Below are positions 1-24,397 of a stretch of 24,397 bases of DNA, one piece after another. Source of the stretch: Promethearchaeota archaeon. GTDB taxonomy: Archaea; Asgardarchaeota; Lokiarchaeia; Sigyniarchaeales; SOKP01. Under the pieces are notes generated by a model. The model did no database searches. It saw nothing but the letters and a program-made list of their open reading frames with translations, and had not been told where the DNA came from. The first letter of the stretch is position 1. Every line of letters starts with the position of its first letter. Both the position numbers and the translations under genes were made by a program. The DNA lies in the NCBI GenBank assembly GCA_016930515.1, contig JAFGGO010000009.1:1-24397 (forward strand). The letters run 5' to 3'.

Positions 1-264
1 AGGCTTGGGAATTTGCACGCCCCATGCGTCCTCCACGGCTTTCGTGGGGGTAATGTGGTGGGGGATCGGGCAAATACCACAGATTCTTGGGGTGATCCTG
101 GGCACGTGCTCCATGTACCTGCCTTCGACGAACTTTTCGAAAAACCTCGTTGAGGTGATGTTAAATTGCACGTCCTGAACCTTGCCGTCGTCTCCTAACT
201 TTATGTGTAAGCCGCCGTGTCCTTCTAATCGAGTAACTGGTTCTACTTCAATTTCTTTTACCAT
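1..264 (-). CDS. mvhA: [NiFe]-hydrogenase large subunit, group 3c (MvhA/VhuA), N-terminal part; truncated by the window edge
   Basis: Not in the ORF track; translated by hand from ATG at 264: MVKEIEVEPVTRLEGHG...RFFEKFVEGR...PRICGICPIPH. Contains the PVTRxEGH and L1 RxCGxCxxxH Ni-binding motifs. GGAGG SD lies upstream, and it follows mvhG directly. Confidence 0.93.
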   Translation of the reverse strand, partial: MVKEIEVEPVTRLEGHGGLHIKLGDDGKVQDVQFNITSTRFFEKFVEGRYMEHVPRITPRICGICPIPHHITPTKAVEDAWGVQIPKP

Positions 265-266
265 GA

Positions 267-1652
267 TTATTTATCCTCCTTTAAATCGTTTCTTTTATAT
301 CCTAATGTGCTCGCAGCCAAGGTAAACCTGTTAAATAATCCCGCAGGATCCTTGATAAAATCGAGCACTTCTTGGGGGTCCTTATCTGCACATAACGAAC
401 CGAGCGTACTAATAAATTTAGCTCCCTGTTCTTTAACTCCTACAGGAGGACCATAACATCCCAAGCATGGTGCGTTTGCCTTATTTGGACAGATTGTTCC
501 ACAACCCGCGTGGGTAACTGGTCCTAAACAGATATATCCTTGTTCTAAGAAACATTTATCCATTGTTGGTAACCCCTCGTAATCGCGTTTCAGATCTCCT
601 GGAACTTTATCAGCAACATCTCGTTCGCAATGACTGCAAACAGTTTTGGAACTATATTTGAAGTTTGGATCGTCTTTTAATAAGTATAAGGCTTCTCCTG
701 CGATATCGTCAATAATCTGCACTCCCGTGGGCGCAACATCAAGCATAATATGTCCTCCTACTTCCTTTTCAGTCAGGCTTTCGGGTTCATACGCCATCCT
801 TTGGAGTAGATCGCCGCGGAAATAAAAGTTTCCTATATTAGCAACGCCCAAGTATAAGTCAAGAAAATGTTGAATACTTTTTCCCATTTCAGGAGTTAAC
901 GAATTAATTCCATCAAGGATTGTTTTAAGTTGGGTTGCTTTCGCACCAGGTTTGGTTGTAGCCTTATAACATCCTATACATGGTTCACCTTTGTTGGGAC
1001 ACATTTCTTCGCAACCAGCAGCCGTTATGGAACCATAACATAGTATATCGGAGTCTAACAGGCAACCTTTCTTCGCTAGACTACACGAATCGCAAACGCT
1101 CTTGTTTTTATTCAAAGACGCGGGACCTTCACCGACAACTGTTAGTAAATAAGATACTGCTGCAAGAATATTTTCTGTTGTGGGTGGACAACCGGGTAAG
1201 AATACATCAACATCGATAATGTCTTTAATGAGTACGATGTGGTCTTCAACTTCGGGAACATTTATTGTAGGTACACCACCTCCAGAAGATATGCTTTCTA
1301 CTTCCGTGAACTTTCTTTTTAGTAGATCTTCCTTGCTAGATAAGTTAGCTAAACCAAGAACGCTCCCATGGCAGGCACAAGCTCCAAATGCAACGATAAC
1401 AGCGCATTTCTTTCTCATGAGCTCGACGTTTGCCTTATCTTGAGACGTTCTTACCGCTCCTTCCAAGAATCCAACGACTATTTCGCCGTCTTTCCTGGCT
1501 TTTAACGAGTTCAACTTGAAGTCAACAACCGCTGGCCAATAGACGATTTCAAGTTCGGGAAGAACGTTTAACAATCCGAGGTGAGCGTTCAAGAGAGATT
1601 GATGACATCCCCAGCAAGAAGACAATTGCATGAAAGCTACTTTAATTGGCAT
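267..1652 (-). CDS. mvhG: [NiFe]-hydrogenase small subunit (MvhG/VhuG), extended with a duplicated C-terminal Fe-S module
   Basis: Proximal-cluster motifs SSCWGC, EGAV, GACACHG and PGCPP. Two copies of VCxxC...CxL....CxGxxTxAGC...CP.....CxGCY. Adjacent to mvhA. Confidence 0.9.
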   Translation of the reverse strand: MPIKVAFMQLSSCWGCHQSLLNAHLGLLNVLPELEIVYWPAVVDFKLNSLKARKDGEIVVGFLEGAVRTSQDKANVELMRKKCAVIVAFGACACHGSVLGLANLSSKEDLLKRKFTEVESISSGGGVPTINVPEVEDHIVLIKDIIDVDVFLPGCPPTTENILAAVSYLLTVVGEGPASLNKNKSVCDSCSLAKKGCLLDSDILCYGSITAAGCEEMCPNKGEPCIGCYKATTKPGAKATQLKTILDGINSLTPEMGKSIQHFLDLYLGVANIGNFYFRGDLLQRMAYEPESLTEKEVGGHIMLDVAPTGVQIIDDIAGEALYLLKDDPNFKYSSKTVCSHCERDVADKVPGDLKRDYEGLPTMDKCFLEQGYICLGPVTHAGCGTICPNKANAPCLGCYGPPVGVKEQGAKFISTLGSLCADKDPQEVLDFIKDPAGLFNRFTLAASTLGYKRNDLKEDK

Positions 1653-1884
1653 CTTGTTTTTTCACTTGTTAGATTGTTTTAGAATTTTAACTATAGATAG
1701 TAATATGTGTGTAAATGTGAAATTTAATAAAAAATTAATCAAAAAATATTCGAATCTTGAAAGTAAGATTTACGAAATCTCTACTTTCAATGCAATTTTT
1801 AATAAAATCTATTTAGAGAAAACGATCAATAATGCTTTTTTTCTCCTTAGAAAAATCAAAATTAATTGAATTGAAAATTAATGT

Positions 1885-2526
1885 TTACGATACAAATCTT
1901 TTACCCATTTCAAAAGCTTTTTTGCAATCTTGGGGAAATATTTCTTCCCTACTTTTCTCCTTTTTATCTATGTTGAATCGTTCCTGCACTACTTTTGAAT
2001 AATCTTCAAACTGATAGGTATCGTAGCTCATTAGCGATTCGGAGGATCCGAAAGTGAATTTTAACAAATATTCGTTAACGAGGCAATTTCGAGCAATTCC
2101 CGTGGTTTTTGTCTCTTCTTCGGTTTGATTCATGGTAAAAATAAACCCCGTTTTAATCTTCCTCGGAAATAATGTCTTGTATGGATTGGCATACATGTTA
2201 TATGGGAACATCAATCGCTCCATGAATGATTTCATTTCTCCAGTTACGGTTCCGTAATAAATCGGAGATCCAAGAACCAAGGCGTCTACTGTTTCGATTT
2301 CGTTTAGAATTGGCGTTAATTCGTCCTTAAAACCACATTTTCCATAATTTTTTCCACCCTTGATTTTGCAACTAAAACAGCTGGTACATCCTTTGTAATT
2401 CAAGTCGTAGAGGTGAACGAGTTTGGTCTCCGCTCCTCGAGAATTTGCTCCTTCTGCAACCTTTTTTAATAGCGTGGCCGTGTTTCCGTTTTTTCTCGCA
2501 CTTCCATTAACGAGCAATACTTTCAT
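1885..2526 (-). CDS. Iron-sulfur flavoprotein / NADPH-dependent FMN reductase (flavodoxin-like, Isf family)
   Basis: NGSARKNGNT FMN phosphate loop, CTSCFSC...C cluster motif, LGSPIYYG and KSFMERL. Confidence 0.88.
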   Translation of the reverse strand: MKVLLVNGSARKNGNTATLLKKVAEGANSRGAETKLVHLYDLNYKGCTSCFSCKIKGGKNYGKCGFKDELTPILNEIETVDALVLGSPIYYGTVTGEMKSFMERLMFPYNMYANPYKTLFPRKIKTGFIFTMNQTEEETKTTGIARNCLVNEYLLKFTFGSSESLMSYDTYQFEDYSKVVQERFNIDKKEKSREEIFPQDCKKAFEMGKRFVS

Positions 2527-2548
2527 TTTACAACCATTGATTAATATA

Positions 2549-2621
2549 TTTGATTTGTTAATAATTATCGTACGTTAATATTCTTAATTTTAACGATATT
2601 CTGGTTGGATAACAAATCAAA
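2549..2621. repeat. Imperfect inverted repeat in the divergent isf/DUF169 intergenic region
   Basis: Perfect 12-bp arms TTTGATTTGTTA (2549-2560) and TAACAAATCAAA (2610-2621), with inner CGTTAA/TTAACG (2573-2578/2590-2595). Confidence 0.55.
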
Positions 2622-2669
2622 GAAACAAAAATAAATAGAATTTTTAACTAGTTTTTCTTATGATAGCAA

Positions 2670-3449
2670 ATGAACATGTTAACTATTAGAAATATCGCTT
2701 TAAAGCTAAAAGAAGCTGGTAGGTTAAGCTGTTCTCCATTATGCGTTTATGGTTCCGAAATCGTTCCAAAAAAAGCCGTTTCGATTAATAAAATAAATAG
2801 TTGCATCGCCAATGCTATTTTTTCGCTCTCGTTAAACGATAATATAGAATCACTTTTTATAGGTGCAGGTGCACTAGAAGGATGTTGTCCTGGTGGTCGA
2901 GCTTGGTTTGGATACGATTCTTTCCTTCCTCAATTAAAGTACTTTCTATCTACTGGAAATAAGGATTTTAGGGGAGGTGCATGCGAATTCTTACTCGCAA
3001 GTCCAGACATCGCCGAACGCAAATTAAAAGCCGCTAAAAAAATAAAACCAATTGGAAAATTTACGGTAATTCAAAAGGCGGCCCTCTTTGAGGAAAATGA
3101 TATTGATGTAAAACTCATCTTATGTTTTGGGAATTCGGAGCAAGTGAGAAACCTCTGTTCTTTGGCATATTTCCGCCCCGAAGAGAATTTATCAATCTCC
3201 ATTCCTTGGGGTCCATCTTGTGCGTCTTTTGTGACTTATCCCGCTGGCTTGGATAAGAGACTTAAAGACAACAGGATTATAGTAGGACCAACAGATCCCA
3301 CGGGAAATTATTGGTTTCCTCAAAATTACTTGTCTATTGGCATCCCATTTGAGATTGCCAAGCGAATGACAGAAGATTTAAATGCTTCTTTCATCTCAAA
3401 ACGCCCAAAAATTGCATATCCAGATAAGAGGTTATCATATAATAATTAA
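2670..3449 (+). CDS. DUF169-like uncharacterised protein
   Basis: 259-aa ORF with CPGGxxWxG, W/FGPxCAS..TYP and VGPTDPT motifs recalled from DUF169-type proteins. Start may be the second ATG (2676). Confidence 0.65.
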   Translation: MNMLTIRNIALKLKEAGRLSCSPLCVYGSEIVPKKAVSINKINSCIANAIFSLSLNDNIESLFIGAGALEGCCPGGRAWFGYDSFLPQLKYFLSTGNKDFRGGACEFLLASPDIAERKLKAAKKIKPIGKFTVIQKAALFEENDIDVKLILCFGNSEQVRNLCSLAYFRPEENLSISIPWGPSCASFVTYPAGLDKRLKDNRIIVGPTDPTGNYWFPQNYLSIGIPFEIAKRMTEDLNASFISKRPKIAYPDKRLSYNN

Positions 3450-3490
3450 AACTAATAATTTTTGAAAATCTTAATTTTATTATCTTTAAT

Positions 3491-4300
3491 TTATAATAAT
3501 ATTCTATTTGGATGGGCATAAATATTCATTCTGGCACCCCTTACAAACCCAATCAATGTGATACCATGTGAAAACGCCAAACGAATACCTGATTCTATGG
3601 CGGTCGATACTGAGGCCAAAATCGGAAATCCCGCTCTCACGGCTTTTAAGACGGAATCTCCCGTCAATCGTCCCGTTGATGTTAATACGAATTTAGTAAA
3701 ATTATCCTCCTTGATTAACATTTCCCCTATTACTTTATCTATGGCGTTATGCCTTCCAATATCTTCCTTACAGGCGAGCATGTTTCCTTTAAGGTCGAAC
3801 ACTGCTGCCCCGTGACACCCTCCCGTCTCTCGAAATATTACAGTATTTTGTTGCATTTTTTTAATAATGGTGTATATAAAATCGGGTTTTATCTTGATCT
3901 CGTTTCCTGTCGAAAAGTGAGCATCTCTTTTGTCGAGAACTTCTTTTATGAGGTTTCTCCAGGGGGAAGAAATTCCACAAGTAGTATCGATAACCCTGCT
4001 CACAGGATTGATCTCCAAGGCCTTAGGATTTAGCTCCAATTTATCGTCTAATTCTACCATTATCTTGTTTTCAAGTTCCTCAATGGTAATAGTTTTCAAA
4101 TCCTCTTTTTTTTGTATTAATCCAATGGAATACAAAAAACCAATCGCAAGATCTTTCAAATCATTCGGTAAGCAAATGATATTCGCAAGTGGCTTGGAAT
4201 TCACGATGATATCCATAGGAGATTCCACCAAGACGATGTCTTGCTCCTCGCTAGCCTGATCTTTTTTAATTTTTGTGATTTTTACGAGACGCTTATACAT
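3491..4300 (-). CDS. fdhD: Formate dehydrogenase accessory sulfurtransferase FdhD
   Basis: ExP...P.DL..LA.GFL, TTCG, FRETGGCHGAA, EDIGRHNAIDKVIG, TGRL and GITLIGFVR. Confidence 0.93.
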   Translation of the reverse strand: MYKRLVKITKIKKDQASEEQDIVLVESPMDIIVNSKPLANIICLPNDLKDLAIGFLYSIGLIQKKEDLKTITIEELENKIMVELDDKLELNPKALEINPVSRVIDTTCGISSPWRNLIKEVLDKRDAHFSTGNEIKIKPDFIYTIIKKMQQNTVIFRETGGCHGAAVFDLKGNMLACKEDIGRHNAIDKVIGEMLIKEDNFTKFVLTSTGRLTGDSVLKAVRAGFPILASVSTAIESGIRLAFSHGITLIGFVRGARMNIYAHPNRILL

Positions 4301-4543
4301 GGGAAGAATTACTCGTTAAAAACAAATTTCTTATAACACAAAATAATAGTTCATAAAAAAAGGTTTTTCGGATTATTTGTTTCACATTAATTCGTAAAAT
4401 TAAACATATCTTTTCTTTTCGATTGATTTAGAGGTTTTGAGGTTGAATATTGGCGCGATTGTTTGAAAATTTTATATTGCACCTTTTTTTTTGACATTCT
4501 TATTTAAAAAACAAATTATCGTTATGATTTCTCCCTATAGCAT

Positions 4544-4610
4544 ATCTTCCACCAAAGCCCATGACGAACTTGATGCCATATTCTTTGATGTAATTTTGGG
4601 TGGTTAAGAT
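4544..4610 (+). other. GC-richer imperfect hairpin in an AT-rich spacer (candidate structured RNA element)
   Basis: ATCTT-CCACC-AAAG pairs with TTTT(G)GGTGG-(TT)-AAGAT and encloses ATGAC...TGATG. Confidence 0.3.
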
Positions 4611-4825
4611 GTTTCTGTCTTTGCTATATTTTATGAAACATTCCTTCTAATCATAATAAACTATATTTTTAAATTAAATAAAAGAGGACGAATTTAATTT
4701 TAGACAACAAAAATTGGAAATTCAAAAATAATAATAGGATTAATCACTTTGAAATTTGAAAGTGTATTTCTTGTTTGTATTAATTAATTAAAATTAAAAA
4801 AAGAAAATAATAAGCTAATTTGTAT

Positions 4826-5677
4826 TTAAGCGGCAATATAAATCCTGCCATTTGAGCTATTGGAAGGCTTGCCAGTTTGCTTGTCCATTTTGGAATGGTT
4901 CTTTTCGACGGAATGGTCTCCACTATATTCAATGAACTTACCTTTGATTTTATCGCCGTTCATAAGTTCGATTTCGTTGACTTCTCCAATTTTCTTGTAC
5001 GAAGGAAGCATCTTTAAGACCTTACCCTTTACGATGATAGTACCACGTACTTGATCTGCTCCCGTGCAACGAATGCAATCACCCTCTACGATGATGGTAC
5101 CTCCGTGTCCGTGAACCCCCAAGAAATTGCCCGCTCCACCGCAAATCAAGGTTGGAAATCTCTTTGCAGGTTTGGAACCGTTTACCCAAGACATTGATTC
5201 GTGTCCTACTTTACCTTTTACCTTGATAACTCCATTTTTCATGCCCTTCCAATGACCCCTGTATGCGGCTCCAACATAATTGCCTGCGTCTCCCGTGATC
5301 TCTAGTTCTCCCCCTTCCATCATGGCTCCTGCCCAATCGTCTGCGTTTCCGTTGACTAATATTTTTCCACCAGACATTTGACTTCCCAAGTGCATTCCTA
5401 CATTTCCGTTCACGACGATTTCTCCACCCATCATTTTTTCGCCAATTCGCTTGACATTTGAGAGGTCGCCATCAATGATTATTCTCGTTCCATTCAAGTC
5501 TCCTCCTTTACCTGTGACGCTAAAGTAATCTCCAATAGTCGCTTTTTGGTTACCGTAATAAACGGTTAACTTTTTTATTTCATCGGTAGATTTACCTGCA
5601 AAATTATCAGGCGTGATGGTATCGGCTTCGAGTGGAAACTCGAGCTTTTTAGTAAGTTTTAATTTAATATCTGTCAT
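4826..5677 (-). CDS. fwdC: Formylmethanofuran dehydrogenase subunit C
   Basis: PLEADTITPD, repeated G..M.GG.I.V.G beta-helix (GXGXG) motifs, GAAYRG.W.GM..G and LPSY. Confidence 0.95.
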   Translation of the reverse strand: MTDIKLKLTKKLEFPLEADTITPDNFAGKSTDEIKKLTVYYGNQKATIGDYFSVTGKGGDLNGTRIIIDGDLSNVKRIGEKMMGGEIVVNGNVGMHLGSQMSGGKILVNGNADDWAGAMMEGGELEITGDAGNYVGAAYRGHWKGMKNGVIKVKGKVGHESMSWVNGSKPAKRFPTLICGGAGNFLGVHGHGGTIIVEGDCIRCTGADQVRGTIIVKGKVLKMLPSYKKIGEVNEIELMNGDKIKGKFIEYSGDHSVEKNHSKMDKQTGKPSNSSNGRIYIAA

Positions 5678-5678
5678 G

Positions 5679-7001
5679 TTACTCCCCTTTTTTCTCCTTG
5701 ACTTTTTTTATGATTCTTTTCAAGATCTCCACATCAGTTAAACATTCGCCCGGAGCATCCTTAACCTTTCGTAATCTTAGAGGAACATGGTCCATTCGAT
5801 ATGCGGTACCTTCACATTCGATCCCCGCAATTGCAGGAGGCAAGATCACGTCCGCAAAAGCAGATGTTGGCGTTTCGTGAGGTTCAACCGAAATTAAAGG
5901 ATGTTTAAATAGGTTTCGCACGGACGCTGCTGGAAAATTACTTGCAGGGTCTGATGCAACGATTAAAGATGCATCAATCTCGTTCCGAACGAGAACATCG
6001 CACGACGAAAACTCTCCAGGATTGTATCTAGGGTATCCTTTTGAAAAATCTATTGAAAAAGGATATCCTGTAGACCATGAAAAGACAGTATTTGCACCCG
6101 TTACGTTGTAATGTCCTCGCATTGCTGTGATCAAGAATTTGGTATGGTCGTTGAGTTCTCGAGTAAGACAGATGGCTGAATCGATATTTCGATGGTGTGC
6201 TTCGGATTGTGTAAGCCCCATGCCGAAAAATATGACGCCAAAAGTGCAGGATTTTAATTTTTCTGCTATTTCGAGGATCTGGGTTGTTGGTACACCCCCA
6301 ACTTCCTCGACATCAAGTTCGGTACCTCGTACAACTGCTCTTATGGCGTTTAATAGCTCGTAATCTTCATCGGGTCTTACTTGGAGGTGAACGTCAGCTA
6401 TTTGAGCAGTATGCGTGTTTCTTGGATCTATGACAATAACATAACGATCCCTCCTCCCGTCTTTCTTGAAATAACCACGAATGAATTCGCTATATCTTCC
6501 AAGATGTCTTGGATGAGCGTGTACGGGATTACATCCCCAGAAAACGACCAAATCAGCTCGATTCTTGTATTCTCCTAAGGTGGAAGAGGGTACTCCAACA
6601 TCCTGAACTGCTAAAAGCGTTGGACCGTGACAGACGGAAGCTGTGTTATCTAAAATTCCCCCGAGAATTTCTGCGAGTTCTACGCCTTTTCCTTGGGCAT
6701 CAGCTTCAGTGCTTGAAAATCCATATAATAGGGGTCTCTTTGCATTGACTAAAATATCTGCTGCTTTATCGATTGCCTCGTCCCAAGACACTTCCTTGTG
6801 AGAATCGCCCTCTTTTATTAAGGGTTTTTCGTACCTATGTGAACTTGGATTTGACGAAAAGAATTTTTTCACGCCTATTTGACAACCATTTCTTACCTCA
6901 ATAACTTTATTATCTTGTACATCAACTTCCAAATCATCGCATAAAGTTCCACAAAACGGACATACCACATCAGTACAAGTTATACAATTTTTTGATGCCA
7001 T
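5679..7001 (-). CDS. fwdB: Formylmethanofuran dehydrogenase subunit B (Mo/W-bis-pterin catalytic subunit, Cys-ligated)
   Basis: CPFCGTLCDD...C [4Fe-4S] motif, ASVCHGP metal ligand, WGCNP.HAHPRH, RGHYNV.G and GTAYRMD.VP. Confidence 0.96.
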   Translation of the reverse strand: MASKNCITCTDVVCPFCGTLCDDLEVDVQDNKVIEVRNGCQIGVKKFFSSNPSSHRYEKPLIKEGDSHKEVSWDEAIDKAADILVNAKRPLLYGFSSTEADAQGKGVELAEILGGILDNTASVCHGPTLLAVQDVGVPSSTLGEYKNRADLVVFWGCNPVHAHPRHLGRYSEFIRGYFKKDGRRDRYVIVIDPRNTHTAQIADVHLQVRPDEDYELLNAIRAVVRGTELDVEEVGGVPTTQILEIAEKLKSCTFGVIFFGMGLTQSEAHHRNIDSAICLTRELNDHTKFLITAMRGHYNVTGANTVFSWSTGYPFSIDFSKGYPRYNPGEFSSCDVLVRNEIDASLIVASDPASNFPAASVRNLFKHPLISVEPHETPTSAFADVILPPAIAGIECEGTAYRMDHVPLRLRKVKDAPGECLTDVEILKRIIKKVKEKKGE

Positions 7002-7003
7002 TT

Positions 7004-7399
7004 TTAAGCCTCCATTAATAATCTCATTAAATCTAAAGCGTTCAATACTTTTCCATTCTGAATTACTTCTACTCTTGCTTTCATGCCTTTGAAGGTTGGT
7101 GTACCGCAGGATAACGAATCTGGATTGACAACTTGATTTGCCCAGGGGCCCATTGGAATGAATATCGTACCTGGGTGAGGGCCTTCATCAGATACAACCG
7201 AATAAACCACAACTTCACCAAAATCAGTAATTACCTTTACGGGAGTACCCGGAATGCAATCAAGTTTTTTAAAATCGTCTTTATCAAACATACAAATTCC
7301 GCATGCTCTTACATTTTCCTTGGATGTTTTACTACCTTCGAGAGCCACTCCTTGTTGGATAGTTCTTCCGGTAAGTAGCGTAAGATTATCTATACTCAT
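7004..7399 (-). CDS. fwdD: Formylmethanofuran dehydrogenase subunit D
   Basis: LLTGRTIQQG, IFIPMGPWAN and GTPTFKG (molybdopterin dinucleotide-binding domain). Confidence 0.95.
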   Translation of the reverse strand: MSIDNLTLLTGRTIQQGVALEGSKTSKENVRACGICMFDKDDFKKLDCIPGTPVKVITDFGEVVVYSVVSDEGPHPGTIFIPMGPWANQVVNPDSLSCGTPTFKGMKARVEVIQNGKVLNALDLMRLLMEA

Positions 7400-7408
7400 T
7401 TTTTTAAA

Positions 7409-8119
7409 TCACTCCCTCTTCAATCCTCTCATGGTTTTTAATCTTACAACGAGATCGGGCCAGAAAGGTTCGTTAAACTTTCCCGAACTTTTTACTTCTT
7501 TAATATTTAGTTTGACGGCACCAGTAGGACACGCGTTATCGCATGTTCCGCAAAAAATACACTTCTCTTCGTCTACAACAACGTTGGATGTTTTTTCCCA
7601 TCCTTTTTTAGATTTAGGTGGAATAGATATTGCGGAACTTGGACAGACATCGTAGCAGGTGTCACATCCTCCAGCACACTCATCGTCGACGATCTTTATA
7701 TTACCACTGGTATATTGCTTTACGACTCTTTCAATACCGTCTTTATTTTTAATCTTTTTCGCTTCGAACTCAAGTTTGGGTAACACACCTTGCTTTACGA
7801 GCGGAATATCTTCGAGCTTAAGGACTTCGTTATTTATTTTTAAGCTTAGCGCAGAAAACGGACACATTACAACACACGTACCGCAAAACACGCATTTATT
7901 TGGGTCGTATACTTCCGTGACCAATCCATCATTCGTCTTTATTCGAATAGAAGCGCCAACGGGGCCTCTATTTACTGCCTCTTTAGGACAGACGCGACTG
8001 CAGGTGCCGCATCCCACGCACTTGGTTTTATCGTGAATTAATTCTTGCGATTGCGTGAGAAACTGGATCTTCACGGATTCTTGGTTGTTTTTTATCGTTC
8101 TATTTATTTTAGGAAACAT
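7409..8119 (-). CDS. fwdF: FwdF/FmdF-like polyferredoxin, short form with 4 [4Fe-4S] motifs (copy 2)
   Basis: CVGCGTCSRVCP, CVFCGTCVVMCP, CAGGCDTCYDVCP and CIFCGTCDNACP. MFPKI start, located within the fwd operon. Confidence 0.75.
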   Translation of the reverse strand: MFPKINRTIKNNQESVKIQFLTQSQELIHDKTKCVGCGTCSRVCPKEAVNRGPVGASIRIKTNDGLVTEVYDPNKCVFCGTCVVMCPFSALSLKINNEVLKLEDIPLVKQGVLPKLEFEAKKIKNKDGIERVVKQYTSGNIKIVDDECAGGCDTCYDVCPSSAISIPPKSKKGWEKTSNVVVDEEKCIFCGTCDNACPTGAVKLNIKEVKSSGKFNEPFWPDLVVRLKTMRGLKRE

Positions 8120-8160
8120 TTCTCATAACCTCTTGGTTTTCTAATAAAAAATTATGTATA

Positions 8161-8874
8161 TTATTGTCTCTCGTTTAATTTAAGTCTCGATTCGATGCGA
8201 TCCCAAAAAGGACTATTATATTCTCCCGAATATTTCACTTCGGAGATGGTCAAGGACAACGCTCCAGTTGGACAAGCAGAATGACACGCAGCACACGCAA
8301 CGCACTTGTCATTATTAATCGTTAAAACGATTTCCGAGTCCCAATCGATTTCCTTTTGCTCGCACGACCACGTAATAGCGCCAAAATGACAAGAATCTGC
8401 ACAATTTTTACATCCACCAGCACACAAACTAGTATCAATTGTTACATATCCTTCCATATATTTCTTTACATCTTTGCCCTCGGTAGTTTTAACCATAGTA
8501 TATTCTATTTTTGGAAGAGCATTTTGCTTTATAAGCGAAAGGTCTTCCATTTTTACGGGTTCACCGTTAATAACTAAAGTTAATGCATTGGCCGGGCATA
8601 AATAAGTGCACACGCCACAGTACGAGCATTTTTCGGGATCGTGAACATTAGGTATGAGATGATGTCTCACTTTCTTGATGATCTGTTTTGAGGAAAATCG
8701 AATTGGTTTGTCCAATTGTTTTTTAGTAATTGCTTCTTTAGGACAAGCTCTAGCGCATAAATTACATCCAATACAAAGTTCCTTGTCAAGCACGAGCTGT
8801 AATTTTTCCTTAAGAAATTCGACATTTACCGTTTCCAAATTATTATTTTTCACTCTTGATATTTTAGGGAACAT
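8161..8874 (-). CDS. fwdF: FwdF/FmdF-like polyferredoxin, short form with 4 [4Fe-4S] motifs (copy 1)
   Basis: CIGCNLCARACP, CSYCGVCTYLCP, CAGGCKNCADSCH and CVACAACHSACP. Full-length paralogue of 7409..8119. Confidence 0.75.
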   Translation of the reverse strand: MFPKISRVKNNNLETVNVEFLKEKLQLVLDKELCIGCNLCARACPKEAITKKQLDKPIRFSSKQIIKKVRHHLIPNVHDPEKCSYCGVCTYLCPANALTLVINGEPVKMEDLSLIKQNALPKIEYTMVKTTEGKDVKKYMEGYVTIDTSLCAGGCKNCADSCHFGAITWSCEQKEIDWDSEIVLTINNDKCVACAACHSACPTGALSLTISEVKYSGEYNSPFWDRIESRLKLNERQ

Positions 8875-8891
8875 TTCTTTTTGCCTCCATG

Positions 8892-9149
8892 TTATTTAAC
8901 TGATGCAATTTCCATTGATATAGCGCTTTGGGGACACTCCTTTATGCAAACTCCACATCCATCGCAATTTCTCTCTCTATCTGGAATGAAAATGGAATAA
9001 GCGGTTCCATTTTTAACTAAAATGACCGCATTTTCATGCGTGAGCTTGCCACTCGTTTTTAATTCGTCAAAATTAATCGGGCAACTAACAACGCACACAT
9101 TGCATCCAGTGCATAAAGTTTTATTTATTCTAAGGTTAAATACTTGCAT
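8892..9149 (-). CDS. fwdG: 2x[4Fe-4S] ferredoxin, formylmethanofuran dehydrogenase subunit G
   Basis: CTGCNVCVVSCPIN...VKNG...CDGCGVCIKECP; 85 aa, located in the fwd operon. Confidence 0.85.
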   Translation of the reverse strand: MQVFNLRINKTLCTGCNVCVVSCPINFDELKTSGKLTHENAVILVKNGTAYSIFIPDRERNCDGCGVCIKECPQSAISMEIASVK

Positions 9150-9163
9150 TTTAGTCGTCCCTC

Positions 9164-9580
9164 TTAGCTGTTTATCTTATTTGGCCCTAATTGCTTTATC
9201 GTATGCACGAATTCTTCTGCTACTTCCGTTAATTCTGCTCCTTCTGAGGCTGAAATCTGCGTGTAATATACTCTTTTAGGATTTATGCCAAATTGTTCTA
9301 GATATCGATCTAGCAAGGCCATCTTTGCGAAAGTCTTGTAATTTCCTTCGACATAATGACAATCTCCTGCGTGGCAATGAGACACGAGAACTCCGTCAGC
9401 TCCGTTCATTAAAGCGTCCAATACGTGTTGTGGTTCCATCCTACCTCCACACATAACGCGCATTATACGCAAGTTAGCAGGCCTCTGCATTCTTGACGTG
9501 CCCGCCTGGTCTGCACCAGCATAGGTACACCAATTGCAAAAGATCGCTAAAATTTTTGGGTTAAATTCGCTTTCAGTCAT
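9164..9580 (-). CDS. mvhD: [2Fe-2S] MvhD/VhuD subunit (hydrogenase/Fdh-to-HdrA adaptor)
   Basis: FCNWCTYAGAD.AG.SR, RVMC.GR, GADGVL, CH.GDCHY..GN, ISASEG and LGPN. Confidence 0.95.
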   Translation of the reverse strand: MTESEFNPKILAIFCNWCTYAGADQAGTSRMQRPANLRIMRVMCGGRMEPQHVLDALMNGADGVLVSHCHAGDCHYVEGNYKTFAKMALLDRYLEQFGINPKRVYYTQISASEGAELTEVAEEFVHTIKQLGPNKINS

Positions 9581-10148
9581 TATTATTCATTTTTTTCGTT
9601 TCAGAACTATTTCCTTTTCAGTCAATAATTTCATAAAATTGATAGTATTAGGTAGTATCATTAAAAATTTTATAAAAAATTTGCCTTTACATTTGATATT
9701 TTCCGAGCTTAAATATTAACATCAACTCAATATTTTTTCAAGAAGTTTTTCAATGTTGGTTTCTGGGTTTGAGATAAAAAGAATAATTTCTTATTTAGGG
9801 ATATTCTCATACCTTTAAATAATTCACGATTGATTGCCTTCCTAAAATCATTTTGCAGACCTTTTTTTAGGATATTCTTCTCCTATTTTTTTTTTTTATT
9901 GCGATAGTTTATTATTTATTAATATAAAAGCGTTAAATCGAAATTTGGACAATTTAATTAAAAAGGTAAACATTAAAATTCCATATTTTTATAATTGAGA
10001 GAATTTGAGGCTTTAATATCTCAATTTTAACCCAGATGGTTTTTTATGTTTAAGATAAAATCTTTTTTTACATAAATTATGAATCTAATAAAATCTTTTA
10101 ACAAATGCAAGAAGGGATTTATAATTAATTTTTTTTTCAAATTTATTT

Positions 10149-10475
10149 TCATTTTAATTTTACCCTGGTTCCATTATCTCTCAGTTTTTCAATAATCTCT
10201 AAATTTTGGTTAATAATTCGTCGCTTGGTGAATGGATTATCGAACAAGTCGAGTTGTTTTAACGATTCAATATTTACAAGCATTTTTGGAAATTCTTTTA
10301 ATTGATTACCTCTTAATGCAAGTATCTTAAGCGACTTAAGTTCGCATATAGATTCGGGTAGAGCTGTTATTTGATTATGTCTTAAATCTAAAGTCTTGAG
10401 CGATTTTAAATCTCCTATTGATTCAGGAAGAGTCTCAAGTTGATTATAAAATAAGTTGTTTTTGAATACACGCAC
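10149..10475 (-). CDS. Short leucine-rich-repeat protein (about 3 LRRs plus C-cap); may be a 5'-truncated remnant
   Basis: 23-aa repeats NQLETLPESIGDLKSLKTLDLRH / NQITALPESICELKSLKILALRG / NQLKEFPKMLVNIESLKQLDLFD NP. GTG start, begins mid-repeat. Confidence 0.8.
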   Translation of the reverse strand: MRVFKNNLFYNQLETLPESIGDLKSLKTLDLRHNQITALPESICELKSLKILALRGNQLKEFPKMLVNIESLKQLDLFDNPFTKRRIINQNLEIIEKLRDNGTRVKLK

Positions 10476-10593
10476 ACTTGAACCTCATTAAAATTGCTCA
10501 GTTTTTATTTAACGATTTGAGATAATATTTTATTCATTAATTATCGTGAAACAATAATCTAATATAAAACATTCTGGCACGGAACTGAACTTT

Positions 10594-10803
10594 TTATTCG
10601 TTTTTTTTTAAATCTTCGATTTGATTTTCGATTCGAAATTTCAAATCGTAATAGGAGAAATCTCCATTAGAATGTTTCTTTCTTAACCAGCACTCGCATT
10701 GATATCCGTCTTTTCCTAACGAATGGCACCTCCATCCGTCCCCCTCGTCAATATGGAGTGCTAATTCGTGTTCACACACGCAACAAAATCCTTTTTCGTC
10801 CAC
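10594..10803 (-). CDS. Small Cys/His-rich putative zinc-binding protein
   Basis: CCVCEH-x4-H-x8-CH-x8-CEC pattern. GTG start, co-oriented 38 nt downstream of the cupin gene. Confidence 0.65.
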   Translation of the reverse strand: MDEKGFCCVCEHELALHIDEGDGWRCHSLGKDGYQCECWLRKKHSNGDFSYYDLKFRIENQIEDLKKNE

Positions 10804-10841
10804 AAATAATCACGATTAGAAATTATATTAAAATCACTTTT

Positions 10842-11189
10842 TTATAAATAAGGTATCACGCACAGAAACGCTACGATCTTATCTCCTTCGTTTGCGTATC
10901 CGTGAGGTTCGTTTGATGGGATGAAAAACACATCTCCTGGTTTTGCAATAATTTTTTCTCCCTTTTCGTTAATCAATATACAGGATCCCTCTAAAATGTA
11001 GATATGATGCTCCTCGGGATGAGCGTGCACACCGATTTGTCCTCCTGGTTTGATTTCGAACCTGCGAGTGGCGTAGCGTTCAGAACCTTCTTCCTTGGTC
11101 ACGAGCCATCGAATCGTAGTTTTTGTAGCGTTCGCTTTTGTGACAACTTCTTCTAGAGCATCCGTATAATGTTTCCTTATCATGAACAT
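10842..11189 (-). CDS. Cupin domain protein (cupin_2)
   Basis: IKPGG.IGVHAHPEEH.IYILEG and KPGDVFFIPSNEPHGY.N metal-binding cupin motifs. Confidence 0.92.
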   Translation of the reverse strand: MFMIRKHYTDALEEVVTKANATKTTIRWLVTKEEGSERYATRRFEIKPGGQIGVHAHPEEHHIYILEGSCILINEKGEKIIAKPGDVFFIPSNEPHGYANEGDKIVAFLCVIPYL

Positions 11190-11288
11190 CCAAAATTGTT
11201 CCTCAAAAATAAATCTTGTTTATGAGAAGAAGATATAATAAATAACCCTCAGAATATCTTTTTATTTTTCAAGATTTTATTTATTATA

Positions 11289-12944
11289 ATGAGGAAGAAA
11301 ATAATAGCGACGGTTTTATCAATTCTTATTATAATAAGTTTTACTGGCGTGGTATTTTTTTATGTATATCTTCAAAATTCGGGTAATGATTGGCACGAAC
11401 AGTACAAGGAAGATCCCGAATTTCTTCCAAATCCCGGAGGCATTGATTTTGGAATGAATTTGGACGGAATCAACGATTGGGGTCGGGAGTGGCCCTTTAA
11501 GAACCTCATGAAGTTATGCCGTCCGTTCTTGACTGGAAACGACCACTGGGTCAGTGGTGGAAATAATACATGGAATACAGGTCTTATTGATCAAATTCCG
11601 TGCGACGAGGATGGATATCCATTGCAATTACCCCTTAATTTCGGAATGGAAGCGCTTCAAATCGTTCACACGGCTTTCGCGACGCTATATAATTTACCGC
11701 TTGGTAATTACACCTTCCTGTACGACGGGGAAGGAGAATTCGAGTTTACGGGAAATTGGGAAGTTCTCGCTCATTCCCAGGGTAGATATGTCTTAAACAT
11801 GACAACCAACGAGGATTTCCACGGGATTCAAATCCAAAATTCTACCTTAGGAAACCACGCGCGCAATTTCAGGTTAATCAAATCGGAATACGAGGACAAC
11901 TATCTTGACAATCCTTTCAATCCAGCATGGCTCGATAAGTTATCTAATTTTGATACCATTCGATTTATGGATTGGGGATGTACTAATTTTCACGACAATT
12001 TAACTTTCTGGGAAGATCGATCGAAAGTGTCTGAATATTGTTATTCGCACGAAAGGGGCGTTCCATATGAGATAATGATTGAACTTTGTAATCTTTTAAA
12101 CAAAAACGCGTGGGTATGCGTGCCACACGAGGCTTCGGACGATTATATCTCACAAATGGCACAATTATTTCGCGATACTCTCGATCCAGAACTAACGCTT
12201 TATGTGGAATATTCAAACGAGATATGGAACTGGATGTTTCCTGCGACTCACTATTGTTATAATGAAAGTAGTGAAGCTAATCTATCCGTTCCGTGGCCGG
12301 AACGAATTGCACCTTTCATTCAAAACGCTCTTGACATATTTTCAACGACTTTTTCTGGACAAATGTATCGCTTACAACGCGTCGTTGGCGTCCAGGCGGG
12401 ATGGTTTGATGTAGGAAATCGCACGATCTCGAACATAGATCCTGATAGCTATGACATCATCTCTCCAACGGCGTATTTTGGATTCGACGAGGATGCGATT
12501 GCTTTTTTAGAACAGAAAGGCGCTAAAACCACCGTGGAAGACGTTTTCAACTTGGCCCTCGACGGAATAGACAAAAACATAATTCCCTGGATTTCGATGT
12601 ATCTTAATCGCACCATTGAATTAGGAAAGCAAATGGCGTTTTACGAGGCGGGTCAACACCTCACTCCCTATCCGTTTGGATCGGAACAACCCTACGGTCA
12701 AGCGTTAGTAGACATTCAATCTCACGATTGCATGTACTACCTGTATAATTACTTGTTCAATCAAATTAGACGCCTTCGAAACGAATCGGGCTACCAACAA
12801 AACTTTCTCATGGAAATGTATAGCTTCGCAACGAGTCCAAGCGCGCGATATGGAACATGGGGCGTACTTCCCGATATATTTTTGGAACCACCTTACTTAC
12901 CCGATGCTCCTAAATACCAAGCTATTTTGGATAATATGGAATGA
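11289..12944 (+). CDS. Membrane-anchored/secreted putative glycoside hydrolase (TIM-barrel, clan GH-A-like; 'cellulose-binding protein'-type family)
   Basis: N-terminal basic plus hydrophobic anchor; GMNL, D.DGYP, IRFMDW, W.CVPH, YVEYSNEIWN (putative acid/base), FYEAGQH (putative nucleophile), YGTWG and PKYQA. Confidence 0.65.
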   Translation: MRKKIIATVLSILIIISFTGVVFFYVYLQNSGNDWHEQYKEDPEFLPNPGGIDFGMNLDGINDWGREWPFKNLMKLCRPFLTGNDHWVSGGNNTWNTGLIDQIPCDEDGYPLQLPLNFGMEALQIVHTAFATLYNLPLGNYTFLYDGEGEFEFTGNWEVLAHSQGRYVLNMTTNEDFHGIQIQNSTLGNHARNFRLIKSEYEDNYLDNPFNPAWLDKLSNFDTIRFMDWGCTNFHDNLTFWEDRSKVSEYCYSHERGVPYEIMIELCNLLNKNAWVCVPHEASDDYISQMAQLFRDTLDPELTLYVEYSNEIWNWMFPATHYCYNESSEANLSVPWPERIAPFIQNALDIFSTTFSGQMYRLQRVVGVQAGWFDVGNRTISNIDPDSYDIISPTAYFGFDEDAIAFLEQKGAKTTVEDVFNLALDGIDKNIIPWISMYLNRTIELGKQMAFYEAGQHLTPYPFGSEQPYGQALVDIQSHDCMYYLYNYLFNQIRRLRNESGYQQNFLMEMYSFATSPSARYGTWGVLPDIFLEPPYLPDAPKYQAILDNME

Positions 12945-13071
12945 TCAAGTAATTTATTAATTGATTGATTAAACCTTAAATTTTTAAAGCCATGACTCGA
13001 TTGTATTATTAAGTATCGCCTAACTTTAGGAATTTAAAATAAGCTACTACCATCAAGATAGGTTCCCCATA

Positions 13072-14223
13072 ATGCAGGTCACACGAAGCGAGGATTGCTT
13101 GATTTTTTACGCACTCACGCCAGGATCTATGAAAGGTAGCCAAGTTCGAGGAGAATTTCAACATTTCTTGAATTTAAAACAACAGAACGACCCTTCCGAT
13201 CGTTTTAATATCATTGCTTTTCAAGAGGATGGACCTACTTATCTCGATCATTTTACATTAGATCAAGAGATAGTGCTCTCAGCCCTGAAGGCCTTTCACA
13301 AGACAGTTACTCGAGCTAACATTGCGGGCGGAATATTTGTCGCCATTACTTTTATCATTGAAGTGTTTAAAAAAATCTCTGAAAAAATATTTAGACTAGT
13401 GATCCTTTTAGACGATAAATCTTACAAGATTCCGGAGCATTACCTTCCCGTATTAGAAGATCTTATCGATAAAGTCAAGGATATGCCATTCTTTATCGAT
13501 GTGGTCTATTTGAATGCTATTGACGCAGAAGAATGTAGAAAATTGCAGAGACTTTCAGGTCGGACTAAAGGCGATTATTACGAGATTTCGACCATGAGAG
13601 ATTTATCCGCTGCCTTGACGATCCTTTCGGAGAAAAAGAGAATTAAAGTCGCTAATTTTTACAACAAGCAAAAACCAGTTATAATTCAAGAAAATCAACC
13701 GTTTTACGTGAATCTTGCGGATGAACCAATAGTAGTAAACGAGTTGACTTCCTGTGCAATTTGCTTCCAAAAGGATGATACGGGACTTGTGAAGTGTCCT
13801 TCTTGCGATACAGTCGCTCATATGACATGCTTGGCGCAATGGGCGAAAATCTCTAATATTGGTATATCTCATGTCTTTCGATGTCATATTTGCTACAACA
13901 TTCTCAAACTTGACGAACAGTTCGTTCTCGATGTACACGCTGGCAAGATCCCTACTCGAGAACAAATGCTTAAACTACAAAAGAAAGACCTCGTACGCTA
14001 TATGCAGGAATTGGAAGAAAAAGATAAGCCACGGATTGTGCAGGTCATTGATCCCCTTGCAATAGAGCAGGACGAAAGCGAAGATGTAATTGTAGTAGAA
14101 GACGAGATCGTTGAACCAATAAGAAACAAGCCGAAAATAAAAATTGTTATTTGTCCCAATTGTAGTAGATTTACCACGAGCATCAAACAGGAATGCCCAA
14201 TGTGTGGTTTTAAATTATTTTAA
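13072..14223 (+). CDS. vWA domain + C4HC3 RING-like finger + acidic linker + C-terminal C4 zinc ribbon
   Basis: N-terminal about 190 aa with a vWA pattern and no MIDAS DxSxS. CAIC-x10-CPSC-x4-H-x2-C-x3-W...CHIC at about 13753-13893. CPNC-x10-CPMCG at the C-terminus. Confidence 0.8.
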   Translation: MQVTRSEDCLIFYALTPGSMKGSQVRGEFQHFLNLKQQNDPSDRFNIIAFQEDGPTYLDHFTLDQEIVLSALKAFHKTVTRANIAGGIFVAITFIIEVFKKISEKIFRLVILLDDKSYKIPEHYLPVLEDLIDKVKDMPFFIDVVYLNAIDAEECRKLQRLSGRTKGDYYEISTMRDLSAALTILSEKKRIKVANFYNKQKPVIIQENQPFYVNLADEPIVVNELTSCAICFQKDDTGLVKCPSCDTVAHMTCLAQWAKISNIGISHVFRCHICYNILKLDEQFVLDVHAGKIPTREQMLKLQKKDLVRYMQELEEKDKPRIVQVIDPLAIEQDESEDVIVVEDEIVEPIRNKPKIKIVICPNCSRFTTSIKQECPMCGFKLF

Positions 14224-14238
14224 AGATGTAAAAAAAGC

Positions 14239-15576
14239 TTATCTTCTTCCTATTGTTCTGAAAGGAATGCTTTTTGAGAATAAAACATGATCGTATATCC
14301 TCCGACCATCCACGAGGTTTGGTGTTTTCATGAGCTTTTGAAAATCTTGAGGTTGGATGCTCTTGAACTCTTCCCATTCCGTTACTAGTAGAGCACACTC
14401 GGAATCTCTCAGTGCTTCTTCAATCGAATTAGCGTACAAGATAGAGTTTTCAAGGATCTTTTTCGCGGCGCTCTCAGCCCTTGGATCATAGGCCACGATC
14501 GAGGATACTCCTCTTTTTTGAAGTTCTTTAATGATTTTAAGACTGGGTGCTTCTCGCATATCGTCTGTCCCTGGCTTAAAAGAAAGACCAAGAAGAGTTA
14601 TTCTTTTGCTTTTTAGATCTCCAACGAGCTCTTCTGCAATGTCCACTATATGAATTGCTTGATCGTTATTGAGCTCGAGAACCGCCTCGAGAACTTTGGA
14701 TTGAAATCCCTTATCACGACCCCATCTCTTTATGGCGCTGACATCCTTGTGAAAGCACGATCCACCAAATCCAACACCAGCTCCTAAAAATTTGGGATTT
14801 ATTCTATCGTCAAGACCAATCCCTTTCATGACTTGTACGATATCTACATTTGGAATGAGTTCGGAAAAACGAGCGAATTCGTTAGCGAAACTAATTTTCG
14901 TGGATAAAAAACAATTATTTGCGTATTTTACCATCTCTGCGCTTTCAATGTTCATCCGTTCGATAGGAGGATAGGGTTCTTCATAGAACTGCTTCCATGC
15001 GTTTATTAAAATATCCCCACTTTTTTGGTCTAGTTCTCCAATAATTATACGATTGGGGTGAAATGTATCGTAAACTGAGGCTCCTTCCCTTAAAAATTCG
15101 GGTTGCATTGCGAGGCCAAAATCCACTCCCATTTTTTTTCCAGATAATTTTTCAATGTTTTTGCCTATTATATCTCGCGCGGTTCCTGGAACAATGGTGC
15201 TTCTCGCAACGATTAAGTGGTACTCCTTTTTATCTGCTAATGCTTGACCAATTTCCTTTGAGACATTCTCGATAAAGTTCAAGTTAATGCTATCGTCTTC
15301 GCGCATCGGAGTACCCACCGAAATAAATGTAATATCAGTATTGAGGATGGCTTTCTTATTGTCTAAAGTAACAAACAAGTTCTCTTGATTTATAGCGCTT
15401 TTTAAAACCTCGTCTAATCCTTCCTCGAAAAAAGGGGCTTGACCCTTATTAATAAGGTCCGCCTCATCTTTTTTAATCGTAGTCGCGATTACTTTAAACC
15501 CCTTGCTAGCCAAACAAGAAGCCGTAACTAAGCCCACAAATCCACAACCTACGATCGAAAATTTTGGTTTATCCAT
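14239..15576 (-). CDS. ugd: UDP-glucose/GDP-mannose 6-dehydrogenase
   Basis: GCGFVG Rossmann motif, VGTP, RSTIVPGT, PEFLREG, KYANN.FL..KISFANE, GFGGSCF.KD (catalytic Cys), FKPGTDDMREAP and DGR. ATG (MDKPKF) at 15576 preferred over the TTG at 15588. Confidence 0.95.
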   Translation of the reverse strand: MDKPKFSIVGCGFVGLVTASCLASKGFKVIATTIKKDEADLINKGQAPFFEEGLDEVLKSAINQENLFVTLDNKKAILNTDITFISVGTPMREDDSINLNFIENVSKEIGQALADKKEYHLIVARSTIVPGTARDIIGKNIEKLSGKKMGVDFGLAMQPEFLREGASVYDTFHPNRIIIGELDQKSGDILINAWKQFYEEPYPPIERMNIESAEMVKYANNCFLSTKISFANEFARFSELIPNVDIVQVMKGIGLDDRINPKFLGAGVGFGGSCFHKDVSAIKRWGRDKGFQSKVLEAVLELNNDQAIHIVDIAEELVGDLKSKRITLLGLSFKPGTDDMREAPSLKIIKELQKRGVSSIVAYDPRAESAAKKILENSILYANSIEEALRDSECALLVTEWEEFKSIQPQDFQKLMKTPNLVDGRRIYDHVLFSKSIPFRTIGRR

Positions 15577-15705
15577 TATTTGAATCAAAATTAAATGGGA
15601 TAAAAAGCTTTCGAAAGCAAATTGTTCTGATTTTTAATAATAAACACTAAAAAAAACAAAAATTGAAAGGAGATCGTAAAAATAATAAAAAATAAAATAA
15701 TAAAA

Positions 15706-16488
15706 TTAGTTCTCCTTGATTAATCTTTTTTCCAACCATTTAGGAAATAAAAATGCCCAATAAAAACAAATTACCGAGGAAAGTGCGAAATAATTTCCAA
15801 TTATTACATATATAATATAATAATTGCCTATTGCAATTAATATAACTCCAATCCCTAAACTTATCAATGAAAGAAGTAATATTTTCCCTTTAAGCTTGCT
15901 TTTTTTTTGAGGAATTTTAATCGTATTCATAACGAACCAAATTCCAAAAATTTCTATTGATAATAAACCAGTAAATAAGTAAACCTTATGCAAATTGGTA
16001 AAAGCTGGTGCCAAAATGCGATAAAGGTAAGGTGCTAACAATTCTGGAGCAAATAATGCAATTATCACATATGCTACATTAAATGACAATAGAAATGCGC
16101 CACAAAGAGTTTGAATGATTAATCTATTTGTTTTTTTGTTTATTGTAAGCTTAGTAACTCCTAATATCCATGTAAAAGGTCCCCATAATAAGAATCCCCC
16201 TTGAACGAGAAAATATACAGATAATGGGGGTATTACATTGAAAATCATGATTGAGAGAAAAAAAGTTACAACTCCTAACCAAGATTCTGAAATCGAGAGA
16301 AATGTAAAGAAGAAGTACAATAAATTCCTTTCTCTATATTTTTGATACGCTCTTAAAAAGTTGATCATTATATAAAAAACAATTATCTCTAAAACAATAT
16401 CACTAAAACCCATAATGAGGTATATAGGATTATTTATTAAATGTTCTCGAGGATTTGCATAAAACGAAATAATATCACCTGTTATCAA
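15706..16488 (-). CDS. Standalone polytopic membrane protein, about 7 TM helices
   Basis: Seven hydrophobic stretches separated by basic loops, ending FPKWLEKRLI. Very AT-rich. TTG start is uncertain (internal ATG alternative). Confidence 0.7.
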   Translation of the reverse strand: MITGDIISFYANPREHLINNPIYLIMGFSDIVLEIIVFYIMINFLRAYQKYRERNLLYFFFTFLSISESWLGVVTFFLSIMIFNVIPPLSVYFLVQGGFLLWGPFTWILGVTKLTINKKTNRLIIQTLCGAFLLSFNVAYVIIALFAPELLAPYLYRILAPAFTNLHKVYLFTGLLSIEIFGIWFVMNTIKIPQKKSKLKGKILLLSLISLGIGVILIAIGNYYIIYVIIGNYFALSSVICFYWAFLFPKWLEKRLIKEN

Positions 16489-16576
16489 AATAAATATTTC
16501 ATTAGTTGTTTATAATAATTTAAACCTTTTTATTCAGTAAAAATAAGAGAAAAAAAAGAAAAAAAATCTAAAAGTT

Positions 16577-18580
16577 TTATTCTTTCAATGCCCAGTTGAT
16601 GATCTGGTTCAATTGGAAGTTTGCAAAATGGTTCTGGATCATTGCCCCACTAGGACAGGCGCTCACGCATGTTCCACATCCTTTACAGAGGACTGGGTTG
16701 ACCACGGCAACCTTTTTGAACTCGTCAAAATCGATCGCACCAAACGGACACAATGATTGGCAACTCATGCAACCCGAGCATTGGTGCTCGAGCACGACCG
16801 AGTAATACGGTTCGATCTCTACTTCCCCTTTAGCCATTAAAGTGGCCGCACTAGAAGCAGCGCCTTTAGCTTGAGCTACGGTATCAGGAATGTCCTTTGG
16901 TCCTTGCGCCACGCCCGCTACAAAAATTCCGTTTGTTAATGTGTCTACTGGTCTTAGTTTAGGATGAGCTTCCATGAAAAATCCGTCCGCTGATCGTTGT
17001 ACGCTCAATAAGGAAGACACCTTGTCAGCGTCCGATTTTGCTTCCAATCCCGTGGAAAGAACCAGCATATCAACTTTCATTTCTATCGGTGTTTGTAAAA
17101 GCGTGTCTTCTGCTCGAATTATGATGTTGTGATCTTCGTCTTCAGATACTTCGGCAATCCTGCCTCGAATGTAAGTAATGCCGTATTCTCGAGCGGCTGA
17201 CTCGTAAAACTCTTCGTATCCCTTTCCAAAGGCTCGAATATCCATGTAAAATATGTAAATATCGGCTTCGGGGTGTTTTTCTTTGTATTGCCTCGCTTGT
17301 TTCGTTGCGTACATGCAACACACTCTCGAACAATACTGATTGCATCCCTCCCTGAAGTTCCTGCTTCCAACGCATTGGAGGAAGGCAACGCTATGAGGTG
17401 CTTTTAAATCAGATGGTCGTGCGGGTTTTCCTTCTAATGGGCCGGTAGAACTCAAGAGACGCTCCATTTGAAGGCCATTAATTACGTTTGGATATTTTCC
17501 AAAACCATATTGTTTTAATTTAGTTGCATCATACAAATCCCAACCCGTTGCAATAATGATAGTTCCAACTTTTACCTTCACATATTCGGGTTTATCGTCG
17601 TAATTTATTGCTCCTGGTTCGCACACTTCGGGTCTGGCGCAGATACCGCATTGAATACATTTTTCCATGTCAATAGTGTATTGACCAGGGACAGCTTGAG
17701 GGAAAGGAATGTAAACTGCCTTTCTCGTGCCAAGACCCAAGTCAAATTCGTTTCCACATGTTACCGGGCAAGCTTCAGCGCAGGCACCGCAACCCGTACA
17801 TTTGACCTGATCAATATAGTGCGGTTTATGCATTATAGTAACATCAAAATTTCCTACATATCCACTTACATCAACAACCTCTGAATAAGAATGAATTTTG
17901 ATGTTTTCGTTTCGGGCGACATCGACCATTCTTGGCGTTAAAATGCAAGCAGAACAATCCATGGTAGGAAAGGTCTTGTCTAATTGCGCCATGTGCCCTC
18001 CAATGGTAGCTGTTTTTTCTACCAGGTGTACTTGATATCCTTCAGTTCCTAAGTCCAAGGCGGCGTTCATTCCCGCGATTCCCGCTCCAATAATAAGGCA
18101 AGATGGTTCAACGCTAACTTTCTGCACTTCCAATGGTTTGAGCTTTCTCGCTTTTGCAATGGCCATCTTAATGTGATCCTTCGCAATATCATAGGCTCCT
18201 TTTTGATCTCTCATGTTAACCCATGTTGCGTGCTCTCGGATATTAGCTTGTTCAAAGAGAAATTGGTTGAGACCTGCCTCTTTACATACTAATCTAAATG
18301 TAGGTTCGTGCATTCGAGGTGAGCATGCCGCTACAACCACTCTATTAATGAGTCCTTCTTCAATGTCCTTTTTTATGATTTCCTGACCATTATCAGAACA
18401 GAAGAATTTATACTCTCTGGCAACCTCCACATTTGGTAAAGTTTTTGCGTATTCAACCAAATCAGGTACCGAAACAACTCCACCAATATTAATACCACAG
18501 TGGCATACATATACGCCTATTTTAGGTGTTTCTTTACCTGTTACTTTAATTTCATTACTTGTTTCAGTCATTTTTCGCAT
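16577..18580 (-). CDS. hdrA: Heterodisulfide reductase subunit A (FAD, electron-bifurcating)
   Basis: GVYVCHCG.NI, AACSPRMHE, NIRE, GAGIAG, DKTFPTMDCSACIL, inserted ferredoxin, CVGSR...YCSRVCC, HPKLRPV and C-terminal 2x[4Fe-4S]. SD spacing suggests the real start is the ATG at 18571. Confidence 0.97.
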   Translation of the reverse strand: MRKMTETSNEIKVTGKETPKIGVYVCHCGINIGGVVSVPDLVEYAKTLPNVEVAREYKFFCSDNGQEIIKKDIEEGLINRVVVAACSPRMHEPTFRLVCKEAGLNQFLFEQANIREHATWVNMRDQKGAYDIAKDHIKMAIAKARKLKPLEVQKVSVEPSCLIIGAGIAGMNAALDLGTEGYQVHLVEKTATIGGHMAQLDKTFPTMDCSACILTPRMVDVARNENIKIHSYSEVVDVSGYVGNFDVTIMHKPHYIDQVKCTGCGACAEACPVTCGNEFDLGLGTRKAVYIPFPQAVPGQYTIDMEKCIQCGICARPEVCEPGAINYDDKPEYVKVKVGTIIIATGWDLYDATKLKQYGFGKYPNVINGLQMERLLSSTGPLEGKPARPSDLKAPHSVAFLQCVGSRNFREGCNQYCSRVCCMYATKQARQYKEKHPEADIYIFYMDIRAFGKGYEEFYESAAREYGITYIRGRIAEVSEDEDHNIIIRAEDTLLQTPIEMKVDMLVLSTGLEAKSDADKVSSLLSVQRSADGFFMEAHPKLRPVDTLTNGIFVAGVAQGPKDIPDTVAQAKGAASSAATLMAKGEVEIEPYYSVVLEHQCSGCMSCQSLCPFGAIDFDEFKKVAVVNPVLCKGCGTCVSACPSGAMIQNHFANFQLNQIINWALKE

Positions 18581-18583
18581 CTC

Positions 18584-19531
18584 CTATATTAATTGCTCCT
18601 TCACTTTTGCTAGAAATGGATCTAATGAAATGAATGGAGAAACACCGCTTAATTTATGGTTCTTCATTAATCCTAAACGGCTCGGATCGATCCCCATAGA
18701 TACGCCTAAGAGTTGTGTCAAATATATTACAGGAATGTTGAAAGGTTCTCCGATTTCGTCTGCAAACGTGCCATTTACTTCAACTTGGCCCAGATCAAGT
18801 TGTAAATGACAGAACGGACAACAATCTACGATGATATCAGCACCAGCGTTTCTCATGTTAACTAATTTCTCGCGAGTAAAGTCTAAAGATACCTCTTTTA
18901 TTCCGCTTCTTACGGCACCTCCCGCCCCGCAACACATAAACTTGTCCTTGTAATCGATGCTTTTAGCTCCGGTTAATTCTACGAGCTCGTCTAAAAATCG
19001 GGGATCTTCCGATTCGCCTCCCCATGGTCTCATATCGCTTGGCTTGAGTACGTGACACCCGTAGTGAACGGCTACTTTCAAATCCTTAAATTTGTGCTTG
19101 ATATGATCTCGAATGTAATCCAAACCCATGTCTTGATATAAGATTTGAGTAATGTGTTTAGGTTCCCTGTTCCCTTTAAATTCCATTCCGATTTTAGCAA
19201 GATGTGAGTTTACTTCTTTTTTAAGTGCTGGGTCGTGCTTGAGTTCTGTCCAAGAATCCCTGAGAGAACCGTAACATCCATTGCATCCGGTTAGTATATC
19301 AACTCCCTTTTCCTCAGCTATGCAATTATTTCGAGCGGCTACCGCCATCCATGTTGGAATGTGGAAAGCTCTAAACACGCCTGGTGCCGGACAACAAGAT
19401 GCACCTTCAAGTTCCACGAGTTCTGCACCTAACTCTTCCATGACTGCTCTAATAGATGCTTCTATCATTGGATATCTATTTGGAATGACGCACCCTAGAA
19501 AAAATCCATATTTAAAATCAGTCGTCGTCAT
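18584..19531 (-). CDS. hdrB: Heterodisulfide reductase subunit B
   Basis: Two CCG domains: FLGC..P, SCCPAPG, CNGCYGSL, HYGCH.LKP, MCCGAGG and CPFCHLQLD. Confidence 0.96.
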   Translation of the reverse strand: MTTTDFKYGFFLGCVIPNRYPMIEASIRAVMEELGAELVELEGASCCPAPGVFRAFHIPTWMAVAARNNCIAEEKGVDILTGCNGCYGSLRDSWTELKHDPALKKEVNSHLAKIGMEFKGNREPKHITQILYQDMGLDYIRDHIKHKFKDLKVAVHYGCHVLKPSDMRPWGGESEDPRFLDELVELTGAKSIDYKDKFMCCGAGGAVRSGIKEVSLDFTREKLVNMRNAGADIIVDCCPFCHLQLDLGQVEVNGTFADEIGEPFNIPVIYLTQLLGVSMGIDPSRLGLMKNHKLSGVSPFISLDPFLAKVKEQLI

Positions 19532-20133
19532 TATTTCTTTTCCTCCTCTTTTTGAGATTCAGCCTTTCTTTTTGCTTTAATTTCTTTCACATTGTCCATC
19601 AGTTTTCTAAATCCCGTGGACTTCATGAGTGTTTGGAGATCTTCTACAGCTTTAGGGAATGAGTGAACAGTGGGTGGAAGGGCTGGTAATCCGTACGATT
19701 CTCTCAAATCCCTCCATTGTTTATTATTATCTCCATGAGCCGGAACGCCGTGTCCGCACGCATAAAACATCTCGCTCAGTCCTGCGTGTGAGTCCATGAT
19801 ATGTGCCTCTTCTACCGCTATATTTCTTAATTTTATTATCATATCAGTAACCGGAATGTTACGAGGACATCTTTCGTAGCACGTATAACAAGTAGAGCAA
19901 AACCATAACGAAACATCTGACAGAACGCTTTCGTCTCCCATCAGAGCTCTTCGAATGACTGATCGAGTTCGATACGCCGTTCGACGACCGGAAGGGCAAC
20001 TTCCGGAACAGGTGCCGCAATTAATGCACGATCGTATTTCTTCCAAGCCAGCATCCACGAATTTATCGGAGATTCGAGAATTCGTATTTTTGAACACTTT
20101 ACGCTTGATATATTTTTCTTTATTACTGCTCAT
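19531..20133 (-). CDS. hdrC: Heterodisulfide reductase subunit C
   Basis: CINCGTCSGSCPSGRRT, WFCSTCYTCYERCPR, GH.VP and LP.LPPT.H. Its TAA overlaps the hdrB ATG (TAATG). Confidence 0.96.
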   Translation of the reverse strand: MSSNKEKYIKRKVFKNTNSRISDKFVDAGLEEIRSCINCGTCSGSCPSGRRTAYRTRSVIRRALMGDESVLSDVSLWFCSTCYTCYERCPRNIPVTDMIIKLRNIAVEEAHIMDSHAGLSEMFYACGHGVPAHGDNNKQWRDLRESYGLPALPPTVHSFPKAVEDLQTLMKSTGFRKLMDNVKEIKAKRKAESQKEEEKK

Positions 20134-20164
20134 TATTCGTTCAATTCTGTATTGATTTTTAGTA

Positions 20165-20234
20165 ATTCATTTAACATGTAATTTAATTAGGTTATCATGT
20201 TACTTTTTTGTTTGATCAAACATGTTAAATTAAT
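20165..20234. promoter_or_regulatory. Cluster of palindromic TAACATGTTA-like sites upstream of hdrC (candidate operator)
   Basis: TAACATGTAA (20172), TATCATGTTA (20193) and AAACATGTTA (20218). Outer sites form an 11-bp perfect IR (20169-20179/20220-20230). A 14-bp palindrome TGTTTGATCAAACA lies at 20209-20222. Confidence 0.55.
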
Positions 20235-20588
20235 AATCTTACGTTAGAAAAAGTATATTTTAATAAAAAATTTGTTAAAAATTTTAAAAACCTTTTTTGC
20301 TCTTTTGGCTAATATTAATGCCATTTAGGTTTAATAACGATACGAGATAGAACTTAAGTTTTTTAATTTGACATGCGATTTAGCGGTTCTTTAACGAAAA
20401 AAGAAACAATCTCGATGATGATTATCAATCTCGATAATAAATATTTACAAAATTGATCGTTCTTTCATATTCGCCTTTAACTCATCCTTTATAAGATTTT
20501 AAATCCCTTTTATTTTGGAATTGTAGATTAAATTAAGTTGGTTAGATCTTAAAAAGATATATATATAAAAACCAATCCAATATTTGTA

Positions 20589-21116
20589 ATGGAGTATAAA
20601 ACAACTGTCAATGACACCAAGCTGGAATTATACCTTAGTGAATTATACGATGTTGCTTGCGACGCAATAGTGATACCTTCTAATAACCGCTTGTTACCAA
20701 GCGGTACTTTAAGATGTAGCGTCTTAAAAAAGGCGGGTGCAAAAGTCCAGGTCGAATGCAATCGAATTGTCAACCAAGTTTCTTCAGTTCCGTTAGGGGA
20801 TGCTGTTGTCACTTCGGGAGGAGAACTCTCTGCCCAGCACATCATTCACGCCAATAATTCAAGTCGGGATGTAAAATCACTGATGAAAGCGACATGGAGC
20901 GCCTTAAAATTGGCTGATAAGAAAGGATATGAAAAAGTGGTTTTTTGCGCTCTTTCAAAAGACGTACAAGGATTCAATATGGAAGCTTGCGCTAAGGTGA
21001 TGATTCTAACTATTAAAAAATACATTTCAGAAATAAACGAAAATATTAAAAAGATTTGTGTTTTCCTCGAAAATCAAGAGGATTATGAAAATTTTGAAAA
21101 AATTCTTAAAGAATAA
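20589..21116 (+). CDS. Macro domain protein (degenerate ADP-ribose-binding motifs)
   Basis: CDAIV.PSN..L, KKAG..VQ.EC, G.AVVTSGGEL.A.HIIHA, AL.LA..KG and GF..E.CAKVM. Confidence 0.88.
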   Translation: MEYKTTVNDTKLELYLSELYDVACDAIVIPSNNRLLPSGTLRCSVLKKAGAKVQVECNRIVNQVSSVPLGDAVVTSGGELSAQHIIHANNSSRDVKSLMKATWSALKLADKKGYEKVVFCALSKDVQGFNMEACAKVMILTIKKYISEINENIKKICVFLENQEDYENFEKILKE

Positions 21117-21293
21117 GCTTTAATCCATTATTCATTTGTGTTTTCTCTTTTTCTCTAAAACTAAAATTAGTTCAAATATTTTTCAAGAAAAAAAATATTG
21201 ATCATTATTTCTACAATAATTCCACTTTTTTACCAGATGGTTTTTTATTATTCATTAAGTTTTTTTAACCAAACTAGTACTAATATTTTAGAC

Positions 21294-22010
21294 ATGTCCG
21301 ATACAAATGATCACATAGAACTTGCCTACGAGGCAAACGACAAGGGAATTGCTCGCTTTAACGAAGGAAAGTACTCTGAAGCGATTGAGTATTACAAAAA
21401 AGCTATCGAGCTAAATCCCCGCTTTTTTGGTGCGTGGTATAACTTAGGAAACTCATACGCTCGAACGAAAGAGTACGAAGAAGCGATAAAATGCTATCTA
21501 AAGGCGCTTGAACTCAAACCAGACCTTTTTCAAGTGTGGAACAATTTTGCCCTTGCAAAAAAGGAACTTGGCAAGTATGACGAAGCAAGATCCTCCTTTC
21601 AAAAAGCCCTTGAAATTAACCCCAATTTTTTTCCAGCTTGGTATAACTTGGCAAATGTGGTTTTTCTCGAAGAAAATTATGTTGAAGCGATCGAATTTTA
21701 TCAAAAAACGCTTGATATAAATCCAGACTACATTAAAGCTTGGAATAATATGGGAAACGCCTACTTTAATAGGGAAGAATTTAATGAAGCCATAAGATGT
21801 TATCGGAAAGCACTCGAACTCGATCCCGTAAACGATTTAGTCTGGTATAATCTTGCTTGTGTTGAATCGAGAGCAAACAAGGCAACTGATTCCTTAGAAC
21901 ACTTGAAAAAGGCCATTGAACTCGAAGACTCTTGGAAGGATAAAGCGCGAATTGATGCTGAATTCGACAACATAAAACATTTAAAAGAATTCAAGGAGCT
22001 CGTGGAATAA
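21294..22010 (+). CDS. Tetratricopeptide repeat protein (5-6 TPRs plus C-terminal capping helices)
   Basis: Repeated 34-aa W.NLG..Y.....Y.EAI.CY.KALEL.P units and terminal YNLAC...A..D.EF. ATG at 21294 preferred over the track's TTG at 21198. Confidence 0.93.
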   Translation: MSDTNDHIELAYEANDKGIARFNEGKYSEAIEYYKKAIELNPRFFGAWYNLGNSYARTKEYEEAIKCYLKALELKPDLFQVWNNFALAKKELGKYDEARSSFQKALEINPNFFPAWYNLANVVFLEENYVEAIEFYQKTLDINPDYIKAWNNMGNAYFNREEFNEAIRCYRKALELDPVNDLVWYNLACVESRANKATDSLEHLKKAIELEDSWKDKARIDAEFDNIKHLKEFKELVE

Positions 22011-22247
22011 AGTAAATTTCTTTATTAGCATTATTTTCAAATGCATCTTTTAGCAAAATTTTTCTATAAAACATTCATTTAAGTAAATATTAAAAAAGAT
22101 AAAAAGTCAATAATTTTTTTTATATTAAATGTTTGGTTCGTAGCGTATTTTTTGAAAAAATATATTGAACACAAGCATAAAATGCATGGATATTTCACAA
22201 TACTTTTTAAATCATGGCTTTTGGCAAGCGTATTTCATGTCATAATG

Positions 22248-22322
22248 ATAATGAGTTATCACACTGATTTAATCTCGTTCTTTTTTATTCTTCGAGAAAT
22301 ATTTAACATGTTAACTCATTAT
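22248..22322. repeat. Long imperfect inverted repeat between convergent TPR and GNAT genes
   Basis: ATAATGAGTTA (22248-22258) / TAACTCATTAT (22312-22322), with inner TCTCG/CGAGA. Overlaps the perfect palindrome TTAACATGTTAA (22303-22314). Confidence 0.5.
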
Positions 22323-22393
22323 GCAATTGTTGTTGTCGTTGAAGTATTCGAAACCGGAATTATTTTACATTCATTTTAATGAATTAAAGAATG

Positions 22394-22448
22394 ATATAGA
22401 GCTTGCAAAATGGGGCGTGTTAAATCACGCTCCTGAGAGCTTTTATAT
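22394..22448. other. GC-rich two-stem hairpin (terminator or ncRNA element)
   Basis: GGGGCGTG-TTAAAT-CACGCTCC (22412-22433), closed by an outer ATATAGAGCT/AGCTTTTATAT stem. Confidence 0.45.
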
Positions 22449-22506
22449 GTATTTCGATGCAATAAATCATTCTCCTAGTCCTATAAAAAGAGATTAAATC
22501 ATTACT

Positions 22507-23307
22507 TCATTTAATTTTTTTAACTTTTTTCTCAATTTTTTTTTTAATTTTTTCTAAGGATGGTGGAGGACCGGTTCTCACATTTTTATTATCTATATAT
22601 AAGGCATCTGTGATACCCCATTCTATAAAAGCTTCTCTTTTGCTTGTATCAATGGCTTCAAACAATATTTTATCTCCAAATTCAAGAACAGCCTTTTTTG
22701 CTCGCTCGTGAACAAGATTTTGACCTGGGCACCACCCGTTATGAAAGGAAGTCACTTTAACCTTCCCAACAACCGTCTTAGGCTTCTTTTTTTGCCTTAC
22801 CCATCTTGGTGGTGTGGCATTTTCTAAAAATGGCTTCCACAAGAGTACCTGAACGCTATTCTTATCAGCCTTAACATATCCGTGCTTCTTAAACCAAGAA
22901 GCTCTCATGAATGCTGGAATTGAAAGTCCCCACGCTGCCATTCCTTTTGCGCCCCTTTCCTTAGCGTCTTCCTCTGCTGCTTTCAATAATGCCATTCCAT
23001 ATCCTTTATCTTGAAAATTACCTTGCCCTTCGTCGTATCCATGAACCCAGATGCACAAGATAAAATAGAGATCTTTTCCGTCCGCAAAACTTTCTTCGAT
23101 TGGGAGATATTGGATCATTCCCGCTTGAACGCCCTTATCGTCAAGAGCGATTTTTACCCGAAGCCCTTTTTTGATATAATTTTCGTACCACTTCTCCTTA
23201 AGGTCTCCCGCTTCCTTCATTTCATCAGACCAATCTTCAAGACAGCAAAAATAAGATCCTTGAAGCTCTTTTGGTAAATCAATGACTTTCATATTTATAT
23301 TTTGCAT
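22507..23307 (-). CDS. GNAT N-acetyltransferase with C-terminal thioredoxin-like (YoaP-type) domain
   Basis: GMIQYLPIE, ILCIWV, Q.KGYG.ALL..AE acetyl-CoA motif, WFKKHGY, WCP and IDT...F.EWGI. Confidence 0.82.
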   Translation of the reverse strand: MQNINMKVIDLPKELQGSYFCCLEDWSDEMKEAGDLKEKWYENYIKKGLRVKIALDDKGVQAGMIQYLPIEESFADGKDLYFILCIWVHGYDEGQGNFQDKGYGMALLKAAEEDAKERGAKGMAAWGLSIPAFMRASWFKKHGYVKADKNSVQVLLWKPFLENATPPRWVRQKKKPKTVVGKVKVTSFHNGWCPGQNLVHERAKKAVLEFGDKILFEAIDTSKREAFIEWGITDALYIDNKNVRTGPPPSLEKIKKKIEKKVKKIK

Positions 23308-23428
23308 TATTTGATCATTGATACTTATATTACACTAGGTTTTATTTAATTTTAAACCCACTTGAAAAAAATCATAATTTTATGCTATATAAGAGCTTAA
23401 ATATTAGTTATAATATGGTAAAAGTAAA

Positions 23429-24325
23429 TTGTTTTTGGTGTTGGAAATGAATTATAAAATACGAAATTATTCAGTCTGCTTACTTGTTTTCGTGGTGTTA
23501 TTTACTTTTTTTAACTTGTTTTTTGTATTTGAATTGCCTGAAAACGAGGACCTGTATGTTTTTCCTGGAAAAGGAAAGTACGAATGGATATTTGCCATTA
23601 ACATGATTATCGTATCCGTGTTGTGCTGCGGTTTTTTAGCAATTCTTGTAGGGATTTCCGCTTTTCTAAAGATATTCATAAAAATTATGATAAGAAAAGA
23701 AAAGATTGGAACCGTATTAGAAACAGAATTAAGCCCAAAACAACATTTTTTCAGGTTATGGGGGCGTGCGTTAGTTTTGGGATTCTTCATTTCAAACATA
23801 GCATATAGCCTTGCTTCAAACGAAACCGTGGTATCCATGCTTTTAACACCTTTAGAATTAAGCATTCAGATAGAAGAATATGGAGCCGTGCAAGTACCGA
23901 GCGCTCCCATGATGCTTCAACTCATTTGGCTCGTTGCAATTCCTTGCACCTTAATTCTCTGTCCAATCTGGGCAATAATAGATTCAGGACTTGTATCGAC
24001 GAAAAAAACGAAAGGTTTGGATTTTTCCTCCGTAAACACCGCTACTTCTCGATTATACAAGATAATAAAGGGTTATGCTGGAATAGGTTTTGCGTATAAC
24101 CTTTTTCTCATGGTGTTTGATTGGGCAGTTAAATCAGGCGATTCAAGCGTGATTAACACGATGGCTCAAATTTTAAGTCCAATAGGAGTAATAAGTGCTA
24201 CCTTTCCATTAATCGTAATAATGGATCGCGAAAAGTCGATGATTAGGAAAAAAATAGAAAAAAGTCTAATAAAATTAGACTTGAATAAAGAACTGAAATT
24301 GACCTTGGAATTGAAAGATAAATAA
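23429..24325 (+). CDS. Hypothetical membrane protein (about 6 TM)
   Basis: 298-aa ORF with multiple hydrophobic helices and P.W...DSGL and KGYAGI motifs. Start may be the ATG at 23447. Confidence 0.75.
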   Translation: MFLVLEMNYKIRNYSVCLLVFVVLFTFFNLFFVFELPENEDLYVFPGKGKYEWIFAINMIIVSVLCCGFLAILVGISAFLKIFIKIMIRKEKIGTVLETELSPKQHFFRLWGRALVLGFFISNIAYSLASNETVVSMLLTPLELSIQIEEYGAVQVPSAPMMLQLIWLVAIPCTLILCPIWAIIDSGLVSTKKTKGLDFSSVNTATSRLYKIIKGYAGIGFAYNLFLMVFDWAVKSGDSSVINTMAQILSPIGVISATFPLIVIMDREKSMIRKKIEKSLIKLDLNKELKLTLELKDK

Positions 24326-24397
24326 TCGACAATTTTCTTAGTTTAGTAATTATATCTCCTTTTATTTAAGATTATTTTTTAAAATTAAATCAATAAT

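Follow-up and report, generated by a model that had tools for sequence, protein, structure and literature searches.

We predict that the gene at 13072..14223 (+) of the window (the whole 24,397-nucleotide stretch of Promethearchaeota archaeon DNA analyzed here) encodes a cytosolic, stand-alone member of a vWA-RING superfamily restricted to the Lokiarchaeia. The protein, P0001, is most likely a RING-type E3-like adaptor, a reading that we hold tentatively, at a rough probability of 45%. Its vWA domain has no metal site and would bind a substrate or partner protein independently of metal. Through a surface that includes I230 and W257, the C4HC3 finger would engage an E2~Ubl conjugate from the genome's own set, and the tethered C4 ribbon may serve as a second protein-binding module. 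We infer E2 recruitment and ligase activity; the E3-like reading is supported by the RING-type fold of the finger, the conservation of its ligands and of I230 and W257, three E2 genes in the genome, the precedent of plant RGLG, and homology to a sister family. No known relatives of eukaryotes are closer than the Asgard archaea, whose ubiquitin cassettes, to our knowledge, often come without an obvious substrate-selecting E3. With a vWA domain fused to a RING-fold finger, P0001 is a candidate E3 or pre-eukaryotic scaffold, and its E3 candidacy is directly testable with Ubl, E1, and E2 from the same organism.

The open reading frame starts with ATG and encodes 383 amino acids, and in the alignment the start methionine has the same position in P0001 and its homologues. 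Approximately 275 full-length homologues were found (50-89% identity), conservation that rules out a chance ORF; those that carry names are all from Asgard MAGs. The gene is present in every one of the 68 sampled genomes of the source organism's own family and is a core gene there, which we count for the E3-like reading. Judging from the conserved ORF, the alignment, and the structure model, the three-domain layout proposed in the initial annotation (vWA, finger, and zinc ribbon) is real. The gene is apparently monocistronic, with neighbors that vary or sit on the opposite strand in related genomes. Conserved synteny around it involves a formylmethanofuran-dehydrogenase-like operon and a UDP-glucose dehydrogenase, on the opposite strand or separated from it. 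Genes for ubiquitin, proteasome, or repair functions do not adjoin it, either in the window or on the three related contigs compared. The lack of a ubiquitin-system neighbor counts against the E3-like reading; otherwise we set the gene neighborhood aside as uninformative about function.

The vWA domain occupies residues 1-192 (13072..13647, +). An AF2 model has a vWA-type alternating beta/alpha pattern at residues 7-186 (pLDDT ~85-90), and the fold, a six-strand Rossmann-like sheet with flanking helices over ~180-200 amino acids, is predicted for P0001. The sequence A-L-T-P-G occupies the DxSxS position, and the domain does not have the MIDAS residues (D-x-S-x-S, T, D), in agreement with the MIDAS-less vWA-like N-terminus that had been read from the sequence. 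The MIDAS aspartate is missing from all 12 members of the P0001 clade that were examined; D-x-S-R-S-M and S-D-G are retained in more distant relatives, in the sister clade. The loops on the former MIDAS face of P0001 are strongly conserved.

Profile comparison shows clear homology, over the vWA and finger, between the P0001 family and a Lokiarchaeal vWA-RING sister family that bears a MIDAS (hhalign E 4.9e-38). The best PDB sequence match of the sister-family profile is Rpn10 (E 4e-16), p44 follows at 2e-11, and the family passes the Pfam Ssl1 (PF04056) cut-off of 27 bits with 27.5-49.7 bits. For a profile of the whole superfamily, Rpn10 is the second-best PDB match (E 2e-11), and BABAM1 matches the sister and superfamily profiles at E values down to 4e-7. 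The superfamily is three-branched and occurs in one Asgard class, and its basal-looking branch is the MIDAS-bearing one with these significant matches to Rpn10 and p44.

PF04056 has no match in P0001 (E <= 10) or in 39 members of its clade (E <= 1), and P0001 alone gives only sub-threshold matches in Pfam, NCBIfam, and the PDB. BABAM1 and Tfb4 are the sole vWA proteins that the P0001 clade recognizably matches by direct sequence profile. BABAM1 tops the PDB sequence matches of the P0001 vWA profile (E 0.0028, 20.5 bits), and the alignment covers both segments that the initial annotation had named as BABAM1-like, the second of which scores very low (1.0 bit). That resemblance was therefore recovered in the same places, but it is borderline because DsbC, a non-vWA protein, scores equally. 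When Foldseek matches are ranked by Z, the best structural match of the P0001 vWA is p44, which confirms at the level of the fold a likeness to p44/Ssl1 that had also been proposed. Rpn10 gives structural Z values of 15.7-17.5. BABAM1 ranks under p44 and p34 in Foldseek (E 4e-8, rmsd ~6 Å) and is not among the best 50 Z-ranked entries, all with Z >= 15.6, a rank still compatible with kinship; the atlas shapes nearest P0001 include a BABAM1 cluster. We rejected BABAM1 as the closest relative since p44, Rpn10, and p34 fit better structurally and the sequence signal is marginal.

Prokaryotic VWA_2-type domains (among them 4rck, BatB 3ibs, and ArnB) score in the range of p44. Protein-language-model look-alikes of residues 1-195 do not discriminate, since the score is 0.89-0.90 for a eukaryotic Ssl1 cluster and for clusters of generic bacterial vWA domains alike. 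A position of the P0001 vWA nearest the eukaryotic intracellular vWA set is supported, and the P0001 clade has diverged within an archaeal vWA-RING family whose vWA resembles Rpn10 and p44. The idea that this vWA is ancestral to the BABAM1, Rpn10, or p44 scaffolds is not supported; the clade is derived, MIDAS-less, and found in one class of the phylum only, which makes it an unpromising ancestor. We regard it as a long shot that the Lokiarchaeal superfamily as a whole is the archaeal sister of the eukaryotic intracellular vWA scaffolds. TFIIH p44-p34 would then come from duplicated Asgard vWA-RING genes, perhaps Rpn10 and BABAM1 too, and hetero-oligomers of MIDAS-bearing with MIDAS-less paralogues, joined by vWA-finger contacts, would already exist in archaea. 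The matches of the superfamily to Rpn10 and p44 may matter more, since they open a way to ask where TFIIH, the proteasome lid, and BRISC obtained their vWA subunits; relatives of these subunits in archaea did not turn up in the literature searched. Should the vWA group with the ordinary VWA_2 domains of prokaryotes, the family would simply be a lineage-specific signaling adaptor.

The proteins p44, p34, and BABAM1 are non-catalytic scaffolds, which counts against the E3-like reading. It is possible, if rather doubtful, that P0001 likewise has no catalytic role and serves as a scaffold for the assembly of a complex, as TFIIH p44/p34 or BABAM1 do, with the vWA and zinc modules as protein-protein glue. 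The RING-like finger might then bind the vWA of its own chain, of a paralogue, or of a sister protein, by analogy with the p44 RING, which binds the p34 vWA. The Pfam Tfb4 matches of the clade fit such a role and fall below the curated cut-off (E 0.0024 for P0001 and 4e-6 for the best clade member), as do all direct p34/Tfb4 scores against P0001; p34/Tfb4 has no RING. In p44/Ssl1 the RING is C4C4 rather than C4HC3 and the order is vWA, C4 finger, RING rather than vWA, RING, ribbon; identity to P0001 is 12-15%, P0001 is without the Ssl1 Pfam match, and Pfam C1_4 (PF07975) has no match in it. Rpn10 resembles P0001 in its VWA_2-type intracellular vWA and shares an N-terminal E-x-T...D-x-S-x-x-M...D-F-x-P-x-R-L motif with the sister family, but the P0001 clade has lost this motif and has no direct Rpn10 sequence match. 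Rpn10 also has a UIM, where P0001 has a RING and ribbon instead. BABAM1/MERIT40, a subunit of BRISC and BRCA1-A, is similar in having a MIDAS-less intracellular vWA and differs in having no RING or ribbon.

A linker with a conserved helix (residues 193-222; 13648..13737, +) joins the vWA to the finger. The helix, N-Q-P-F-Y-x-N-L-A-D, packs on the finger in the finger model, where it spans positions 4-13 at pLDDT > 90, and N208, F211, and P219 of the linker are invariant in the alignment. The finger itself (residues 223-281; 13738..13914, +) has the pattern C228-x2-C231-x10-C242-x2-C245-x4-H250-x2-C253-x17-C271-x2-C274. The 28 close homologues share all eight zinc ligands without exception; the 61 distant ones share seven, and the eighth, C253, is conserved in 55 of them and replaced by H in the other 6. 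I230 (C1+2) and W257 (C6+4, in H-x2-C-x3-W) are also invariant in the close homologues, so the C4HC3 finger with a tryptophan four residues past the sixth ligand, as first described, holds across the alignment; the two positions are hydrophobic or aromatic in almost all of the distant homologues. They correspond to the E2-contact positions of RING E3s (c-Cbl I383/W408), and their invariance argues against a scaffold. The linchpin position after the last ligand is F/Y, not basic, which counts against the E3-like reading and in favor of a scaffold. A histidine at C7+1, in place of proline, also counts against the E3-like reading.

The finger modeled in isolation (pLDDT 95.6) has a predicted cross-brace fold of RING/U-box type, with the eight ligands of a RING. 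The cross-brace, rather than a non-cross-brace fold, is what an E3-like finger had been expected to have. The model aligns with RING/U-box domains over 48-71 residues (rmsd 1.6-3.4 Å) and matches RINGs solved with E2~Ub (RNF12, RNF165, TRIM2, AO7, and ZNRF1). Among the top 50 rows from Foldseek and VIA-align, nearly all are RING or U-box domains or RING-type (RBR) ligases.

The sequence of the finger leaves room for a different function, that of a PHD-type reader, which we consider improbable; its ligand would be nucleic acid or a peptide tail, such as the tail of an archaeal histone, or a modified protein. The finger conforms to the PHD consensus in its ligands (C4HC3, spaced as C-x2-C-x4-H-x2-C) and in having an aromatic residue, F269, two positions before C7. 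The finger sequence profile prefers PHD over RING, with PHD fingers as its best PDB matches (1wev at 9.5e-6, DPF2, MTF2, and KMT2D), and Pfam PHD is matched in 16 of the 61 relatives; P0001 itself reaches 15.2 bits, below the cut-off of 24. No Pfam RING model reaches its curated cut-off on P0001 (zf-RING_16 17.8, cut-off 27.4; zf-RING_2 15.6, cut-off 27.3; Prok-RING_1 (PF14446) 17.8, cut-off 29.1), which counts against the E3-like reading, as does the PHD preference of the profile. The structure searches speak against a PHD reader, since both return RING, U-box, and RING-type ligases. PHF7 is the one named PHD finger among the matches listed (Foldseek rank 42, VIA-align 31), and the matched PHF7 structure was solved bound to the E2 UBE2D2. 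C4HC3 also occurs in RING ligases or RING-like domains, of which FANCL, NSE1, SLX1, and Doa10 are matched by the finger. An F-R-C-x2-C-x2-L-L-K-L tail and the helix that precedes the finger are features of the P0001 family that lie outside the FANCL, NSE1, SLX1, Doa10, and Prok-RING_1 models.

The E3-like adaptor that we favor has a precedent in plant RGLG, in which vWA plus RING is a proven E3 ligase architecture (PMC12647413). P0001 also has an N-terminal vWA and a C-terminal RING in one chain. In the plant RGLG and WAV3 E3s (PMC12647413; PMC11047095), the vWA binds protein and the RING recruits the E2. These ligases are not known to have a C-terminal ribbon like that of P0001. The likeness between P0001 and RGLG is one of shared domain classes and architecture, and orthology is unlikely. 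The RGLG vWA is reported to bind Ca2+ (cited in PMC12647413), whereas P0001 has no metal site. In the literature searched we found no paper that brings together Asgard archaea or Lokiarchaea, vWA, and RING.

The genome has the Asgard-type ubiquitin complement anticipated by the initial annotation: it carries a Ubl-E1-E2-JAB operon, away from the P0001 gene and with no observed tie to it, and three E2 genes that pass the Pfam cut-off. The operon ends in a gene for a membrane protein with a C-terminal finger that shares the C-x2-C-F...V-x-C-P-x-C-x3-A-H...W layout of the P0001 finger, so this finger type occurs inside a ubiquitin operon. A complex prediction for the operon E2 with the finger and two Zn scored 0.00; run with no controls, it neither supports nor opposes binding. 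Ubiquitin systems exist in Asgard lineages without the P0001 family, and the family is therefore not a required E3.

Paralogues are frequent, each genome having 2-7 matches, and they often stand in tandem; both features would be expected of a scaffold that forms hetero-oligomers. TFIIH-specific partners that would suit a scaffold were not found, as Tfb2/p52 has no match in this 94%-complete genome. There is one XPD-type DEAD_2 helicase in the genome, as in many archaea. Two paralogues in the same genome adjoin GTPase genes: on C111 the genes run GTPase-wHTH, vWA-RING, Ras-like, all co-oriented, and on C167 an Ssl1-like vWA-RING is divergent from a Gtr1/RagA-like GTPase. A GTPase upstream of a vWA-RING paralogue is retained in another genome. 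These arrangements would suit a small-GTPase signaling adaptor, ubiquitin-linked or not, whose vWA or finger binds a Ras/Arf/Rag-type GTPase, but for the family we think this very unlikely. Neither P0001 nor its orthologues have a GTPase neighbor (in the window and three related genomes), nor does P0127, another relative of the ribbon-less form of these paralogues. Asgard genomes are rich in small GTPases, and such adjacency is thus partly expected by chance.

Beyond the finger lies a conserved helical segment (residues 282-328; 13915..14055, +), in which Y310 and E315 are invariant and D327 and P328 nearly so, with helices at 282-289 and 305-317 in an AF2 model of mixed confidence. A variable linker follows (residues 329-355; 14056..14136, +). 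The acidic linker noted initially is present at ~329-350, but its sequence is unconserved, its length varies, and its pLDDT is 30-36. Residues 329-355 are acidic and hydrophobic in P0001 and end in a Lys/Arg-rich tract in most homologues. The D-V-I-V-V-E-D-E-I-V-E stretch is confined to P0001 and its nearest homologue, and we rejected a SIM there for want of conservation. A UIM in the C-terminal half was also rejected, as a Pfam search gave no match to the UIM family in P0001; this half consists of RING, helices, and ribbon.

The C-terminal C4 zinc ribbon (residues 356-383; 14137..14220, +) has the pattern C361-x2-C364-x10-C375-x2-C378. Its four cysteines, P362, and P376 are invariant in the alignment, which bears out the predicted CxxC-x10-CxxC. 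The ribbon of relatives gives weak Pfam Zn_ribbon/DZR matches, and an Npl4-type NZF was rejected because its W and T-F/N are missing. Were the finger a PHD-type reader, the Lys-rich tract and ribbon might bind nucleic acid, and the protein would have a role in transcription or chromatin regulation; the basic tract before the ribbon in most homologues would fit. The cysteines of the ribbon are spaced exactly as in the ArnA zinc finger (C21, C24, C35, and C38), which binds the vWA protein ArnB (PMC12852372), and the authors saw no hint of DNA binding by it (PMC12852372), a point against the nucleic acid role. In the E3-like adaptor, the P0001 ribbon could dock back on a vWA domain as the ArnA ribbon does on ArnB. 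In Sulfolobus ArnB/ArnA, unlike P0001, the ribbon (plus an FHA domain) is on a separate protein, and ArnB has beta-sandwich and helical domains, has no RING, and is regulated by phosphorylation.

P0001, the 383-aa product of window positions 13072-14223 (+), is a MIDAS-less vWA-RING protein with a C4HC3 finger and a tethered ribbon, and it is restricted to one Asgard class. The ORF has 383 codons and an ATG start, which is confirmed by the collinear N-termini (M-x-x-T-+-S-E-D) of 28 aligned homologues (mean column identity 59%). Because a word-indexed search of 5.8 billion proteins returned about 275 relatives, yet an exhaustive HMMER search yielded only 165 clusters (E <= 0.001) from 1.84 billion cluster representatives, the family is real, conserved and narrow. 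Among the matches listed, the relatives are mostly full length (370-390 aa) and 50-89% identical. All named relatives are from Asgard MAGs, labeled Promethearchaeota, Lokiarchaeia or Lokiarchaeota; some submitters used Thor-, Hel- or Hodarchaeota. There is no curated model for the family, and we found no description of an Asgard vWA-RING family in the literature searched.

The family profile was run on 301 genomes sampled across the phylum. It matched in 68/68 genomes of the family to which the window belongs, 7/7 of a second family of the same order and the one genome (1/1) of another family of the class, typically with 2-7 matches per genome. Weak matches occur in 12 of the 28 genomes of one further family (E about 1e-6) and in a single genome of another; the remaining sampled families have none.

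The AF2 model, built on the 28-homologue alignment, has a mean pLDDT of 77. Residues 7-186 form an alternating domain of six strands and six helices (pLDDT 85-90). C-terminal to it are a helix, a small zinc module rich in beta structure (220-280), two or three helices, a segment with pLDDT 30-36, and a beta-hairpin module at the terminus. The ribbon cysteines (C361, C364, C375 and C378) are invariant in the close homologues. The initial annotation described the vWA as MIDAS-less, and the canonical D-x-S-x-S position indeed reads A-L-T-P-G. The acidic linker it noted is present in P0001, but only the nearest homologue shares it; in most homologues the region is amphipathic, with a Lys/Arg-rich tract at its end.

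P0001 alone has only sub-threshold Pfam matches (VWA_2, 15.2 bits). The top Foldseek matches of the model in the PDB are chains of TFIIH p44/Ssl1 and p34/Tfb4 (E 5e-11 or lower), aligned over > 300 columns that extend through the zinc modules; BABAM1 (4e-8), Rpn10 (5e-7) and generic vWA domains such as ITIH1 (1e-6) come next. Structural Z scores are 19-20 for p44 (rmsd 2.5-2.8 A over 176-186 residues), 15.7-17.5 for Rpn10, 17.2 for archaeal ArnB, and about 16 for p34 and for ITIH1 and a bacterial vWA. The lead of p44, 2-3 Z units, is suggestive but not decisive, as the fold is very uniform. In a shape search of the ESM Atlas, the first match is the family's own cluster and the second a Promethearchaeota cluster with Pfam Ssl1 in 92% of members; later come three eukaryotic p44 clusters and one BABAM1 cluster, interleaved with bacterial vWA clusters.

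Distant HMMER relatives form three well-supported clades in an IQ-TREE phylogeny of the vWA plus finger (61 sequences). Clade A proteins (~400 aa) have a canonical MIDAS (D-x-S-R-S-M...S-D-G) and two fingers; those of clade C (440-490 aa, genes often in tandem pairs) retain the MIDAS Asp alone. The Asp is absent in 12/12 sampled members of clade B, which contains P0001 and is sister to clade C (support 100/98). The P0001 family profile aligns to clade A with an hhalign probability of 100% (E 4.9e-38, 275 columns) across the vWA, linker helix and finger. Among 39 clade B members, Pfam matches at E <= 1 are to VWA_2 (26), VWA (7) and Tfb4 (4, best E 4e-6). We conclude that the P0001 vWA is a derived offshoot of a VWA_2-type vWA that lost its metal site, with Rpn10 and p44 as nearest solved relatives.

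The proposal of a BABAM1-like vWA ancestral to the scaffolds of eukaryotes finds weak support for clade B. A profile of its vWA domains (A5) has BABAM1 as its top match (E 0.0028) and Tfb4 second (0.05), at the edge of noise: DsbC, which is unrelated, reaches a score similar to that of BABAM1. The A5 matches include no vWA of the integrin, collagen or Rpn10 type. Clade A, encoded elsewhere in the genome, is a better candidate for a link to these scaffolds. Its profile matches human and yeast Rpn10 (E 4e-16 to 1e-11) and p44 (2e-11), with the shared motif E-x-T...D-x-S-x-x-M...D-F-x-P-x-R-L; it also matches ArnB (1.5e-9), BABAM1 (4e-7) and, at 1e-6 or weaker, integrins and anthrax-toxin receptors. 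The prokaryotic 4rck (2e-12) and BatB (3ibs, 8e-9) fall in the same range. A profile of all three clades matches Rpn10 (2e-11), p44 (2e-7), BABAM1 (4e-7) and Tfb4 (8e-6), and its finger matches NSE1 (3e-5). At 27.5-49.7 bits, clade A proteins exceed the curated Pfam threshold for Ssl1 in three families of one class (67/68, 6/7 and 1/1 genomes), and do so in 0 of about 220 other sampled genomes of the phylum and in 0/14 control genomes; their VWA_2 scores are higher than those for Ssl1 (52-72 bits).

The finger ligands (C228, C231, C242, C245, H250, C253, C271 and C274) are invariant in 28 close sequences and, except at C253 (C in 55, H in 6), in 61 sequences down to 16-25% identity. By sequence profile the best matches are PHD fingers (E 1e-5 to 1e-4), then the Arkadia RING (1e-4), Doa10, FANCL, NSE1 and SLX1. 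The arrangement C-x2-C...C-x2-C-x4-H-x2-C...C-x2-C together with an aromatic residue at C7-2 (F269 here) is the PHD consensus, and a PHD-like reader is a lesser alternative for P0001. The C4HC3 pattern also occurs in the RING ligases and RING-like domains that the finger matches, and the most frequent weak Pfam matches in the 61 relatives are Prok-RING_1 (21), PHD (16), C1_1 (15) and zf-RING_2 (10). Folded in isolation on 45 sequences (pLDDT 95.6), the finger has RING E3 domains as its best Foldseek matches (RNF12 with Ube2d2~Ub, Deltex, RNF165/Ark2C, TRIM2, SLX1 and NSE1), at E-values of 0.025-0.15, with none at E 0.001. Since the model matches RING domains, a non-cross-brace or PHD fold is disfavored, and we lean towards a RING. 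I230 and W257 occupy the two classical E2-contact positions. Neither varies in the close set, and nearly every distant member has a hydrophobic or aromatic residue at each.

We favor an E3-like adaptor as the likeliest role of P0001 (probability roughly 45%). The vWA would bind a partner though its metal site is lost, the finger would recruit E2~Ubl, and the C-terminal ribbon may be a second docking or autoinhibitory module. Invariant vWA residues are T16-P17...K21, A82-N83-I-A-G-G87 and D114...I120-P121, which follow strand 1, precede helix 3 and follow strand 4, respectively; we infer from topology, not coordinates, that they are concentrated in the former MIDAS-face loops. Plant RGLG ligases combine a vWA and a RING in a working E3 design (PMC12647413). 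The zinc finger of ArnA docks on the vWA protein ArnB and has the same spacing as the P0001 ribbon, C-x2-C-x10-C-x2-C (PMC12852372).

The main rival reading, which we consider somewhat less probable, makes P0001 a non-catalytic scaffold similar in role to p44, p34 or BABAM1. It is supported by the structural ranking of vWA relatives, the many paralogues and tandem pairs, and the finger's missing linchpin. The position after the last ligand, which in many active RINGs holds this basic "linchpin", is F/Y in the P0001 family, and the residue at C7+1 is His, not Pro. An adaptor in GTPase signaling is a lesser rival to the E3-like adaptor.

In other genomes, clade C is very often present as two adjacent same-strand paralogues (e.g., G195:C36:182394-185204, G132:C30:54550-57042 and G113:C27:20244-22698), which would suit a heterodimer. 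Proteins of this clade keep the Asp, have lost the Ser and have additional Cys pairs within the first loop of the finger. Long forms of ~1,100 aa (P0130, P0131, P0132, P0139, P0144 and P0148; e.g., G183:C74:67370-68683) have an N-terminal vWA-RING-ribbon module and ~700 extra residues of no clear Pfam family. One genome has a long-form gene 3 kb from the P0001 orthologue.

The genome containing the window (G000, 94% complete) encodes two further relatives. One is a 398-aa clade A protein (C167:7522-8718 (+), equal to L017:7522-8718; relatives in L024-L029) with a canonical MIDAS vWA (D-T-S-R-S-M...P-N-R-L), two C4HC3 fingers and a score above the Ssl1 cut-off; its gene adjoins a divergent gene for a Gtr1/RagA-like GTPase. 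The other, a ribbon-less paralogue of 348 aa (46% identical to P0001), is in a set of three co-oriented genes on contig C111 (L016:8427-11529 (+)), between the genes for a small GTPase of 224 aa, whose tail is a TFIIE-alpha-like wHTH, and a Ras-family GTPase of 400 aa; a convergent PEPCK gene follows the set. The GTPase-vWA-RING-PEPCK order recurs on another contig (L019).

The same genome has a ubiquitin-type operon on contig C26 (L022:290-4808 (-)) for Ubl (120 aa), E1/ThiF (415 aa), E2 (175 aa, with an HPN motif and catalytic Cys), JAB/MPN (268 aa) and a 379-aa multi-pass membrane protein with a terminal RING-like finger. This finger has the same layout as the P0001 finger (C-x2-C-F...V-x-C-P-x-C-x3-A-H...W), apparently missing the sixth ligand, and the membrane protein is a candidate for the operon's own E3. 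On contig C187 (L023:3977-5468 (+)), a second ThiF-type E1 gene (289 aa) immediately precedes a divergent E2-like gene (181 aa, UQ_con 41.9 bits). The genome also has a third E2 gene.

The P0001 gene looks monocistronic, and its neighborhood in the window and three related genomes gives no functional clue. The rest of the window is metabolic (Fwd-like molybdopterin and ferredoxin genes, FdhD, MvhD, HdrABC-like genes and UDP-glucose dehydrogenase). The orthologues in three related genomes lie next to the divergent Fwd-like operon, with UDP-glucose dehydrogenase close by. Their nearest neighbors on the same strand vary, and one of the genomes has a tandem duplication of the gene. Directly upstream on the same strand (11289-12944 (+)) is a gene for a 551-aa protein with an N-terminal membrane anchor and no Pfam match at E <= 0.001. 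We rejected it as an operon partner because on the nearest relative's contig a NosD/PKD gene is inserted between an upstream 550-aa gene and the P0001 orthologue. The redox cluster at 3491-9580 (-) resembles a formylmethanofuran dehydrogenase set (FdhD, a GXGXG-motif protein, split molybdopterin oxidoreductase subunits, two poly-ferredoxins and MvhD) and is syntenic with the P0001 gene in other genomes. A second redox cluster (16577-20133 (-)) encodes HdrA-like, HdrB (CCG) and HdrC-like proteins. Also encoded are a 108-aa short leucine-rich-repeat ORF (10149-10475 (-)), a 270-aa TPR protein (21198-22010 (+)), and a 175-aa macro-domain protein (20589-21116 (+)) whose position is kept in the nearest relative's contig.
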